IMG/VR virus record: IMGVR_UViG_3300050821_010409
Location: 30,160-94,159 of that record
Direction: 5' to 3' (one strand)
DNA: 64,000 bases
From: a virus
Lineage: Duplodnaviria; Heunggongvirae; Uroviricota; Caudoviricetes
Below are positions 1-64,000 of this stretch, piece after piece. The notes below the pieces were generated by a model that was not told where the DNA came from, did not search any database, and saw only the letters and a list, made by a program, of their open reading frames with translations. Both the position numbers and the translations under genes were made by a program. How positions within the stretch are numbered: the stretch's first letter is position 1; each line of letters opens with the position of its first letter.

Positions 1-36
1 CGATGAAGCCGCGAGCAGACGGGCCGGTGAACTGAG

Positions 37-3000
37 ATGGCAGACAGCCTCGTCATCGCCGACATCATTGAGGTGCTCGGCGCCGGGAGCGGCGTGCAGA
101 GTGACATCCCGGCACTGGTGAACGCAGCCGGGACAGGCGCCGTCTTCCGGCTGCTCGCGCCGTCCTCCACGGGGGGAACGGCGCTGGGCTCGCAGCTCGC
201 CTGGGACCTGGGCGCCCCCGACCCCACGACGGACCTGGTCCAGTCGCTGCTGCTGGACGGCGAGCGGCCCTTCGGCGTCCGGGCCAGCAACCGGACGATC
301 ACGCTGCCCGTCAAGATCACCGCTCCTGACCAGGCCACGCTGTCGGCGGCCAAGGAGTTCCTGATCCAGGCCATCGACGCGCCGACGTGGACGCTGACCT
401 GGACGCCCGCCTCCACGGGGCTGGCCCAGGTCTTTGACTGCTTTCGCGCGCTGCCGACGGTGTACTCCTACGGCTTCCTGCCCGGCCAGCCGTCACCCAT
501 CGCCATCATCACGCTGCAGTTCCAGGCGCTGCCCTACATCCGCAGCGCCCCGGACGCGCTCACGAACGTGGCCTTCGCCAGCCCGATCCTCGGCGGGATC
601 GCCGCGCCGCCCGCGCCGGTCATCCTGGACAACTTCGCCGCGGTGTCGGGCGCCAACTGGACGTCCAGCACCCAGTTCGTCGTCGGCCCGCACTCCGCGC
701 ACTACCAGCCGCCGAATGCCACCTACGTGCCGGTCACCTACGCCAAGAGCGGGCTGTCCTTCGACATCACCGGGCTGACGGCCCTGTCGGTCTGGCTCGG
801 CCAGTCCTATGACACCACGCACTGGGGGGCGCCGGCTGCCACGTTCGCCTCCAACGTGACCATGCGCTGGACGCTCACCGACGCCTTCAGCAACAAGCTC
901 ACGTTCTCCCGGACGATGAGCAAGGTCCCGTGGTCCAACAAGGCCACCACGCCCAAGTGGACCCGGGTCACCGCGCCCGTCCCGCAAGGCGTGGCCCACT
1001 TCACCTACACGCAGGTCGCCAGCTACTCCGTGACGCTGTCCAACTGGGCTGGCGGCGGCAAGACCGCGTACGTCCGGATGAACGCGTGGCTGGACTCGGT
1101 GACCGCCAACCCGCCGTCCCTGGCCGCGCCCGCCAGCCAGCGCGGCGTGATGTACAACGTCATGGGCGTCCCGGGCACGGCCCGGACGCCGGTGAGCTGC
1201 CAGTTCCAGCTGCCGCAGTCCGGCAACGTGTCCATTGAGCTGGAAGGCTCCGGTGTGTGGTGGCCGCCGGTGGGGGTCACGTCCGTCAAGGCGGAGTGCA
1301 TCGGCGGCGGCGGCTCCGGCGGTACGCGCTCCACCTCTGGCCAGGGCGGCGGCGGCGGCGGCGGCGAGTACGCCGCGGAGGCCGCGCTGACCGTGGCCGA
1401 GGGCACGCCCGTGCCGTTCTCCTGCGGGACCGGGGGCCAGCCGGGCGCCGCGCAGCAGTCCGTCACGTTCACCGTCTCCGGCGGCGGGAACTGGACGTGC
1501 CCGGCAGGCGTCACCACCGTCCTGGCCGAGTGCTGGGGCGGCGGCGCGCGGGGCGCTGACGGCGGAGGCGGAGGAGGCGGCGGTGAGTACGCCGCCGAGC
1601 CCTCGCTCGCGGTCACTGCCGGCAAGACGTACAAGTTCTCCGTGGGCGCCGGCGGCATCTTCGTGCAGAACTCCGCCAGCAAGGCCAACGGGCAGCCCTC
1701 GTCGTTCACCGGCGATTCGGTCACCGTCACGGCGCACGGCGGCGTCATCCCCACGACGGGCGGCACGACGGGGGGCACGGGGGGCACGGGCAGCGCCAAC
1801 ACCACGCACCACAACGGGGGAGCGGGCGGCACGTCGCCGTCCTACGCCGGCGGGGGCGGCGGGGGCGGGGGCGGCACCGCAGCCGGGGGCAACGCCGGCA
1901 GCAACGGGTCCGGGAACACCGGCGGCGCCGGGGCCGTGGCCGTGACGGGTGGCGGCGCGGGTGGCGCGGGCGCGAACAACCCAGGCTTTCCCGTGACCGG
2001 CTCCGGTCCGGGTGGCGGAGGAGGTGGCGGGTACGGGAACCTGGGCAACCAGCCCGGGGCCGCTGGCGCAGCCGGCCAGGTCAAGGTCACCTACACGGTT
2101 GCGGGCGGCAGCGCCGTCAACGGCGGCACCACCACCTTCGGCTCCGCGGCCACCACCGGCGCCGTGGTCACCGCGCACGGCGGCTCATCCGTCGCGCTCA
2201 ACACGGCCACGGGCGGCGCCGGCGGCACGGGCAGCGCGAACACCACGCACAACAATGGCGGGGCAGGCGGCGCCGGGTCCACCAACGGCGGTGGCGGGGG
2301 CGGCTCCGGCGGCAGCGGCTCAGCGGGCAACGCCGGGACCATCGGGTCCTCAGGAGGCGCCGGGGCGACAGCGGTGACCGGCGGCGGCAAGGGCGCCAAC
2401 GGCGGCACCGCAGCCGTGGACGTCGGCGACGGCGCGTCCCCTCCTGGGGGCGGCGGGGGCGGGGCCGTCACGACCGGGGCCACGGAGGCCGGCGGCGCGG
2501 GCGGCAACGGGAACGTGGTGCTGACCTGGACGCCGCCGCTGGCCCCGTTCGCCACCTTGATCGCGCACCGGCCCGGCGCCCAGTCGCCTCCGGAACTGAA
2601 CCCGATCGTGCCCATCGGGAACACCTCCGATACGCCCTCAGGCACCCAGTATGTTGTCTCAAGCCTGGTCGCAGGCGTGAACGCGCAGTTCAACGGCACG
2701 TACACCGTGGTGCTGACCGCCTACAACTGGAACAGCCCGTCATCAGCGCGCTCGGTCACCGTCACGGTGAACCAGTCAGAGTACCTGGGCGGCAACACGT
2801 ACGCCTCCTCGGTGGCGCGCACCTTCACCCCCTCCACCGACATCACCAACGGCATCGTGGTCATGGGCGAGCTGACGCTGCCGGTGAAGTACGTGGACCC
2901 GTCCAACACCTCCGCGTCATTCAGCGTGTCCATCACTGACACCAACACCGCGGACCAGTTCCTGGACGTGATCTTCCTGGACACGCAAGGGTCGAGCGTG

Positions 3001-3258
3001 CTCGTCAACGTCCCGGGGGGAAACACCTACGCCAACATGTTCATTGACGAGCCGACCATCGAGTATGACCTGGGCCGCATCCTCGGCTCCGACCTGGACC
3101 GGTCGCAGTCTGTCAGCCTGCTGGACGCCGCCATCATCTCCGGCTCGCCGTTCTACATCACGCCAGGGGACAACCTGTTCCTTGCCTACGCCGTGGAAGG
3201 CGCTCCCGATCTCGCTTTGTCGTACCTTTCGCGGTGGTACCTGGAGAGGCAGGTGTGA
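37..3258 (+). CDS. glycine-rich minor tail / tail-fibre protein (1073 aa)
   Basis: Long ORF with poly-Gly tracts. Repeated module W-CPAGVT-V..CWGGG..GGGGGG-YAAE occurs twice and again in the next ORF. Internal duplication VTAHGG..TGG.GGTGSANTTH(H/N)NGGAGG. Composition is typical of actinophage minor tail proteins. Confidence 0.6.
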   Translation: MADSLVIADIIEVLGAGSGVQSDIPALVNAAGTGAVFRLLAPSSTGGTALGSQLAWDLGAPDPTTDLVQSLLLDGERPFGVRASNRTITLPVKITAPDQATLSAAKEFLIQAIDAPTWTLTWTPASTGLAQVFDCFRALPTVYSYGFLPGQPSPIAIITLQFQALPYIRSAPDALTNVAFASPILGGIAAPPAPVILDNFAAVSGANWTSSTQFVVGPHSAHYQPPNATYVPVTYAKSGLSFDITGLTALSVWLGQSYDTTHWGAPAATFASNVTMRWTLTDAFSNKLTFSRTMSKVPWSNKATTPKWTRVTAPVPQGVAHFTYTQVASYSVTLSNWAGGGKTAYVRMNAWLDSVTANPPSLAAPASQRGVMYNVMGVPGTARTPVSCQFQLPQSGNVSIELEGSGVWWPPVGVTSVKAECIGGGGSGGTRSTSGQGGGGGGGEYAAEAALTVAEGTPVPFSCGTGGQPGAAQQSVTFTVSGGGNWTCPAGVTTVLAECWGGGARGADGGGGGGGGEYAAEPSLAVTAGKTYKFSVGAGGIFVQNSASKANGQPSSFTGDSVTVTAHGGVIPTTGGTTGGTGGTGSANTTHHNGGAGGTSPSYAGGGGGGGGGTAAGGNAGSNGSGNTGGAGAVAVTGGGAGGAGANNPGFPVTGSGPGGGGGGGYGNLGNQPGAAGAAGQVKVTYTVAGGSAVNGGTTTFGSAATTGAVVTAHGGSSVALNTATGGAGGTGSANTTHNNGGAGGAGSTNGGGGGGSGGSGSAGNAGTIGSSGGAGATAVTGGGKGANGGTAAVDVGDGASPPGGGGGGAVTTGATEAGGAGGNGNVVLTWTPPLAPFATLIAHRPGAQSPPELNPIVPIGNTSDTPSGTQYVVSSLVAGVNAQFNGTYTVVLTAYNWNSPSSARSVTVTVNQSEYLGGNTYASSVARTFTPSTDITNGIVVMGELTLPVKYVDPSNTSASFSVSITDTNTADQFLDVIFLDTQGSSVLVNVPGGNTYANMFIDEPTIEYDLGRILGSDLDRSQSVSLLDAAIISGSPFYITPGDNLFLAYAVEGAPDLALSYLSRWYLERQV

Positions 3259-3288
3259 AAATGTTCATTTTCCCGTTGGGGGCGACTG

Positions 3289-5505
3289 ATGCCCGGGCCC
3301 AATGACCCGTCCCTGGTGGCGAAGGCGCTGTCCAAGGCGCAGGCCGTCGAAAGCCGGCTGAACGCGCTGGTGGGGAACCAGGGGCAGCCCTTCGTGGTCT
3401 ACAACCCGTCGGTGACCGTTGTCACGCAGAACGTGGCCGGGAGCTACACCTGGACGTGCCCGGCCGGGGTGACGGTTGTGCAGGTTCAGTGCTGGGGAGC
3501 GGGCGGCGGCGGCGACGGCGGCAACGCCACCACGGGCGCGGCTGGCGGCGGCGGCGGCGCGTACGCCGAGGAGACCTTCTACCCTGTCGTGCCCGGCACC
3601 GTCTACAGCTACGTGGTCGGCGACGGCGGCGATGGCGCGCTGTCGAATGCCGGCCAGGGCTGCCCAGGCGGCCCGAGCTACTTTGACCTGGGCGGCGTGT
3701 CCGGCGGCCCGGGCGTCTTCGCCAATGGCGGCGGCGCGGGAGTGAGCCTGGTTGGCGGCACGGGCGGCGCGGCCACGCCAGGGCAGCTCATCTCCTGGGC
3801 GGGCGGCAACGGCGGCGGTGACGGCACCCAGTCCACCGGCGGCTGCGGTGGCGGTTCCTCTGCCAGCACTGTCAGCAACGGCAACAACGGCGCCAAGTCT
3901 GCCTCCGGCACGGGAGGCGCTGGCGGCGCGGACACGCACGGCGCCAACCAGGGAGCCGGCGGCAACGGCGGGAACTCAGGCGCCACCGGCTCAGACGGCA
4001 ATTCCCCGGGTGCCGGGTCGGGCGGCGTCGGGGCCTCATCGGTGCCTGCAGGCCTGGTCATCGAGAACTACAATCCCACCGCTTCTGCCACGTACTACGG
4101 CAGCGACGCCATCGGCGGCAACGCCAACAACAAGGACGCCGCCGTCGGCGCGGTGATGTGGCAGGGCGGCACCGGCACCAGTGACGGCCTGTACGCCGGG
4201 ACGCTGAAGTCCGTCATGATCTTGCCGTCATCGGTGCAGTCCGACCTGAGCGGCGTCACCGTCGACAACGTCCTGCTGACGGTGTCCAACGTCAGCACGT
4301 ACTACAGCGCCGGGGTGACCGTGGCCCTGGGCTTCGCGGCCTTCACCGCGCTGCCTGCCACCTTCGACGGCGTGACGGGCGTCACCAGCGCCCTGACGTT
4401 CACCGCGCCGCAAGGCGCCGTCCACGTCCAGCAGGCATCGGACCCGCTGGCCGTCCCGCTGGGGTCCGGGACGGCCAAGGCCCTCGTCTTCGGGCCGGGC
4501 CCGAACCTCCTGGACCTCACGTACTACGGGTCCTTCGCCGGCGCCGGGCAGTCCGGGGCGCCGCTGCTGACGGTCGTGGGCCATACCGGATCCGCGCCCA
4601 TCCACAGCGGCGACGGCTCAGACGGCCAGGTCCAGGTCACCTACGTGACCAACGGCGCGGCCATCGGCGCCATGCAGCCCGCGGCCGGGTCGGACGCGGC
4701 CGGGAACGCCTTCAGCTCTGGCTTCTCCGGGCAGGTCAGCGCCTTCGTGCCCGGCTCCAACCCGCGCCAGCTGGAAGTGCCCAACGCGGCCAGCTTCGTC
4801 AACAGCTGGACCGGGTCCCTGCAGTACAAGATGCTGCCGTTCAACTGCGTGATGATCTCCGGCCAGGTCACCCCGCCCGGTGGCGTGGCCAATCCCTCCA
4901 ACGTCAACACCGCGCTGAGCACCTCCTACCGGCCTAACAGCACGCAGTACCTGAATGCCGTGGAGGACCCGGGCGGCGCGCACCTGGGGCAGGCGCTGAT
5001 CTGCCAGATGCAGACCAGCGGGCAGATCCAGGTCTTTGACGCCACGGCCGGGGAGGCCATCCGCATCTTCGGCATTTACCCCCTTGACTTCTTATGCGTG
5101 CCCACCCTGAGGAAAGGCGCCGATGATGGCCCTGTTCACCGCAGTCTCCAATGCGGGACTGGTCACCCAGAACGCGACCGAGGTCGCCCGCAACGTCCGG
5201 GACGCCCTGACCGCTGCCGTCAACTTCTACGCGTGGCTGTCCGCGCAATCCGATGGCGACCTTCAGGGCGCGAGCATTTCCACGGGCGACATCGCGTTCA
5301 TGCGGTCCATGGCCGCGGACCTGAACGCTTTCGCCAACATCTACCACGGCCAGGCGCCGGGCGGGAATTACGTGCTTCCCTACCCGTTCGTGAACTCATC
5401 CACCGAAGTAATCGGCGCGCAGTAGAGGAGCAGCCGCGCCTTCGCACGCCGTCGTCACGGCAGCGGCACGAAGGCCGCAGCGCGGCTGCCCATATCACAG
5501 TGTAG
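3289..5505 (+). CDS. second glycine-rich minor tail protein; the true C-terminus is probably near 5110-5125, and the ORF tail beyond that looks off-frame
   Basis: Shares the WTCPAGVTVVQVQCWGAGGGG..YAEE module with the first ORF. Translation after ~5110 turns Arg-rich with no stop until 5505, while a clean ORF with an RBS runs in another frame from 5123. Confidence 0.5.
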   Translation: MPGPNDPSLVAKALSKAQAVESRLNALVGNQGQPFVVYNPSVTVVTQNVAGSYTWTCPAGVTVVQVQCWGAGGGGDGGNATTGAAGGGGGAYAEETFYPVVPGTVYSYVVGDGGDGALSNAGQGCPGGPSYFDLGGVSGGPGVFANGGGAGVSLVGGTGGAATPGQLISWAGGNGGGDGTQSTGGCGGGSSASTVSNGNNGAKSASGTGGAGGADTHGANQGAGGNGGNSGATGSDGNSPGAGSGGVGASSVPAGLVIENYNPTASATYYGSDAIGGNANNKDAAVGAVMWQGGTGTSDGLYAGTLKSVMILPSSVQSDLSGVTVDNVLLTVSNVSTYYSAGVTVALGFAAFTALPATFDGVTGVTSALTFTAPQGAVHVQQASDPLAVPLGSGTAKALVFGPGPNLLDLTYYGSFAGAGQSGAPLLTVVGHTGSAPIHSGDGSDGQVQVTYVTNGAAIGAMQPAAGSDAAGNAFSSGFSGQVSAFVPGSNPRQLEVPNAASFVNSWTGSLQYKMLPFNCVMISGQVTPPGGVANPSNVNTALSTSYRPNSTQYLNAVEDPGGAHLGQALICQMQTSGQIQVFDATAGEAIRIFGIYPLDFLCVPTLRKGADDGPVHRSLQCGTGHPERDRGRPQRPGRPDRCRQLLRVAVRAIRWRPSGREHFHGRHRVHAVHGRGPERFRQHLPRPGAGRELRASLPVRELIHRSNRRAVEEQPRLRTPSSRQRHEGRSAAAHITV
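5123..5425 (+). CDS. small hypothetical protein (100 aa), possibly a tail assembly or C-terminal tail-fibre segment
   Basis: RBS GAGGAAAGG lies 6 nt before ATGATG; the amino-acid sequence looks native; it overlaps the tail of the 3289 ORF in another frame. Confidence 0.4.
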   Translation: MMALFTAVSNAGLVTQNATEVARNVRDALTAAVNFYAWLSAQSDGDLQGASISTGDIAFMRSMAADLNAFANIYHGQAPGGNYVLPYPFVNSSTEVIGAQ

Positions 5506-5513
5506 AGGAGGAG

Positions 5514-6953
5514 GTGGCCCCACTGGCACTGGAGCAGCTCAACTACAGCCAAGTCGTTACATTCGCACCACAAAACCAGCCCTGGTCCTTCCCGCTGGCC
5601 GGCGGGGGCAAGGCCGGGTCGTGGGCATTCAGCTGGAACGGCTACCCCTACATTGCCGTGGGCATCACGCAGGCGCAGTCCATCCAGGTGGGGGACGTCT
5701 TCCAGCTGTACACCGGGGCATCGCTGAAGGAGCCGACGCTGTTCCAGGTGGCTGCCATCGGGGTGCCGGCCTTCGGCTTCCTGGACGTGTTCTTCACGCC
5801 GTCACCACTGGCGACCCCCACGTCATCTGACACGGCCACGTCCATCCCGCGGCCGACCTCCCCACGATGGCTCGGCTCGATCGGCCACGTCACCAACCTG
5901 GTGCGCAGCTACAGCTGCCCGGGGGGGCCGGACACGCTCAGCCTGCTGCTGCGGCTGCCGCCGGAGTACCGCACCGATGCGCTCAACCCAGGGCGGGTGG
6001 TGCAGGCATGGCGCGGGGCGTCCTGCATCTGGGAGGGCAAGCTGGACGAGCCAGCGCCCTCGGCCAGCGGCTGGACGGTCACCGCGCACGGCGCCGGGAA
6101 CTATGGCAGTGACTTCGCCGCCACTTACGCCACCTGGAACGCAGACGACCCGGTGAACAAGGCCATCACCCGCGGGCTGCGCTGGGTTAACCCCGGCATC
6201 GGCAAGCCCGCGGGCATCTACCTCGCCCAGCAGCAGGACAGCGGCTCGGAAACCGTCACCGCGCACCTGGACCTGCTGATCACCGGCGGCGGGCTGCTGT
6301 GGAAGCTCACCCAGCCCGTCGCGTCCTCTCCTCCTGCCAGCCCGTGGCGGCTTCAGGTCGTCCCGTTCACCCAGGATGCCAATGGCAACCCCACGGCCAA
6401 GCCGGACCGCATCCTGGTCTGCAACACCCCGGTCGCGCGCACCATCGCCGCTGACGTCAACACCCTGGTGCTGCGCTACCAGGCCACCGCTGACGTGGCG
6501 GCCACGTCCACCAAGAAGGCCTCGGCCGCCACGTTCGCCATCACGACCGTGACGAACGCCAAGTCCGTGCTGGCGCACGGGCCCATGGAGTACTACATCG
6601 ACCTCAGCTCGGCCGGGGTGCTGACGGCGGCCAAGGCGCAGGCCATCGGGAGCAACATCCTGACCCGGTACGTCCGGGCCAGCTTCGCCGGGCCGTTCAC
6701 CGCCGGGCCCGGGCAGGTGCTCAACACCGCAGGGACGCCCGTGGACCTGGGCTGCGACCAGGCGGGGCTGGTGTACAAGGTCGTGGTCACGGACGCGTCG
6801 TACGGCGGGGAAGTCGCGCCGGCGCCCCTGACCTTCCTGTCTGGCGCCTATTCCTACGACGAGGACTCGGGGACGGCCACGATCACGCCGTTCCAGAGCT
6901 TCCGCGGGGACATTGCCAGCCTCATTGCCGCGCTGTACCCGGAGAAGTTCTAG
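5514..6953 (+). CDS. minor tail protein (479 aa)
   Basis: GTG start preceded by GAGGAGGAGG; lies in the tail gene block; 479 aa with no recognisable catalytic motif. Confidence 0.5.
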   Translation: MAPLALEQLNYSQVVTFAPQNQPWSFPLAGGGKAGSWAFSWNGYPYIAVGITQAQSIQVGDVFQLYTGASLKEPTLFQVAAIGVPAFGFLDVFFTPSPLATPTSSDTATSIPRPTSPRWLGSIGHVTNLVRSYSCPGGPDTLSLLLRLPPEYRTDALNPGRVVQAWRGASCIWEGKLDEPAPSASGWTVTAHGAGNYGSDFAATYATWNADDPVNKAITRGLRWVNPGIGKPAGIYLAQQQDSGSETVTAHLDLLITGGGLLWKLTQPVASSPPASPWRLQVVPFTQDANGNPTAKPDRILVCNTPVARTIAADVNTLVLRYQATADVAATSTKKASAATFAITTVTNAKSVLAHGPMEYYIDLSSAGVLTAAKAQAIGSNILTRYVRASFAGPFTAGPGQVLNTAGTPVDLGCDQAGLVYKVVVTDASYGGEVAPAPLTFLSGAYSYDEDSGTATITPFQSFRGDIASLIAALYPEKF

Positions 6954-6975
6954 CCAGCACGCGTGCAAGGCCCGG

Positions 6976-7239
6976 TCACGCGCCCGTGCTTGCTTCCTCC
7001 GCATACGTGACGGACTCAATGGCAATGCCCGGCTGGATGACCTGACGGCCCGCCTCCACGGTGCCCACCGTGAACGGCAGGGACAGGCAGCGGAACCACA
7101 CGGCGACTACCTCACCCGTGCCTGCATCCAGCTGGACGTCGATCGTGCCCGTCTGGTGAATGGTGCTGCCGGCCCCGTACTGCCTGCGCGGCCAGGCAGC
7201 GGGCGCTGGCTCTCCCTGGCTGAATCCCGGTATCCGCAT
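6976..7239 (-). CDS. hypothetical protein (87 aa), convergent with the tail genes
   Basis: RBS AGGGGGAAGG before the ATG; native-looking sequence. Confidence 0.4.
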   Translation of the reverse strand: MRIPGFSQGEPAPAAWPRRQYGAGSTIHQTGTIDVQLDAGTGEVVAVWFRCLSLPFTVGTVEAGRQVIQPGIAIESVTYAEEASTGA

Positions 7240-7268
7240 CGGCCTTCCCCCTTAGCAGGAGCCCTGAT

Positions 7269-7363
7269 CTGGCTGGCACACGCTCGTTGGCTGACCTGTT
7301 CTGGCTGGCACACGTTCGTTGGCTGAACTGTTCTGGCTGGCACATGCTCGTTGGCGGCGCTTG
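7269..7363. repeat. three tandem ~32-bp direct repeats (CTGGCTGGCACACGCTCGTTGGCTGACCTGTT and two variants)
   Basis: Seen directly in the divergent intergenic region between the minus gene 6976-7239 and the plus gene 7397. Confidence 0.85.
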
Positions 7364-7396
7364 TATCATACAGGGAAATACTCTTAGGAGGATCCA

Positions 7397-7665
7397 TGCA
7401 GGTGCCACGCCTGGTCAGCCCGCTCACTAACCCTAACGGCTGGATCGCCGCGGCGGGAGCCGTCCTCGCCGTCGTCGTCATGGTCAACAATGCCGTGCAC
7501 GGGCGCGGCGCGTTCGACGCCACTGCGCTGGTCTCCGCTGCCGCTGCCGTGGCCGCCCTGATCAGCCGCCAGTACGTCACGCCCGTGGCAGACCCGCGGG
7601 ACGGCAACGGCAACCCCCTGACGGCCGCGCCCCCGGTGCCGCCCGCGCCAGCGGCCAGGCCATGA
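7397..7665 (+). CDS. small 2-TM membrane protein, holin-like
   Basis: RBS AGGAGG lies 6 nt before the ATG; two hydrophobic segments; it sits at the head of the lysis-like cassette. Confidence 0.45.
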
Positions 7666-7785
7666 GGATCGTGCACTGGCACGCGCGTGACGGCGTGGCG
7701 GCCTGCGGCCGGTGGAGCACGTGGCTGACCGTCACGGCCAGCCAGGTGACGTGCCCGGCCTGCGCGCGGATGCTGGGGCGGCAGC

Positions 7786-8062
7786 CGTGACCGCGCCGAC
7801 TTACCATGACCTGCACGTCACCGCGCCGGGCATTTCCCGCACGAGCATCTTTCACCTGCCGTACGGCCTGAAGGTGACGTGCTGCCGGGTGGCCGGGTGG
7901 GCGTTGTGGCGCTATCCCGATTCCGGGTTCACGGGCGCGATTGACCCGGCACCCGTCTTGCTTGCCGGAGAGTACGCGCATCCCGGGAAATGGCTCGTCC
8001 TGGACGTCAGTGGCCACGTGATCGTGGACAGCAGGCGCCCCCTGGGTGAGGATGAACCATGA
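7786..8062 (+). CDS. hypothetical protein
   Basis: GTG start overlapping the stop of a 42-codon Zn-ribbon-like ORF (7662-7788) as GTGA. Confidence 0.3.
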
Positions 8063-8087
8063 CACTCATGGACTGTAAGGCTGCGCC

Positions 8088-8606
8088 GTGATCAAGGGCG
8101 TGCAGCCGGGGGACGTGCTGGCCGTGCGCACGAGCGGCTTCGCCGCCACGATGATCCGGCTCGGCGCCGCCCTGCAGGGCAAGCCGGACCTGAGCAACCA
8201 CATCGCCGTCGCCGATCACTGGGACGCCAAGGGCACGCTGTGGTGCATTGAGGGACGCCCGGGCGGCGTTGGCTGGCGGGACGCCACGGACTACCTGGCG
8301 TCCCCGTGGACGCTGGCCAACGTGCTGCAGGTCAAGACGGACGCCCAGCGCGACGTGGTCACCGCTGCCATGCGGGCGCTGCTCGGCACGCCGTACGACT
8401 GGGCGGCCATCGTCGGCGACGGCCTGGACGACCTGCACCTCTGGGACCCGGTCAACGGCCAGGTGCAGGGCCATGTCGTGTGCAGCGCGCTGGCCGCCTT
8501 CGGCTATGACAAGGCGGTGCTCGCGCGCCCGGCTGGCGGTGAGCGGAAAGTCCAGCCCGCTGACTGGGACCAGTGGGTGCTCACCCAGGCGTGGCGGCGC
8601 CCGTGA
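8088..8606 (+). CDS. hypothetical protein (172 aa)
   Basis: Native-looking ORF in the lysis region with conserved Cys and His residues; function unknown. Confidence 0.45.
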   Translation: MIKGVQPGDVLAVRTSGFAATMIRLGAALQGKPDLSNHIAVADHWDAKGTLWCIEGRPGGVGWRDATDYLASPWTLANVLQVKTDAQRDVVTAAMRALLGTPYDWAAIVGDGLDDLHLWDPVNGQVQGHVVCSALAAFGYDKAVLARPAGGERKVQPADWDQWVLTQAWRRP

Positions 8607-8965
8607 CTGCGGCGGCGTGCCCGTTCTGCGCGCGCATTGACCAGGGCGCGTATGACGAGGCCGATGACTGGTCAGTGACGTTCGGGTGCCGGGACCCGGC
8701 AGCGCCAGGACACCGGCTGTTCACGTCCCGGCACCACGCCCGGGACGTCCTGGCTGAACCAGGTGCAGCGGGCCACGTCCTGGCGCACGCCATCAGGTGG
8801 GCTGCTGGCCATGGGCTGGAGGACTGCGACTTCATCACGTCAGCAAGCCCGCAAGACGGCCATGTGCAGCACCTCCACGTCCACCTGGTCCCGCGGGCGC
8901 CCGGTGACGGGCTTTGCCTTCCGTGGGCCTGCCAGGGACGCGCTGACGACCACAGCCGGCCATGA
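8603..8965 (+). CDS. HIT (histidine triad) family protein
   Basis: HVQHLHVHLVP histidine-triad motif near the C-terminus; the GTG start overlaps the previous stop. Confidence 0.5.
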   Translation: MTAAACPFCARIDQGAYDEADDWSVTFGCRDPAAPGHRLFTSRHHARDVLAEPGAAGHVLAHAIRWAAGHGLEDCDFITSASPQDGHVQHLHVHLVPRAPGDGLCLPWACQGRADDHSRP

Positions 8966-9015
8966 TCGTCTGCTTCTAATGCGCCCGCCAGGGCATCCCA
9001 GGAGAGGTGACTCAG

Positions 9016-9308
9016 TGAACCAGGGCGATTCAGACCTTGAAGAACAGGTCCTCCAGCTGAAGAGCGTGGGCCTGTCTACCCGGCGCATAGCCCATGCCCT
9101 GGGAGACGTCAGCCAGTCCACCGTCGTGCGCATCCTGCAACGGGTCAACTCCGGGCCGCAACCAATCCAGGGTGAGGAAACGGGCACGCCAGCGCACCTT
9201 TCGCGGCTTCAGGTAACGATCCGGGTACTGCTCGTCACCGTTTTCTGCCTGCTGTCGGTGACGTTCATGGTGCTCACCGCCGCGGTGGCCACCATCGCCT
9301 GGAGGTAA
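9016..9308 (+). CDS. HTH DNA-binding protein with a C-terminal transmembrane segment
   Basis: RBS GGAGAGG before the GTG; LSTRRIAHALGDVSQSTVVRIL helix-turn-helix; hydrophobic C-terminus. Confidence 0.45.
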
Positions 9309-9445
9309 CGAACCAGCCACGGGCGCCGGTGATTCACGCGCGATTCACTCACCGCAGTCCTTGCGTCCGTGCAGATGCACGTGCTTAGCTCCCTGGAGCA
9401 CGACGGGAAAATACTCCGTCGCGATTCCGAGGAGCGTGATGCGCC

Positions 9446-10258
9446 ATGTACTGGCGCTTTTTCACTGCCCGGCCACGGGCATTGGTAACCCAGGCGAGGG
9501 CGGTCCGTGCCGCAGCCGCCGGGCTGGCCCTGTCAGCAGCCGTCCTGTGCTTCGCCTTGCTGCCTTCCGGGCCAGCGCGCGGCCAGTCCGATGCCGTGGC
9601 GCCCAGCGCCCCTGGCACGGCCCAGGGCGCCTACACCGACCTGGGCAGCCCTAGGCAGGACAAGGCCCTGCGCGCGGCAGCCGCCCTGCAGGCCACGGCG
9701 CAGGCAGACGCGCTGGTCACGCGCACGGCCGCACTGACCTACCACCAGAGGCACCTCGCGCACCTGGCCCACCTGGCGCACATGGCCCGGCTGCACGCGG
9801 CAGCCAGCAGCGTGCAGGCGCCGGTGACGGTGCTGGCCAAGACCCGGTACCAGTGCGGCGATGGCGACGGGGACGGCTACGACATGCCGTGCTCGCAGCT
9901 GCGCCCCGCCACCCCGGCGCACGCTGCCCCCGTGACGGTGAGCCACCCTGGTGGCGGGAGCGCGAGCGGGACTGGCTGCTCTGACCCGAGCGGCCACCTT
10001 ACTGCTGCGCAGGTCGAGATGGCCTGGAACTGCGCGGGCGGCCCGCACTGGGCAGACAGCGCAGCAGTCGGGATCGCCACGTGCGAGTCAGGCATGAACA
10101 CGCGCGCATTCAATCCCTCGGGAGCGACGGGGCTTTTCCAGATCCTTGGGGCAGTAGTCCCTGGCGATCTTTACGACGCGCACGTCAACGCCCTGAACGC
10201 CGTGAGCAAGTTCGACGCCTCCGGCCAGTCCTGGGCACAGTGGGTTTGCCGTCCGTGA
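9446..10258 (+). CDS. secreted lytic transglycosylase (SLT-domain) protein
   Basis: Signal peptide; C-terminal ESG..N.RAFNPSGATGLFQI SLT-like motif; N-terminal domain paralogous to the next gene. Confidence 0.6.
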   Translation: MYWRFFTARPRALVTQARAVRAAAAGLALSAAVLCFALLPSGPARGQSDAVAPSAPGTAQGAYTDLGSPRQDKALRAAAALQATAQADALVTRTAALTYHQRHLAHLAHLAHMARLHAAASSVQAPVTVLAKTRYQCGDGDGDGYDMPCSQLRPATPAHAAPVTVSHPGGGSASGTGCSDPSGHLTAAQVEMAWNCAGGPHWADSAAVGIATCESGMNTRAFNPSGATGLFQILGAVVPGDLYDAHVNALNAVSKFDASGQSWAQWVCRP

Positions 10259-10290
10259 AGCGCGCCCGCCGGTACACGAAGAAGGTCATC

Positions 10291-11052
10291 ATGAGCACCA
10301 CTCATCGCGGGCGGTCAGCCGTCATCGCCGCCCTGGCTACCGCCCTGGGCCTTGCGGCCTTCCTCACGCTGCCTGCCAGCATGGCCAGCGGGCAGGCCGA
10401 CGTCCTGACGGCGCCAGCTGCCAGCGCCATCACGGCACCCTATGCCGATCCGGGCAACCCGGCCCTGGACAAGGCCCAGCGGGCCGCGTCCGCGCACGCC
10501 GCCATCGCCCAAGACGATAGTGCCCAGGCGGCCGTGGCTGAGCACGAGCACGCCTTCCACCTGCAGCACGTCGCGCACCTCCTCGTGCAAGCTTCCCTGG
10601 CCGAGCGCGCCGTCACCCGCCAGGCACCGCCCGCGAGCACGGGCGCCGTCACGGTCACGGCAGCCGTTGCCACCACGGCCACGACTACCGCGGCGGCCCG
10701 CAGCGGCACGGCTGCCCGTGCGCTGGCCTGGGCGCTGACGCAGGCGGGCAAGTGGTACGCCTGGGGCGGTGCAGGACCATCCACTTACGACTGCTCGGGC
10801 CTGGTCATGCGGGCCTACCAGCACGCCGGCATCACGCTGCCGCACAACACTGGCATGATGGTGCGCAGCGGCAAGCTGGTGCGCACGTCCAGCCCGCGCC
10901 CGGGCGACCTGGTCATGTGGGGCGGCAGCTCGCCGTACCACGTGGAGCTCTACATTAGCCACGGCCGCACCTTCGGGGCGCACCATAGCGGCACCCGGAT
11001 CGGCTACGCCAGCCTGTGGGGCTCGCCGGCCTTTTACCGGGTGGTGGCCTGA
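10291..11052 (+). CDS. NlpC/P60 family peptidoglycan endopeptidase with signal peptide
   Basis: YAWGGAGPSTYDCSGLV..HNTG..GDLVMWGG..HVELYISHG catalytic Cys/His arrangement; signal peptide. Confidence 0.75.
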   Translation: MSTTHRGRSAVIAALATALGLAAFLTLPASMASGQADVLTAPAASAITAPYADPGNPALDKAQRAASAHAAIAQDDSAQAAVAEHEHAFHLQHVAHLLVQASLAERAVTRQAPPASTGAVTVTAAVATTATTTAAARSGTAARALAWALTQAGKWYAWGGAGPSTYDCSGLVMRAYQHAGITLPHNTGMMVRSGKLVRTSSPRPGDLVMWGGSSPYHVELYISHGRTFGAHHSGTRIGYASLWGSPAFYRVVA

Positions 11053-11119
11053 AAGCGTGGCTTGTGTATCACGCAGTCGTGTAGGCTACCCCGCAGAAAG
11101 TCCTGAGAGAGGAAACCAG

Positions 11120-12055
11120 ATGTTCAAGCGCATCGCCCTGGTGCTCGCCGCCGCAGTGACTGCGGTGACGGCCGCAGGCGGGCTGGCGCAGGCAGCAGCC
11201 TCCTACCAGCCGGAGTTCACTAACGCCGCCACCAATCCCGTGGCCGGCTACCTGGTGCAGTACACCAAGCCCGACCAGCGGGGGTTCAACGAGGTCACCA
11301 CCTCCATCGGCGACACCTACAGCAACTCATCGGCCCTGAGCCTGCTGCCCGCTGACGCCAACCACGGCATTGGCACTGAGCTGTGCGACCCTTCCACCGG
11401 GGCCGCCATCCAGGTGGGCGTCGTGAACAACGGGAATGCGGTCGGCAGCGCTGACACGTACAACGTGGAGTGGGCGGCTGGCTACCTTTCGTCCGTGCTC
11501 AGCCCCCCGAAGACGGGCGTGGCCTATTCCGAGAGCGACCCGTGCCTGAACGGGGTGCTCGGCGACAAGTTCCTGACCAGCCCAGCCGGCCCGCAGCTGC
11601 TCATCGCCAGCATCCCGGTCCAGGACAACGTCAACGTCTCCATTGCCCGGGTAGGCGGCCACTGGGTCGTCTCGGCGAATGTCCGCGGGGGGCCGGTCAG
11701 CTTCAACGGCGGCCTCCAGGCCCGGACTGCGTCAACGTCCTTCTACTTCAACCAGCACTTCAACGAGGCGGCATTCGGCGCGGAGGCTAACCCGGGCCAG
11801 TCACTGCAGCCCCTTGCTGACGGCGCAGTCGCGGTGGGCGCGCAGGCGCACATGCGGGCCATTTACGGCACCGTCGTGCAGCACGGCCACCAGGGCGGCG
11901 CTCCCACGCTGGACGCCTTCCCGTCCGCCTTCGGCAAGGTCATCTTCGTCAGCTCCACGCTGAACGGCGACCCGGGCGGCACCGTCTACGCCGCGCCCAC
12001 CCTGCTGCACAATGACGCCTTCGAGGCGCACGAGGGGCAGACCAACCTGGGCTGA
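11120..12055 (+). CDS. secreted hypothetical protein (311 aa)
   Basis: RBS GAGAGGAAA; N-terminal signal peptide MFKRIALVLAAAVTAVTAAGGLAQA. Confidence 0.55.
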   Translation: MFKRIALVLAAAVTAVTAAGGLAQAAASYQPEFTNAATNPVAGYLVQYTKPDQRGFNEVTTSIGDTYSNSSALSLLPADANHGIGTELCDPSTGAAIQVGVVNNGNAVGSADTYNVEWAAGYLSSVLSPPKTGVAYSESDPCLNGVLGDKFLTSPAGPQLLIASIPVQDNVNVSIARVGGHWVVSANVRGGPVSFNGGLQARTASTSFYFNQHFNEAAFGAEANPGQSLQPLADGAVAVGAQAHMRAIYGTVVQHGHQGGAPTLDAFPSAFGKVIFVSSTLNGDPGGTVYAAPTLLHNDAFEAHEGQTNLG

Positions 12056-12077
12056 TTTCCTGGCAGCCTGAGACCAT

Positions 12078-12111
12078 GAAGGCCCCCGCATCATCTGGTG
12101 CGGGGGCCTTC
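12078..12111. terminator. hairpin (13-bp perfect stem GAAGGCCCCCGCA/TGCGGGGGCCTTC) between convergent genes
   Basis: Perfect inverted repeat seen in the sequence. Confidence 0.5.
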
Positions 12112-12138
12112 TCAGTACCCGTCGAGGTAACCCCCAGC

Positions 12139-12633
12139 TTACTGCCCGGGCCGGTACTGCGCAGCGCAATCGTGCAAGGTGTCGATCTTCTTCACGCGCG
12201 CCAGGAAGGCGTCAGCAATGTGAACCGTGGCCTTTGGCGTCTTCTTGCTGATGAGCAGGCCGATGAAGTCAGTCCAGATCTCGGTCTGCCCCTGCCGGTA
12301 GTCGTTGCCGCCCGCGCAGCTGGTGATGGCCTCCTGGCGCAGCTTGTCATTCTGCTGCATGAGCTGCTGGTTGGCAGCCCGGAGCTGGGCATCGGTCCGG
12401 TGCTGGTCAACGGCCACGTAACCGAGGACCGCGCAGGACGCCAGCACGATGACGGCCACCACGCACAGGGCGATGATGGCCTGCCGCAGCCGGCTGATCA
12501 CCCGCTGGTTGACCGTGTTGGCCCTGGTGAGCTTGTCCACCTGCCTGATGGCCGTCCTCATCAGGACGGACTCGTCCAGGCCTTCCAGTACCTCGTCCTC
12601 ATGGCCCTCTGGCGTCAGCTCGTCGTCTATCAT
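12139..12633 (-). CDS. membrane-anchored hypothetical protein
   Basis: ORF with an internal TM segment; its start overlaps the stop of the upstream gene in the order of transcription. Confidence 0.5.
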   Translation of the reverse strand: MIDDELTPEGHEDEVLEGLDESVLMRTAIRQVDKLTRANTVNQRVISRLRQAIIALCVVAVIVLASCAVLGYVAVDQHRTDAQLRAANQQLMQQNDKLRQEAITSCAGGNDYRQGQTEIWTDFIGLLISKKTPKATVHIADAFLARVKKIDTLHDCAAQYRPGQ

Positions 12634-13199
12634 CTCCTTGCTCCCCCTTGCGCGACGTGCTCCATGGTCCGCAGCAAGATGGCCGCCGCCAGCTGCTCGC
12701 CCTGGTAGACCGGGAAGTCAGGCCGGGCGCCCCCAGGCTCGAAATCACGGATCTTCATCAGTATCGCGCGAAGCTCGCGTTCCTGGTCACCCGACAAGGT
12801 GCCGCCCATGAAGGACTCCAGCAGCGCGTCGACGTGCGCGCGCCGCGGGTCAGGACTGTGGATGATCTTGGCTGCGTCCATGGCCACCGACTTCCAGAAG
12901 ACCTCGATCTTCGTTTCCGTGACGGCCATGCGGTCCAGGATGGCGCTGATCTTGACGCTCTGGTCGTGCTGCTCAGCGGCGATCTGGTTCTGGCGGCTGA
13001 CGATGGCGTCCAGGCGGGCGGCAAGCTCCCGCTGGGCGGCCGTCACCGACTCCGTCTCAGCATGGACGATTTGCCTGATGCGCGCCGCCTCCCCCTGGGT
13101 GACAGCATCGCGGCGCCGTTCCCGGTACGTGAGGTAGGCGATCCACAAGGCGAGCACGCCGCATACGGAGCTGATCGCTATCCATACGACATCACTCAT
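12630..13199 (-). CDS. membrane-anchored hypothetical protein
   Basis: N-terminal TM segment; translationally coupled to 12139-12633. Confidence 0.5.
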   Translation of the reverse strand: MSDVVWIAISSVCGVLALWIAYLTYRERRRDAVTQGEAARIRQIVHAETESVTAAQRELAARLDAIVSRQNQIAAEQHDQSVKISAILDRMAVTETKIEVFWKSVAMDAAKIIHSPDPRRAHVDALLESFMGGTLSGDQERELRAILMKIRDFEPGGARPDFPVYQGEQLAAAILLRTMEHVAQGGARR

Positions 13200-13585
13200 C
13201 TGCCGCCGTTAACCCGGCTCACGACCATCACCGCCAAAAATCACGAGGGGAGGAAGAGCATCCCGTTACGTGAGTTTACGATGCGCCGCCGCTCAGGTGA
13301 AGGGAGACGGCGCGCCCGGCGTCGTGGGCCGCGTCCTGCCGGGTCGCGCTGATGCCCCCGTTGAGCCGCTCGCCGTGCAGGTGCAGCCGCCAGTACCAGG
13401 AGCCGTCCGCCAGCTGGGCGTACTCCCGGTCATACTGGCCACGCCGCCAGGTGTACTCGCTGGCGGACAGGTACTCAGGCATGATCACGATCTTTCCTTA
13501 TGCCGGACTGCTCTTTCCAGGAACCGCAAGCGAGCGTCTGGAGACCGGTGGCTGGCTCCGGCAGATTGGCGGCAAGAAAGCGTGG

Positions 13586-13939
13586 CTAGCTGGCTATTTC
13601 CTGCTCAGGCTCAGCAGCCAGCTGCTCGTCATCCAGCCCTGGCTCCTGCTCGTCATCAGGCTCCGGGCCTTCGGATGGCAGCAGCTCAGTAGACTCACAG
13701 TGCAGTGCCTTGCACAAGGCGTCCAGGGTGCGCGGCTTCGGGCGGCGCCAGCCGTTCTCGATCTTCGCAATAGCATCCGGGGTGATCGTGTAGCCGTTGC
13801 CGGCCATTGCCTCAGCAAGCTGGGCCCGGGACAGCCGCCGTTCCTGGCGCAGCCGGACCAGGCGATCACGGTCAATGGTGATCCCGGCCCCGGGCCGCCT
13901 GATCGCGGTACGGCCCGCGCGCCCGCTGCTGCTGGTCAT
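13586..13939 (-). CDS. XRE-family helix-turn-helix transcriptional regulator
   Basis: LSRAQLAEAMAGNGYTITPDAIAKIENGWRRPKPRTLDALCKAL HTH_XRE pattern. Confidence 0.65.
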   Translation of the reverse strand: MTSSSGRAGRTAIRRPGAGITIDRDRLVRLRQERRLSRAQLAEAMAGNGYTITPDAIAKIENGWRRPKPRTLDALCKALHCESTELLPSEGPEPDDEQEPGLDDEQLAAEPEQEIAS

Positions 13940-13980
13940 GCCCTCATGATACCCCCTGAGACTGCTTTTGAAGATCATGA

Positions 13981-14215
13981 TCATGCGCCGCGATTGAACT
14001 CCCCGTGCTGCGCGCCGGCAATGAAGTCATCCCACTGGGGCGCCGGGATCGCCAGCGTGCCAGCCTCCGGGTGCTTGCTGTTCCTGACGTAGATGACGTC
14101 GCCGTCCAGTCCTGCCACCTCGACGCAGTTGCCGTTGTAGACGCTCAGCGAGCTTTTCGCCCAGTCTCGCGGCCGGGTGCGGTGCAGCCAGCCGGGCAGT
14201 CCCGGGAGCCTCATT
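13981..14215 (-). CDS. DUF397 domain protein
   Basis: WAKSSLSVYNGNCVEVAGL..VIYVRNSKHPEAGTLAIP..W..F signature of DUF397, usually paired with XRE regulators in Streptomyces. Confidence 0.6.
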
Positions 14216-14345
14216 CTGGCCGGCGCCCTTCTACCAGGTCCTGCCAGGCCTCGCCCAGTCGCGGGATGTCCCGCAGGAGCTGGTGCCAGGGGCCGGGGCT
14301 GGCCAGCCCGTGATTCAGTGACGCGCCCTTGATGGTCATTATCCC

Positions 14346-14561
14346 TCATCCCTCCTGGTTACGTGGAGCTTTATTGGCCCACGGCCTGACGTCCAGCTCA
14401 ATCACCGTGCGCCCGGCCTGCGCCAGGGACTGCACGGTCATCTCGTTGGTGATCACGGTGCCGACGGCGCTCCTGGTCACCTCACCGGGCAACGGCCGCA
14501 CGACGAACCAGTCCACCTGGACCCCGCCGTCACCTGCTCCGTGGCTCAGCTGGATCTTCAC
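14346..14561 (-). CDS. hypothetical protein
   Basis: Small native-looking ORF overlapping the next gene by ATGA. Confidence 0.3.
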   Translation of the reverse strand: MKIQLSHGAGDGGVQVDWFVVRPLPGEVTRSAVGTVITNEMTVQSLAQAGRTVIELDVRPWANKAPRNQEG

Positions 14562-14646
14562 GTGGTGTCACAGTCCTCTCGCCCCTGCGGGCAGCATTCA
14601 CTGTTCACGTGGTGTCGCAGTTCCATTGCCCCTGCGCGGGCCGCAT

Positions 14647-15582
14647 TCACGTGGTGAACTCCCCTGTCGGCACGGAGGCGAGCATGCCGTTGAGGGTGGC
14701 AAAGACCCGGGCATCAGGATACGCCTGGCCGATCATGTCCATCAGCACGCCCAGCCATGCATCCGCCATCTTCTCCGGGCCGTCCTCCACGGTGAACCCC
14801 AAGGTGAGCGCGAGGATGCGGGCCTTCTGGCAGCGGAAGCCCTTCGTGCCGGTGACGACCCGGCCGGTGCCCTCCACCACGCCGAAGACCGGCAGCTTGA
14901 TGTCCCAGGCATGGTCATCCAAGCCCCAGTACGCCCAGAAGCCGCAGCCGCAGGCCAGCCCGGTATCCGGATCTGCTTCCACGGGCGGCTCGTGGGCCGT
15001 GTTATTGCGGCACGCGGCCTCGTTGACCCCGGGCCGCCAGGGATGATCGCGGACTCCCGTCAGCAGCAAGGGCTCCGGAACAGGCCAGATGGCTCGCGCA
15101 CTCGGCTCGGCGCCAGCCGCCAGCGCGCGGTCCAGCGCCCCTGCTGCCGGGAAGCTCCACTGCCGCAGCCCGCGCACGCTGCCGATGGCAAGCGCGTAGT
15201 CACCGGGCCTTGACCCGTCGAACCCGGCAATGCCCGCGTGCGCAGGCCGGGCAGGCATGATGATGCCGCTGCGGGCCGTCCAGCGGGACATGCTGCTGCT
15301 CCCGAAGCCGAAGCTCCCGGAACTGAAGCTCCCGAAGCTTTTGCTTCCCGGCGGCAGCCCGCACCGGGCGCACCCGCACAAGCCCCGCGGTCCTCGTGCG
15401 CAACTGCCGTCGCACAGGCACCCGGGGCTGGTACTCCCCGGGCACGCAGGCGAGCTCAGTGGCTGGCTCATGGGAGCCTTTTCCTTCCTGGTCTTCCGCG
15501 TCCTCGCGCATGTCACGAGCAGCATTGCCCACCCAGTTACGGCGAGGCTGAAGGCTGCCCAGTGCAAGACGGCGCCTGTCAT
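14647..15582 (-). CDS. hypothetical protein (N-terminal TM and Cys-rich segment; start uncertain, possibly 15291)
   Basis: Native-looking C-terminal 200 aa; no clear RBS at 15582. Confidence 0.35.
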   Translation of the reverse strand: MTGAVLHWAAFSLAVTGWAMLLVTCARTRKTRKEKAPMSQPLSSPACPGSTSPGCLCDGSCARGPRGLCGCARCGLPPGSKSFGSFSSGSFGFGSSSMSRWTARSGIIMPARPAHAGIAGFDGSRPGDYALAIGSVRGLRQWSFPAAGALDRALAAGAEPSARAIWPVPEPLLLTGVRDHPWRPGVNEAACRNNTAHEPPVEADPDTGLACGCGFWAYWGLDDHAWDIKLPVFGVVEGTGRVVTGTKGFRCQKARILALTLGFTVEDGPEKMADAWLGVLMDMIGQAYPDARVFATLNGMLASVPTGEFTT

Positions 15583-15758
15583 GCACTCACGCAGGCACCG
15601 GCTCCAGGGCCGGGGCTGGCTCAGTCACGGGCAGCGGCTCTTCTTCCGGGACGGGCTCCCCGGGAACCGTGAGCGGCTCCAGGTACCGGCGGCGCAGCGG
15701 CTCGCCCATGTCGCCGCCTCGTACTGTCCTCGTCATTGTCATGACGCCCTCTTCCTCC

Positions 15759-15962
15759 TCAGGCATGGCCGTCCTCGGCAGCCATGCGCCGCAGTGCTTC
15801 CATGTCCACCTGCCCCGCAGGCCAGTGCGGGTACTCGTCAATCACGTGCGTCCGGGTGAGCTGCAGCCGGATGTCCTCGTCGTCCCAGGCGGGATGGCGC
15901 TTGCGCAGCCACGCTGCCGTCACGGTGTCGGCATCCGCCTTCGCGCCTGGTGAACTGCGCAT
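15759..15962 (-). CDS. hypothetical protein (67 aa)
   Basis: Strong RBS AAGGAGG 6 nt before the ATG at 15962. Confidence 0.5.
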   Translation of the reverse strand: MRSSPGAKADADTVTAAWLRKRHPAWDDEDIRLQLTRTHVIDEYPHWPAGQVDMEALRRMAAEDGHA

Positions 15963-15974
15963 GGTTGCCTCCTT

Positions 15975-15993
15975 TGTCTTTTATAGTATAACT
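15975..15993. promoter_or_regulatory. promoter motif TGTCTTTTATAGTATAACT in a divergent intergenic region
   Basis: Same subfamily. Confidence 0.35.
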
Positions 15994-16090
15994 GAACGTG
16001 CGCCCCGCACAAGCACGCCCTTGGCGGTGGCCGTCCGGGCCAGCTGTAGGATAAGACCGCTGAAGACTGCAAGAGGCGGGAGCACGCATC

Positions 16091-16247
16091 ATGATCTGCA
16101 TCCAGTGCCGGCACGGGGCCTGCCCGCGCTGCCCGGAGCAGTCCCGGCAGGCGGCCCCCGGGCTGACGGCGGCCGAGAAAGCCGGCTCGCAGCTGTGCGA
16201 CTGCCAGCACGCTCCGGCCCCGCTGGCCACGCAGGAGGACGCGTGAG
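16091..16247 (+). CDS. small Cys-rich (zinc-finger-like) protein (52 aa)
   Basis: CxxC..CxxC..CDC pattern; below the ORF-track cutoff, read manually. Confidence 0.35.
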
Positions 16248-16587
16248 CACCCCTGATGCCGCTCGCCAGCGCGTGATCCTCACCGCGGAGCCGGGCAGCC
16301 GGCTGGAGGAGCTGCTGGCCATGTACGAGCCGCTGAAGGCCGCGGCTGAGGAGGCCGCCAGCCGGTTCAAGGCCGTCACCGATGCCCTGAAGGCGGAGCT
16401 GCCCGCATTGGCCCCGGAGGGCACGGCCGCGATCACGCTGTCCGGCGTCCCGGGCTTGCCGGTGCTGCACCAGACGTGGGTCGAGACCTGGCGGCTGGAC
16501 AGCAAGCAGCTCAAGGCTGACGACCCGGTCACGTATGTCCGCTACGCCGTCAAGGGCGGCCACTGGGAAGTGCGGGCCGCGCGATGA
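16244..16587 (+). CDS. hypothetical protein
   Basis: GTGA start-stop overlap with the previous small ORF; native-looking sequence. Confidence 0.45.
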
Positions 16588-16638
16588 GCCTCCTGAAGCG
16601 GCTCCGGTCCCGGCTGGCGCTGCGCGGCAAGGACAAGC

Positions 16639-16903
16639 CATGCGATCCTGGCTGCCCGTGCCACCTGGCGCCGGCGTACTGGAGCGGGTCCATGCGCTGG
16701 ACGCCGGGAAGCTGGGAAGGGCCCTGATGCTCCAGGCGGCGTACGCGGGGGTGCGCACCGGGACGGTGGCGCGGACCGCCAGCGTCAGTGATGGCATCAT
16801 GATCGACGTGGACGGTGCCGGGCGCGTGCTCGGCATCGAGGTGCTGGACGGCAGTCACTGGCAGGCCGGGGGCAGGTGTTGCTGGTCATGCAGGGAAAGC
16901 TGA
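16639..16903 (+). CDS. small protein, DUF2283-like (..GIMIDVDGAGRVLGIEVLDGS)
   Basis: Motif resemblance only. Confidence 0.35.
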
Positions 16904-16925
16904 CGATGACGGAGGAACAGCCATC

Positions 16926-17201
16926 ATGATGAGCTGGCGCACGGCAACCTACAGTGGTCGCAGCAGTTGCGTGGAAGCGGCGAGCTGGCGAACGGCAACC
17001 TACAGCTCTCTCTACGAATGCGTGGAGGCAGCAAGCTGGCGCAGGGCAAGCGGATGCGACGGGGGCACCTGCGTGGAGGCCGGGCACGGAAGCGGCGTGG
17101 TGGGCGTGCGCGACACCACGCAGGCCGGCGACCCGGCGCGCACCGTCATCGAGTTCAGCGCTGGCGCCTGGGCAGCATTCACGGCCACACTGCGCGCGTA
17201 G
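16926..17201 (+). CDS. DUF397 domain protein with an internally duplicated motif
   Basis: RBS GGAGGAA; SWRTATYSG.SSCVEAA repeated twice, then GGTCVEAG..VGVRDT..P..W..F. Confidence 0.6.
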   Translation: MMSWRTATYSGRSSCVEAASWRTATYSSLYECVEAASWRRASGCDGGTCVEAGHGSGVVGVRDTTQAGDPARTVIEFSAGAWAAFTATLRA

Positions 17202-17308
17202 TCTGCCTTCTCGCGCAGTTATTGACACGATCCTGCCGTCAGCCTAGGACAGCCAGCCACTATGATGCAGTCAATGAACTCCAGGCAGCCAGCACCCGCC
17301 AGCAGTGA

Positions 17309-17344
17309 CCGTTCATGCCTGCGCAGAGGCAAGAGAACTGCGAC
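17309..17344 (+). repeat. solitary CRISPR repeat unit S1 (31/36 match) directly abutting the ATG of the exonuclease gene
   Basis: ccgttcATGCCTGCGCAGAGGCAAGAGAACTGCGAC, then ATG at 17345; identical to array repeat positions 7-36. Confidence 0.9.
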
Positions 17345-19168
17345 ATGATATCCATGTCCCCGGCCGACTTCATGGCCACAGCTCCCCGGGCACTGGACGG
17401 CAACACCGCCTGGGCGTCACGGTACGCCCGTGAGCTGAAGGGCGTCATCACCCGGCAGGCCACGCTGGCCCCGCGCTCCCAGCAAGTGCACCTGGGTCCC
17501 AGTGAGCTTGGAGTGCAGTGCGACCGCCAGGTTGTCGGCAAGCTGGCGGGCCTGCAGAAGACGAACAACGTCTTCGACCCGTGGCCGAGCATCGTCGGGA
17601 CAGCGATTCACGCCTGGCTGGCGCAAGCCTTCCTGGACGACAACGCCCGTGAGCGGATGCTGCGCTGGGTAACGGAGACCCGGGTCGTCCCGCACCCCGA
17701 CCATGCCGGGACAGCGGACCTCTATGATGCTTTCGAACACAGTATCGTCGACCACAAGTGCTTGGGTCCCACGTCCCTCAGCAAGATCAGGAATCGCGGC
17801 CCATCCCAGAAGTACCGGGTCCAGCTACTGCTGTACGGCCTGGGCTTCCGGGCGCTGGGCCTGCCGGTAAAGCGCGTGGTGCTCGCTGCCTATCCGCGCA
17901 CGGCGGCCACCCTGGATGGCATGTACGTCTGGGAGCGCGTGATCGCGCCGGAAGACGACGCGCTGGTCGCCCGGATGCTGGAGCGCACGGCCGTCCGCAA
18001 GCTCATAGCGGCAGAAGTCACGGCTGGCCGCATGACGTTCATGCAAGTGCCTGCTGCGCCTGATGATGACGAATGTTACGTATGTCTTGGAGCGTCAACC
18101 GAAGTCGTCACCCGGAACGGGATCCGGCCCATTGCGCAGCTGGCAGCAGGCACCCATGAGCTCCTCGTGCCAACGCTGAGCGCTGACGGGAGCCGCATGC
18201 GCACCGGCAGCTTCCAGGAAGCGCCTGTGCGGTACTTCGGGCAGCAGCCAACGTACCGCATCGTGCTGGAAGACCGGCGCCTGCGCAAGGAAATCAGGGC
18301 CACGGCTGAGCACGGCTGGTTCGTGACGGACCGGGCGCGCAGGCAGCCTAATGGCGCCAGAATCGTCCGGCACCAGTGGCGCAAGGTCACTGCCGAGCTT
18401 CAGCCGGGAGACTTGCTCCAGCCGCTGCGGCGCAGTACCGCCAGCATGCCGGACATGATGGACGTCGCGGTGGCCCAGGGCTTCACCTTTGGTGACGGCA
18501 CGATCGGGCAAGGCCAGCGACCCGCAACACTGTGCATTTTTGACGCGAGCAACGGCAAGGATGTGATGCTCCGGTTCTTCCCGGCCTTCAAGCAGTATGA
18601 AGGCGTGAAGCACATTTACGGGCTCCCCAGGTTCTGGAAGGAGCTGCCACCGCTGAGTGAGTCACGCTCCTTCCTGCTGAGCTGGCTAGCCGGGTACTTT
18701 GCCGCAGACGGGAACGTCACCCCTGCCGGCCAGTGCTCGCTATCATCAGCCCGGGAAGAGGACTTGCTGTTCGTGCGCGACCTTGCAGCCGTGTGCGGCA
18801 TCGGTTACCGCCAGGTCTCCAAGAAGGCGCGCATCGGCATTAACGCCACTGAGGCCACGGATCTTTTCAGTATCGGCCTTCAACGGCGCGATCTCCCCGC
18901 ATGGTTCTTCTTGAAGGACGCACACCAGGCTTACGCACAAACTGCCAACGAGCAGCCAGAGCGGGAAAGTTACTGGAAGGTCGTATCCGTGGAGCCCACT
19001 GGCCTGGTTGAACCGGTGTATTGCGCAACGGTTAACGGCGCAGAGGCGTTCGCCCTGGCTGATGACCTGATGACGGGGAACTGCCCGTATTATCGGCCCA
19101 CGTCAGCTTATGATGGCGGCCCTGGCTGCCCAGGGACGATCATCCGGAAGCCAAAGTCCAATGATTAG
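17345..19168 (+). CDS. Cas4/RecB-family PD-(D/E)XK exonuclease interrupted by an intein
   Basis: D..DHK nuclease motif (ADLYDAFEHSIVDHK) and flanking Cys residues (GVQC; CYVC; CPYY..GGPGC) suggest a Cas4-like Fe-S exonuclease. Mature extein is ~274 aa. The ORF-track start 17315 lies inside the repeat. Confidence 0.65.
   Translation: MISMSPADFMATAPRALDGNTAWASRYARELKGVITRQATLAPRSQQVHLGPSELGVQCDRQVVGKLAGLQKTNNVFDPWPSIVGTAIHAWLAQAFLDDNARERMLRWVTETRVVPHPDHAGTADLYDAFEHSIVDHKCLGPTSLSKIRNRGPSQKYRVQLLLYGLGFRALGLPVKRVVLAAYPRTAATLDGMYVWERVIAPEDDALVARMLERTAVRKLIAAEVTAGRMTFMQVPAAPDDDECYVCLGASTEVVTRNGIRPIAQLAAGTHELLVPTLSADGSRMRTGSFQEAPVRYFGQQPTYRIVLEDRRLRKEIRATAEHGWFVTDRARRQPNGARIVRHQWRKVTAELQPGDLLQPLRRSTASMPDMMDVAVAQGFTFGDGTIGQGQRPATLCIFDASNGKDVMLRFFPAFKQYEGVKHIYGLPRFWKELPPLSESRSFLLSWLAGYFAADGNVTPAGQCSLSSAREEDLLFVRDLAAVCGIGYRQVSKKARIGINATEATDLFSIGLQRRDLPAWFFLKDAHQAYAQTANEQPERESYWKVVSVEPTGLVEPVYCATVNGAEAFALADDLMTGNCPYYRPTSAYDGGPGCPGTIIRKPKSND
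18083..19081 (+). mobile_element. intein (333 aa) with a LAGLIDADG homing-endonuclease domain
   Basis: Starts CLGASTEVVT (Hint block A), contains TAEHGWFVTD (block B), two LAGLIDADG-like motifs (VAQGFTFGDGTI; WLAGYFAADGNV), and ends ..FALADDLMTGN followed by Cys. Confidence 0.65.
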
Positions 19169-19352
19169 CCTGTTCCTGGGACTCGCAATCCTGGCGGCTA
19201 CGCTATGTGGCATCCTGGGTGGATGGGTTGCCAGCCAGAAGGGGCGCACGATCGATGAAGGCGCCTTGCTCGGTTTCTTTTTCGGCTTCTCCGGAGTCCT
19301 GACAATGCCTGCGCAGAGGCAAGAGAACTGCGACGCGGCTACCACATCATGA
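19161..19352 (+). CDS. small 2-TM membrane protein whose C-terminus runs through solitary repeat S2
   Basis: ATGA overlap with the exonuclease stop; hydrophobic; reads ..TMPAQRQENCDAATTS*. Confidence 0.3.
   Translation: MISLFLGLAILAATLCGILGGWVASQKGRTIDEGALLGFFFGFSGVLTMPAQRQENCDAATTS
19299..19334 (+). repeat. solitary CRISPR repeat unit S2 (35/36)
   Basis: ctgAcaatgcctgcgcagaggcaagagaactgcgac. Confidence 0.9.
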
Positions 19353-19375
19353 AGGCCGGGCGGTGGTGCTACGGG

Positions 19376-20182
19376 TTAGTTGACCCCCGCGCTGCGCAGC
19401 AGCTTGTCCATCCGCATCAGCTGGTCAATGCGCACCAGCGCCGCCTGGATCTCGCGGGCCCGCTCGGCGAACTGCACGGCATCCAGCGGGTCGCCGTTCA
19501 GCACCGCGCGCTCGGCGGCCAGCACGTCGCCGCGGGCGCAGCCGAGCCGGTCCCAGGGCGACCGGGACACCGTGGGCGGGACGCTGATGCCCAGCTCGGC
19601 GGCAGCCGACTTCACGGCCACGTCCACCCGCCGGATCTGCCCGGAGTCGATCTTGGCGACCGTGACCGGTGCCTGCGTGACGCGCCCCTGGTCAAACCGC
19701 TGCAAGGTGGCCGGGGTGACGGCGCCGCCGATCCGCTCCGAGACCACCCTCGGCCACCGGGCGCTGTCGTGCTCACGGGCCTCGGTGATGAAGCCGAACC
19801 GGTCGGCGATGAGCGCCAGCTGCGGGGTGCTCAGGTGCCGCCGGGCAACGTTGACGCTCCAGACCAGTGCCCGCGCAGCATCCTCGTCACCGTCGAATTC
19901 CTTCAGGCTGACCGTGACGCCTTCCTGGCTGGCGATCCGCAGCCGGTTGCGGCCGTCCAGGACCTTGCCGTCCAGCATGATCAGCGGCTCCCGGACGCCA
20001 TTGGCCACGATGTCGGCGCGCAGCCGCTTGTCGTCCTCCTCGTTCATGCCGGGGACCATCAGCGCCAGCGGGTGCACTTCCAGCGCGCGCGCCTGCGTGC
20101 TGCCGTCGGGCAGCCGGACCGCCACGCTGGCTGGCGCCAGCCGCCGGGCGAGGTCCTGGGCTGCCTTGCCTGCCTCAGTCAT
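19376..20182 (-). CDS. ParB-like nuclease domain protein
   Basis: ParB/Srx N-terminal-like motifs (..DGRNRLRIA.., LSTPQLALIADRF). Confidence 0.55.
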   Translation of the reverse strand: MTEAGKAAQDLARRLAPASVAVRLPDGSTQARALEVHPLALMVPGMNEEDDKRLRADIVANGVREPLIMLDGKVLDGRNRLRIASQEGVTVSLKEFDGDEDAARALVWSVNVARRHLSTPQLALIADRFGFITEAREHDSARWPRVVSERIGGAVTPATLQRFDQGRVTQAPVTVAKIDSGQIRRVDVAVKSAAAELGISVPPTVSRSPWDRLGCARGDVLAAERAVLNGDPLDAVQFAERAREIQAALVRIDQLMRMDKLLRSAGVN

Positions 20183-20206
20183 CAGGTTCCATTCTACGGG
20201 GTTTGC

Positions 20207-20226
20207 TGTCTCTTATAGTATATACG
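20207..20226 (+). promoter_or_regulatory. promoter motif TGTCTCTTATAGTATATACG
   Basis: Same subfamily; divergent region between ParB (minus) and 20296 (plus). Confidence 0.4.
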
Positions 20227-20295
20227 ACCCGCGTGCCCGCTTCCTGCGCCTGCCGGGCGCTGTCCCCCGTGCCGGGCCGCACGGTACTGTCGACC

Positions 20296-20619
20296 ATGAC
20301 TGACGAAGAGCTCCGGCGGCTGCTCCACGGAATGGAGTACCGGCTGACCGGGCAGACAGGAGAAATAATGGCAGCGCAAGACGACATCAACACGGCAGTG
20401 GCCCAGCTTAACGCCACGATGACCGACATCGGCACGCAAGTGACCCAGCTCGGCACCGACGTGCAGGCCATCCAGGCTGAGCTGGCGGCCATGCCCGCCG
20501 GAGTGGATACCACGGCGCTGAACGCGGCCGTGGCACAGCTGGCGTCCACCCAGTCGGCCCTGGACACCGCCGTCGGCGCGGTGACGTCAGCAGCCACCCC
20601 GGCTGCACCGCCCGCCTGA
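20296..20619 (+). CDS. coiled-coil hypothetical protein (107 aa)
   Basis: Leaderless-type -10 TACTGT lies 5 nt before the ATG; Ala/Gln/Thr-rich coiled-coil. Confidence 0.45.
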   Translation: MTDEELRRLLHGMEYRLTGQTGEIMAAQDDINTAVAQLNATMTDIGTQVTQLGTDVQAIQAELAAMPAGVDTTALNAAVAQLASTQSALDTAVGAVTSAATPAAPPA

Positions 20620-20680
20620 CGGCACGCGAAGGACCCGGCCAGCAAAGGGAGTGCGCGCCTTGCTGGCCGGGCTGCCTTCA

Positions 20681-20819
20681 TCAGTGCGGCGTCTTCTCAT
20701 TCGGCCGCGGGGTGCGGGCCGGGTTGTTCTTGACCCGGCGGTGCTCTGCGGCGTACTTCGCGCACTTCACGCGATTACGGCCAATCTTACGGCCCTTGCT
20801 GGTCTTGCTCGCTGGCAAC
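20681..20819 (-). CDS. small highly basic protein (46 aa), TTG start
   Basis: RBS GGAGGAGG upstream; K/R-rich; below the ORF-track cutoff. Confidence 0.3.
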
Positions 20820-21050
20820 TAAACGTTCACCTCCTCCCGGGCGGGATTACATGCCCGGGAGATGCTTGGTGCGACGCATCGCTGCCTCCTCTCGTCGTGT
20901 ATCTCGCAGTATACTAGACCTCATGGTGAAGCCCAGCGAGTGCCGGAACGCCGAAGAGATCGCCCGCGAGGAACGCCGCGCGTGGCGCTGGAGCGCGCGG
21001 ATGTGGCTCTACCGGGGCTATCTGCGGCTGCGCGGCTGGTGAGTGTGCGG

Positions 21051-21563
21051 CTAGCCGGCCCGCACTGGCACGCGCCGCTTCTTGTTGAGGGAGGCCACCT
21101 TGCGCTCCAGGGCTAGCTCGCGGCGTTCGAGGTCCTTGTCCATGGCGTCGTTGAGCTCTAGCGTGAGAAGCAGGGTGTTAAGGATTGCCGACGCTGTAAG
21201 CACCTTCTTCACGTGCCCTTCGGGCAGCAAGCGCATGGCCGTGTCCATCTCCGCCTGGAGGACCCTGATCTGGCAGCGCCAGTGCCGCATGCGGCGATTG
21301 GCGTAATCGCGTACTTCAGGAGCATTCTCTGCCAGCCGGTACGTTGACTTGGCGCCGCGACGATGCGTGAGGACGCACTGCTCACCGCGTGCTTCGCGCA
21401 GATGGCGGATGCCCGCGTGAACCTGGCTGGCGGTAAGGCCGGACGCGCGCATGATGTCCTGAAGGGTTACCTCTGCATCCACGCTCAGGCTCTGCAGGAC
21501 AGCATCGGCCTTGTCATCCGGGCTCATGCCCGCGAACAGCCCGGTGTCAGCATCTATGACGGT
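21051..21563 (-). CDS. winged-helix transcriptional regulator-like protein
   Basis: ..TLQDIMRASGLTASQVHAGIRHLREARGEQCVLTHRRG.KSTYRL wHTH pattern. Confidence 0.45.
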   Translation of the reverse strand, partial: TVIDADTGLFAGMSPDDKADAVLQSLSVDAEVTLQDIMRASGLTASQVHAGIRHLREARGEQCVLTHRRGAKSTYRLAENAPEVRDYANRRMRHWRCQIRVLQAEMDTAMRLLPEGHVKKVLTASAILNTLLLTLELNDAMDKDLERRELALERKVASLNKKRRVPVRAG

Positions 21564-21570
21564 CATGCGC

Positions 21571-23481
21571 TCAAGCTCCTTCCATGATCTTCGCAATGGC
21601 CTCATCCAGGCCCATGCCCGTGAGGTAGCGACGGAACTGCTCAGCCTCTGTCTCTACGTCGCCGAGGTCACTCAAGACCTCGTCGTCACCTGCGAGGCCA
21701 AGGGAGACGCTTAGCCGGGATGCCCGCCGTAGCGCGTCCTTAGCATCAGCCAGGAAGATGAGGACGTCGAGCCTAGTCAGGCTGGGCTTAGCTGGCGATG
21801 GTGCGGACGGGGTTGCCGTGGAACCTTCCTGCCGGTCATCATGCCGGAGTGCGCTCATGACGCCGGCCTTGCAGTCCTGGTCCCGGAAGACTGCCCTGGC
21901 TACCTCGGGATTGCCGAGAGCCCGCTGGATCACCCGTGCCTGCTCGGTTACGGGCCTGGCCTGCATCTGCTCTGGCGTAACAGGACGCTGGTGCTGCTCA
22001 TCCTCGCGCAGCCAGGACTGCGGCTGCGTGCCTAGCTCAGCTGCGAAGTCCCTTAGGGAAAGCTCGCGTGCTTCGGCGTCCTGGAGAACTGCTACTGCTT
22101 GAGCTGGATCGGCTTTCGACTGAACGTACTGCACAGCCAGGCGGGTGGGAAGCGAAAAGATCTTGTCCTCAAGCACAAGATCTTTTAGTGCTTTGCCTGT
22201 CATGCGCCGTGTCGCCAACCAGGTTCGCGACTGCCCGAGAATGCGCTCCGCGATGTCGTACGCTGCTGAGACACTTTTCCGGTCGGAATCTGCTGGCTCG
22301 CCTAGCGCTAGCGTAGTCTGCCACCATGCCTGCCGCCATGCAGTCTCAGCCTGCGCGCGATCCTGCTCGGCTGCCTTCTCATGGAGGGCTGCCTGCTCGA
22401 TTCTTATCATGCGCCGTACCGTATCATGAGACGGTACGGCCTGCAAGAGAACTAACAGTGCACGCCGCAACTCCGCCAGCCGCCGGATCAGGTCATCCAG
22501 CACCACCAGGGGCACCCCGGCATCCCGCACGTGCGCGACCAGCCGGCCTTCCCAGTCCGCCCACTGCGCGAGCACCTGCTGGTAGCCAGCGAGCTCCTCC
22601 ACGGCAGCAGGCGCGTGCTGGCCTGCGATGGCGGCTTCTGCCCGCAGCCGCTCGCCGGCCGCGCCCCAGGCCTTGCTCAGCACCATGCTGTTGTCCGGCA
22701 GCCCTGCCTCGCGCCCGAACTGGCCTTGCGTCAGGCCGCGCCGCAAGGCGTCCACCGCGGCCGGGACGTACTGCTCTGCCGGGCGCGCCGGGATCACGTG
22801 CCGTGGCTGCGGGAGGACAGCCGGGGTCAGGCTCTCGTCCTCGTCATCCAGCACCGCAGCAGCGTCCGCGCGCAGCAGCTCCTGCTCGCGCCGGGCCTGC
22901 TCCGCCGGGTGCACGGACGGGTAGTACTCGCCGCCCTCCATGTCGCAGTTCTCTTGCCTCTGCGCAGGCATTGTGAAGCCGTCCGCCACGATGCGCTCCG
23001 CTGCCAGCAGTGCTGACACGCGCTCCTGCTCGCGCCGGGCTTCCCGGTCCCGGGCCGCCTGCTGGCGGGCGTTCACGGCGGGCAGCGGCCCCGTCAGGCC
23101 CGTGCTGTCGTGGTCAGTGCTGGTGAACTTCGGGCGTTCTTGTGAGCCATCTGGCCCACCAGCCAGGGCCTGCTGGTCGCGCCGCACGGTGGCGTGACCC
23201 GCGTTCACGGCTGCCGCGATCTTGCGCTGCGTGTAGCCGGCATCCGTGAGCAGGGCGACGATCTCGCGCCGCCGCTCAGCGGAGAACCGGTCGAAGCCGA
23301 ACTCGGCGACGGCCCAGGCCTGCACGCCCTTATAGCCGAGTGCCTGCCAGTCGTTCTCGGCCACCGCCCGTGCGTACAGCACCGCGGTGCCCTGCAGCCC
23401 CAGCCGGATCTGCTCAGCCCGGTCAGCTGCCGCGCGCCGCAGCCCCTCTGCTGGCCGCACTGCTGGTGGCGCCATCTTCAT
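21571..23481 (-). CDS. large HTH DNA-binding protein (636 aa); long paralog of 23478-24059 carrying an in-frame solitary CRISPR repeat
   Basis: N-terminal 90 aa and the segment VLAQWADWEGRLVAHVRDAGVPLVVLDDLIRRLAELRRAL are paralogous to the neighbouring 193-aa gene. A ~120-aa paralog-specific insert contains the repeat, read as MPAQRQENCD. Confidence 0.5.
   Translation of the reverse strand: MKMAPPAVRPAEGLRRAAADRAEQIRLGLQGTAVLYARAVAENDWQALGYKGVQAWAVAEFGFDRFSAERRREIVALLTDAGYTQRKIAAAVNAGHATVRRDQQALAGGPDGSQERPKFTSTDHDSTGLTGPLPAVNARQQAARDREARREQERVSALLAAERIVADGFTMPAQRQENCDMEGGEYYPSVHPAEQARREQELLRADAAAVLDDEDESLTPAVLPQPRHVIPARPAEQYVPAAVDALRRGLTQGQFGREAGLPDNSMVLSKAWGAAGERLRAEAAIAGQHAPAAVEELAGYQQVLAQWADWEGRLVAHVRDAGVPLVVLDDLIRRLAELRRALLVLLQAVPSHDTVRRMIRIEQAALHEKAAEQDRAQAETAWRQAWWQTTLALGEPADSDRKSVSAAYDIAERILGQSRTWLATRRMTGKALKDLVLEDKIFSLPTRLAVQYVQSKADPAQAVAVLQDAEARELSLRDFAAELGTQPQSWLREDEQHQRPVTPEQMQARPVTEQARVIQRALGNPEVARAVFRDQDCKAGVMSALRHDDRQEGSTATPSAPSPAKPSLTRLDVLIFLADAKDALRRASRLSVSLGLAGDDEVLSDLGDVETEAEQFRRYLTGMGLDEAIAKIMEGA
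22942..22977 (-). repeat. solitary CRISPR repeat unit S3 (33/36), minus strand, co-oriented with its host gene
   Basis: Plus strand reads gtcgcagttctcttgcctctgcgcaggcattg, the reverse complement of the array repeat. On the minus strand an ATG immediately follows the repeat. Confidence 0.9.
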
Positions 23482-24059
23482 GAGCCTTCCTCCTTGCCGC
23501 GGGGGCGGGCGTGCGCCAGGGCGTCACGGTAGCTGGCCAGCCGCGCGATCAGGTCATCCACCACGGCCAGCGGCATCCCCGCGTTCCGGATGTAGCGCAG
23601 GAGCAGCAGCTCGCGATCGGCCCACTGCGCCAGCAGCTGCCCGGCCAGCAGCCGTTCCTGCTCGGCCAGCTCCGCGGCCTGCTGGCGGCGCAGCGCGTTG
23701 CTGTCCAGGGCAGCCTGCTGCCGGGCCGTCGGGCTGGGCACCAGCAGGCCGTTCTCCCGCTGGTCCTTGTTCACCGTGCTGTGCCCGGCCCCGGTGGCCG
23801 CCGCGATCTGCCGGGTGGTGTAGCCGGCCTGGGTCAGCAAGGCGACGATCTCCCGGCGGCGCTCGGCGGAAAACCGGTCCGGCCCGAACTCGCCTGCCGC
23901 CCAGTCCGGCACGCCGCCGTAGCCGAGCGCCTGCCAGTCCTTCTCCACGATGGCCTGGACGTACAGCACGGCAGCGCGCTGCACGTTCAGCCGGATCTGC
24001 TCGGCCCGGGCATGGGCGGCGTGCTGCCGCGCGCTGGTCATGACAGTGGTAACGGTCAC
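23478..24059 (-). CDS. HTH DNA-binding protein (193 aa), short paralog of 21571-23481
   Basis: RBS GGAAAGGAG before the GTG; ..DWQALGY..DRFSAERRREIVALLTQAGYTTRQIAAATGAGHSTV. Confidence 0.55.
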   Translation of the reverse strand: MTVTTVMTSARQHAAHARAEQIRLNVQRAAVLYVQAIVEKDWQALGYGGVPDWAAGEFGPDRFSAERRREIVALLTQAGYTTRQIAAATGAGHSTVNKDQRENGLLVPSPTARQQAALDSNALRRQQAAELAEQERLLAGQLLAQWADRELLLLRYIRNAGMPLAVVDDLIARLASYRDALAHARPRGKEEGS

Positions 24060-24083
24060 GGGTGCGCTCCTTTCCTGGCACGT

Positions 24084-24109
24084 AGTCTCTTACAGTATGG
24101 TATAGGCTC
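24084..24109 (+). promoter_or_regulatory. promoter motif AGTCTCTTACAGTATGGTATAGGCTC before an ATG
   Basis: GTCTCTTA(T/C)AGTAT subfamily, shared with 20207 and 45212. Confidence 0.45.
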
Positions 24110-24114
24110 ATGGC

Positions 24115-24303
24115 ATGGCCTTCACCCTCATGACGCCTTACGGCCCGGCCACGTGCCAGGAGTGCGGGGCGCCTGCCACGGTGTCCCGGCTGGCGCCGCT
24201 GGCCGGGGGCGTGGCCAGCCCGCAGTACTTCTGCGACGCGCACCACCCGGACGGCCCGCCGTGCCCGCTGTGCGAGGGCCACGGTCGGCTAACGGCGCCA
24301 TGA
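24115..24303 (+). CDS. small zinc-ribbon protein (62 aa)
   Basis: Leaderless promoter motif directly upstream; CQEC..C..H..C..C. Confidence 0.45.
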   Translation: MAFTLMTPYGPATCQECGAPATVSRLAPLAGGVASPQYFCDAHHPDGPPCPLCEGHGRLTAP

Positions 24304-24353
24304 GCATCCCTGTAAGAGACGCGCAGCCAGGCCAGCCCATCATCTCGTGCCTC

Positions 24354-24481
24354 ATGACCGTGCCGCCCTCATCATCGTGCCAGCCAGAAGCCCAATGACC
24401 GTGCCGCCCTCATCGTCATGCCAGCCAGAACGCCAGTGTCCCCCGCGATCATGCAGCCATCGTCGTAGTGCCAGCCACGAG
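24354..24481. repeat. imperfect ~41-bp tandem repeats (ATGACCGTGCCGCCCTCATC(A/G)TC(G/A)TGCCAGCCAGAA..) x2.7
   Basis: Seen directly in the intergenic region. Confidence 0.8.
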
Positions 24482-24612
24482 ACCACTGCCCAGGATTTTT
24501 CGCGGGAAGTCTGTACGCGTCATCGGCAGGAGGTGTAGTGTCGGGACCTCCGGAGCTCGTCGGGATGACGCACCCGGGCCAGCGCGCCGCGTCTCCCGGG
24601 TGACCGGGGACT

Positions 24613-25755
24613 GTGCGGCGGCTCCAGGACACGGACAAGCGCAAGGACACTTCCACTGTGACGTACCCCGCTCAGTACCCGCCTCAGCAGCCCTCGTACC
24701 CTTCCCCGGCTCAGCCTCAGTACCCGCCTCAGTACCCGTCCCCGCAGCAGGGCTACCCTCCCGCCCCGTACCAGCAGCCAGCGCCCGCGTACCCGCCTCA
24801 GCAGCCTTCTCCTTACTACCCTCAAGCAGCACAGCAGCAGGCAGCCCCGCCACCCCCGGTCATCCACGGCACCCTTGATGAGTACTATGACCAGCCAGCG
24901 GCTTCAGGAAAGTCACTGACCTTCGACCGCAAGCCCGTTGGCTTCAGCTACACCGGGGTGGTGGCGCGCAGCCTCACGAACGCGGACGTCGTCGCGCAGA
25001 CCGACATCCGCGACAAGAGCCGCGTCATCACCCACCCCGATGGCCGCCCGAAGTTCGTCATGGTCGTCCCGCTGCAGCTGCAGCCATCGGCGGAGTTCCC
25101 CGACGGGCGCGCGGCCTGGTACTGCAAGGGCAGCGACCGGGCCGAGCTGGACCGCGCCATGGAGGCGGCCGGCGTCCCGCTGACGGCCAAGGGCCACATG
25201 CCGCCGCCCGAGGCAGGCGCTGTTATCACGATTACATATACCGGCGAGCGGCCCATCCCGGGGCTGAATCCCCAGAAAATGAAAATGATCACCTACCGGC
25301 GCCCGCAAGGCGGCAACGGTTACCAGCACGCCGCCGAACCTGCAGAGCCAGCCATTCACCTCCAGCAGTTCCAGCAGGCAGCCGGACCAGCACAGCCAGC
25401 CATGGAACCGCAGTACGCGCCCGCTCCGCAGGGACCGTACGGCCAGCCGAACGCGCCGTGGAACCCGCTGGCGCAGCAGTACCAGGACCCGGCCCAGCAG
25501 CTCGCGAGCGCGGCCTACCAGTCCGCGGGACTGCAGCCGCCGCAGCACCAGCAACCACAGCACCAGCAACCGCAGTACGCACCGCTGCCCGCCCCGGAGC
25601 CGCCCCCGGGACCGCAGCCGTACAACGGCCCGTATGACCAGGGGGCACCCGCCGCCGCTCAAGGACAGCCAGCCGTCACGCCCGTGATGGCGGCGCCCCC
25701 GGACCTGTCACCGGACCAGCAGCGGCTGCTCGCGCAGCTCACCGGCCAGGGCTGA
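24613..25755 (+). CDS. Pro/Gln/Tyr-rich low-complexity protein with a globular central domain
   Basis: QYPPQ/PAPYQQ-type repeats at both ends; the start may be the GTG at 24661. Confidence 0.5.
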   Translation: MRRLQDTDKRKDTSTVTYPAQYPPQQPSYPSPAQPQYPPQYPSPQQGYPPAPYQQPAPAYPPQQPSPYYPQAAQQQAAPPPPVIHGTLDEYYDQPAASGKSLTFDRKPVGFSYTGVVARSLTNADVVAQTDIRDKSRVITHPDGRPKFVMVVPLQLQPSAEFPDGRAAWYCKGSDRAELDRAMEAAGVPLTAKGHMPPPEAGAVITITYTGERPIPGLNPQKMKMITYRRPQGGNGYQHAAEPAEPAIHLQQFQQAAGPAQPAMEPQYAPAPQGPYGQPNAPWNPLAQQYQDPAQQLASAAYQSAGLQPPQHQQPQHQQPQYAPLPAPEPPPGPQPYNGPYDQGAPAAAQGQPAVTPVMAAPPDLSPDQQRLLAQLTGQG

Positions 25756-25799
25756 CCCAGGCTCCCCCGGGCCCCGGACGTGGGGGTGCGCGGTCCGGG

Positions 25800-26050
25800 G
25801 GCCTCAATCCCGCCAACCAGGCACCAGCCAGCCCATCATCTCGTGCCGCCATCAGACCCCAGCCAGCATGGACCAGCCAGCCGCCAATCCGGTGCCCGCC
25901 AGCACAGCCAGTCGGCGTTAGCCAGCCAAGCAGCCAAAGTACCGCATCCCGCTAAGGTCAAGCCAGCCCAGGACACGGTGAGCACGCAGCCCATCCGCTC
26001 CAGCCAGCCATCCAGCCAGAGCACCGTAGCCAGCCATGGAACAGGAGCCT
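25800..26050. repeat. CCAGCC(A)-rich low-complexity tract; shares the 21-bp motif GCCAGCCCATCATCTCGTGCC with 24338-24358
   Basis: Seen directly; it continues into the QQPA-repeat coding region of the helicase N-terminus. Confidence 0.75.
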
Positions 26051-26054
26051 GCCG

Positions 26055-28001
26055 GTGACGTGCGGCGTCTACGGCGAGATCGCCGTCGATGGCCGTCACG
26101 TCATCGTGGTGGCAGCCGGGCAGGACTGGGAGGTCAACCGGGCGGCGGCAGCCATCCGGGCCATGACGGCGCCATTTAGCAAGACCCGGCCGCCCGGCGC
26201 GCTTGCCGGGCCGCTGACCTGGGCAATCGTCACCCAGCTGGCCCTCACGTTCAATGGCGGCAGCCTCGGGCAGTGGGCTCCCGGCCCGCGGTTGCAGGAC
26301 TGGGTGCTGGCGGAGTTCACCCAGCGCACTGCACTGCCCGCGCTTGCAGCCAATCCCCAACAGCCAGCCCTCGTAGATGAGCCAGCAGCCGCTGACGTCC
26401 TGCCAGCCAACGCCCCACAGCACGCGGCCCATCCAGTACCGCCAGCCTTCGTCAACGAGCCCGCAGCCAATGTGCAACAGCCAGCCATTACTCCGGTGAC
26501 GGCAGCCAACAGGGATCAGCCAGCCATCATTCCGGTGCCCGCAGCCCATGCGCAGCAGCCAGCCACCGCACCTGTGCTGGTGCCGCGCCACTACCAGCTG
26601 GAGGGCGCCCGCGTCATTGCCACCACCGGGAAGGCGCTGATCTTTGACGAGGCCGGCTGCGGCAAGACGGTCACGACGATCCTGGGGCTGCTGGAGCGGC
26701 AGCGCCTCGGGCACGCCATCTTCCCGCTCGTCATCCTCGTGCCGTCCTGGGACGTCGGCGAGGTCTGGGCACGGCACGCCCGCGACTGGGCGCCGAACTG
26801 GCCACCGCCCGTCATGCACGGCGGCAAGAACCGGCAGCCCCGCCCGGATGGCATCATGATCACCACGTACGCCACCGCCCGGCTGGACGCCGCTAGTGCC
26901 GGGGGGCCGCTGGTGACGCTGCGAGCGCGGGCCGTGGTCTGCGACGAGGTGCACCTGACGCGCAATCACGCGTCCTTGCTGTCCCAGGCCGTGCGCCGGA
27001 TCGCTGAGCACGCGCAGACCTTCGTCGGCCTGTCCGGCACGCCGGTCACTCGTGACACCGGGGACGTCTATCCCGCGCTGGCCGCCATGGACCCGGCAAG
27101 CTGGCCGTCGCGCGACGCGTTCATCAAAAGGTACTGCTTCACGGTCGATGATGGCTACCAGCGCAAGGTCGAAGGGCTGGCGCCGCTGGCCGAGCCGGAG
27201 TTCCGCGCCGTCCTCCTGGGGCAGTACCGCCGGGTCGCCAAGGCCGACGTGCTGAGCCAGCTGCCGCCGAAGGTCTACTCAGTGCGCACGGTGGCCATCC
27301 CGGCGCCCTGGCGCGCGGCGTACACCGGGATGGCGAACGACATGCTGGCGCAGCTGCCGGAGGACGGCGGGGACCTGCCGGTGATGAGCACCCTGGCGCA
27401 GCTGACCCGGCTCTCCCAGCTGGCCAGCTCAGCGTGCGACGTGACCGTCCGCACGGAGCTGAATGAGCTGGGGATGGAGGTCAAGCGCTATGACGTGACG
27501 CTGAAGGCGCCGAGCTGGAAGGCCGACTGCCTGCTGGAGATCCTGGCCGAGCGGCGTGGCCAGCAGGTCGCGGTGTTCGCGGTCAGCAAGCAGCTCATTG
27601 ACATTGCCGGGGCAGCGTGCAAGGACGCGGGTTACCGGTGCGGGTACATTACCGGCGGCCAGGGGAAGGCGGCCCGGCGCAATGATATTGACGCTTTCCA
27701 GGCCGGACAGCTGGACGTCATCCTGGCGACAAGCGGCGCAGGAAGCCTGGGAATTACATTGACTGCAGCCAGCACGGTTGTGATGCTGCAGCGGTCCTGG
27801 CAGCTGGACCAGGCGCTGCAGCCAGAGGACCGAGCTCACAGAATTGGCAACGAGAACTGCTGCATAGAAGTGATTGATATCATTGCTAAAAGTACTGTAG
27901 ATGAACGTGTACGGACTGTTCTTCGCGGGAAGGGCGGCCAGTTGTCAGAACTTGTCAGAGACCCGCGGGTAGTGCGTGAGCTGATGGGGGGCCTCCGGTA
28001 A
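26055..28001 (+). CDS. SNF2-family (DEXH) helicase
   Basis: Q-motif RHYQLEG; DEAGCGKT (motif I); DEVHLTRN (motif II); LSGTPV (motif III); QPEDRAHRIGN (motif VI). N-terminal ~90-aa domain plus QQPA-repeat linker. Confidence 0.75.
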   Translation: MTCGVYGEIAVDGRHVIVVAAGQDWEVNRAAAAIRAMTAPFSKTRPPGALAGPLTWAIVTQLALTFNGGSLGQWAPGPRLQDWVLAEFTQRTALPALAANPQQPALVDEPAAADVLPANAPQHAAHPVPPAFVNEPAANVQQPAITPVTAANRDQPAIIPVPAAHAQQPATAPVLVPRHYQLEGARVIATTGKALIFDEAGCGKTVTTILGLLERQRLGHAIFPLVILVPSWDVGEVWARHARDWAPNWPPPVMHGGKNRQPRPDGIMITTYATARLDAASAGGPLVTLRARAVVCDEVHLTRNHASLLSQAVRRIAEHAQTFVGLSGTPVTRDTGDVYPALAAMDPASWPSRDAFIKRYCFTVDDGYQRKVEGLAPLAEPEFRAVLLGQYRRVAKADVLSQLPPKVYSVRTVAIPAPWRAAYTGMANDMLAQLPEDGGDLPVMSTLAQLTRLSQLASSACDVTVRTELNELGMEVKRYDVTLKAPSWKADCLLEILAERRGQQVAVFAVSKQLIDIAGAACKDAGYRCGYITGGQGKAARRNDIDAFQAGQLDVILATSGAGSLGITLTAASTVVMLQRSWQLDQALQPEDRAHRIGNENCCIEVIDIIAKSTVDERVRTVLRGKGGQLSELVRDPRVVRELMGGLR

Positions 28002-28022
28002 CGGTTTCGCGCCAGGTTCAGG

Positions 28023-28058
28023 CTGGCAGTGCCTGCGCAGGGGCAAGAGAACTGCGAC
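28023..28058 (+). repeat. solitary CRISPR repeat unit S4 (34/36), immediately downstream of the helicase stop
   Basis: ctggcaGtgcctgcgcagGggcaagagaactgcgac. The 11 bp upstream are also identical to S5, giving 47 bp of identity. Confidence 0.9.
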
Positions 28059-28060
28059 AC

Positions 28061-28261
28061 GGTTTCGACCTTGACGGCTGCCTGGACCGCCCAGCCCTGG
28101 CCCGGCTGGCGAATGACCTCTACGACGCCGGGCATGAGGTCTACGTGGTCACCGGAGGCCTGGCGGACGCGGGTGAGTGGACGCTGGCAGCCCGGGAGCA
28201 GAAGCCGGCCGCACTGGGCGTCGCCACGGCCAGCGACGCCGTCCGGCTGCTAGTGCTGTGA
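28061..28261 (+). pseudogene. start-less HAD-like ORF fragment (GFDLDGCLDRPALARLANDLYDAGHEVYVVTGG..)
   Basis: HAD motif I (FDLDGCL) sits at the very 5' end with no ATG/GTG/TTG in frame between the repeat and the motif. The frame differs from the repeat's MPAQ frame. Confidence 0.35.
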
Positions 28262-28265
28262 CGGG

Positions 28266-28288
28266 CTTCATACTGTACGATACAGGTC
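28266..28288 (+). promoter_or_regulatory. leaderless promoter motif CATACTGTACGATACAGGTC directly before an ATG
   Basis: AT-rich island in GC-rich DNA; ATAC..TA..ATAC half-sites; -10-like TACGAT lies 7 nt before the ATG. Confidence 0.45.
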
Positions 28289-28741
28289 ATGCTGGTAACG
28301 GAAGCCCCGCTGGACGTGGCCCTCGGCGTGCTGTCAGGGGTCCCGGAATTCGACCCCGATGACGGCCCGCATGGCACGTGGGCGCAGTCCGCGCGCACCC
28401 GGCTGGACAGCCATGACCGCCTCATCCTGGTCGCCGGCGAACCGGGGGCGCTGCCCGGCGGCGCGCTCATCGCCTACGACCGGTACCAGGACGGCTCGCT
28501 GTACTGCTGGCTGGCCGGCGTAGTGCCCGCGGCCCGGCGCCAGGGGGCGCTCACCGCGCTGATGACGATCATGAAGGCGCGGGCGGCCGAGCGGGGTTAC
28601 CGGGCCATCCGGATCGGGACCCAGAACCGCTTCGGGGGCATGCTCACGTACCTGGTCAAGGACGGCTACCTCATCACGGAAGTGGTCCCGGCGGCGGATG
28701 CCTGGCGCACCCGGGTCAGCCTCCAGCGCCCGCTGCCGTAG
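28289..28741 (+). CDS. GNAT family N-acetyltransferase
   Basis: Leaderless promoter motif; VVPAARRQGALTALM acetyl-CoA-binding motif A-like segment. Confidence 0.6.
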   Translation: MLVTEAPLDVALGVLSGVPEFDPDDGPHGTWAQSARTRLDSHDRLILVAGEPGALPGGALIAYDRYQDGSLYCWLAGVVPAARRQGALTALMTIMKARAAERGYRAIRIGTQNRFGGMLTYLVKDGYLITEVVPAADAWRTRVSLQRPLP

Positions 28742-28761
28742 TCATACCGTAAGATACCGTC
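28741..28761 (+). promoter_or_regulatory. leaderless promoter motif GTCATACCGTAAGATACCGTC before an ATG
   Basis: Same family as 28266. Confidence 0.45.
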
Positions 28762-29448
28762 ATGGGCATCAGGGTGCACAAGGCATGCGGCTACGGCCTG
28801 AAGCTGGCCGGCACGGACCGCGCCGACTCACGGGTGAACTGGGAGTCACGGCTGTTCCGCTACGAGGGCCTGCCCGCCGCGCAGTACTGGCAGTGGCTGC
28901 AGGCCCTCCCGCGCAGCACGCCTGCACTGCCGTCACTGGACTACATCCTGCTGCACCATGACCAGGACGCGATCACCAGCCGCGACCTGGCAGACTGCGT
29001 GCACGTCCCGGATGAGGCCGGGCTGCCGCTACTGCTGGTAATCCCGCTCGGGTGCAGGCAGTGGTCGCGGTACGACGACGCCCTGGACTGGGCCGAGGAG
29101 ACCTACGACCGCACGCCATCCCAGGGCAACCGGGTGCTCTTCCTGCGCAACGGCATCTTCCCCTTCAATGGCACGTTCATGGACGCGCGCACCGGTGAGC
29201 CCGCGCCCGCGGACACGGCCTTGTGGGCGCGCTTCGCGGCACGCTACGAAGACGGGGATCTCAGCGAGCAGGCCTTGCGCGAGCTGGCGGCCGTGCTGTT
29301 CCCGGACTGGACGCTGGAGGAGGCCCGGATGCGCATCGTGCCCAGCGTGCCCTCGGAAGTCCGTGACCTCTGCGAGTACCTGGAGCTGTTCACCGACCCG
29401 GGCACGTGGCGGGAGCTGCGCCCGGTCATCGCGACCTGGTGGTGCTGA
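28762..29448 (+). CDS. hypothetical protein (228 aa)
   Basis: Leaderless promoter motif directly upstream; native-looking. Confidence 0.5.
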   Translation: MGIRVHKACGYGLKLAGTDRADSRVNWESRLFRYEGLPAAQYWQWLQALPRSTPALPSLDYILLHHDQDAITSRDLADCVHVPDEAGLPLLLVIPLGCRQWSRYDDALDWAEETYDRTPSQGNRVLFLRNGIFPFNGTFMDARTGEPAPADTALWARFAARYEDGDLSEQALRELAAVLFPDWTLEEARMRIVPSVPSEVRDLCEYLELFTDPGTWRELRPVIATWWC

Positions 29449-29771
29449 TGAGCAAGACCAGGCGGGCGGGCTACCGGCCCGTGATCGCCCGTGCTGCGCG
29501 GGAGGGCCGGCAGCCCCGCAGTGGCGCGCGCCTGTGGGAGCGCGTCACCTGCAACGGGTGCGGCCAGCTGGTGATGCACGCGGAGGAGCGCCGGCCCGGT
29601 GGCAGGCTGCGCGGCGCGCTGGTCAGCTTGCCCGGTGACGAGGGGAACCTGGCCCGGGACAGTGAGGGGTACATCGTGCGTGACCCCCGGCGGCAGCTGC
29701 CCGGGGCGCGCTACGCGTGGCACGATTGCCTGTCTCGCCCCTCCTGGCAGCAGCGCAAGGCTGGCGCGTGA
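29448..29771 (+). CDS. hypothetical Cys/His-containing small protein
   Basis: Translationally coupled to the previous gene (TGATG). Confidence 0.4.
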   Translation: MSKTRRAGYRPVIARAAREGRQPRSGARLWERVTCNGCGQLVMHAEERRPGGRLRGALVSLPGDEGNLARDSEGYIVRDPRRQLPGARYAWHDCLSRPSWQQRKAGA

Positions 29772-29943
29772 GGGCGGCACTGGACCCCGATGGCGCGCCC
29801 CGGTGCACGGGCCTCACCTTCACCTTTGAGTGGAAGAAGGGAACCGTCATGCGCGAGGACGGCCGGGGCTGCCCATTGTGGTACCTGGGCACGGATGACT
29901 ACCGCAAGGCCCATGCGGACGCTGACACGAACTGGAGCATGCG

Positions 29944-30138
29944 ATGACACGCGATGATGACCGTGACGTGCTGGCCGCGATCGTCGCCCTGATCGAGGGT
30001 GATGCCCGCACGCTTGCCGGGATGCGGGCGGACGCGCGGGCCGGCCAGCTCACGGCGGAGTCAGCAACGCTGCTGGACGTGCTGGACGCTGCCCAGGCAG
30101 TTCTGGGAACGCACGGCCAGCAGCACAGGCACGGGTGA
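29944..30138 (+). CDS. hypothetical small protein
   Basis: ATGA coupling; native-looking. Confidence 0.4.
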   Translation: MTRDDDRDVLAAIVALIEGDARTLAGMRADARAGQLTAESATLLDVLDAAQAVLGTHGQQHRHG

Positions 30139-30144
30139 GCGGCG

Positions 30145-30336
30145 GTGGTGAACGGCGAGCTGGTCGCGGAGCTCATCCGCGCGCACTACGACGGCGACGA
30201 GGCGCGCTTCAGCGTCCTGGCACGCCAGGCCATCGCATCAGAGGAACTGCACGGCAGCGCGGAAGTGGCGCAGCGGCTGCGTGAGGTAGCCGCTGCGCCA
30301 CTGAAGGGCACAGCCTCCGGTCAGCCGCTCTTGTAG
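30145..30336 (+). CDS. hypothetical small protein
   Basis: Native-looking helical sequence. Confidence 0.35.
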   Translation: MVNGELVAELIRAHYDGDEARFSVLARQAIASEELHGSAEVAQRLREVAAAPLKGTASGQPLL

Positions 30337-30572
30337 TGCTCCCAGTCAAACGGGCCGCCGTGCACGCTGCGCTGCGGCAGCGCGTCATGCCAGAACGCCG
30401 TCCACCCGCCGCCTGCGCGAACGGCCTCCAGGGCGTGACCGGAGGTACCGGGTGGCGGGCTGAGGACGCGGCGCAGCCGTGCCGGGATGAGCCGGTACGC
30501 CATGATGACCGCAACGGGGATGGTCACCGTGGCGAGCCTGCCCATTGCCGTCCTGCCTGACCGCGACTTCAT
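30321..30572 (-). CDS. small membrane protein (84 aa) on the opposite strand
   Basis: Strong RBS GGAAAGGAGG 7 nt before the ATG; TM segment. Confidence 0.5.
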   Translation of the reverse strand: MKSRSGRTAMGRLATVTIPVAVIMAYRLIPARLRRVLSPPPGTSGHALEAVRAGGGWTAFWHDALPQRSVHGGPFDWEHYKSG

Positions 30573-30599
30573 GAGGAAGCCTCCTTTCCGTGCCGCCTC

Positions 30600-30626
30600 G
30601 TGATACTGCATGATACCCTAACCGTC
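30600..30626 (+). promoter_or_regulatory. leaderless promoter motif GTGATACTGCATGATACCCTAACCGTC before an ATG
   Basis: Same family as 28266. Confidence 0.45.
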
Positions 30627-31037
30627 ATGGGACTCGACATCACGCACGACTGCTGGCACGGCGCCTACAGCGCGTTCTCCCGGTGGCGCAACGAGCTGGC
30701 CCGGGTGGCCGGCTACCAGTTCACCACCGGGGAACACGGTCGCCAGTACGTCGCGCTGCCCTGGGAGGACTTCACCAATGCCAACCTGATGGGCGAGTGG
30801 GGCTCCATGCCGGGCGATGACCCGCTGCTGTGGCTCATCGTCCACTCCGACTGCGACGGCGTCCTGCACCCCGAGCAGGGCGCGCTGATCGCGGCCCGGC
30901 TGGAGGAGCTGCTGCCCCAGCTGGACGACATCCACGCCATCGGGCACATCTCCCCGTCGATGCGGGCCAAGACGCAGGCATTCATCAACGGGCTGCGGGC
31001 CGCGGCGGAAGCAGGCGAGGACGTTGAGTTCTGCTGA
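30627..31037 (+). CDS. hypothetical protein (136 aa)
   Basis: Leaderless promoter motif (GATACTGCATGATACC..GTCATG). Confidence 0.5.
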   Translation: MGLDITHDCWHGAYSAFSRWRNELARVAGYQFTTGEHGRQYVALPWEDFTNANLMGEWGSMPGDDPLLWLIVHSDCDGVLHPEQGALIAARLEELLPQLDDIHAIGHISPSMRAKTQAFINGLRAAAEAGEDVEFC

Positions 31038-31229
31038 GGCACTGAGTTCTGCTGAAGGCTCCGGCCGCATCACGATCGTCGTGGAGCTGCCCGCCACGCC
31101 GGAAGCGAACTGGGTACTGGACGCCGGGCAGCACCGCTACGGCCTGCGGGTGTGCAACGATGTCACGTGCGTGACGGCCATCAGCTGGCGGCGGCTGGAC
31201 GGCACGCCAGGCGGCACGGAGCAGCCGTC

Positions 31230-31517
31230 ATGACGACCCGGAAAGCCGCGCGCCCGGCAAGCGGCCAGCCACGCTACGGGCTGCGGTGGCGGCTGCGGGA
31301 CATGACCTGGACCGTGGCGTTCACCATCCGGCACCGCCCGCTGCGCTACTGGGGCCTGGGCCTGCTGGCTTCGGCTGCGGTCACGACCGCGGTTGCCGTC
31401 GATGCCCCGGATGCCTTCACGGTGACGCTGCCCTTGGTGATGCTGGTCCTCGCAGGCGCCTTGCTGCTCCTGGACGACGTGCTCCATCCCCGGCTGAAGG
31501 CCAGCCGCCATGAGTAA
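31230..31517 (+). CDS. small membrane protein
   Basis: ATGA coupling; two hydrophobic segments. Confidence 0.4.
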   Translation: MTTRKAARPASGQPRYGLRWRLRDMTWTVAFTIRHRPLRYWGLGLLASAAVTTAVAVDAPDAFTVTLPLVMLVLAGALLLLDDVLHPRLKASRHE

Positions 31518-31528
31518 CGGTCGCATCT

Positions 31529-31556
31529 TCGCATACTCCGTGATACTGTAGGACTC
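31529..31556 (+). promoter_or_regulatory. leaderless promoter motif CATACTCCGTGATACTGTAGGACTC before an ATG
   Basis: Same family; -10-like TACTGT. Confidence 0.45.
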
Positions 31557-32486
31557 ATGCCAGGAACCTTCTTGTGGGCGATCATCCTCGCGGTCATCGT
31601 CGCCCTCCTCGTGCTGTACACCCGGCTCATCCGCAGCCGCGCGCAAGCGGACAGGGACGTCCGGGACGCTCGCACCGTGGCCCGCATCGCAGCGGCCGTG
31701 CTGGGCGCCACCGCCATCATCCTGGTCCTGGTGAGCAGCTGGAACCCGGTCGGCACTCGCGACATCGGCATCGTCACCAGCTTCGGGCAGCCTACCGGCC
31801 ACCTGTCCCCTGGCCCGAACTTCACCGCCCCCTGGGACCAGGTCACGTCCATGGACGAGGCCGTCCAGGTCACCGACGTGGTGATGACGGTGAAGATCGC
31901 CGGCCAGCAGATCGCCAGGGCCCCGGTGGCGATCCGGTGGAAGATCGTGGCCAGTGCCTCTGACGACATTTTCCAGAACTACCGCAACTCCACCTCCGGC
32001 GTGGAGAACGCGCTGCTGCTGCCGGAGCTGAACCGGGCCATGAATACCGTCTATGACGGCTATGACCCGATCGCGCCGCTGGCCACCGGGGCGCCTGCCG
32101 GGTCGCCGTCCAACCCGACCACCGCCCAGCTGGCCGCCCAGGTGCAGGCCCTGCTGGAGGGCAAGGTCGGCTCGGACATCCAGGTGATCACGCTGGTCAT
32201 CCAGCCCCTGCAGTACAGCGGCACCGTGCAGGACCGGATTAACTCCGTGCTCGCGCAGGTCGCCAAGACCGACGTGGCCAAGCAGTCCCAGCTGACGGCG
32301 CAGGCGCAAGCGCAGGCCAACCAGGACCTGCAGAAGTCACTGGCCGGCAATCCCCTGGCGCTGGTCCAGCAGTGCATGAACGCCCTCGCCGACGGCGCGT
32401 TCACGCCGCCAGCGGGGTTCTCCTGCTGGCCGGGCGCCGGGTCCGGCGTCGTCATCCCGTCAGCCAGCGCTGCAGGTACGAAGTAA
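31557..32486 (+). CDS. SPFH/band-7 (prohibitin/HflC-like) membrane protein
   Basis: N-terminal TM, then an SPFH-like core (..DIGIVTSFGQ..PG.NF..PW..V..D..Q..DV.MTVKIAG) and a C-terminal coiled-coil AQAQAQANQDL. Confidence 0.6.
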   Translation: MPGTFLWAIILAVIVALLVLYTRLIRSRAQADRDVRDARTVARIAAAVLGATAIILVLVSSWNPVGTRDIGIVTSFGQPTGHLSPGPNFTAPWDQVTSMDEAVQVTDVVMTVKIAGQQIARAPVAIRWKIVASASDDIFQNYRNSTSGVENALLLPELNRAMNTVYDGYDPIAPLATGAPAGSPSNPTTAQLAAQVQALLEGKVGSDIQVITLVIQPLQYSGTVQDRINSVLAQVAKTDVAKQSQLTAQAQAQANQDLQKSLAGNPLALVQQCMNALADGAFTPPAGFSCWPGAGSGVVIPSASAAGTK

Positions 32487-32512
32487 GCACCATCCACGGA
32501 AAGGACACCACC

Positions 32513-32773
32513 ATGTACGGGCAAGGGCACTACTACTGCGCGAGCTGTGGGCACGCCGTCTACGCGAGCCGGGGCGGCTGCGGGACGTGCATGACGCCAC
32601 TGGGCAGCCTGCTGCTGCTGGACGTGGCGCTGGACCGCGGTTACGTGGCACCGGGCATCGGCTTCGACCCGTTCGACGGGGAGATAGCCTTTGACATCCC
32701 CGGCACCCCGTTCGCGATCGAGCCGGACGGCCAGCTGGACGCAGACTTCGGCGGCTTCGACATCCCGCTGTAG
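32513..32773 (+). CDS. zinc-ribbon small protein
   Basis: RBS GGAAAGGA; CASCGH..C..C. Confidence 0.45.
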   Translation: MYGQGHYYCASCGHAVYASRGGCGTCMTPLGSLLLLDVALDRGYVAPGIGFDPFDGEIAFDIPGTPFAIEPDGQLDADFGGFDIPL

Positions 32774-32793
32774 GCAGAAGGGAAGGGGCGAGC

Positions 32794-33021
32794 ATGGACG
32801 GGCTGGTGATCACGTGCCGTGGGTGCGGGGGAACGGGCACGTGGCTAGTGCAGGTCTTCGGCCAGCTGATGGCGTACGGCCCCCGGTGGGCATGCGCGGC
32901 GTGCATAGACCAGGTGGGCCGGGAACTGCTGGCGGAGGCCATGGAGCGGCAGAAGTCACCGGCGCCGCCGCCCTGGCCCGTGATGACCCTCGGCTGGGCC
33001 GGGAAGGTGAGTGAGCTGTGA
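32794..33021 (+). CDS. zinc-ribbon small protein
   Basis: RBS GAAGGGAAGGGG; CRGCGG..CAAC. Confidence 0.45.
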   Translation: MDGLVITCRGCGGTGTWLVQVFGQLMAYGPRWACAACIDQVGRELLAEAMERQKSPAPPPWPVMTLGWAGKVSEL

Positions 33022-33169
33022 GCATCCGGCTGTGGCCACGCACGCGCAAGCCCCGGCCGCGCCCGCACGGGCCCCTGTGCCGGGAATGGCACCGCGGCAG
33101 CAGCACCGCCGCGCTGCTGACCTGGGGCGACTGCGCGCATGACTCCTGCTGGGCCATCGCCATCGGCAG

Positions 33170-33817
33170 GTGCGCGTGAGCACGCACGGCACGTGGCAGC
33201 ACCGGCCCTGGCCGGTCATCCAGGCCCCGTTCACCCCGGGCCAGGTCGCCGCGCTGAACGCCTACCAGGGCGGCGCCGGGCACCCGTTCACGTGCGGCAA
33301 CGACAACTGCCGGGGGCGGGCGCGAGGCCGCGGCGGACGGCTGGCCCTGATCGCGGGAGCGGACGGCTGGCATTGCGCAGCGTGCGATTACACGCAGGAC
33401 TGGGCGCATGCGTTCATGGCGGCGCCCGCCCTGGAAGGTGCCGGCGAGGGCTTGCGGAATGAGGTGCAGCGGTTCCTGACCCCGGAAGGCCGTCAGGCCG
33501 TAGACGAGCTGTTCGCGAAGCCGGATGAGGAACCGGTCCGGCAGCACCAACCCTGGTGCGGGGACGCGTCGCTGAGCCGGCCCGCTGATGAGTGCACCTG
33601 CGCCTTCACGCCGCAGGAGCAGCGTGCCGCCAGCGAGGTCCTCTATTACCCGCCACTGCCCCGTCGCGGCGACGCCGTGGAAGCGTGGCTGCTGCGGTGG
33701 CGCGACGAGATGGACCCAGGCAGTGAGGCGATGAGCATCCTAGACGGCATGCTGGATGACTACCGGCTGCACGCCGACACCGGCACGCCCCTGAACGAGG
33801 AGGTGCACGAGCGGTGA
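33170..33817 (+). CDS. hypothetical Cys-rich protein (215 aa)
   Basis: Coupled GTG start; several CxxC motifs. Confidence 0.45.
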   Translation: MRVSTHGTWQHRPWPVIQAPFTPGQVAALNAYQGGAGHPFTCGNDNCRGRARGRGGRLALIAGADGWHCAACDYTQDWAHAFMAAPALEGAGEGLRNEVQRFLTPEGRQAVDELFAKPDEEPVRQHQPWCGDASLSRPADECTCAFTPQEQRAASEVLYYPPLPRRGDAVEAWLLRWRDEMDPGSEAMSILDGMLDDYRLHADTGTPLNEEVHER

Positions 33818-34059
33818 GCCGTGACGATGACGAGCTGCTGCCCGAGATGGTGGCGAAGGTGCAGAAGGCGCTGGACGACGGGGTGTTCCTGCACCACGCC
33901 CAGAGCCAGCACCGCAATCCCGTCGACCGCATCACCTGGCGCCCCGGCCTGGAGAACGAGCTGGCCCGGGTCATCATCGCGCACTGCGCGCACGCCATGA
34001 CGCTGGAGCTGGACGGCCACCGGTTCGCCATCGCGCCCCAGCGGGAGGGACCGCAATGA
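33814..34059 (+). CDS. hypothetical protein
   Basis: GTGA coupling. Confidence 0.45.
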   Translation: MSRDDDELLPEMVAKVQKALDDGVFLHHAQSQHRNPVDRITWRPGLENELARVIIAHCAHAMTLELDGHRFAIAPQREGPQ

Positions 34060-34421
34060 CCGTGCTCACCCTTACCCGGGTCACCCAGACCAGCATTGCC
34101 TGCCCAGCTCAGTGGGACGCCTGGGACGAGGCAGGCAACTACTACTACCTGCGCTACCGGCACGGTTACGGCGCCGTGCGGCAGTACGCCACCCCGGACT
34201 GGGTCACCGCTGACGAGGACCAGCTCATCCGGCACGTCGCCAGCTTCGAGCACGGCGATGGCCTGGACGGCAGCATCAGCCTGGAGGAGTTCTGCGCGCG
34301 CGCCGGGATCGCGCTGGCCCCGGACGTGGTGCGCACCGGCTTCGGTGATCACCTGCGTGATGAGCTGGTCACCGAGCATGGCTGGACGTTCCTGCTGAAG
34401 GGCCAGGAGGCCGGGTCATGA
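34056..34421 (+). CDS. hypothetical protein
   Basis: ATGA coupling; native-looking. Confidence 0.5.
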   Translation: MTVLTLTRVTQTSIACPAQWDAWDEAGNYYYLRYRHGYGAVRQYATPDWVTADEDQLIRHVASFEHGDGLDGSISLEEFCARAGIALAPDVVRTGFGDHLRDELVTEHGWTFLLKGQEAGS

Positions 34422-34938
34422 TGGCAGGCGAGGAAGCGGGGCAGGAGTGAAGTACCTGCGGGCGCTGCGCATGGTGCTGGCAGCCGTCCGGGATCACCAG
34501 CGCCGCACGATCAGCGACGATGAGCTGAAGGCGCGCATTAACGAAGCCCGGGCGATGATTGGCAGGAAGGCGCTCGGCGTGGGCAAGGAAGCAGGCGACG
34601 CACGATGACCCTCCCGCTGGATGATGACGCAGGCCGGGAGCTGGCCCTGATCGCGGCAGAGCTGAGCGCCGGGCTCATTGACGAGCCGGAAGCGTACCAG
34701 CGGTGCCTGGATGCTGGCTGCACCCCGCATGGCGCGCGCGTGCACGTCGCATCCTGGGTCGGCCAGGAGGCCGGGTCATGACGCTGAGCCGTGACGCGAC
34801 GACCGCACTGGAGCAGGGCTGGCGCGTGCTGGCGCACCAGGTCATGCAAGACGACCCCGAGCGCCGCGGCCGGGTCATCCGGGCACTGGCGCTCAGGGCA
34901 GGGCGCCTGGCCGCGCAAGGCCGGGAAGCCGGGGGCGC

Positions 34939-35412
34939 GTGATGCTGGCGCTCTCGTTCACCGCCTCCCGGCAGGGCTTCAATCCGCCGCCGGCCATCGC
35001 GCTGGGCATGCTGGCCGGACTGCCCCCTGCGAGCCGGTACGTCACCGGCGCGTGCCGGGGCGGTGACGCGTTCCTCGGCCGCTGGCTGCTGGCGAACCAC
35101 CCAGGCGCGGAGCACATCGTGATCGTGCCCGCCGACCGCAGCCGGGTGGATGCCTGGTGGCTGGACCCGGCACTGCCGCGCGCGAAAGTGACCGTCTTCG
35201 CGATGCCCCCGGGCACTGCCTACAAGGACCGCAACGCGATGCTGGTGAAGCGGGCTGACCAGGTCACGGGCTTCCCGGCGTTCCCCGAGGACGACCCGCG
35301 CTCGGCGCGCAGCGGCACCTGGCAGGCGATCCGGATGGCGCGGGCGGCCGGGAAGCTGCTGCAGTGGCAGTGCGTCCTGCCGCCGTACCCGGCAGGAGGA
35401 CCGCAGGCATGA
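34939..35412 (+). CDS. hypothetical protein (possible nucleotide-binding Rossmann-like fold)
   Basis: VTGACRGGD..IVIVPADRS segment. Confidence 0.4.
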   Translation: MMLALSFTASRQGFNPPPAIALGMLAGLPPASRYVTGACRGGDAFLGRWLLANHPGAEHIVIVPADRSRVDAWWLDPALPRAKVTVFAMPPGTAYKDRNAMLVKRADQVTGFPAFPEDDPRSARSGTWQAIRMARAAGKLLQWQCVLPPYPAGGPQA

Positions 35413-35570
35413 ACGGCCGACTGGCCCATGACCGGCGCACTGCCGTGGACTGGCGCGCCAGGTTCAGGCTGGCAGTGCCTGCGCAGGGGCAAGAGAACTG
35501 CGACGATGAACTGACCCAGTACTGGACCGCGCTGAAGGGCGCCTACCGCGTGCCGGCGAGGCTGCCGTGA
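35409..35570 (+). CDS. 53-aa coupled ORF that contains solitary repeat S5 in frame (..LAVPAQGQENCDDELTQYW..)
   Basis: ATGA overlap upstream and GTGA overlap downstream. Confidence 0.3.
   Translation: MNGRLAHDRRTAVDWRARFRLAVPAQGQENCDDELTQYWTALKGAYRVPARLP
35469..35504 (+). repeat. solitary CRISPR repeat unit S5 (34/36)
   Basis: Same variant as S4, with 47-bp identity including ccaggttcagg upstream. Confidence 0.9.
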
Positions 35571-36193
35571 GCGAAGCTGAGGATGGCATCGCCGTGGACG
35601 GGCGCGCGATGGACGCGCTGGCGCTGGCCTTCGCGCAGTGCCGGGAGCTGGGCATCGAGGTGACGCCACTGCTGCCGCTGGGCACGCCCGGCTGCCAGCG
35701 GGCGGCGGCGGCCTGGCTCGGGCGGCTGGTCACCCGGGCGCGCGAGGACCAGGAGCGGCGGCCGTGAGCGAGAAGGTGAGCTTCCGGGTGACGACGCACT
35801 GGAAGCGCCCGCGCGGCGAGCCGGGCCTGACCCAGCTGGCCAGCGCCCGGCTGAGCCTGGGCGAGGCCCTGGACTGGGTGCTGTGCGAGCTGCCGGAAAA
35901 CGCGGTCACGATGGACGGCGGCCCGGAGCAGGTGACGATCACCATCGACTGGTCGCAGGTGCCCGCCGGGATCCGGGACGGCACGCGGTGACGCCGGCCT
36001 GGCGACCGGACCGCTGCAACGCCGCCCTGCAGCCCCGGATCATGTCGGGCGCGATACCGGACCCGTTCCCCCGGTGCGGGCGCCCCCTGGGCCATCGCGG
36101 GCAGTGCGTGTCGGCAGCAGCCCTGGCCCGCCGCGCGCTCAAGCGCTCCCTGACCGAGCGCCGGGACCGTGCCAGGAAGAAGGAGGAAAAGCC

Positions 36194-36667
36194 GTGAGCG
36201 CTCCATGCGAGCACCCGGACGGCTGCCAGGCCCGCGCCATCTGGCGGGTGGCTGTGGGCAGCCGCAGCAGTGACGCCCAGCTGAGCTGCCGTCGGCACAT
36301 GAGCCAGGCGTGCCAGGCGATGGCGGAAGCGGAATTCCCGCGCGCGGCCGTCGTGCTGTCGGTGATGGCCGTGCGCCAGGGCGATGAGGGCCGGTGCGTG
36401 ACCGGGACCGCGCCCCGTGGCCGGGCGGTGACGACGGAGCAGAAGCAGGCCGTGCTCGCGCTGGTCCTGGAAGCCTGGCAGGCGCAGCCCCGGCAGCGGC
36501 TCGGCCAGCTGCTGGCCAGCTGGGCCTGTGCCACCTGGGCCGCCGGGGACAGCGGCATTGCCGGGTCACGCAGCGCACTGGACGGCCTGCAGTTCACTGA
36601 GGACGGGGACCTGGCGCATGGCCTGCTGCTCTGGGTCACGCGCAACAAGGCCGGGGAGCAGCCGTGA
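36194..36667 (+). CDS. hypothetical Cys-rich protein
   Basis: GTGA coupling. Confidence 0.4.
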   Translation: MSAPCEHPDGCQARAIWRVAVGSRSSDAQLSCRRHMSQACQAMAEAEFPRAAVVLSVMAVRQGDEGRCVTGTAPRGRAVTTEQKQAVLALVLEAWQAQPRQRLGQLLASWACATWAAGDSGIAGSRSALDGLQFTEDGDLAHGLLLWVTRNKAGEQP

Positions 36668-37056
36668 AGGTCACCAAGGAGGAATGGGCCACCGCGCGCC
36701 GGATGTGGCCCTGCGACGAGGACGCTGACTTCAGCGTGACCATAACCATGCCTGCGCAGGGGCAAGAGGACTGCGACACCGTGACCGCGCCTGTCGTGGA
36801 CGGCACGTCATGGCTTGTGCTGTCGTGTTCCGTGCACGGTCGCGTGATGGCCGCCAGCACGTCCTGGGAGCTGGGCGCCCTGCTCACCGCGGCCGAGCGG
36901 CACTACGTGCTGCGGCACCTGCGCCCGCGGTCAGTGAAGGCCGCCACGGGCACCGGGCAGGCAGCCGTCCCGTGCGGGACGTGCCCGTCCTGCCAGGCGC
37001 CGTACTGGATGCCGCACCACGCCGACTGCAGGAAAGCAGGCCATCATGATCAGTGA
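36664..37056 (+). CDS. hypothetical Cys-rich protein with solitary repeat S6 in frame (..TMPAQGQEDCDT..)
   Basis: GTGA coupling. Confidence 0.4.
   Translation: MKVTKEEWATARRMWPCDEDADFSVTITMPAQGQEDCDTVTAPVVDGTSWLVLSCSVHGRVMAASTSWELGALLTAAERHYVLRHLRPRSVKAATGTGQAAVPCGTCPSCQAPYWMPHHADCRKAGHHDQ
36742..36777 (+). repeat. solitary CRISPR repeat unit S6 (30/36)
   Basis: ataaccatgcctgcgcaggggcaagaggactgcgac. Confidence 0.8.
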
Positions 37057-37278
37057 CGAAGCGGGCCGGGCGCTGTCGCTCATCAGCGGCATCGGCCTGG
37101 TCAAGGACGCCAGCGCGTTCAGCTGGCGCTCGGCGCTGGCACGGCTGGTGCTGGAGCTGGACGAGGCCGGGAACAGCGACGGCGTGGCCCTGGCCGGGCC
37201 GGTGCTGGAGCGGCTGCGGGACTCGCTGCCGGATGCAGCGGCGGGCACCCGCGAGGAACAACGGGAAGGAGGGGCGCC

Positions 37279-37884
37279 ATGAGCTGGACTGTGCCCGGCG
37301 GCGGCGCGGGCAGCGGCCTGTGGCCGGCCGGGCGATCGGCGACCATGACGCGGCCGGTGACGCCTGATGATGACCGGGAGGTGCTGCCTGCCCGGGTGGC
37401 GGGCGATGGCCCGCTGGCTGGCAGTGAGCCCGTGGCCGTGCTGGGCTGCGACCCGGGCACGTGCACCGGGATGGCGTTCCTGCCCCCGCACGGGCCGCTG
37501 ACAGCCTTCCAGTGCAGCGGGCACGCGGCGGCCTGGCTGGCGCGGCAGCTGCTGGAGGCCAGTGAGGGAGCCCGGGTCATCGCGGCCGGCGAGGCGTTCG
37601 TCCCCGGCCCCGGCACCGGGCGCGATGCCACCGTCACCCGGCAGGTGATCACGAGCCTGGACGGCGTGGCGCGCTGGCACTGGCGCCCGGCGGGCGAGGT
37701 GAAGGCCTGGGCGACGGATGAGCGGCTGCGCATCGCCGGGATGCTGGCGCTGACGGCCAAGATGCCGCGGGACGCCCGGGACGCGTGCCGGCACCTGCTG
37801 TTCTGCGCCGTGCATGACTGCGGGATGCCGGACCCGCTGGCGCGCGGCGCGGTGGCCTGGTGGAAGGACCGGGCGCGGTCATGA
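37279..37884 (+). CDS. RuvC-like Holliday junction resolvase
   Basis: VLGCDPGTCTGMAFL matches the RuvC N-terminal motif (ILGIDPG..G.A); the start may be the internal ATG at 37345. Confidence 0.5.
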   Translation: MSWTVPGGGAGSGLWPAGRSATMTRPVTPDDDREVLPARVAGDGPLAGSEPVAVLGCDPGTCTGMAFLPPHGPLTAFQCSGHAAAWLARQLLEASEGARVIAAGEAFVPGPGTGRDATVTRQVITSLDGVARWHWRPAGEVKAWATDERLRIAGMLALTAKMPRDARDACRHLLFCAVHDCGMPDPLARGAVAWWKDRARS

Positions 37885-38234
37885 GCGTGCGCCAGTGGGC
37901 CAGCGCGGACGGCTGGACGCTCACGCTCACCTCCGCTTCCCGCCAGGCCGGGTCGTTCCGGAGCTGGCCGGAGTACCGCCTCCACGGCGTGGCGTGCACG
38001 GTCCCGCAAGCGCAGGAGATCGTAGCATGGCGCGAGGCCTGCACCTGCGGGGGAATCGCCGCCTGCGTGGTGCTGAATGACATCCGGGTCACCGAGGAGG
38101 AAGCGCTCATGCTCATCAACGGCACGGACGTGATGACGCTCCTGCTGCACGGCAGCACGACGCCAGCGGTGCCAGCGGTGCCGGCGCGGCTGCGCGCCCG
38201 GAAGCTGACGATGGCGGAACTGGGGGCGCGGTGA
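37881..38234 (+). CDS. small protein ending ..LRARKLTMAELGAR*
   Basis: ATGA coupling; C-terminus encoded by junction repeat J1. Confidence 0.4.
   Translation: MSVRQWASADGWTLTLTSASRQAGSFRSWPEYRLHGVACTVPQAQEIVAWREACTCGGIAACVVLNDIRVTEEEALMLINGTDVMTLLLHGSTTPAVPAVPARLRARKLTMAELGAR
38191..38234 (+). repeat. junction repeat J1 (TGCGCGCCCGGAAGCTGACGATGGCGGAACTGGGGGCGCGGTGA)
   Basis: ~30-bp near-identical DNA element at the gene 3' end / next start; encodes RARKLTMAELGAR*. Confidence 0.85.
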
Positions 38235-38467
38235 ACGACGACGGTTCCTTCACGGCCTGGATCATGACGCGGTACGTGAACTGCGCCCTGGTCACCGCGG
38301 ACGAGGCCCGGGCCCTCCTGGGGCTGGGCAGCAGCGGCGAGTATGCCCCCGAGCCATGGCCGTGCCTGCCGGGAGAGCCCTGGGGCACCGTCACGGGTGC
38401 CTGGCGCCGCCCGGCCCCGGTGCTGCGCGCCCGGAAGCTGACGATGGCGGAACTAGGGGCGCGCTGA
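38231..38467 (+). CDS. small protein ending ..LRARKLTMAELGAR*
   Basis: GTGA coupling; C-terminus encoded by J2. Confidence 0.4.
   Translation: MNDDGSFTAWIMTRYVNCALVTADEARALLGLGSSGEYAPEPWPCLPGEPWGTVTGAWRRPAPVLRARKLTMAELGAR
38424..38467 (+). repeat. junction repeat J2
   Basis: tgcgcgcccggaagctgacgatggcggaactaggggcgcgctga. Confidence 0.85.
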
Positions 38468-38778
38468 TGGCCCGCATCTCCGGGCGGGCAGGCTGGGCGA
38501 TCACCCTGGACCCGTACCGGGCCTTCCAGGAGCGCTGGGTCCTGGACGGGATCAGGATGACGATGGCGTGCGCGCAGGACGTCGTGGCGGCCCGGCCCGG
38601 CCTGACCGTCAGCTACAGCATGCGGGACAGCGGCACGGCCGACGTGATCGAGCTGTCCGGCATTGAGCTGACGGCCGCTGAGGCGCGGGCAATCGCCCAT
38701 GGCGCTGACCCGGTGACGGTGCTGCTGCCCGGCTGGCCGCGCGCCCGGAAGCTGACGATGGCGGAGCTGACGGCATGA
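38467..38778 (+). CDS. small protein ending ..RARKLTMAELTA*
   Basis: TGATG coupling; C-terminus encoded by J3. Confidence 0.4.
   Translation: MARISGRAGWAITLDPYRAFQERWVLDGIRMTMACAQDVVAARPGLTVSYSMRDSGTADVIELSGIELTAAEARAIAHGADPVTVLLPGWPRARKLTMAELTA
38739..38778 (+). repeat. junction repeat J3
   Basis: gcgcgcccggaagctgacgatggcggagctgacggcatga. Confidence 0.85.
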
Positions 38779-39038
38779 TGAAGGTCCGCACCCGGGCCCG
38801 GGAAGGCACGGCGCTGCGCTTCAGCGGCGACATCACCGCGGACTGGGCCGCCATCTCGGCGATGGCCGGCCCGCACGCCAGCATTGAAGACGGGAAGGTC
38901 ATCATCAGCTGCCCGGTCACGCTCAACCGCACGGAGCTGAAGCCCGGCTGGCTGCTGCTGGCCCTGGACGGCGCGGACGGCCGCCTTGTCTTGACCCCCA
39001 TGGCCTTCCGGCAGCAGTTCGAGGAGCTGGCGCCATGA
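38775..39038 (+). CDS. hypothetical protein
   Basis: ATGA coupling. A 30-bp duplicate of its own 5' end (ATGATGAAGGCCCGCACC) follows at 39035. Confidence 0.4.
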   Translation: MMKVRTRAREGTALRFSGDITADWAAISAMAGPHASIEDGKVIISCPVTLNRTELKPGWLLLALDGADGRLVLTPMAFRQQFEELAP

Positions 39039-39260
39039 TGAAGGCCCGCACCTGGGGAATCCCGTGAGCGCGGCGCGGCTGGCGTTCGAGGCCCGGCTGT
39101 GGTGCCAGGGCCTGTGGCTGGCGGCGTGGGACTGCGGCATTGCCGGCGCCGTCGTGGTCCTCGTCCTGGTCACCGGGTACCCGGTGATGCTCGTTACCGC
39201 GTGCCTGATGGCGCACTGGCTGCTGGGGACCCGGCTGTAGCCGGAGGAGGGAGCTGGCCC

Positions 39261-39683
39261 GTGGACGCCGGGCCCTGCACGTGCTGCGGCCGGGTGCTGC
39301 TGCTGCCCTACCGCCGCCAGGGCTGGTGCGCGTCGTGCTACAGCCGCTGGCGCGCGCTGGGCAAGCCGCCGTCCCTGCCGCCGCCCGCGCGCCAGGGCGC
39401 GCCGCGCACCCGGCTGCTGGCAGCCTGCCCGTCGTGCGGCAACGACGAGGGCGGCTACTGCCGGGGCTGGTGCGCACGCTGCTACCGGCGCTGGCTGCGC
39501 ACGGGCCGGCCGGAGCAGGGGCCGCCACCGCCGCAGCGTAGCCTGGACAAGGCCGGGCACCTGGCTGACTGCCAGTACCTGCTGGAGCAGGGCATCACCA
39601 GCGCGGCAGAGCTGGCCCGGCGCCTCGGCGTGCACCCCGACACGGTGCGCGGCTACCTGCGCGAGCTGAGGACGCGGCCCTGA
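39261..39683 (+). CDS. zinc-finger plus C-terminal HTH DNA-binding protein
   Basis: RBS GGAGGAGGG; two CxxC..CxxC pairs; ITSAAELARRLGVHPDTVRGYLREL. Confidence 0.45.
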   Translation: MDAGPCTCCGRVLLLPYRRQGWCASCYSRWRALGKPPSLPPPARQGAPRTRLLAACPSCGNDEGGYCRGWCARCYRRWLRTGRPEQGPPPPQRSLDKAGHLADCQYLLEQGITSAAELARRLGVHPDTVRGYLRELRTRP

Positions 39684-39985
39684 TGGCGGCCCGGCACTGG
39701 ACGCTTGACCAGGAGCGCAACGCGCAGCGCGACGTCACGGGCTGGCGGCTGGCCATGCGGGCCCGGACCAGGGACGAGGAACGGCTGCTCGCCGCCTGCG
39801 GGCTGACCGTGGCTGAAGGCTGGCTGCGCGGCGCCTTCGTCACGCAAGAACAGGCCGAGGCCATCATCGGCGGCGCGGACCCGCTGGAGGTGCTGCTGGA
39901 GCAGCGCTCGCCGCTGCGCGCCCGGAAGCTGACGATGGCGGAGCTGACCGGGCACCCGGCTGCTGGCACGGCAGGCCGCTGCTGA
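39683..39985 (+). CDS. small protein containing ..LRARKLTMAELTGHPAAGTAGRC*
   Basis: Contains junction repeat J4. Confidence 0.4.
   Translation: MAARHWTLDQERNAQRDVTGWRLAMRARTRDEERLLAACGLTVAEGWLRGAFVTQEQAEAIIGGADPLEVLLEQRSPLRARKLTMAELTGHPAAGTAGRC
39916..39947 (+). repeat. junction repeat J4
   Basis: gcgcgcccggaagctgacgatggcggagctga. Confidence 0.8.
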
Positions 39986-40197
39986 TGGCGAAGCCCCGGG
40001 CAGCGCTGACGGCTGGCGACCACGTGATCATCACCAGCCGCGATCATCCCTGGTACGGCAGCACGGGCGTGCTGAGCGCCCGGTTCCACTCGCCGTCCGT
40101 GCCGGGGCTGGCCTGGATCGTGACCCTGGATGACGTCTGGGGCCAGACTGCCGTCGCGGCGGATGAGATTGCCAGGACGGGGCGCGCTCGTGGCTGA
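39985..40197 (+). CDS. hypothetical small protein
   Basis: TGATG coupling. Confidence 0.4.
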   Translation: MAKPRAALTAGDHVIITSRDHPWYGSTGVLSARFHSPSVPGLAWIVTLDDVWGQTAVAADEIARTGRARG

Positions 40198-40206
40198 CAA
40201 TCGTGG

Positions 40207-40242
40207 CTGGCAATGCCTGCGCAGAGGCACGAGAACTGCGAC
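40207..40242 (+). repeat. solitary CRISPR repeat unit S7 (35/36), followed 1 nt later by ATG of a 5-codon ORF
   Basis: ctggcaatgcctgcgcagaggcaCgagaactgcgac gATGGATAGCGGCTGA. Confidence 0.9.
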
Positions 40243-40279
40243 GATGGATAGCGGCTGACACGGCGCAGGGGGGCCAGGC

Positions 40280-41125
40280 TCAGTCCTTGTCCAGGGCCTC
40301 CCGGGCCACCAGCGCATCGTAGTCCTCCTGCTGCGCCAGCGCGTCGTAGGCCGCCCGGATGCGGGCCAGGACAGCGCCCTCAGACCCGCGGCCCTGGATG
40401 GCGCCCGCCAGCTCCCAGGTCCCGGCTGCCTTCATCGCCCGCAGCAGCACCTCCCGGTCCATCTCAGCATTGCCCAGCGCCAGCGCGATGGCCTTGACCA
40501 GCGAGGCGTTGGTGCGCCGGGAGTCGTCATCGGGGAAGCTCTCGCGGATGGCCCGCAGCACCTCGCGCAGCCGCGCCTCGCCGCCGATGCTCAGCACGTA
40601 CTGCCCGGCCGTGATCGACAGCACGTGCGCGGAGTCAGTGCGGTTGCCCAGGGTGAAGCCGTTCTCCTCGTAAGCCTTGTTGATGACGAACGCCGCGCTG
40701 CCGGCGTCGAACTCCACGTCCGCGCGGGCGGCCTCCAGCGGCGTCACCCGCTTGAGCTTCTGCAGCTCCTGGAAGACCCGGTTCTCCTGGGCCGGCGTCA
40801 GGCCGCGCAGCACCCGGCACGGCACCAGGACGTTCGGCCCGAACTTGGCCTGCAGCCAGTGGTTGGAGGAGTTGCCGTCCAGCGTGTAGTACTGCCGGGT
40901 GTCCTCGCGGTAGGACACCACCCGCGGGCGCAGCAGCACCGGGTTGTAGTCGCCGTAGGCCCGTGACCGGGCGCGCAGCGAGGCCTGCCAGCGCACGCTG
41001 TCGGCGGGGCGGTTGCGCTGCGGGCCGTGCAGGTTGGCGAACGCGGACGTCAGGATGCCGACCGGCAGCATGACCTCCTCGTAGTTGACGGCGGGCGCAG
41101 CGGGGTACTCGGTCTTGCGTGCCAT
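40280..41125 (-). CDS. hypothetical protein (281 aa) on the opposite strand
   Basis: RBS AGGAAAGGG; native-looking; lone minus-strand gene inside a plus-strand block. Confidence 0.55.
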   Translation of the reverse strand: MARKTEYPAAPAVNYEEVMLPVGILTSAFANLHGPQRNRPADSVRWQASLRARSRAYGDYNPVLLRPRVVSYREDTRQYYTLDGNSSNHWLQAKFGPNVLVPCRVLRGLTPAQENRVFQELQKLKRVTPLEAARADVEFDAGSAAFVINKAYEENGFTLGNRTDSAHVLSITAGQYVLSIGGEARLREVLRAIRESFPDDDSRRTNASLVKAIALALGNAEMDREVLLRAMKAAGTWELAGAIQGRGSEGAVLARIRAAYDALAQQEDYDALVAREALDKD

Positions 41126-41518
41126 GACGGCCCTTTCCTGTGAGGCGTATGCCAGACTCCATCATACTTTACCTGGTGACGTGGGTTATACTACAAGAGA
41201 CAAAATGGCGATGAAAAGGAGGACGGTCATGGCATGCGACAGCTGCGGCGCGCGGCGCGGGCACCTGCCCGGCAACCGGCGGCGGGGGCGGCGGCCGGAA
41301 GGGGAAGAAGCCCGTTGACAACAAGAAGGACATGCACAAGCACGACTGGACGTTTGACGGCTCGAAGACCGAGCGGCGCGGCAGCGGCCTGTACCTGATC
41401 ATTACCTACAAGTGCCTGAACAAGAACTGCCCTTCCCCGGTCAGCATCGTGGAGAAGAAGGTAGAGGACTGATGACGCGAGCCAGACCGGGAAAGACCCG
41501 GTGCAGTAGGATGACGGC

Positions 41519-41731
41519 ATGCTGACCGGCGACTGGGGCGAGGACCTCCTGCGTGTCCTGGAGGGCCTGGATGAATCACGCCAGGAGATGCTGACCCTGG
41601 AGGCCGCCCTCGCGAAGCTGCGCCAGGAGATGCTGCGGCTGGCGGTACCGGGCTTCCCGGAGCAGGCCTTGCGCCCGGCTGGGCAGCTGCGGGCGCGGAA
41701 GCTGACGATGGCAGAGCTGGCGGGCCGGTGA
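41519..41731 (+). CDS. small coiled-coil protein ending ..QLRARKLTMAELAGR*
   Basis: Contains junction repeat J5. Confidence 0.4.
   Translation: MLTGDWGEDLLRVLEGLDESRQEMLTLEAALAKLRQEMLRLAVPGFPEQALRPAGQLRARKLTMAELAGR
41689..41731 (+). repeat. junction repeat J5
   Basis: gcgggcgcggaagctgacgatggcagagctggcgggccggtga. Confidence 0.8.
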
Positions 41732-41735
41732 CCAG

Positions 41736-42212
41736 GTGACCATGCCGAATGCAGACGCGCCCCGGGTCACCCGGCACCTCCTGCGGATCTTGCGGGTGTT
41801 CCTGGATGATCCCGCGCCGCATTACGGCCGGGAGATCATGCAGCAGGCAGGGCTGACGTCGGGAGTGCTGTACCCGGCCCTGCACCGGGCCGAGAGCGCA
41901 GGCTGGGTGACGTCCTGGTGGGAGGCGCAGGACCCGGTCACGGCCGGGCGCCCGGCGCGGCGCTACTACGCCCTCACCCCGGCTGGCGCGCAGTTCGCCC
42001 GGCGTGAGCTGGCTGAGCTGCAGGGCGCGGCGGCGGATGCGGGCAACGGTGATGAGCTGCTGCGCGACGTCCTGGAGGCCCTGTGCCGGCGCGATGGCCT
42101 CCCCCTGGAGTCCGCCGCTGACCCCGGGGCGCCGGCCCGGAACGATGAGCTGGCGCTGCGGCTGGGCATCGGGCGCGCCTTCGGGCTGGAGGAGCAGGGG
42201 GAAAGCTCATGA
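41736..42212 (+). CDS. PadR-family winged-helix transcriptional regulator
   Basis: HYGREIMQQAGLTSGVLYPALHRAESAGWV..RRYYALTPAG PadR signature. Confidence 0.6.
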   Translation: MTMPNADAPRVTRHLLRILRVFLDDPAPHYGREIMQQAGLTSGVLYPALHRAESAGWVTSWWEAQDPVTAGRPARRYYALTPAGAQFARRELAELQGAAADAGNGDELLRDVLEALCRRDGLPLESAADPGAPARNDELALRLGIGRAFGLEEQGESS

Positions 42213-42366
42213 CGCGGGACCTGAGCCGGGGGCAGCGTGGCGAGACATGGCTGTGCTGCCGCTTCTTCCTGCACCTGCGTGATGACCCGCCTGCGTACTG
42301 CGCGCGGTTCCGGGGCGAGAAGCAGCTGCGGCGGCACTGGCGGCGGCATCACCTGGCAAGGCAGGA

Positions 42367-43092
42367 GCCTTCGTCGTGAGTGACGTCATCGCCGGCGTCG
42401 CGCAGACCTTCACCGCGCACAACACCGAGCTGGACGACGGCTCGCAGACGCTTCCCGGGCGCCCGCTCCTCGCGGGCAACGGCACCTGCCGGGCCGCGCT
42501 GCGGGACCTGGAACTGGCCTTCCCTGACCGCGCCCTGCATGGCCGCCCGGTGACGGTGGCCGACCTGGGCTGCCTGGAAGGCGGCTACAGCGTGGCCTTC
42601 GCCAGGGCTGGCTACGACGTGACGGGGTATGAGGCCCGCGCCGAGAACATCGCGTGCTGCCGCTACGTCATGGACCGGGTGGCGCTGCCCGGCCTGGCGT
42701 TCGTGAAGGCGGACGTGCGCGACGTCGTGGTACAGGCCCGGGAAGGCGAGTGGGACGCCGTCTTCTGCTGCGGGCTGCTGTACCACCTGGATGACCCAGT
42801 GGCCTTCCTGAACGGCCTCGGGAAGGCGACGGGCCGGCTGCTCATCGTGCAGTCACACGTCGCCACGGAGCCGGACGCCGAGCACGAAGGCTACCGCGGG
42901 CGGTGGGTGGCGGAGCAGAACCGCAACCGCTGGGCCGCGTGGCGTAACGAGCGCAGCTTCTGGCTCAGCAAGGAGGCGCTGCTGGCTGCCATCCAGGCCG
43001 CCGGGTTCGGGCTGGCCTTCGAGCAGCATGACGGGAAGGCGCCCGGGACAGGCACGGACCGTGTCATGATCGTCGGCGTCAAGGCGAGCTGA
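42367..43092 (+). CDS. class I SAM-dependent methyltransferase
   Basis: VADLGCLEGGYSVAFARAGYDVTGYE (motif I), DAVFCCGLLYHL (motif II-like). Confidence 0.6.
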   Translation, partial: AFVVSDVIAGVAQTFTAHNTELDDGSQTLPGRPLLAGNGTCRAALRDLELAFPDRALHGRPVTVADLGCLEGGYSVAFARAGYDVTGYEARAENIACCRYVMDRVALPGLAFVKADVRDVVVQAREGEWDAVFCCGLLYHLDDPVAFLNGLGKATGRLLIVQSHVATEPDAEHEGYRGRWVAEQNRNRWAAWRNERSFWLSKEALLAAIQAAGFGLAFEQHDGKAPGTGTDRVMIVGVKAS

Positions 43093-43120
43093 CGCCTTAG
43101 GCCGGCGTCAGCGTGGCCCG

Positions 43121-43156
43121 GGGGCAATGCCTGCGCAGGGGCAAAAGAACTGCGAC
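43121..43156 (+). repeat. solitary CRISPR repeat unit S8 (32/36)
   Basis: ggggcaatgcctgcgcaggggcaaaagaactgcgac; lies upstream of the 43201 gene. Confidence 0.85.
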
Positions 43157-43200
43157 GACTGGGAAAGACCAGGAAAGACTGGGCATGCTAGGATAGCGTC

Positions 43201-43455
43201 ATGACCCTGGGGTACATGACCGTTGAGGAGTTCTGGGGCGTCCCGTACTGGGAACCGGAGCTGAGGCGGAGCCAGGAAACCGGCGCCCTTGCCGCGGAAC
43301 TGTGCCGTCAGCGGGGACTGCCCGTGCTCGCCGTCCCGGTTGAGCGTCCTTACCGGACAATGGGCGCTTACCCTTACCGCATCCTGGGCGAGGCCATCCA
43401 GCTCTGGCTTCAGGGCTGGCGCGCCCGGGACCTGCGCAGGAACAGGCTGTACTGA
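43201..43455 (+). CDS. hypothetical protein (84 aa)
   Basis: Leaderless-type start after gctaggatagcgtc. Confidence 0.45.
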   Translation: MTLGYMTVEEFWGVPYWEPELRRSQETGALAAELCRQRGLPVLAVPVERPYRTMGAYPYRILGEAIQLWLQGWRARDLRRNRLY

Positions 43456-43456
43456 C

Positions 43457-45169
43457 GTGGGCAACCGGTACGATGCTGATCACTGCTGGCGCCGCCGTCG
43501 CTACGCACGGATGATGCGGCATGATGGCGGCCTGCCCTGCGCCCGGTGCGGGCAGTGGATTCCCGCTGGTGATCCCTGGCACCTTGGCCATCCCGATGGC
43601 GAAGCGCCTGGCGGTCCTGAGCACGAGCAATGCAACCTGCGCGCGCCCGCGCGCCTGAAGAAGGAACGGAGCGCGCCCGTGATGACGATGACCCGGGACC
43701 AGGAGCTGGCCGCACGGTGGATCATGGGGCATGACTACAGCTCCGGGCCGCTGGCCGTTTGCGGGTACGCGGGGACCGGGAAGAGCTGGCTGGCCACTCA
43801 CGTAGTGCCAGAGGTATTCGCCGGCCGGCGGCTGGTTTACGCGGCGCCCACGAACAAGGCTGCCCGTAAGGTGCTCTGGGAGAAGCTGGAAGACGCGGGC
43901 GTTGCGGTATCTGGCTTCCCGCACGGGCGCGGACGGCATTCCGGAGACGACGACGGAGGGGAAGACGGTGACCGGTTCACGGAGCCCGTCTCCCTCGGCA
44001 CCGTTTTCGCGCTGCTGAACCTGCCCAAGGTGCAGCTTGTCTGCGACAGTTCCGGAATCGCCTGCGGGGAAGGCGAGACGTGCCCCGATCACCAGGGCCT
44101 GATGATGACGCGCCCTGACGGCGTTGCAGTGCCCGCTGGCCCGTGCATGCTGCGGGAGTCCGGCCTCAAGGCTGACCCGCGCACGGACCCGCTGTCGGGA
44201 GCGGAGGTGATCATCATCGATGAGGCTTCCATGCTCAGCCGTGATGACTACGCGACGCTGTGCCAGGAGTGCGCCCGTCGCCGCATCCCGCTGCTGCTGT
44301 TCGGCGATCCCGGGCAGCTGCCGCCGGTGGGCGACCCGGGCTTCAGCGCGCTGGCCGCGCCGGGCATCGTCATGGAGGCCATTGTCCGGCAGCGGGCGGG
44401 CGACCCGATCATCGCGCTGGCCACAATGGCCCGCCTCGGGCAGTACCTGGCGCCCGGCCCTTACGGCCCGCTCGCGCACGTGCTGCCGCCGGACCTGGGT
44501 GAGTCGGTTTCCGCTGCTAACACGTACTTCGCCCAGCGGGCGGCAAGCGGCGACATGATCATCTGCCCGCGTCATGACGGCTACCGCCCTGGCGGCCGGG
44601 TCTGGCACAACAACCGCGCCCGGGAGGCCCTCGGCTTCACTGGCCCGTGGCCGGTTCCCGGGGACGTCGTGGTGTCCATGGCCAACGATTACTACCTGTG
44701 GCGGGCCTTCAATGGCAGCCGCGGGACCGTCCTGGAGGCGGGTGAGCCCTTTGAGCACGCGGAAGAGCTCGTCATCGACATGACCGTGCAGTTCTCCGGG
44801 TACCGGGACCCGCGCCGGTTCCTCGCGCTGGCCCGGCAGTTCGGCCACCCGGGGAACGGGACGCCGGCCGGGCCGCGCAAGGTGCAGGCCACCGTCCCGG
44901 TGCGGCCGGCATTCCGGGATGAGCTGGAAGCCGTCCGCGCCAGCCGTCCCGATGACCTGACGCCGAAGGAGCTGAAGATGCTGCACGACGGCAAGGAGCC
45001 ACTGCTGCGGCTGGACTACGGCTACGCGCTCACCGCCTGGAAAGCCCAGGGTGACGAGGCCCGGGGAGTGCTGGTCACCGGGGCCTTCGACCGGCTGCCG
45101 CACGTCTCGCGTGAGGCTTACTTGTACACGGCGATCACCCGGGCCCGGGAGGAGATCGCCATCGGGTGA
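43457..45169 (+). CDS. HNH zinc-finger fused to a RecD-like (AAA_30/UvrD_C) DNA helicase
   Basis: N-terminal CARCGQWI..HLGH..HEQCN (HNH-like); GYAGTGKS Walker A; IIIDEASML Walker B; LLLFGDPGQLPPV; C-terminal YALTAWKAQGDE. Confidence 0.6.
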   Translation: MGNRYDADHCWRRRRYARMMRHDGGLPCARCGQWIPAGDPWHLGHPDGEAPGGPEHEQCNLRAPARLKKERSAPVMTMTRDQELAARWIMGHDYSSGPLAVCGYAGTGKSWLATHVVPEVFAGRRLVYAAPTNKAARKVLWEKLEDAGVAVSGFPHGRGRHSGDDDGGEDGDRFTEPVSLGTVFALLNLPKVQLVCDSSGIACGEGETCPDHQGLMMTRPDGVAVPAGPCMLRESGLKADPRTDPLSGAEVIIIDEASMLSRDDYATLCQECARRRIPLLLFGDPGQLPPVGDPGFSALAAPGIVMEAIVRQRAGDPIIALATMARLGQYLAPGPYGPLAHVLPPDLGESVSAANTYFAQRAASGDMIICPRHDGYRPGGRVWHNNRAREALGFTGPWPVPGDVVVSMANDYYLWRAFNGSRGTVLEAGEPFEHAEELVIDMTVQFSGYRDPRRFLALARQFGHPGNGTPAGPRKVQATVPVRPAFRDELEAVRASRPDDLTPKELKMLHDGKEPLLRLDYGYALTAWKAQGDEARGVLVTGAFDRLPHVSREAYLYTAITRAREEIAIG

Positions 45170-45211
45170 GCCGTCGGGGCTGTGCCGGGGCCGTGGAGTA
45201 GCTAAGTGGCG

Positions 45212-45241
45212 CACTATAGAAGTCTCTTATAGTATTGTTGC
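45212..45241 (+). promoter_or_regulatory. leaderless promoter motif upstream of the cas12-like gene (GTCTCTTATAGTAT..)
   Basis: Same AT-rich motif as at 20207, 24084 and 15975; -10-like TAGTAT lies 6 nt before the ATG. Confidence 0.45.
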
Positions 45242-53759: not shown

Positions 53760-54806
53760 ATGACTGCCCAGCACAGCCGGGACTTCCTGGCTGACGTCAC
53801 GCAGCCTGGCCCGAACGGGATTACCTTCCACGCCATGCCCGTCACTTCCGCGGACGGGCTGGACGCCACCGCGACGGCGACGGCGCTCATGTACGACGGC
53901 ATCACGGCCTCCGCGGTCCCGCAGGGCACCTACGTGGCGGGATACTATAACGGCGCCTTCGCGAACCTGCCCGCGATGCGGGCGGGCCACCCGGGCGCCA
54001 CGGTCGTGTCCGTCACGCCGGATGGGGCCCGCGGCGCGCAGTTCATCGACGTGGAGCCCGGCGACACGGTGATCGCCGCCATCCCGGCGTTCCTGAAGGC
54101 CGGCGGCACCGGGTTCTACACGTCCGCCTCGCAGCTGGCCGCCGCCATCGCCGCCTGCGCCGCGGCCGGGATCGCCCGGTCGTCCTACAGCGCGTGGTCG
54201 GCGCACTGGACCGGGCAGCACATCTGCGCGCCGGCCTCGTGCGGCTACCCGCAGGCGGACGGGACGCAGTTCGCGTCCAACGCCTCCTATGACACGTCGC
54301 TGATCGCCGCCGCGACGTTCCTGCGCGCCACTGCCGTCACGTGGCCGCTGCGGGAGGGGTCCTCAGGCGGCCCTGTAGCGGCCCTGCAGGCCGACCTGGA
54401 CCGCTGGGGGCCTGCGATAGGGCTGAAGGCCCCACTGGCCGCAGACGGGCGCTACGGGCCGCTGACGGCCGCTGCCGTGGAGCAGGCCCAGGAGTACCTG
54501 CGGCTGCCCGTGACCGGGACCGTGAGCCAGGCGCTGTACGCGGAGCTGCAGGGCCCCGTCCCGGCGCCCGGGTGGGCGGGCATGTCCGCGACGCCGTACC
54601 TGCACGCGAGCTTCTCCTGGCCGCGGCAGGGCACGGCAGCGGGCTACGAGCTGGGGGTGCGCGGCGCGGCAGGCACCGTGACCACGCACCAGGTGGCCGG
54701 GACGCACGCGCCGGACGTGCTGCTGGGGCCGCCGGGAGCGTACTCGTGGCGGGTGGTGGTGCCCGCGGGCGGTGCCGCCTCGCCGTGGAAGGACGTGGCG
54801 GGCTGA
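53760..54806 (+). CDS. endolysin-like protein: N-terminal Rv2525c/GH-like domain plus peptidoglycan-binding (PG_binding_1) domain
   Basis: PVAALQADLDRWGPAIGLKAPLAADGRYGPLTAAAVEQAQEYLRLPVTGTVSQALYAEL is a classic PG-binding repeat. Confidence 0.6.
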   Translation: MTAQHSRDFLADVTQPGPNGITFHAMPVTSADGLDATATATALMYDGITASAVPQGTYVAGYYNGAFANLPAMRAGHPGATVVSVTPDGARGAQFIDVEPGDTVIAAIPAFLKAGGTGFYTSASQLAAAIAACAAAGIARSSYSAWSAHWTGQHICAPASCGYPQADGTQFASNASYDTSLIAAATFLRATAVTWPLREGSSGGPVAALQADLDRWGPAIGLKAPLAADGRYGPLTAAAVEQAQEYLRLPVTGTVSQALYAELQGPVPAPGWAGMSATPYLHASFSWPRQGTAAGYELGVRGAAGTVTTHQVAGTHAPDVLLGPPGAYSWRVVVPAGGAASPWKDVAG

Positions 54807-55036
54807 TGGCAGAACGGCTGAGTGACCGGGAGGTGGCGTTCGCCACCACGTCCGTGAGCCGGGTGCACGCGCCGGTCTGGGCGTGCGCTGAGTGCACGCT
54901 CAACGGGTCTGAGTACGGGCGCGACACGTGGCCCGCGGCAGCGCGGCATGCCCTGGAGGCACGCCACCAGGTGGTGGTCACGGAGGTGCGCGTCACCATG
55001 ATGGAAGCCCGGCAGGCTTCTGGAGGCGACGGCTGA
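54806..55036 (+). CDS. hypothetical small protein
   Basis: TGATG coupling. Confidence 0.35.
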   Translation: MAERLSDREVAFATTSVSRVHAPVWACAECTLNGSEYGRDTWPAAARHALEARHQVVVTEVRVTMMEARQASGGDG

Positions 55037-55037
55037 G

Positions 55038-55490
55038 GTGCAGCGGCTGGCGGACCCTCGTCCCGCAGGCGCCGGGCTGCTGGCGTTCACCATGGACGCC
55101 GCCGGCGTGGCGTACCTGGTGCAGCAGCGCGGCCCGGCAGCGCGCAGCCACCAGGGCCTGTGGGAGCTGACGGCGGGCGGCGTGCTGGAGCCGGGCGAGG
55201 ACGCGCTTGACGGCGCGCTGCGCAAGCACTGGCTGGAGATGGGCGAGCCGCCGGAGCTGCTGGTGACCGCGAGCGTGACCTGGCTGCGGGCGCGGGGCAG
55301 CGGGAGCCCGTCCCGGCGGCACACGGCGTTCCTGGCCCGCGCGGCGCGGCGCTACCAGCCGCAGCCGCCCGATCCGGGCGTGGTCAGCAACTGGCAGTGG
55401 GCGAGCCTGGAGGAGGCCATGCGGCTGCCGCTGCACCCGTCGTTCGCCGTGGAGCTGGCGGAGCTGTCCGCGGCAGCGGAGCGGTCATGA
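55038..55490 (+). CDS. NUDIX hydrolase
   Basis: GLWELTAGGVLEPGEDALDGALRKHWLEMG fits the Nudix box (G.5E.7REU.EE.G). Confidence 0.6.
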   Translation: MQRLADPRPAGAGLLAFTMDAAGVAYLVQQRGPAARSHQGLWELTAGGVLEPGEDALDGALRKHWLEMGEPPELLVTASVTWLRARGSGSPSRRHTAFLARAARRYQPQPPDPGVVSNWQWASLEEAMRLPLHPSFAVELAELSAAAERS

Positions 55491-55623
55491 CCTCCCTGGT
55501 GATCAGCTGCCTGGCGCTGCTGGGCGGCATCCGGCTCGGGTACCTGCTGGGCCTGCGCAGCGCGGCCTGGCGACTGGGCGCGATGGAGGGCCGTAAGCTT
55601 GCGCGGTCACTGCGGAAGCGCAC

Positions 55624-55989
55624 GTGACCAGCGCCCATCCAAGGGGCGGCCGGTGGGACAAGTTCCGCAGGCTCGTCTTCGCGACGCACGGGACCGTGTG
55701 CATCTTGTGCCTTCACGGTGGCGCGCGGACGGTAGACCACCTGGTCTCCGTGACCGAGCGGCCTGACCTCACCTGGGCGCTGGGCAACTGCCGCCCGATC
55801 CACTCGGCGCCGTACAATCGCTGCCCGGTGTGCGTGGCGATGGGGCTGTCCGGGAACTGCAACGGGATCAAGGGCGGCTATTCCCTGGAGCGGGCCCGGC
55901 GGAAATTTGAGGGGCTCATGGCCGCTCGCAAGCCTGCCGCGCAGGTGCCGGAAAAGGCGCCGGACGCCATTTCAGGGCGGCCGTGGTGA
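55624..55989 (+). CDS. HNH endonuclease
   Basis: CILCLHGG..VDHLVSV..GNCRPIH..YNRCPVC. Confidence 0.6.
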   Translation: MTSAHPRGGRWDKFRRLVFATHGTVCILCLHGGARTVDHLVSVTERPDLTWALGNCRPIHSAPYNRCPVCVAMGLSGNCNGIKGGYSLERARRKFEGLMAARKPAAQVPEKAPDAISGRPW

Positions 55990-56024
55990 CGCGTTCGGAA
56001 AGCTGGCGGAAGGCAAATAAAAAA

Positions 56025-56054
56025 GGCCCCGTCCCGGTTTCCCGGGGCGGGGCC
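56025..56054. terminator. bidirectional rho-independent terminator (GGCCCCGUCCCGG-UUUC-CCGGGGCGGGGCC) flanked by an A-tract and a T-tract
   Basis: Seen in the sequence between the end of the plus-strand genes (55989) and the minus-strand operon (56065). Confidence 0.65.
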
Positions 56055-56064
56055 TTTAACGGTG

Positions 56065-56340
56065 CTAACGGCTGGCGGGCAGTTTCCTGACGGGCTCGAC
56101 CAGGATCGTGAAGGCCGTTATCCAGGACTGCGGCGGGTGCGCGTTCGGCTCGGCCATGATGAGCGTGATCCACTCATTGAACAGTGCGGTGATGCGCTCT
56201 CGCTCGGCGGCTGCGGCGCTGTCATGCCCTGCATTCCAGGCGCCCTTGACGGCAGTGAGCGCGCTCTGGTCCCAGGCATGCCAGGAATGGCCGTGCTCGG
56301 CCTGCAGCCATTCCCGGAACTGCTCGCCGGGCGCGCTCAC
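56065..56340 (-). CDS. hypothetical protein
   Basis: Last gene of the leftward operon; native-looking. Confidence 0.5.
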   Translation of the reverse strand: MSAPGEQFREWLQAEHGHSWHAWDQSALTAVKGAWNAGHDSAAAAERERITALFNEWITLIMAEPNAHPPQSWITAFTILVEPVRKLPASR

Positions 56341-56756
56341 TGCCTTTTTCCGTACCTGGCACGGGCCTGCAGGACGTCCCTCTGGTCCCAGCTTTCCATG
56401 CCGGCAAGGTCGTCCGCAGGGGGCAGGCCGCGCTTTGCCCGGGTGACTTCCAGGTCCCGCCGGTCCCAGGACTCCATGCGCCGCAGCACCGCCTGGCTGG
56501 CAGGCGCAGCGATGGCCCTGGCGGGTGGCGCAGCCGGAGGCGTGGCAGTTGCGCCCGCGATCTGGGCGACTTGCTCATCCGTGCCCGTGATCTGGGTGAC
56601 TTGCTCATCCGTCAGCCGCCCTTCCTCGCCGAGCAGGCTGACCGCCTGCAGCCAGCGCTCCCGGTAATCGACGCGCGCGGGCCGGCGCCGCAGTCCCGCC
56701 GTTACCAGGAGGAGGCCCGCGCCCAGGCCGGCGAGGGCCAGGGCGATCACGATCAT
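56337..56756 (-). CDS. membrane-anchored protein with internal tandem repeats
   Basis: RBS GAAAGGA; N-terminal TM; 27-bp DNA tandem repeat at ~56556-56610 encoding TDEQV(T/A)QI(T/A)G twice. Confidence 0.5.
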   Translation of the reverse strand: MIVIALALAGLGAGLLLVTAGLRRRPARVDYRERWLQAVSLLGEEGRLTDEQVTQITGTDEQVAQIAGATATPPAAPPARAIAAPASQAVLRRMESWDRRDLEVTRAKRGLPPADDLAGMESWDQRDVLQARARYGKRQ

Positions 56757-56926
56757 GGCTGCGTCCTTTCTTCCGTGGCTTCTTGCAGGATCTCGTCCTT
56801 CGCGCGCTGCCGCTCGCGCCGGGCGGAGCGCCGCTTGGCCTTCTTGCGCTGGCGCGCGGCGTCGTCGGGCCACCAGGTCCGGTACAGGCCTCCCCACACG
56901 CGGGCGGCCAGCGGCTGGCGGCGCGT
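56753..56926 (-). CDS. small basic protein (58 aa)
   Basis: ATGA coupling at both ends; read manually. Confidence 0.35.
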   Translation of the reverse strand, partial: TRRQPLAARVWGGLYRTWWPDDAARQRKKAKRRSARRERQRAKDEILQEATEERTQP

Positions 56927-57252
56927 CATGCTGCCCGGTCCGGCTGGACTGGTGGCCGCGCGATGGACACGTCCACCCAGAATCCGGCGTCCCGGGCGGC
57001 GTTCACCTCCGCGTCCAGCTTGGCGGTGATGGCGGAGATGCTGGTGCCCGTCAGGTCCGCGAGCTCGGCCAGCGCCTCGTATACCCGCTGCGTGTAGGCC
57101 AGCACGACGGCCTGGTGGCCATTGGTGACCGGCGTGTAGTCGGCCAGCCGCTGGCGCACGATGTCGGCCAGCTCGCCGGCGACGAGCCGTGCCAGCTCGA
57201 TGGTGATCTCGATGCCGTCAGCGCGCGGGCTGGCGTCTTCGGTGCCTGTCAT
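56926..57252 (-). CDS. hypothetical acidic helical protein
   Basis: Native-looking. Confidence 0.5.
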   Translation of the reverse strand: MTGTEDASPRADGIEITIELARLVAGELADIVRQRLADYTPVTNGHQAVVLAYTQRVYEALAELADLTGTSISAITAKLDAEVNAARDAGFWVDVSIARPPVQPDRAA

Positions 57253-57731
57253 GGTGCAGTGCCCTTCTCAGGCGCGGGAGGCTGGATGACGTGGTCGCGG
57301 GTGAAGGAGGCGGCCCAGGCGTTGCACTCGTCTACTTGCTCCTGGGTGAGCGTGGCGGTTTCAGCGTCGTCCCTGGCCAGGGCCAGGGCAAGGTCCAGGA
57401 CCTTTTCGGGGTCCGGCCCGGCGTCCGCTTCGATGGCGGCGAGGGCGGCCTTCACGCTCAGGCTGCTGTCACTGGTGAGCGTGACGGGAGCGGCCTGGTA
57501 GTGCAGGGCCACGCTGCTGGCGGGGTTGCAGGCTGGCGTGCGGACCACGCGGGCCAGTTCGCTGGCATCACAGGCCTTCACCTGCGCAGCCAGCTCACTG
57601 GCGTCCCGGGCCAGCTCCAGCATGTGCTCGCCGCGACGGCCGCGCTCCAGGGCCAGCATCGTGGAGTAGGCGTCCAGGGCATCGGCGATGAGCATCGCCA
57701 GCGTGTCGTCGTAGACGGGGCCCAGGGTCAT
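57249..57731 (-). CDS. hypothetical protein
   Basis: RBS GGAGGAA before the ATG at 57731. Confidence 0.5.
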   Translation of the reverse strand: MTLGPVYDDTLAMLIADALDAYSTMLALERGRRGEHMLELARDASELAAQVKACDASELARVVRTPACNPASSVALHYQAAPVTLTSDSSLSVKAALAAIEADAGPDPEKVLDLALALARDDAETATLTQEQVDECNAWAASFTRDHVIQPPAPEKGTAP

Positions 57732-57897
57732 GATTCCTCCTCGCTGCCGGGCTGGCAGCCGCAGATGGGCACCGGGCTGCCATCGGCAGCGGTGAAGGGC
57801 GCCTCGCTGAGGTAGCGGACGCCGCCGAAGGCCGGGCACTCATGCTGGACGAGCGCGATGCCGTCCCGGGTCCCGGCTGGGGTGAACGTGGTCACTG
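57731..57897 (-). CDS. small Cys-containing protein (55 aa), GTG start
   Basis: Strong RBS GAGGAGGAGG 5 nt before the GTG; read manually. Confidence 0.45.
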
Positions 57898-58236
57898 CGC
57901 CTCCTCCTCAGCCAGCCGCGGCTTGACGTAACCGATTTCCCGGTCGGCATTCCGGTTCCAGGCGCTGAGCAGGGCCGGGGAGTCGCTGAGCAGCATGGTG
58001 GCCAGCAGGTGCCCGAGCCGGGCCCGGAACAGGCTGGCCAGCCCCTCGGTGTCCACGATGAGGTTCCGGTATGGGCCTTCGGTCACGTAGTGCGCCATGT
58101 GCTCATCGGCGGCCAGCTCGCCGGGGGAGCTGTACAGGATGCGCTCGTCCAGGACCTCCAGGTACACCCGGGAATTGCCCTTGTAGTCGTCTGCCTGGAC
58201 GACCCGGACCTGGTCCAGGTCAATCATCCGGTGCAT
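57892..58236 (-). CDS. hypothetical protein
   Basis: Native-looking. Confidence 0.5.
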   Translation of the reverse strand: MHRMIDLDQVRVVQADDYKGNSRVYLEVLDERILYSSPGELAADEHMAHYVTEGPYRNLIVDTEGLASLFRARLGHLLATMLLSDSPALLSAWNRNADREIGYVKPRLAEEEAQ

Positions 58237-58562
58237 GAGCTGGTTCCTTTCGTTATCGCACGGAGGATGCGGAGGCCTTCGGGGGTGATGTCGTCGTCCG
58301 CTTTCAGCTTCTTCAGTTCGTCAAGGAATTCATCCCTGACGAACTGGCTGGCGCTCCAGCACAAGAGCACCCAGCGGGCTTCCTCGTCGTTGACGAGAGT
58401 GTTCTCTCCGACAAGGTGCATTCCCATTCCCTGGAAGGACGGCGGCTTCGTCAGCGTGACGGGCCGTTCGCGGATGAGGGTGTCACTCAGGTAGAGAACG
58501 GGCCAGGGCTCGTCATGGTGCTGGATGAACACTGCTGCCTGGCCCATGGTGGCTACGTACAC
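58224..58562 (-). CDS. hypothetical protein
   Basis: Native-looking. Confidence 0.5.
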   Translation of the reverse strand: MYVATMGQAAVFIQHHDEPWPVLYLSDTLIRERPVTLTKPPSFQGMGMHLVGENTLVNDEEARWVLLCWSASQFVRDEFLDELKKLKADDDITPEGLRILRAITKGTSSCTG

Positions 58563-58591
58563 GTTTTTCCCTTCTTGTTCCTGGCTTTCCT

Positions 58592-58852
58592 TTACCGGAG
58601 GAAGCCCTCCATGATCTCCACGAGGCTGGAGAGCGCCTCGTGCTCGGCGTCGTTGCTGTCGCCGTCCAGTGCCGCGCGGGCGCTTTCCAGCTCTGCGGAC
58701 AGGTGCAGCGTGTCCACCACGGCGTACCCGCTTTCTGACAGCGCGCTCATCACCGGGCCGGCGAGCGCCCGGCTATTCCCGGCAGGCGCTATCGCCAGGG
58801 GCGCGAGCGCGTGCGTGATGACGTCCTCGGGTGTCCTTCCGCTCATGCTCAT
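58592..58852 (-). CDS. hypothetical acidic protein
   Basis: RBS AAAGGAAG. Confidence 0.5.
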   Translation of the reverse strand: MSMSGRTPEDVITHALAPLAIAPAGNSRALAGPVMSALSESGYAVVDTLHLSAELESARAALDGDSNDAEHEALSSLVEIMEGFLR

Positions 58853-58873
58853 GATTACTTTCTTCCTTTCGTT

Positions 58874-59158
58874 TCATCCGGTGAGTGACGGCAGGTCATT
58901 GCCGAGCGCGGCGACGATGGCGAGCACTTCCGGGCAGGGCCATGTGTTCTTCCCGCCGCCCCGGTGCCAGCATGAGCACAGGTAGCCGCCGCCCCAGTCG
59001 TGGTAGCGCTCGGGCTTGTGCTGGTCCAGGGCGGCTTCCACGGCGGTGGCCAGCACGCTGGCGGGCAGCTCGCGCAGCAGCTCGTCGTAGTACTTGACGT
59101 CGGTCATGCCCGGTGGCCCCTCACGGTTACTGGCCGTTCGCTTCCGCAGTGCGGTCAT
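58874..59158 (-). CDS. hypothetical Cys/His protein
   Basis: RBS GAAAGGAG before the ATG at 59158. Confidence 0.45.
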   Translation of the reverse strand: MTALRKRTASNREGPPGMTDVKYYDELLRELPASVLATAVEAALDQHKPERYHDWGGGYLCSCWHRGGGKNTWPCPEVLAIVAALGNDLPSLTG

Positions 59159-59364
59159 GGCCGGCTCCTTTCGTTTCCTCGGTAACGGCAGCCTCCTCGC
59201 GGAGCTGCCTCTCGCGTTCCCAGGCCAGGGCGGCTTCCACTTGCTCCCTGGTAACTTGCGGGCCATTGCGGGAAGCGGGCGGTGGCAGCAGCCTGGCGGG
59301 CGGGGCAGTGAAGCGCTCGCGGGATGTCCTGGCCTTCAGGGTTACCTTCTTGTTCGCGGTCATG
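59127..59364 (-). CDS. hypothetical protein
   Basis: RBS GAAGGAGG; overlaps the next gene by 32 nt. Confidence 0.45.
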
Positions 59365-59557
59365 GTGGTGAGCCTCCTTCTTCCTGCTGAGCCTGCCGCA
59401 GCAGCTCCAGCCGGCCGTTGACCAGGCCGTTGGCCAGCGCCCGCTGCCGGGCCTTGATGGCTGCCCGTTCCGCCTCCAGCTCGCTGATCAGGGCGTTGAC
59501 CACGTTCAGCCGCGTCCACAGCCCGGCGTAATCCTCGATCCTGGCTTCCTCGTTCAC
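59360..59557 (-). CDS. small coiled-coil protein (MNEEA.. paralog 1)
   Basis: ATGA coupling. Confidence 0.45.
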   Translation of the reverse strand: MNEEARIEDYAGLWTRLNVVNALISELEAERAAIKARQRALANGLVNGRLELLRQAQQEEGGSPP

Positions 59558-59787
59558 GGGGCCCTCCCGTCCAGGGACGCGATGACCTCGCGCGCCCAGG
59601 CCGTGAGCGCCTCGCGCGTGGCGTAGATGCTGGCGTGCCGCTTGCCGCGCGGTCCCTTGATGGAGACCAGCACGCAGTCGTCATCATCGGGCATGTCCGG
59701 CTCGGCGGTCAGTGACCACGGGTAGCGGGTACCTCTCTCCGTGAGCGTGATCGCGGGCAGTCCCCCGGGCGCGGCTTCCTCGTTCAT
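59554..59787 (-). CDS. small protein (MNEEA.. paralog 2)
   Basis: ATGA coupling. Confidence 0.45.
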   Translation of the reverse strand: MNEEAAPGGLPAITLTERGTRYPWSLTAEPDMPDDDDCVLVSIKGPRGKRHASIYATREALTAWAREVIASLDGRAP

Positions 59788-60076
59788 GGCGTTCCCTTCC
59801 CTTTTCCTGGTGGCGATGATGATGCACCGCCTGCGGCGGCCTTCCGGGCGGCTATCACGCGCCCGGTCAGGTCAAAGCGCCGTTGCGCGGCGGTGAGCAG
59901 CTGCTGCCGGTGCGGCTCGCTGACGCCAGGCCGGGCGGCGCGGGCGCGCAGGTTAGCCTCGCAGGCCTTCAGGCACTGCTGGATGATGCTCCACTCGGCC
60001 TTGGTGAAGGCGCTGCCGGGCGCGGGCTCGTCCAGGGCCTGCTCCCACAGGGCTTCTGGCTCGGCGTGGCTCACCG
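59784..60076 (-). CDS. hypothetical protein
   Basis: RBS GGAAGAAGGA before the GTG at 60076. Confidence 0.4.
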
Positions 60077-60304
60077 GTCCTTCTTCCAGGCCGCGATGGC
60101 CGTGCACAGGGCCGGCAGCGACGGCTGGACCAGGACGGGCTCGCCGGGGAAGCAGGCATGCCAGTGCGCGCCCGCCCCGTGCCCGTCCTGGCACGCGCCA
60201 GGCCGCACTCGCTCGGCCTTCCAGCCGCCGATGAGCCACTGGCCCGGCCGCTCGCAGTGCACGTCCAGCCCTGGCGGCAGGTCAGGCCGCCTGGAGTTAC
60301 TCAC
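60071..60304 (-). CDS. hypothetical Cys/His-rich protein
   Basis: RBS CAGGAGAA before the GTG. Confidence 0.4.
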   Translation of the reverse strand: MSNSRRPDLPPGLDVHCERPGQWLIGGWKAERVRPGACQDGHGAGAHWHACFPGEPVLVQPSLPALCTAIAAWKKDR

Positions 60305-60563
60305 CGGCGTTCTCCTGCCCTGCGGCTGGGCCGTCCCCCCGCAGGCCCGGATTCCCCGGGACGGGGCGCGCGCCGGCGTGCCGGGCGTGCTCGAATGGCG
60401 TGGGGATGACCGGGCCGCCATCCAGCCGGTGCCGCCCCGCTTCAGCCAGCAGGGCTTCCCGGGCAGCCCGTGGCAGGCCGGCGGCCGCGCGCAGCACCGA
60501 TTCCCGGTAGCACAGCCAGCAGAACCGCGGCTGCCTCGTCACCTCATTCGCGAGCCTGCTCAT
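60297..60563 (-). CDS. hypothetical Cys-containing protein
   Basis: RBS AAGGAGAAGGG before the ATG. Confidence 0.45.
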   Translation of the reverse strand: MSRLANEVTRQPRFCWLCYRESVLRAAAGLPRAAREALLAEAGRHRLDGGPVIPTPFEHARHAGARPVPGNPGLRGDGPAAGQENAGE

Positions 60564-60657
60564 GGCAGGGTCCCTTCTCCTTGGGCGTTTCTTCCTTTCC
60601 AGGCTGGTCGCCTGCGGCCACGGGCGGGGCACGGGCCCCGTCCGCGACCGCCAGTGG

Positions 60658-60863
60658 TCAGCGCGGCGCGCGCGGTGGCGGTGGTGCTGTTTCGGTGAGC
60701 TGGTCCAGCGGCACGAAGGACGCTAGCTTGTCCAGTGACCGGGTATCGGCGCGCCAGGCCCAGCCATCGGGCGTGCGCGCATCGACCCGGAACCGGGCCG
60801 TCCCGTCCACCGACACCACCCGGACGCGCCACTGGCCGTCACTCGACGTCCACCAGGCTGCCA
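60658..60863 (-). CDS. hypothetical protein
   Basis: RBS GAAAGGACGGG. Confidence 0.4.
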
Positions 60864-61114
60864 TGGGAGCGCCCGTCCTTTCTTTCCGGCTGAGCTGCCG
60901 CGGACAGCCGGTCAGCGTCGGCTTGCAGGTCAGTGACCCATTCCCGCAGGGCGGCATGCCAGCGGCGGTGCTGCCCGGTTCCCGCTTCGGGGACCATGGC
61001 CCCGCATTGCGTGCAGGCGTAGACGGCCAGCGTGATGCGGCCGCCCTGGCTCGTGGTGTACAGCAGGACCAGCAGGTCATCCGGAACCGGGGCCGGAACG
61101 GTCCGGTTATTCAC
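60839..61114 (-). CDS. hypothetical zinc-binding-like protein
   Basis: CTQCG..H..H. Confidence 0.45.
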   Translation of the reverse strand: MNNRTVPAPVPDDLLVLLYTTSQGGRITLAVYACTQCGAMVPEAGTGQHRRWHAALREWVTDLQADADRLSAAAQPERKDGRSHGSLVDVE

Positions 61115-61120
61115 GGCACG

Positions 61121-61352
61121 TCACCTTTGCCTTTTCTTTTCCTGCACGACCACGCTGGCGTGGAATTCACCGGTGATGACGAGGGCGCCATACGACATGG
61201 CGATCTCCACGTGGTCATGGCCGTAGAATTCACGGCCCTGGCGCAGCGCGTCCTGTTCCAGTTCATCCCGGGTCGTGCCGCGGGCCAGGACGGTGAGGGC
61301 AATGCCCGGCTTCCTCTCGTGCCGGGAGAACGGCCGCAGGCTCAGCCGCATG
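61121..61352 (-). CDS. hypothetical protein
   Basis: RBS AGGAAGGGAAAAGG. Confidence 0.4.
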
Positions 61353-61512
61353 AGCCTTTTCCCTTCCTGATGCCGTCGGCGGTGGCGGTCAGGAACTGAG
61401 CGACGATCTTCAGCAGGAAGGCCGGCTTGGTGCTGCGCCGTTGCAGGACTTCTGCCGCCTGCCGGAGGGCGAGGGCATCGGCAGCGTCCTGCGCGTTCTT
61501 CTCGGTGATCAT
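61342..61512 (-). CDS. small hypothetical protein
   Basis: RBS GGAGAAAGG. Confidence 0.4.
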   Translation of the reverse strand: MITEKNAQDAADALALRQAAEVLQRRSTKPAFLLKIVAQFLTATADGIRKGKGSCG

Positions 61513-62012
61513 GAGGGATTGCCTTTCTCCTTCTTTTTGGTGAGCAGGCTCTGGTGAAGCCCGGCGGGGCTGTAGCCTTCCAGCCCGTTGCCCAGCGGGG
61601 ACAGGTTCCCGATGGCGGCCAGGATGTCGTACAGCGGCCCGTTGAAGCCGGCCCCGGCGGGGCGCACGGGTGCGCACCTTCCTTCGCAGGCCCACGGCGC
61701 GGGTGCGGGCGGTCCTGTCCACCACGCTTTCTTCCCGCATTCCAGGCACTGCACAGGGCAGTCAGGATCGCGTTCCCAGGCGGGGACTCCCGGTAGCAGT
61801 GACGCGACCTGGCGCCCTGGCGTGACGGTGCCCGCAGGGCCGCCATCGCGCAGGTACTCGGTGAACAGGTAACGGCTGCCGAGTTTCTCCCGGATGCCGG
61901 TGAAGCCGCCGTTACCGTCATAAACGGCAAGGTCCAGGTTGCGGGACCTGACCTCGTAAATGCCGCCTTCCACCAGCTCGCTCATGCCGGTCATTGCCGC
62001 TGGCTTTCTCAC
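61509..62012 (-). CDS. hypothetical protein (167 aa)
   Basis: Native-looking; CxxC motifs. Confidence 0.5.
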   Translation of the reverse strand: MRKPAAMTGMSELVEGGIYEVRSRNLDLAVYDGNGGFTGIREKLGSRYLFTEYLRDGGPAGTVTPGRQVASLLPGVPAWERDPDCPVQCLECGKKAWWTGPPAPAPWACEGRCAPVRPAGAGFNGPLYDILAAIGNLSPLGNGLEGYSPAGLHQSLLTKKKEKGNPS

Positions 62013-62756
62013 GATCGGCCTTTCTTGTCCTCGTTATCTCCCAGGTACTGGATGCCCGCGTAAATCACGGTGCCGTGAGCGTCATTGAAGGACCGCTCCC
62101 CGGTGTGGCAGGTGAACTCGTAGGTGCCGGGCGGGACCTCCACGAGGGTTTCCGTGAAGCCGAGGTCGTCAGGGTTGCCGCCCTTGGCCTTCCAGTCCTC
62201 GTAGTCGGCGATGGAGTACGCCCACAAGTCGGTGATGATGCCGGCCAGCAGTTCCCAGCCTGCGGGCACGACTTCCTGGCCAGCGTCCTCGTCATAGTCC
62301 GGGCTGGCGATCACGTACGCGCCGTCCCTGGTGCGGTACAGCCGGGGGCAGGTGTTGCCGACCGGGCCGTAGGCGCAGCCTTGCGCTGCCATGGCCGCGA
62401 TGGCCTGGTGCTGGCCGAGCACGCTGTTGTAGGAGGCCATGCCGGGGGGATCATGACGGCCCTTGTCACGCCAGTCGTATAGGGGCCGCAGGTCATCGGT
62501 GACCAGGATTGTCCCGGATGGCACTGCCAGCGTGATCGTGGTGGTGATGCCATCGGGGTACGGGCACGGAGTCGCTGCCGTGACGGTATCGCCAGTGACC
62601 TGGAGCTTCAGGTCCTGGCCGCACGTGCGGCACGGGAAGGCCAGCTCCGGGATGAACAGCCGCCCGAAGGCGTCCGTGGCGACGGTGGCCATCGTGGCGT
62701 CCGGAAGGGCGGTGTCGTGCCCGTTGGCCGTGAAGGACAGCTCGCGGGCAGTCATG
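62009..62756 (-). CDS. hypothetical protein (249 aa)
   Basis: RBS GGAGG before the ATG at 62756. Confidence 0.5.
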
Positions 62757-63057
62757 CTGCGGCCTCCGCGTCCATGACGGACCTGGCCTGCGGGCACAGG
62801 CTGGCAGGCACCCAGCGTCCGGTGCGGTGGTCCGAGCAGGCCAGGCACACCTCGCCCGGCACGCTGCCGCGCAGGCCCGTGCGGTCGCGCTCGAAGTCGA
62901 TGACCTCCGGGAGGTGGCGCGGGCCGTCCAGGCAGGCCAGTGTCTCGATGACCGTGATGGCCTCAGCGAGCCGCTGGGGGTCATGCCCGGCCCAGGCCAG
63001 CGCCAGCCCGGCGATCTTCATGGCCAGCTGGCTCGTTTCGTGCTCTGTAAGGGCCAC
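62752..63057 (-). CDS. hypothetical protein, first clear gene of the leftward operon
   Basis: RBS GAAAGGAAGG before the GTG; promoter motif GTTATACTGCAT lies upstream on the minus strand. Confidence 0.5.
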   Translation of the reverse strand: MALTEHETSQLAMKIAGLALAWAGHDPQRLAEAITVIETLACLDGPRHLPEVIDFERDRTGLRGSVPGEVCLACSDHRTGRWVPASLCPQARSVMDAEAAA

Positions 63058-63080
63058 GAGGGCCTTCCTTTCTTAGTCTC

Positions 63081-63099
63081 ATGCAGTATAACTGACGCG
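63081..63099 (-). promoter_or_regulatory. promoter motif GTTATACTGCAT (minus strand) heading the leftward operon
   Basis: AT-rich island; -10-like TATACT. Confidence 0.4.
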
Positions 63100-63234
63100 C
63101 ATTCCGGAACTGGAACGTGGCCTCCTCGTACCCGGACTGCCGGATGGCCTCCAGGATGCCCCGCCAGATTTCCTCCCGGCGGCGCGGGGACTTGACGTGC
63201 GCGGCGCGCAGGGCGGCCAGCCCTTCCTCGACGG

Positions 63235-63930
63235 TCATCCGCCAGCCTCCATCCCGGTGGGGGTGCGCAGGCCGGCGCCGGCGAGCAGGATGCGAGCGGC
63301 GTCCCGGGCAGCCGGGTCGGCCATGGCGCGCAGCCAGCCTTGCGGGGTGCTTCCGGTCAGCTCGTGCAGTCCCGGGACGGCATCGCGCAGCAGCGCCATG
63401 AGGGCCGGCTGGGGCATGAGCGCCAGGGGCATCCCGTCTTTCGCCGCCAGGGCGCCGGACTGGCTGGCGTATGCCTGGCACCCGGTCACGGGCTGGCCGT
63501 CCAGCAGCACCGGGCAGGCAGCGGGCACCGGCACCCGGTCGTAGCCTGGCTCGGTGGCGTCCATGAGGACCACTTCAGTAGGGGTGAGCCAGGTGATGTG
63601 CAGGGTGCAGGCTGCTCCTGGCACCAGGACCGGGGTGGCGGGCACGATGCCGGTGCGGCCGACGTGCGCGCAGTGCCCGGAGATCAGCCCTGTGACGAGC
63701 ACCCGCGTGAGCGGGATGGCGTGCGCGGTGCCGCGGAACTTGCGCCGCAGCTGCGCCGCGCACGCGTTGGAGCCGACGGCCAGCACGGGGCACCTGCCGT
63801 ATAGCGGCAGCGCGCCCGCGTCCGGGACCGGGATCACGGCGCCCGGGGTGATGAGGGTGAACGGCGCTTGCGGGGGAATTCCCGGGTAGGTAAGGGGAAA
63901 CGCTAGCGGGCTGTCATCGACGGGGATCAT
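63235..63930 (-). CDS. hypothetical protein (possible GGCT/AIG2-like fold; ..LAVGSNA..)
   Basis: RBS AAAAAGAAGG; weak motif resemblance only. Confidence 0.4.
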   Translation of the reverse strand: MIPVDDSPLAFPLTYPGIPPQAPFTLITPGAVIPVPDAGALPLYGRCPVLAVGSNACAAQLRRKFRGTAHAIPLTRVLVTGLISGHCAHVGRTGIVPATPVLVPGAACTLHITWLTPTEVVLMDATEPGYDRVPVPAACPVLLDGQPVTGCQAYASQSGALAAKDGMPLALMPQPALMALLRDAVPGLHELTGSTPQGWLRAMADPAARDAARILLAGAGLRTPTGMEAGG

Positions 63931-64000
63931 GGCGGGCCTTCTTTTTCGTGTTCAGGTGCTGGGGTACGTGGTGAAAGGACGATCGGCCAGTCATCCATGG

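Follow-up and report, generated by a model that had tools for sequence, protein, structure and literature searches.

Type V-M CRISPR systems (Cas12m, formerly V-U1) have 36-nt repeats with a 5–6 bp stem that stops 2 nt short of the guide and AC at the 3' end, and their arrays, with a period of ~72 nt, lie beside a compact TnpB-like effector. The published Cas12m crRNA repeats include that of Un, GUUGCAAUGCCUGGCUCAGGGGUUAUAGAACUGAGAC (PMC11013384 supplement). In the structure of Cas12m2 the scaffold is 36 nt long with its 5' 7 nt disordered; a 6-bp stem pairs positions −22 to −17 with −8 to −3, and the scaffold ends in A−2 and C−1 (PMC10442227).

Single repeats have been described in several other settings. 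Solitary repeat units, or RNA anti-CRISPRs, are single phage-borne repeats with no neighbouring repeat that are presumably recognised as RNA by a Cas protein (Faure et al. 2019; Camara-Wilpert et al. 2023, PMC10651486). Those described are intergenic, usually have their own promoter, are carried by elements without cas genes and mimic the repeats of the host, and they are currently seen as decoys against host Cas proteins. The pipeline used to search for them masks ORFs, and intragenic matches are treated as probable false positives (PMC10651486). CRISPR repeat-like regulatory elements (Shmakov et al. 2023, bioRxiv 10.1101/2023.03.03.530964) are stand-alone repeats through which Cas effectors regulate genes rather than provide defence, and crlRNAs (bioRxiv 10.1101/2024.12.27.630466) are likewise stand-alone repeats that serve regulation by a Cas effector; both lie in or beside cas loci and act via a partly matching pseudo-spacer. 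Virus-borne mini-CRISPR arrays (Medvedeva et al. 2019; PMC11656645) are phage CRISPR fragments away from a full locus, with at least two repeats flanking 1–2 spacers.

The window analysed here is a stretch of 64,000 nt from a Caudoviricetes phage (IMG/VR record IMGVR_UViG_3300050821_010409). It encodes a CRISPR array and an effector resembling those of type V-M, and one copy of the repeat, S3, lies in a gene for a 636-aa HTH protein. What separates S3 from the repeats of type V-M loci is that it stands alone, 24 kb from the array and on the opposite DNA strand, inside a protein-coding gene. Like the described solitary repeat units, it has no other repeat, whole or partial, within 100 bp – windows taken 72 and 144 nt to either side are no more repeat-like than background (scores 4–7; p 0.08–0.54) – so its earlier description as solitary holds. 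Unlike them, it is intragenic and in frame, and it is one of about a dozen copies in a phage that also encodes a cognate array and effector, rather than a host-repeat mimic in an element without cas genes. It resembles the mini-arrays in being a fragment away from the full locus, and the 144-nt unit that contains it is exactly two array periods long, but it is a single repeat, with nothing recognisable as a repeat 72 nt to either side (p ~0.08). It differs from the regulatory repeats and crlRNAs in what follows it: no partial match suggesting a target (≤5 mismatches in 20 nt) was found in the sequences after the solitary repeats, S3 included.

The array, its effector and the repeat family

The CRISPR locus of the window has two parts:

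45242–46828, plus strand: gene for a Cas12m/Cas12f-like effector of 528 aa, directly upstream of the array
46961–48512, plus strand: CRISPR array in which 22 repeats of 36 nt (CTGGCAATGCCTGCGCAGAGGCAAGAGAACTGCGAC) alternate with 21 spacers of 35–39 nt at a period of ~72 nt; the parent family of S3

No Cas1 or Cas2 gene was seen within the window. The spacers have no match in the window, and the one spacer prefix searched for in IMG/VR had none there. Neither the array nor the region of the S3 gene matched Rfam.

The effector matches Cas12f1-like_TNB in Pfam (5.7e-15), guided_TnpB in NCBIfam, and Cas12f (2e-20) and Cas12u1 (2e-11) in PADLOC, the Cas12u1 match covering residues 389–519 only. Over residues 195–518 it shares 24% identity with a genuine Cas12m relative, and no other homologs were found among 5.8 billion proteins. 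Judged by these alignments, it is a very divergent, far outlier of the Cas12m family. Its assignment as the cognate effector of the repeat is based on its adjacency to the array.

The window repeat (CUGGCAAUGCCUGCGCAGAGGCAAGAGAACUGCGAC) has the same architecture, compared by eye and unscored, as the Cas12m crRNA repeats of Un, Tf, Ms, Ap and Go, and it has in common with the published repeats the blocks GCAAUGCCU, CAG(A/G)GG and GAACUG.GAC. With a relaxed pattern, the repeat family was found in 18 IMG/VR contigs, in arrays beside ORFs that match Cas12u1, of the former subtype V-U1, at 1e-81 to 1e-114 and Cas12m in the PDB at 2e-90, so relatives with this repeat family encode genuine Cas12m. 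One relative, L017, has a pair of repeats directly upstream of its Cas12m gene.

Across the family the pair that closes the stem covaries (UA 9, GC 7, AU 4, CG 4, GU 4), to a degree reached by none of 500 shuffles. The minimum-energy fold of the window repeat has the stem CGCAG/CUGCG, pairing −23 to −19 with −7 to −3, followed by the 3' terminal AC, though this fold of the single sequence is no better than those of shuffles (z −0.07). The sixth base pair in the window's subfamily is A.A or G.A, not a covarying pair. The order and disorder of the Cas12m2 scaffold agree with a conserved core of 30 nt and a variable first 6 nt in the phage repeats. On sequence and predicted fold, S3 is classed as a copy of the phage's own type V-M (Cas12m) CRISPR repeat.

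Solitary copies in the genome

There are at least eight well-conserved solitary repeats in the genome, including S3, and four degenerate ones. The well-conserved copies are:

17309–17344, plus strand: abuts the start codon of a Cas4-family exonuclease gene (17345–19168)
19299–19334, plus strand: 3' of the exonuclease gene, within the tail of a 63-aa membrane-like ORF (19161–19352) and in its reading frame
22942–22977, minus strand: S3; its 30-nt core (22942–22971) is codons 171–180 of the HTH gene; nhmmer E 7.7e-13
28023–28058, plus strand: 22 nt past the stop codon of an SNF2 helicase gene
35469–35504, plus strand: same-frame in a 53-aa ORF (35409–35570) with a neighbour overlapping it at either end (ATGA, GTGA)
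36742–36777, plus strand: in a 130-aa ORF (36664–37056), read as MPAQGQEDCD
40207–40242, plus strand: 10 nt past a stop codon
43121–43156, plus strand: between a methyltransferase gene, which ends 29 nt upstream, and the next ATG, 45 nt downstream

All 12 solitary copies are oriented in the sense of the genes around them, although the gene map switches strand four times. All keep the 3' 30 nt, while the first 6 nt vary, and the core positions that do vary (13, 18, 19 and 22) are all in the loop of the predicted hairpin. The copies at 28023 and 35469 have a 51-nt unit in common. Third-position GC in the 130-aa ORF is 0.92 before the repeat and 0.86 after it.

The core of S3 is identical (30/30) to the array unit and to other dispersed copies, with no matches expected in shuffles; its first 6 nt are TTCACA where the array consensus has CTGGCA. 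As the sequence-only reading had it, the core is in frame and encodes MPAQRQENCD, with ATG GAG GGC right after it. The repeat has no stop codon in any of the six frames, so being in frame says little about the repeat itself. S3 is oriented in the sense of its gene, and every mRNA of the 636-aa gene therefore carries it.

S3 is thus a repeat of unambiguous origin, in frame within a regulator gene and a perfect match to the phage's own array. Further copies are also intragenic, with at least three inside small ORFs and one abutting a genuine start codon. Together these show that intragenic solitary repeats are real, and they suggest that mRNAs can have CRISPR scaffolds built into them.

The HTH gene and its 144-nt insertion

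S3 lies in the second of two adjacent genes, the stop codon of the first overlapping the start codon of the second (ATGA):

23478–24059, minus strand: short paralog, 193 aa, with the HTH block and an LAQWAD..DDLIARLA block
21571–23481, minus strand: long HTH gene, 636 aa, a single ORF containing S3
23161–23454, minus strand: N-terminal HTH domain of the long protein (residues 10–107), with invariant columns and an AlphaFold pLDDT of 83–94
22456–22806, minus strand: second domain and LAQWAD block (residues 226–342), 62% identical to the homolog P0002
21574–22452, minus strand: C-terminal extension (residues 344–636), with lower third-position GC

The two genes had been taken for paralogs, and pairwise alignment bears this out. 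BLASTP gave two blocks – the N-terminal HTH block (53% identity over 144 aa, E 3e-37) and the LAQWAD...DDLI.RLA block (61% over 46 aa, E 6e-12) – and the DNA is 72% identical over 275 nt (repeat family D4). The homologs found are P0002–P0005 and L007. The N-terminal HTH domain is common to all family members in the alignment; its conserved pattern, RAEQIRLG...EFG.DRFS.ERR.EIV.LLT...T.R.IA, is also found in the long protein. Residues 69–113 have weak matches to HTH_23 and Trp_repressor, the former at 20.5 bits and below the curated cutoff of 24.6. By these resemblances the family is one of actinophage HTH (HTH_23-like) DNA-binding proteins; the 636-aa member has two domains. The C-terminal extension is missing in P0002 and in the short paralog, and no homolog of it was found. 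A search for further orthologs across IMG/VR, JGI metagenomes and 185,579 genomes yielded only one short contig, and no DNA nearly identical to this phage is in the phage record collection.

Compared to the short paralog, the long protein has extra residues at 167–296 (~130 aa) between the common blocks, and there is a further 21-aa gap at 106–126. The first of these had been described as a paralog-specific insert of ~120 aa. It is extra relative to the short neighbour only, and it is not a single insertion. An acidic stretch, ELLRADAAAV..DD, is present in P0002, P0003 and P0004, the domain PRHV...RGLTQGQFG...GERLRA is 62% identical in P0002, and none of these three homologs has a copy of the repeat. 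Since this material is found in repeat-free homologs, the short paralog is without it, rather than the long one having gained it. The acidic linker and the second helical domain are, by this comparison, ancestral, and the new part is 48 codons only. Homologs with the insert and without the repeat – the finding that was to count against an insertion – thus exist for ~80 of the ~130 residues and not for the 48 that bear the repeat. The suggestion that the repeat arrived with an insertion stands for the following unit and fails for the rest of the segment:

22897–23040, minus strand: 144-nt in-frame unit (residues 148–195), a 19-nt duplicate and 125 nt of new sequence with S3
23022–23040, minus strand: upstream copy of a 19-nt direct duplication, GCCCGGCGCGAGCAGGAGC on the gene strand (100% identity, spacing 144; family D2)
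22878–22896, minus strand: downstream copy

When the 144 nt are removed in silico, the remaining sequence (...RDREARREQELLRADAAAV...) is colinear with that of the ortholog P0002 (...REREQARREMLRADAV...). This comparison shows that the linker of the 636-aa gene gained an in-frame, stop-free insertion of 144 nt, read here as 125 nt of foreign sequence and a 19-nt target duplication. The empty site is that of one ortholog, 62% identical, and a deletion between the two duplicates in the P0002 lineage would have the same appearance. The duplication at S3 is the sole significant one flanking any of the solitary copies; a 19-nt repeat is expected at ~0.4% of random sites and is rare, though not unique in a genome rich in local duplications.

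A duplication of 19 nt around 125 nt is what a transposable element would leave, but it is unusually long for a transposase footprint, and there is no terminal inverted repeat at the ends of 22897–23021. The flanks of S3 within the insert are unique across the window, 50,697 phage records and IMG/VR, with neither a source nor another copy of the whole unit found there, and no homology between them and the short paralog or P0003 was detected (p 0.2–1.0). Three other readings were tried and rejected. Target duplications of 7–9 nt at other solitary copies, as a common signature of insertion, are at chance level (three of eight sites have at least 7 nt, against 18% of random sites; p 0.16). A degenerate mini-array of three repeats, suggested by 144 being 2 × 72 and by a weak alignment of the 19-mer to the repeat, is not significant (p 0.05–0.09). 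The score for a diverged tandem duplication of 144 nt was reached by 41 of 500 shuffles.

In the predicted structure, residues 165–191 are coil with pLDDT below 50, between helices at 138–166 and 192–213, and the second domain reaches pLDDT 73–88 at residues 233–285. The protein would tolerate the insertion because it forms a disordered loop, interrupting a charged helix that lies between two folded domains. The gene is a clean case of a nucleic-acid element taken up by a disordered linker with the reading frame kept.

Why the repeat may have been kept

The probable explanation is that the 636-aa ORF is one two-domain gene whose linker insertion carries the phage's own Cas12m-type repeat, kept likely via recognition by the effector at the RNA level. 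By analogy with Cas12m2, the conserved 30 nt would be the ordered, pseudoknot-forming part of the crRNA scaffold, and if so the element is most likely maintained through effector binding on the mRNA. The phage's Cas12m-like effector, or a cognate one, may bind the repeat on the mRNA and perhaps cut within it. The repeat might ride along neutrally in a linker that tolerates it, or the regulator's transcript might be processed or regulated in a way that depends on the effector. Recent spread, instead of selection, could also account for the solitary copies being perfectly conserved.

S3 may instead be a functionless passenger, spread by recombination or illegitimate copying of the array, that survived at this site as an in-frame, stop-free piece in a tolerant loop; this is a somewhat unlikely account, though one to be taken seriously. 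The lack of stop codons in any frame fits it, the chance of a stop-free, frame-preserving insert of 144 nt being ~0.1 (a rough estimate from base composition), and the sequence 3' of the 28023 copy is similar to the last spacer of the array (a 13-nt match), a hint of array-derived fragments. A passenger would not be expected to lie in sense orientation 12 times out of 12, nor to conserve its 30-nt core strictly while the first 6 nt drift and substitutions fall in loop positions alone. An identical core is also found, as solitary copies, in an IMG/VR phage contig without other nucleotide similarity.

The sequence-only reading had also raised the possibility that the 636-aa ORF is two genes joined by a repeat-encoded linker. 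This was not supported. The codon-position GC pattern runs unbroken through S3 in one frame without a stop codon, 636 aa were called in two independent assemblies, and both conserved blocks are within a single ORF in P0002 and in the short paralog. The P0002 linker consists of 39-nt tandem repeats without a coding GC pattern and has no stops in the gene frame, against 2–14 in the other frames; as the gene frame alone is stop-free, P0002 is treated as one ORF rather than as two genes read through. On these sequence features the ORF is one gene.

An internal restart within that gene, with S3 as a functional boundary, is a separate and unlikely possibility. Translation would start also, or mainly, at the repeat's own Met171 or at the codon after it:

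22939–22941, minus strand: ATG (Met181) right after S3, a candidate internal start codon

The result would be an HTH-less product of 456–466 aa, possibly after cleavage of the mRNA at the repeat by the effector. An identical junction (...CTGCGAC|ATG) is found 5.6 kb away, directly before the exonuclease start at 17345; there the alignment with the N-termini of the exonuclease homologs of L003 and L004 begins at residue 2, and the repeat takes the place of their Shine-Dalgarno sequences. All window copies within or abutting ORFs are read in one frame with (A/G)TG as the first codon, the right flank of the insert has G or C at 15 of 15 third positions in the gene frame, as if taken from the start of a coding sequence, and solitary repeats in the wider family typically lie just 5' of genes in sense orientation. 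Against a restart, no stop codon ends an upstream gene, so the 636-aa product would be made regardless, and homologs hold the regions on either side of the site in one protein. There is no promoter-like site upstream of S3 in 21000–24600, and no canonical ribosome-binding site at the right spacing within the repeat. The wider family often has ACG, AAG or AGG at the ATG/GTG position and distances of 43–103 nt to the downstream starts, which rules out a portable start codon as a rule of the family. A same-frame rule fails across the wider family as well, with IMG/VR loci in frames 0, 1 and 2 (in crude ORF contexts); the same-frame bias of the window may be lineage-specific or chance.

It is less likely still that S3 and the other copies are RNA anti-CRISPR decoys (Racr-like), transcribed to soak up the Cas12m of a host or a rival phage with the same repeat. 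Phage solitary repeat units act so for types I-F, I-C, V-A and others (PMC10651486), Actinobacteria, among them Gordonia and Mycolicibacterium, have Cas12m systems (PMC11013384), and the identical core in the unrelated phage contig noted above would fit. However, this phage has its own array and effector with the same repeat, so decoys would titrate its own system too. S3 lies within an mRNA rather than in a small RNA with its own promoter, and the repeat, searched for as one exact degenerate pattern, had no match in one genome each of 185,579 species.

That the repeat-bearing segment is ancestral, with the empty site of P0002 a secondary deletion between the 19-nt repeats, is improbable. Direct repeats promote deletion, and P0003 and P0004 hold ~45–85 residues between the REAA(K/R)R and (A)AR.QELLRADA motifs, so that spacers here are nothing unusual for the family, but a duplication older than the split from P0002 (62% protein identity) should have diverged and its copies are 19/19 identical, the 125 nt between are unlike their P0003 and short-paralog counterparts, and the relatives L003, L004 and L007 have no repeat copy of any kind.

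The locus gives a concrete, testable system for the question of a phage turning a Cas12m-type effector on its own transcripts. At its fullest, and just as improbably, the dispersed sense scaffolds would be a device for gene regulation in which the phage's effector, of a DNA-binding type, recognises and cuts the phage's own mRNAs and is thereby also loaded with guides copied from the phage's own genes; a cut in the transcript of the HTH operon would split it and switch output from the full two-domain protein of 636 aa to an HTH-less product, started at the repeat's (A/G)TG or the ATG just after it, possibly from a leaderless mRNA, a kind that Actinobacteria translate well.

The repeat in the long HTH gene

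The solitary repeat S3 lies within the longer of two adjacent HTH genes, and a CRISPR array is found elsewhere in the window.

Features of the HTH gene pair and the CRISPR locus
21571–23481 (−): long HTH gene, 636 aa
23478–24059 (−): short HTH paralog, 193 aa
22942–22977 (−): solitary repeat S3, with its 30-nt core at 22942–22971
45242–48512 (+): phage-borne locus of a Cas12m/Cas12f-like effector and a CRISPR array (528-aa gene, then 22 repeats)

The sequence-only reading had described the two minus-strand ORFs as paralogs, and both points are borne out: the ORFs are present, overlapping at ATGA, and BLASTP aligns their products in two blocks (E values of 3e-37 and 6e-12), with no counterpart in the short paralog for residues 167–296 of the long protein. 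The translation proposed for S3 was also correct – codons 171–180 encode MPAQRQENCD, followed by ATG GAG GGC. The 636-aa protein was called identically in two independent metagenome assemblies, so an assembly artefact is unlikely. By coordinates, window position 1 falls at position 81,707 of contig k141_2898272 (129,861 nt), and the window would then extend ~15.8 kb beyond the end of that contig, so its origin is a longer or circularly permuted form of this genome.

The S3 core exactly matches the unit of the 22-repeat array at 46961–48512, in which 36-nt repeats are separated by spacers of 35–39 nt. These are unique except for spacers 5 and 14, which are identical and both lie within a 112-nt internal duplication. 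A search of IMG/VR with the relaxed pattern GCCTGCGCAG-N11-CTGCGAC turned up members of the repeat family in 18 viral contigs, some in arrays and others dispersed singly. ORFs of 558–748 aa adjoining the arrays have full-length matches to the Cas12u1 model (1e-81 to 1e-114) and match a PDB entry named Cas12m (2e-90); subtype V-M was formerly named V-U1 (PMC11013384). Compared by eye, the repeat in the window is laid out like published Cas12m crRNA repeats. The stem-closing base pair covaries across the family, with all four Watson-Crick types and G-U represented. In the 36-nt scaffold of the Cas12m2 structure, the 5’-most 7 nt are disordered, −22 to −17 pair with −8 to −3 in a 6-bp stem, and A−2 C−1 form the end (PMC10442227). 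The solitary copies in the window retain the 3’ 30 nt and drift in the first 6 nt, with few substitutions, all in the loop, and S3 has the features that define a V-M repeat structurally. The array match, the layout, the covariation and the fit to the scaffold together identify S3, at the level of sequence, as a solitary type V-M CRISPR repeat. Its conserved part would be the part held by a Cas12m-type protein.

The window has a G+C content of ~70% and encodes tail, virion, polymerase and helicase proteins, with a primase-polymerase 41% identical to that of Actinoplanes phage phiAsp2. It is thus from an actinophage, for which a search of 50,697 phage records found no close relative.

Insertion of S3 and integrity of the gene

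S3 lies in the middle of a 125-nt segment bracketed by a perfect 19-nt direct repeat (23022–23040 and 22878–22896) with a period of 144 nt, or 48 codons. No other solitary copy has a significant flanking duplication. When one 144-nt unit is removed, the gene becomes colinear at both the DNA and protein level with that of P0002, the closest ortholog of the long protein, which is encoded without the repeat in the related phage contig L003. The insert of ~120 aa recognized earlier thus has two parts. The 48-codon unit bearing the repeat is new and is absent from the repeat-free homologs; the other ~80 residues are common to those homologs, without any repeat, and are missing from the short paralog. 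No similarity was found between the 125-nt segment and the paralog, the homologs or anything else searched. Its right flank has G/C at 15 of 15 third positions in the gene frame, and probably derives from coding DNA.

A deletion in the P0002 lineage, rather than an insertion in the long HTH gene, is less likely: the duplicates are identical at 19/19 positions, versus 62% protein identity between the lineages. Models of the S3 insertion as a mini-array or as a transposon both failed their tests.

It had also been proposed that the 636-aa ORF might be two genes joined through the repeat, and this is not supported as an annotation. There is no in-frame stop in the ORF, and the pattern of G+C, high at first and third and low at second codon positions, continues unbroken through S3 in one frame. 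Both conserved blocks are found within one ORF in the short paralog and also in P0002, which matches the long protein at residues 13–159 and 226–342 with 53–62% identity and has a repetitive linker that is stop-free in the gene frame only. The annotation as a single gene stands. An AlphaFold model of the 636-aa protein, based on six aligned sequences only, was poor overall (mean pLDDT 60.6), with a confident N-terminal HTH domain (residues 10–107) and a confident second helical domain (residues 233–285). Residues 165–191, including the repeat peptide, are coil with pLDDT <50 between helices at 138–166 and 192–213.

Over the last 290 residues of the long HTH gene (21574–22452), third-position G+C is clearly lower than upstream (0.5–0.77 versus 0.8–0.93), and no homolog was found. 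This extension may have been fused or acquired recently. L004, a related 121-kb contig, also has two paralogs of the HTH gene (1634–2434 and 10001–11083), which are not adjacent; one adjoins an intein-free Cas4-like gene. No CRISPR repeat copies were found in the 21 kb of L004 examined.

Solitary copies and the effector locus

Eight solitary copies in the window are well kept and four are degenerate.

Solitary repeat copies, by start position
14567: degenerate
14614: degenerate
17309: well kept
19299: well kept, in the tail of a called 63-aa membrane-like ORF
22942: well kept (S3)
28023: well kept
35469: well kept, in a 53-aa ORF overlapping the neighbour at each end
36742: well kept, in a 130-aa ORF whose GC pattern is clearly that of coding sequence on either side
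40207: well kept
43121: well kept
46122: degenerate
53606: degenerate

All are in the sense orientation relative to the surrounding genes, although the strand of the gene map switches four times (sign test, ~2e-4 assuming independent copies). S3 is one of several copies in coding regions; those at 36742, 35469 and 19299 are in the same reading frame as S3. The 17309 copy directly precedes the ATG of a Cas4-family exonuclease gene. Comparison with related phages shows this ATG to be the true start: their homologs lack the repeat, can be aligned from residue 2 onwards, and carry a Shine-Dalgarno sequence at the place taken by the repeat in the window. The exonuclease gene (17345–19168, RecB-like), flanked by the copies at 17309 and 19299, encodes an intein (Hint and LAGLIDADG) at residues ~250–570 that is absent from the homologs in L003 and L004. 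A 51-nt unit is identical between the copies at 28023 and 35469. Within 28059–28090, the sequence CTTGACGGCTGCCTGGACC, 11 nt after the copy at 28023, resembles the last array spacer, CTTGACGGCCTGCCCGACC (48441–48476), with an exact match of 13 nt including the preceding CGAC.

The region 45242–48512 is a complete phage-borne CRISPR locus. The 528-aa ORF directly upstream of the array has a Cas12f1-like TNB domain, a TnpB family signature and PADLOC matches to Cas12f/Cas12u; among 5.8 billion proteins, no homolog was found but the effector itself. The RuvC-II glutamate position is occupied by glycine in a pairwise, and uncertain, alignment to a genuine Cas12m relative. Cas1 and Cas2 were not among the matches listed for the window. 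The effector gene contains one of the degenerate sense copies (46122–46144, nhmmer E value 0.001) just past the RuvC-I motif; its reading frame is again the same, giving LPAQGHANG. In two viral contigs carrying the family, some ‘solitary’ repeats are in fact paired in tandem, only 5–20 nt apart (L017, 3300–3327 and ~48 nt downstream; L024, 4407–4470). The L017 pair is directly upstream of a 748-aa Cas12m gene, which suggests autoregulation.

Possible function and other repeats

These data establish the identity and orientation of S3, its conserved core and its in-frame insertion in a loop. Cas12m works with a single crRNA and no tracrRNA, processes pre-crRNA within the repeat, and binds DNA without cutting it (PMC11013384, PMC10442227). 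By extension from this published biology, mRNAs with the core would be substrates of the phage’s own effector. For the HTH gene this might have no effect, lead to cleavage of the transcript, or give an additional product starting at Met171 or Met181. It appears more likely that S3 takes part in a real interaction at the RNA level than that it is purely a passenger; that it switches the HTH gene between regulatory isoforms is possible but unproven. The nearest known concept is that of solitary repeat units, or RNA anti-CRISPRs. Those are intergenic, usually with their own promoter, on elements without cas genes, whereas S3 is inside a gene, no promoter of its own was found, and its element carries a cas locus.

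A second class of repeats, with 39–41-nt units rich in CCAGCCAGCC, is found at 24349–24480 and 25855–26578 in the window and at 1787–2247 in L003. In the window their positions are upstream of the HTH operon and within the 5’ portion of an SNF2 helicase gene, where they are in frame and encode a QPA-rich peptide; in L003, repeats of this type form the 225-aa linker of P0002. Such repeats could serve as iterons for protein binding within coding sequence. Between 38175 and 41731, five or six small ORFs (families D5, D7 and D8) have the same terminal 35–60 nt (...LRARKLTMAEL...), and are either paralogous small genes with a common C-terminus or carriers of a repeated 3’ element.

Follow-up and report, generated by a model that had tools for sequence, protein, structure and literature searches.

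The repeated element of about 32 nt described here, which looks like a regulatory DNA repeat, encodes, on comparative evidence from sequence, a conserved peptide tail that forms the C-terminus of many early proteins in a narrow clade of uncultivated soil phages with high GC content. The apparent DNA repeat thereby leads to an undescribed protein family defined by a portable C-terminal tail, which is restricted to this one clade and accounts for a considerable part of its small early genes. The account that I consider likely for the observations as a whole is that of a peptide tail on early proteins, gene-converted in this phage, with a Shine-Dalgarno signal overlaid on its last bases and a putative role in docking.

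In the window (the whole 64-kb stretch of DNA analysed), the plus strand holds five matches to the element, all near the 3' ends of small genes: copy 1 at 38191–38222 and copy 4 at 39915–39946 have 0 mismatches, copy 2 at 38424–38455 and copy 3 at 38738–38769 have 1 each, and copy 5 at 41688–41719 has 3. No match was returned by 100 dinucleotide-preserving shuffles, placing the chance expectation at zero, and the five plus-strand repeats reported by the first-pass annotation are therefore real. Neither a six-frame search for the peptide nor a search for the core DNA with up to 3 substitutions turned up another copy on either strand of the 64 kb, and its non-coding DNA holds none. The copies are confined to 3.5 kb, at spacings of 233 to 1773 bp, and each is located inside the 3' end of an ORF, at an equivalent position in the protein. 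All five are in the same reading frame, and their product is (L/P)RARKLTMAEL, 2–12 residues ahead of the stop codon, which bears out the earlier observation of a RARKLTMAEL sequence shared by the C-termini of five small proteins.

The first of these genes, g1 (37881..38234, plus strand, 117 aa), is a full-length member of a small-protein family with the pattern WxLT...LDG...G.DP.xVLL; it carries copy 1, ends in ARLRARKLTMAELGAR, and its stop codon overlaps the GTG start of g2 (GTGA). The g2 gene (38231..38467, plus strand, 78 aa) encodes a short body, with copy 2 and the end PVLRARKLTMAELGAR, and has an orthologue in the relative L008 (3062–3232, GEYA..TGAWRRPPP). Both g3 (38467..38778, plus strand, 103 aa, copy 3, ending in GWPRARKLTMAELTA) and g4 (39683..39985, plus strand, 100 aa, ending in SPLRARKLTMAELTGHPAAGTAGRC, with copy 4 placed 12 residues ahead of the stop) are full-length family members, and g1, g3, g4 and part of g2 are paralogues. 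The last gene, g5 (41519..41731, plus strand, 70 aa, copy 5, ending in AGQLRARKLTMAELAGR), has a helical-looking body, with no detectable similarity to the bodies of g1–g4. These had been described as five consecutive genes, but only g1, g2 and g3 are adjacent; three other genes precede g4, and two plus-strand genes and one minus-strand gene separate g4 from g5. Similarly, the copies had been said to end within a few nucleotides of the next start codon, which holds for copies 1–3 (8, 11 and 5 nt) but not for copies 4 and 5 (38 and 22 nt).

A profile search for distant homologues, with HMMER against 1.84 billion representative proteins, led to five related metagenomic phages. The matches P0006, P0008, P0009 and P0010 (E-values of 4e-6 to 5e-4) all possess the motif at their end, and come from contigs that show synteny with the window. 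The related loci hold 1 to 9 tailed genes (the single one being on a 4-kb contig), and this phage holds five. The tail consensus consists of a Pro/Gly-rich linker, present ahead of nearly all tails, followed by h-x-(V/A)-R-x-L-(T/S)-x-x-E-L (also written hxx(V/A)RxL(T/S)xxEL), usually 2–4 further residues, and the stop codon; the tails also show a flavour specific to each genome. In 22 tails drawn from four genomes, invariance is limited to codon positions 1 and 2 of the R, L, E and L residues, while position 3 is the least conserved, and the conservation of the tail DNA follows a three-base periodicity. The loci L011 and L025 provide 17 more tails, with both amino-acid and synonymous variation. 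In L025, a tail is found on a minus-strand gene (3190–3438), and the motif therefore follows the coding sense. A control set taken from more distant relatives, with 31 loci (∼230 kb), gave no motif match on either strand.

The first-pass annotation had interpreted identity at wobble positions as a sign that selection acts on the DNA or RNA, and had proposed to compare peptide and DNA conservation in related phages. This comparison shows that, in the five related phages, homologous and paralogous genes retain the peptide with divergent codons and with amino-acid changes at its variable positions, which is the outcome that the annotation itself had set as a refutation. Together with the three-base periodicity and the single reading frame, this leaves DNA- or RNA-level selection unsupported as the main cause, and favours the reading that had been offered as a fallback, a shared C-terminal protein tag. 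The excess identity of copies 1–4 and a GGAG at Shine-Dalgarno distance are the parts of the nucleotide-level argument that survive. Since the search for an RNA structure, an Rfam family or a promoter gave no result, the constraint is placed on the peptide, and selection is shown to act on the tail peptide.

Homology between the tailed proteins extends beyond the repeat. With the tail removed, g1 matches g3 (E = 1.4e-8), g3 matches a gene in a relative (L010 3348, E = 3e-14), and genes from two relatives match each other (L008 10001 and L009 5545, E = 9e-24). The tail is found on homologous as well as on unrelated bodies, some tailed bodies show no mutual BLAST match, and g5 and several genes of 50–60 aa have the tail alone in common. 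Tailed proteins also include a dCMP deaminase (L011 4157–4603, with PF00383 at residues 9–128 of 148), a RuvC-like protein (L025 10–585), and a membrane protein, which is the product of the minus-strand L025 gene. No match to the family was identified in Pfam, PHROGs or NCBIfam, in the PDB by sequence or by fold, or among isolate phages. Given the homology beyond the repeat and the absence from curated libraries, I regard these genes as an undescribed paralogous family of small proteins with a C-terminal motif. The AF2 model of g3, built from a shallow alignment of seven sequences (pLDDT 75, pTM 0.63), possesses a beta/alpha body at residues 1–86, a low-confidence coil at residues 87–97 (pLDDT about 59), which is compatible with disorder but is not proof of it, and a short terminal helix at residues 98–102.

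Portability is a feature of short linear docking motifs and C-terminal tags, and it is seen here, as unrelated bodies carry the tail. I infer that the tail may act as a short linear motif for docking or addressing, borne on a flexible linker. Early proteins of different kinds, in relatives also the RuvC-like protein and the dCMP deaminase, would thereby be brought to one common partner, and the genome-specific flavour could arise from co-evolution with this partner, from gene conversion, or from both. More tentatively, the tail might be a phage-specific address label, directing small early effectors and enzymes to a single hub (replication machinery or host factor, for instance); conversion would then keep the labels identical, the set would co-evolve with the hub, and the 30-bp homologies would allow further genes to gain the label, and cassettes to pass between co-infecting phages. 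Terminal docking or targeting peptides are known from other systems, cited here purely by analogy, namely the capsid-targeting sequence on T4 internal proteins, the acidic C-terminal tails by which T7 gp2.5 and gp4 dock on the polymerase, the C-terminal ClpX-binding peptide of SspB, and the C-terminal PRANC/F-box of poxvirus ankyrin paralogues. They are similar in that a short, conserved and modular protein end follows a linker, which for the tail is putatively flexible, on several bodies per genome, but they show no motif sequence similarity to the tail, and differ in that here the DNA is homogenised within the genome and extends into the ribosome-binding site of the gene that follows. If the tail is indeed a docking peptide, dozens of proteins without known function would have a common partner.

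The DNA of the five copies had been described as identical even at synonymous positions, which is not the case. Inside the ten codons for RARKLTMAEL, every difference between copies is synonymous, with GAA/GAG and CTG/CTA exchanges, and with CGG, GCG and GCA in copy 5 where the others have CGC, GCC and GCG (its three differences from the consensus). Only the preceding codon differs non-synonymously, being CTG (Leu) or, in copy 3, CCG (Pro). Copies 1 and 2 have 45 nt in common up to the stop codon, with 2 synonymous differences, and the boundary of identity is sharp, at 30–45 nt. The genome GC3 is 88%, and codon usage leads to an expectation of 4.15 codon differences per copy pair. Copies 1–4 show 7 codon differences in total, against 24.9 expected (P = 1.4e-4; this and the other P values are approximate because the copies are not independent samples), and copy 5 shows 3–5 differences from the others, as expected from codon usage. 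At conserved residues of the bodies, identical codons are used at 12/23, 15/23 and 11/20 positions, as expected for saturated synonymous sites; the corresponding counts in the tails are 8/9, 9/9 and 8/9, against 4.9 expected. A similar trend is seen in the relatives, where tail identity is 65% within genomes versus 53% between genomes (permutation p < 2e-4, with the window excluded), and four neighbouring L011 tails have the rare AGG codon in common. Between genomes, codon identity at conserved tail residues is 0.66 against a codon-usage expectation of 0.50, so that some nucleotide-level preference is at work in addition to the peptide, for instance for G-ending codons or the Shine-Dalgarno sequence.

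As the tails of copies 1–4 exceed codon bias while the bodies are saturated, the near-identity in this phage appears best explained by codon bias combined with recent copying between neighbouring genes. The tail segment of 30–45 bp would have been homogenised recently among neighbours, by gene conversion or short-patch recombination, with the high GC3 probably adding to the similarity. Other contigs of this phage are 99.9–100% identical across the tail region, and no conversion tract was observed in these. A 30-bp coding segment homogenised against saturated bodies would represent a clean case of concerted evolution at small scale in a phage. It also calls for caution in genome scans, as at 88% GC3 wobble identity is a weaker sign of nucleotide-level selection than it appears.

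A 34-nt direct repeat further points to rearrangement in this region. Its first arm (38763..38796, plus strand) consists of GGAGCTG, the last 7 nt of copy 3, followed by the gene junction and ATGATGAAGGTCCGCACCCGGG, and its second arm (39023..39056, plus strand) spans the 3' end of the gene at 38775–39038 and the start of a relic ORF at 39035–39067. The arms are 88% identical and flank the 87-aa gene, the product of which has a degenerate, tail-like end (FRQQFEELAP); the 10-codon relic ORF (MMKARTWGIP), by way of an ATGA and a GTGA overlap, leads to a GTG at 39064. I read this repeat as the probable footprint of a duplication or recombination event at the tail junction.

One could propose that the 30-mers are mainly recombination anchors, by which co-infecting relatives swap, duplicate and delete cassettes. 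Such a process has a documented precedent in the promoter-early stem-loops (PeSLs) of T4-type phages, which mediate the modular shuffling of small early genes, and are non-coding units composed of a promoter and a terminator (PMC2839356, PMC4122927). As in the PeSL cassettes, a short repeat borders small and variable early genes, mostly of unknown function, and both repeats are likely recombination substrates. The number and order of tailed genes also vary among syntenic relatives, the same tail is found on unrelated bodies, rare codons are common to neighbouring tails, and the duplicated 34-nt junction flanks one gene. Unlike PeSLs, however, the repeat encodes a selected peptide and shows no hairpin signal; no sigma-70-like site was found in the 36.5–43.5 kb region, and no terminator-like site at any copy. 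No tail-bounded insertion or deletion was observed between genomes close enough to align, the contigs of the same phage being 99.9–100% identical here and the relatives too diverged for breakpoints to be mapped. Selection on the peptide shows that it is for the protein that the sequence is maintained, with recombination as a possible by-product. Anchoring is therefore rather unlikely to be the main function of the repeat, and is a compatible consequence of a converted peptide tail.

The identity could also have arisen if whole genes were duplicated in tandem very recently and their bodies then diverged fast, without gene conversion. The paralogy of g1, g3, g4 and part of g2 would fit such a history, and the 34-nt direct repeat around 38775–39038 shows that local duplication does occur. 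Nevertheless, I consider it very unlikely: the bodies have reached saturation at synonymous sites, in contrast to the near-identical tails, the change from one to the other is sharp, and the g3 body has closer matches among genes of other genomes (E-values of 1e-11 to 3e-14) than in its paralogues g1 (1e-8) and g4 (3e-4). Since g2 has an orthologue in L008, the paralogues predate the split of these phages, and the tails nonetheless match within the genome.

The conserved tail peptide also has a translational aspect. A G precedes the Glu codon in 24 of 30 tails, against a background of 0.446 (P = 8e-5), and GGAG is present in 20 of the 30. The distance from the EL residues to the stop codon is 2–4 residues in 23/30 tails and 5–23 in the other 7, and the stop codon of the tailed gene is nearly always within an RTGA overlap. 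The preferred G and Glu-Leu codons thus place a GGAG 8–11 nt upstream of the overlapping stop and start. In the window, copies 1 and 2 carry GGAA and, after it, GGGG, and the GGAG of the g3 tail is 8 nt ahead of the ATG with which the next gene overlaps g3 (ATGA). GGAG-like sequences are accordingly found within the 5–12 nt upstream of overlapping or abutting starts that is characteristic of Shine-Dalgarno coupling, and as a pattern across tails the last bases double as the predicted Shine-Dalgarno site of the coupled next gene, which helps explain the fixed distance of 2–4 residues to the stop. The coupling element proposed in the first-pass annotation thus holds for the last few 3' bases, but not for the rest of the element. 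As in ordinary translational coupling in phage operons, GAG CTG and the preceding G mostly form a GGAG before an overlapping start; however, this accounts for 4–5 nt and the stop spacing, and neither for the 11-residue peptide, which reaches 8 codons upstream of the GGAG, nor for tails without a coupled downstream gene (L008 10294, L008 5699 and L011 6122).

These uncoupled tails, together with those ending 5–23 residues from the stop and the window gaps of 5 to 38 nt, also argue against the repeat being primarily an RNA element (a structured RNA, a processing site, or a standby or coupling element) with an incidental peptide. The GGAG enrichment ahead of RTGA starts is in its favour, and hairpins can be drawn between GCGCGCCC and a downstream GGGCGCG at copies 1 and 2. 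Nonetheless, the folding z-scores of the five 92-nt contexts fall between −0.6 and +0.9, RNAalifold identified no conserved pairs in 23 junctions, no Rfam match was found in the window, and the conservation, at the amino-acid level, reaches about 25 nt further upstream than any Shine-Dalgarno site. The RNA structure suggested earlier is not borne out, and there is little probability that the repeat is an RNA element first.

L5-type mycobacteriophage stoperators are 13-bp asymmetric repressor sites, found in one orientation relative to transcription. The suggested stoperator-like sites do have a likeness to these, with many short, same-orientation copies near gene junctions in a high-GC phage with an apparently actinobacterial host. 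More generally, a DNA-level protein site (a stoperator or operator, a parS-like site for a ParB-like protein, or an iteron) that is coding by chance could be advocated from five same-orientation copies with 0–3 mismatches within 3.5 kb, from the identity of copies 1–4 above codon bias, and from the neighbourhood, with a ParB-like gene (40280–41125, minus strand) between copies 4 and 5 and a PadR gene (41742–42212) directly downstream of copy 5. It is extremely unlikely, as stoperators are non-coding or intergenic sites spread through the genome, with nucleotide conservation independent of frame, whereas here all five copies are in ORF 3' ends (38191–41719), in one frame and at one protein position, with none in intergenic DNA or at other places in the 64 kb; the sequence lacks palindromic symmetry, the spacings do not fit iterons, the relatives alter the DNA with three-base periodicity and keep the peptide, even on the minus-strand L025 gene, and copy 5, the one beside PadR, is at the neutral synonymous expectation.

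A 32-nt pattern matches the window five times, always on the plus strand (38191, 38424, 38738, 39915 and 41688, with 0, 1, 1, 0 and 3 mismatches for copies 1–5), and was matched in none of 100 shuffles. No further copies in the window came from a six-frame search for RARKLTMAEL, nor from a core-DNA search in which as many as 3 substitutions were tolerated. Every copy is in frame and close to the end of a small plus-strand ORF, with copies 1 to 5 carried by g1 (37881–38234), g2 (38231–38467), g3 (38467–38778), g4 (39683–39985) and g5 (41519–41731) respectively, and encodes a C-terminal peptide (for example PAGQLRARKLTMAELAGR; hereafter referred to as the tail) of the type hxx(V/A)RxL(T/S)xxEL. 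The first-pass annotation had described the five genes as consecutive; g1–g3 are adjacent, but three genes separate g3 from g4, and two plus-strand genes and a minus-strand ParB-like gene lie between g4 and g5. Its statement that the next start is within a few nucleotides also holds in part, the distances from the repeat end being 8, 11, 5, 38 and 22 nt for copies 1–5. The DNA was thought to be identical at synonymous positions, but GAA/GAG and CTG/CTA vary among the copies, and CGG, GCG and GCA are found in copy 5. Within the ten motif codons, all differences between copies are synonymous.

The window has a GC content of ∼70%, and its genes for glycine-rich tail-fibre-like proteins, an SNF2 helicase, a RecD-like helicase, a Cas12f1/TnpB-like protein and a large PolA-type polymerase indicate a phage. 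The five tailed proteins were found in one phage only, represented in soil metagenomes by a 129.9-kb contig and shorter contigs, which are 99.9–100% identical across the tail region. No match was obtained among 50,697 isolate phages (megablast of 36–44 kb; tblastn of g3). In a word-indexed protein search the five paralogues matched only themselves, and relatives came to light only in a full HMMER scan. Against 1.84 billion representative proteins, this identified four full-length homologues (P0006, P0008, P0009 and P0010, E-values 4e-6 to 5e-4), ending in ...LRARTLTMQELTT, ...VIRNLTLAELLAP, ...AVRELTLAELTA and ...IVRALSLAELMA respectively. The homologue contigs (L008, 88.8 kb; L009; L010, 4 kb; L011, 109.7 kb) are syntenic with the window, with RuvC-like, minus-strand DUF6551/ParB-like, methyltransferase, RecD-like helicase and PolA genes, and possess nine (L009), eight (L011), seven (L008) and one (L010) genes ending in the motif. 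DUF397 genes in L008 and L009 hint at actinobacterial hosts.

I also scanned metagenome contigs with the neighbouring RuvC-like protein, which gave 33 loci. Tails are present only in the two closest, L025 and L026, whose ParB-like and RuvC-like proteins are 75% and 47% identical to those of the window; L025 has nine tails within 5.8 kb. The remaining 31 loci (∼230 kb, similar GC) contain zero motif matches on both strands, which serves as a false-positive control for the motif and indicates that the tail family is restricted to a narrow clade. A degenerate back-translation of RARKLTMAEL had no matches in IMG/VR or in JGI metagenome contigs, and two in GTDB genomes, both in AbiEi-like antitoxin-type proteins of Lacunisphaera MAGs with an internal WRARKFTMAEL (L001 3648–3676; L002 7515–7543). 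This was judged a chance resemblance, given the Phe in place of Leu, the internal position and the single occurrence. The looser pattern LRARxLTxxEL gave 13 single matches in IMG/VR, which were rejected; multiple tails were found in none, and seven belong to one family where Ser replaces the invariant Arg.

In an alignment of 22 tails, codon positions 1 and 2 of the Arg, Leu, Glu and Leu residues are invariant and third positions are the least conserved, with the Thr codon being ACG in 11 and ACC in 10. Within L011 alone, Arg is encoded by CGG, CGC or AGG and Leu by CTG or TTG, and the x residues differ. The motif follows the sense of the coding strand, including in a minus-strand tail gene of L025. 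The first-pass annotation favored selection on the DNA or RNA, to be abandoned if relatives kept the peptide with divergent codons; this is what the relatives display, as both codons and x residues vary. RNA folding at the copies gave z-scores of only −0.6 to +0.9, RNAalifold identified no conserved base pairs in 23 junctions, there was no match in Rfam, and no sigma-70-like promoter was found in the region. I therefore conclude with high confidence that this is a C-terminal tail conserved at the peptide level, carried by early phage proteins that form a multi-copy set restricted to one clade, and, with the same confidence, that the repeat is neither an operator nor an RNA structure.

Ordinary translational coupling fits in part. 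Of 30 tails, 24 have a G-ending codon before Glu (background 0.446, P = 8e-5), GGAG is found in 20/30, the Glu-Leu pair lies 2–4 residues from the stop in 23/30, and the stop and the next start almost always overlap as ATGA or GTGA. The last bases of the tail thus also provide the coupled gene downstream with its Shine-Dalgarno site. This role probably fixes the distance of the tail from the stop; it does not account for the eight conserved upstream codons, nor for tails lacking a coupled gene or possessing 5–23 residues before the stop. Codon identity of tails between genomes is 0.66 vs 0.50 expected, suggesting some preference for G-ending codons.

GC3 is 0.88, and if RARKLTMAEL were coded twice independently with the local codon usage, 4.15 codon differences would be expected. 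Copy 5 shows 3–5 differences to the others, matching the neutral expectation, and the peptide has therefore been kept where the DNA has drifted. Copies 1–4 show 0–2 differences per pair, 7 in total vs 24.9 expected (P = 1.4e-4), and this additional DNA-level similarity requires its own explanation. Recent whole-gene duplication does not fit because the gene bodies are already saturated. Conserved body residues of g1, g3 and g4 use the same codon in 12/23, 15/23 and 11/20 cases, matching chance, and their tails in 8/9, 9/9 and 8/9 (4.9 expected). The g3 body is nearer to genes of other phages (E-values 1e-11 to 3e-14) than to g1 or g4, and the g2 orthologue in L008 has a tail of the L008 type. 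Each genome has its own tail flavor: RARKLTMAEL in the window, LRARxLTxxEL in L011, VRAL... in L008, VR(E/S)L... in L009, and (A/V)R(V/A)LT..EL.xR in L025. Tail identity is 65% within genomes vs 53% between (p < 2e-4, window excluded), and neighboring L011 tails have in common the rare AGG codon. A 34-nt direct repeat (38763–38796 and 39023–39056, 88% identity), containing a tail end, the junction and the first codons of the next gene, flanks an 87-aa gene (38775–39038). Its second copy starts a 10-codon relic ORF (39035–39067, MMKARTWGIP and stop) that echoes the MMKVRT... of this gene, and is joined by ATGA and GTGA overlaps to a membrane-protein gene at 39064. Taken together, these observations favor gene conversion or short-patch recombination between tails, which would best explain the near-identity of copies 1–4; that tails are homogenised within a genome by gene conversion is proposed with moderate confidence.

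Once the tails are stripped, a common body of ∼90 residues (W.LT...LDG..T..A... LNGI.VT..EA..I..G.DP.AVLL) is seen in g1, g3, g4 and many relatives. No similarity to it could be detected in g5, several 50–60 aa genes, a 149-aa protein or two tailed enzymes, a dCMP deaminase (L011 4157–4603), whose Pfam domain stops at residue 128 of 148, and a RuvC-like protein (L025 10–585). A tailed small membrane protein is encoded on the opposite strand (L025 3190–3438, minus), and the RuvC-like protein of the window (37279–37884) has no tail. Almost every tail is preceded by a Pro/Gly-rich stretch, and the AlphaFold model of g3 (7-sequence alignment; pLDDT 75, pTM 0.63) consists of a beta/alpha body (residues 1–86), a low-confidence coil (87–97) and a short helix (98–102). 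Considering the unrelated bodies, the linkers and the model, the tail has the properties of a portable C-terminal module, attached through a linker that is probably flexible.

This portability, across enzymes and unrelated bodies, along with the linker and genome-specific flavor, suggests, with lower confidence, that the tail may be a docking or address peptide, recognized by one partner common to the tailed proteins. The T4 capsid-targeting sequence, the T7 gp2.5 and gp4 tails, the SspB XB peptide and poxvirus PRANC would be analogues, in function only. No family was found for the five proteins or their homologues in Pfam, PHROGs or NCBIfam, and neither a sequence-profile search of the PDB nor Foldseek with the g3 model gave anything significant. 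The protein family is undescribed, and belongs to a known kind, phage gene families whose members have a terminal peptide in common.

Several other candidates were dropped. A nascent-peptide arrest signal was rejected as the distance to the stop is not fixed, and a C-terminal degron as the last residues vary. Stoperators and PeSLs (PMC2839356) are defined by features that the repeats do not show. Iterons or parS were rejected because the copies are wrongly spaced for them and form no palindrome, and the antisense and alternative frames gave only the long spurious ORFs expected of GC-rich DNA.

The sole minus-strand gene of the block (40280–41125) encodes the 281-aa ParB-like/DUF6551 protein, a remote relative (25% identity) of ParB-like nuclease proteins from Gordonia and Mycobacterium phages, and its position is kept in all larger relatives. 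Between g3 and g4, a plus-strand gene (39261–39683, 140 aa) encodes two Cys-rich GWCxxCYxRW motifs, corresponding to a 36-nt internal repeat at 39316 and 39460, and a C-terminal HTH; its product matches a PHROG annotated as HNH endonuclease (E-value 1.8e-10). A PadR gene is located at 41742–42212.

A CRISPR-like array (46960–48513, plus strand), a feature separate from the tails, consists of 22 units of a ∼36-nt repeat (CTGGCAATGCCTGCGCAGAGGCAAGAGAACTGCGAC), separated by variable spacers of ∼35 nt and with a period of 71–75 nt. It lies directly downstream of the 528-aa Cas12f1/TnpB-like ORF (45242–46828, plus strand; Pfam PF07282), whose best PDB relatives are Cas12f and Cas14a.1 (E-values 4e-5 to 1e-4), and a 406-aa ORF called across the array is probably spurious. 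The spacers have no match in the tails, the window or the related loci; one is present twice, following the repeat at 47257 and that at 47907. The array repeat also has eight solitary copies (up to 2 mismatches in 30 nt), scattered at 17315, 19305, 22942 (minus), 28029, 35475, 36748, 40213 and 43127, mostly just past the ends of gene blocks (for example, after the SNF2 helicase, gene 39985–40197 and the methyltransferase), and these could be candidate sites of RNA processing or regulation by the Cas12f-like protein. A further contig of this phage, L004 (ENA ERZ27253725), is identical to the window until 47449 and diverges within the array from 47450, indicating that array content or length differs between samples.
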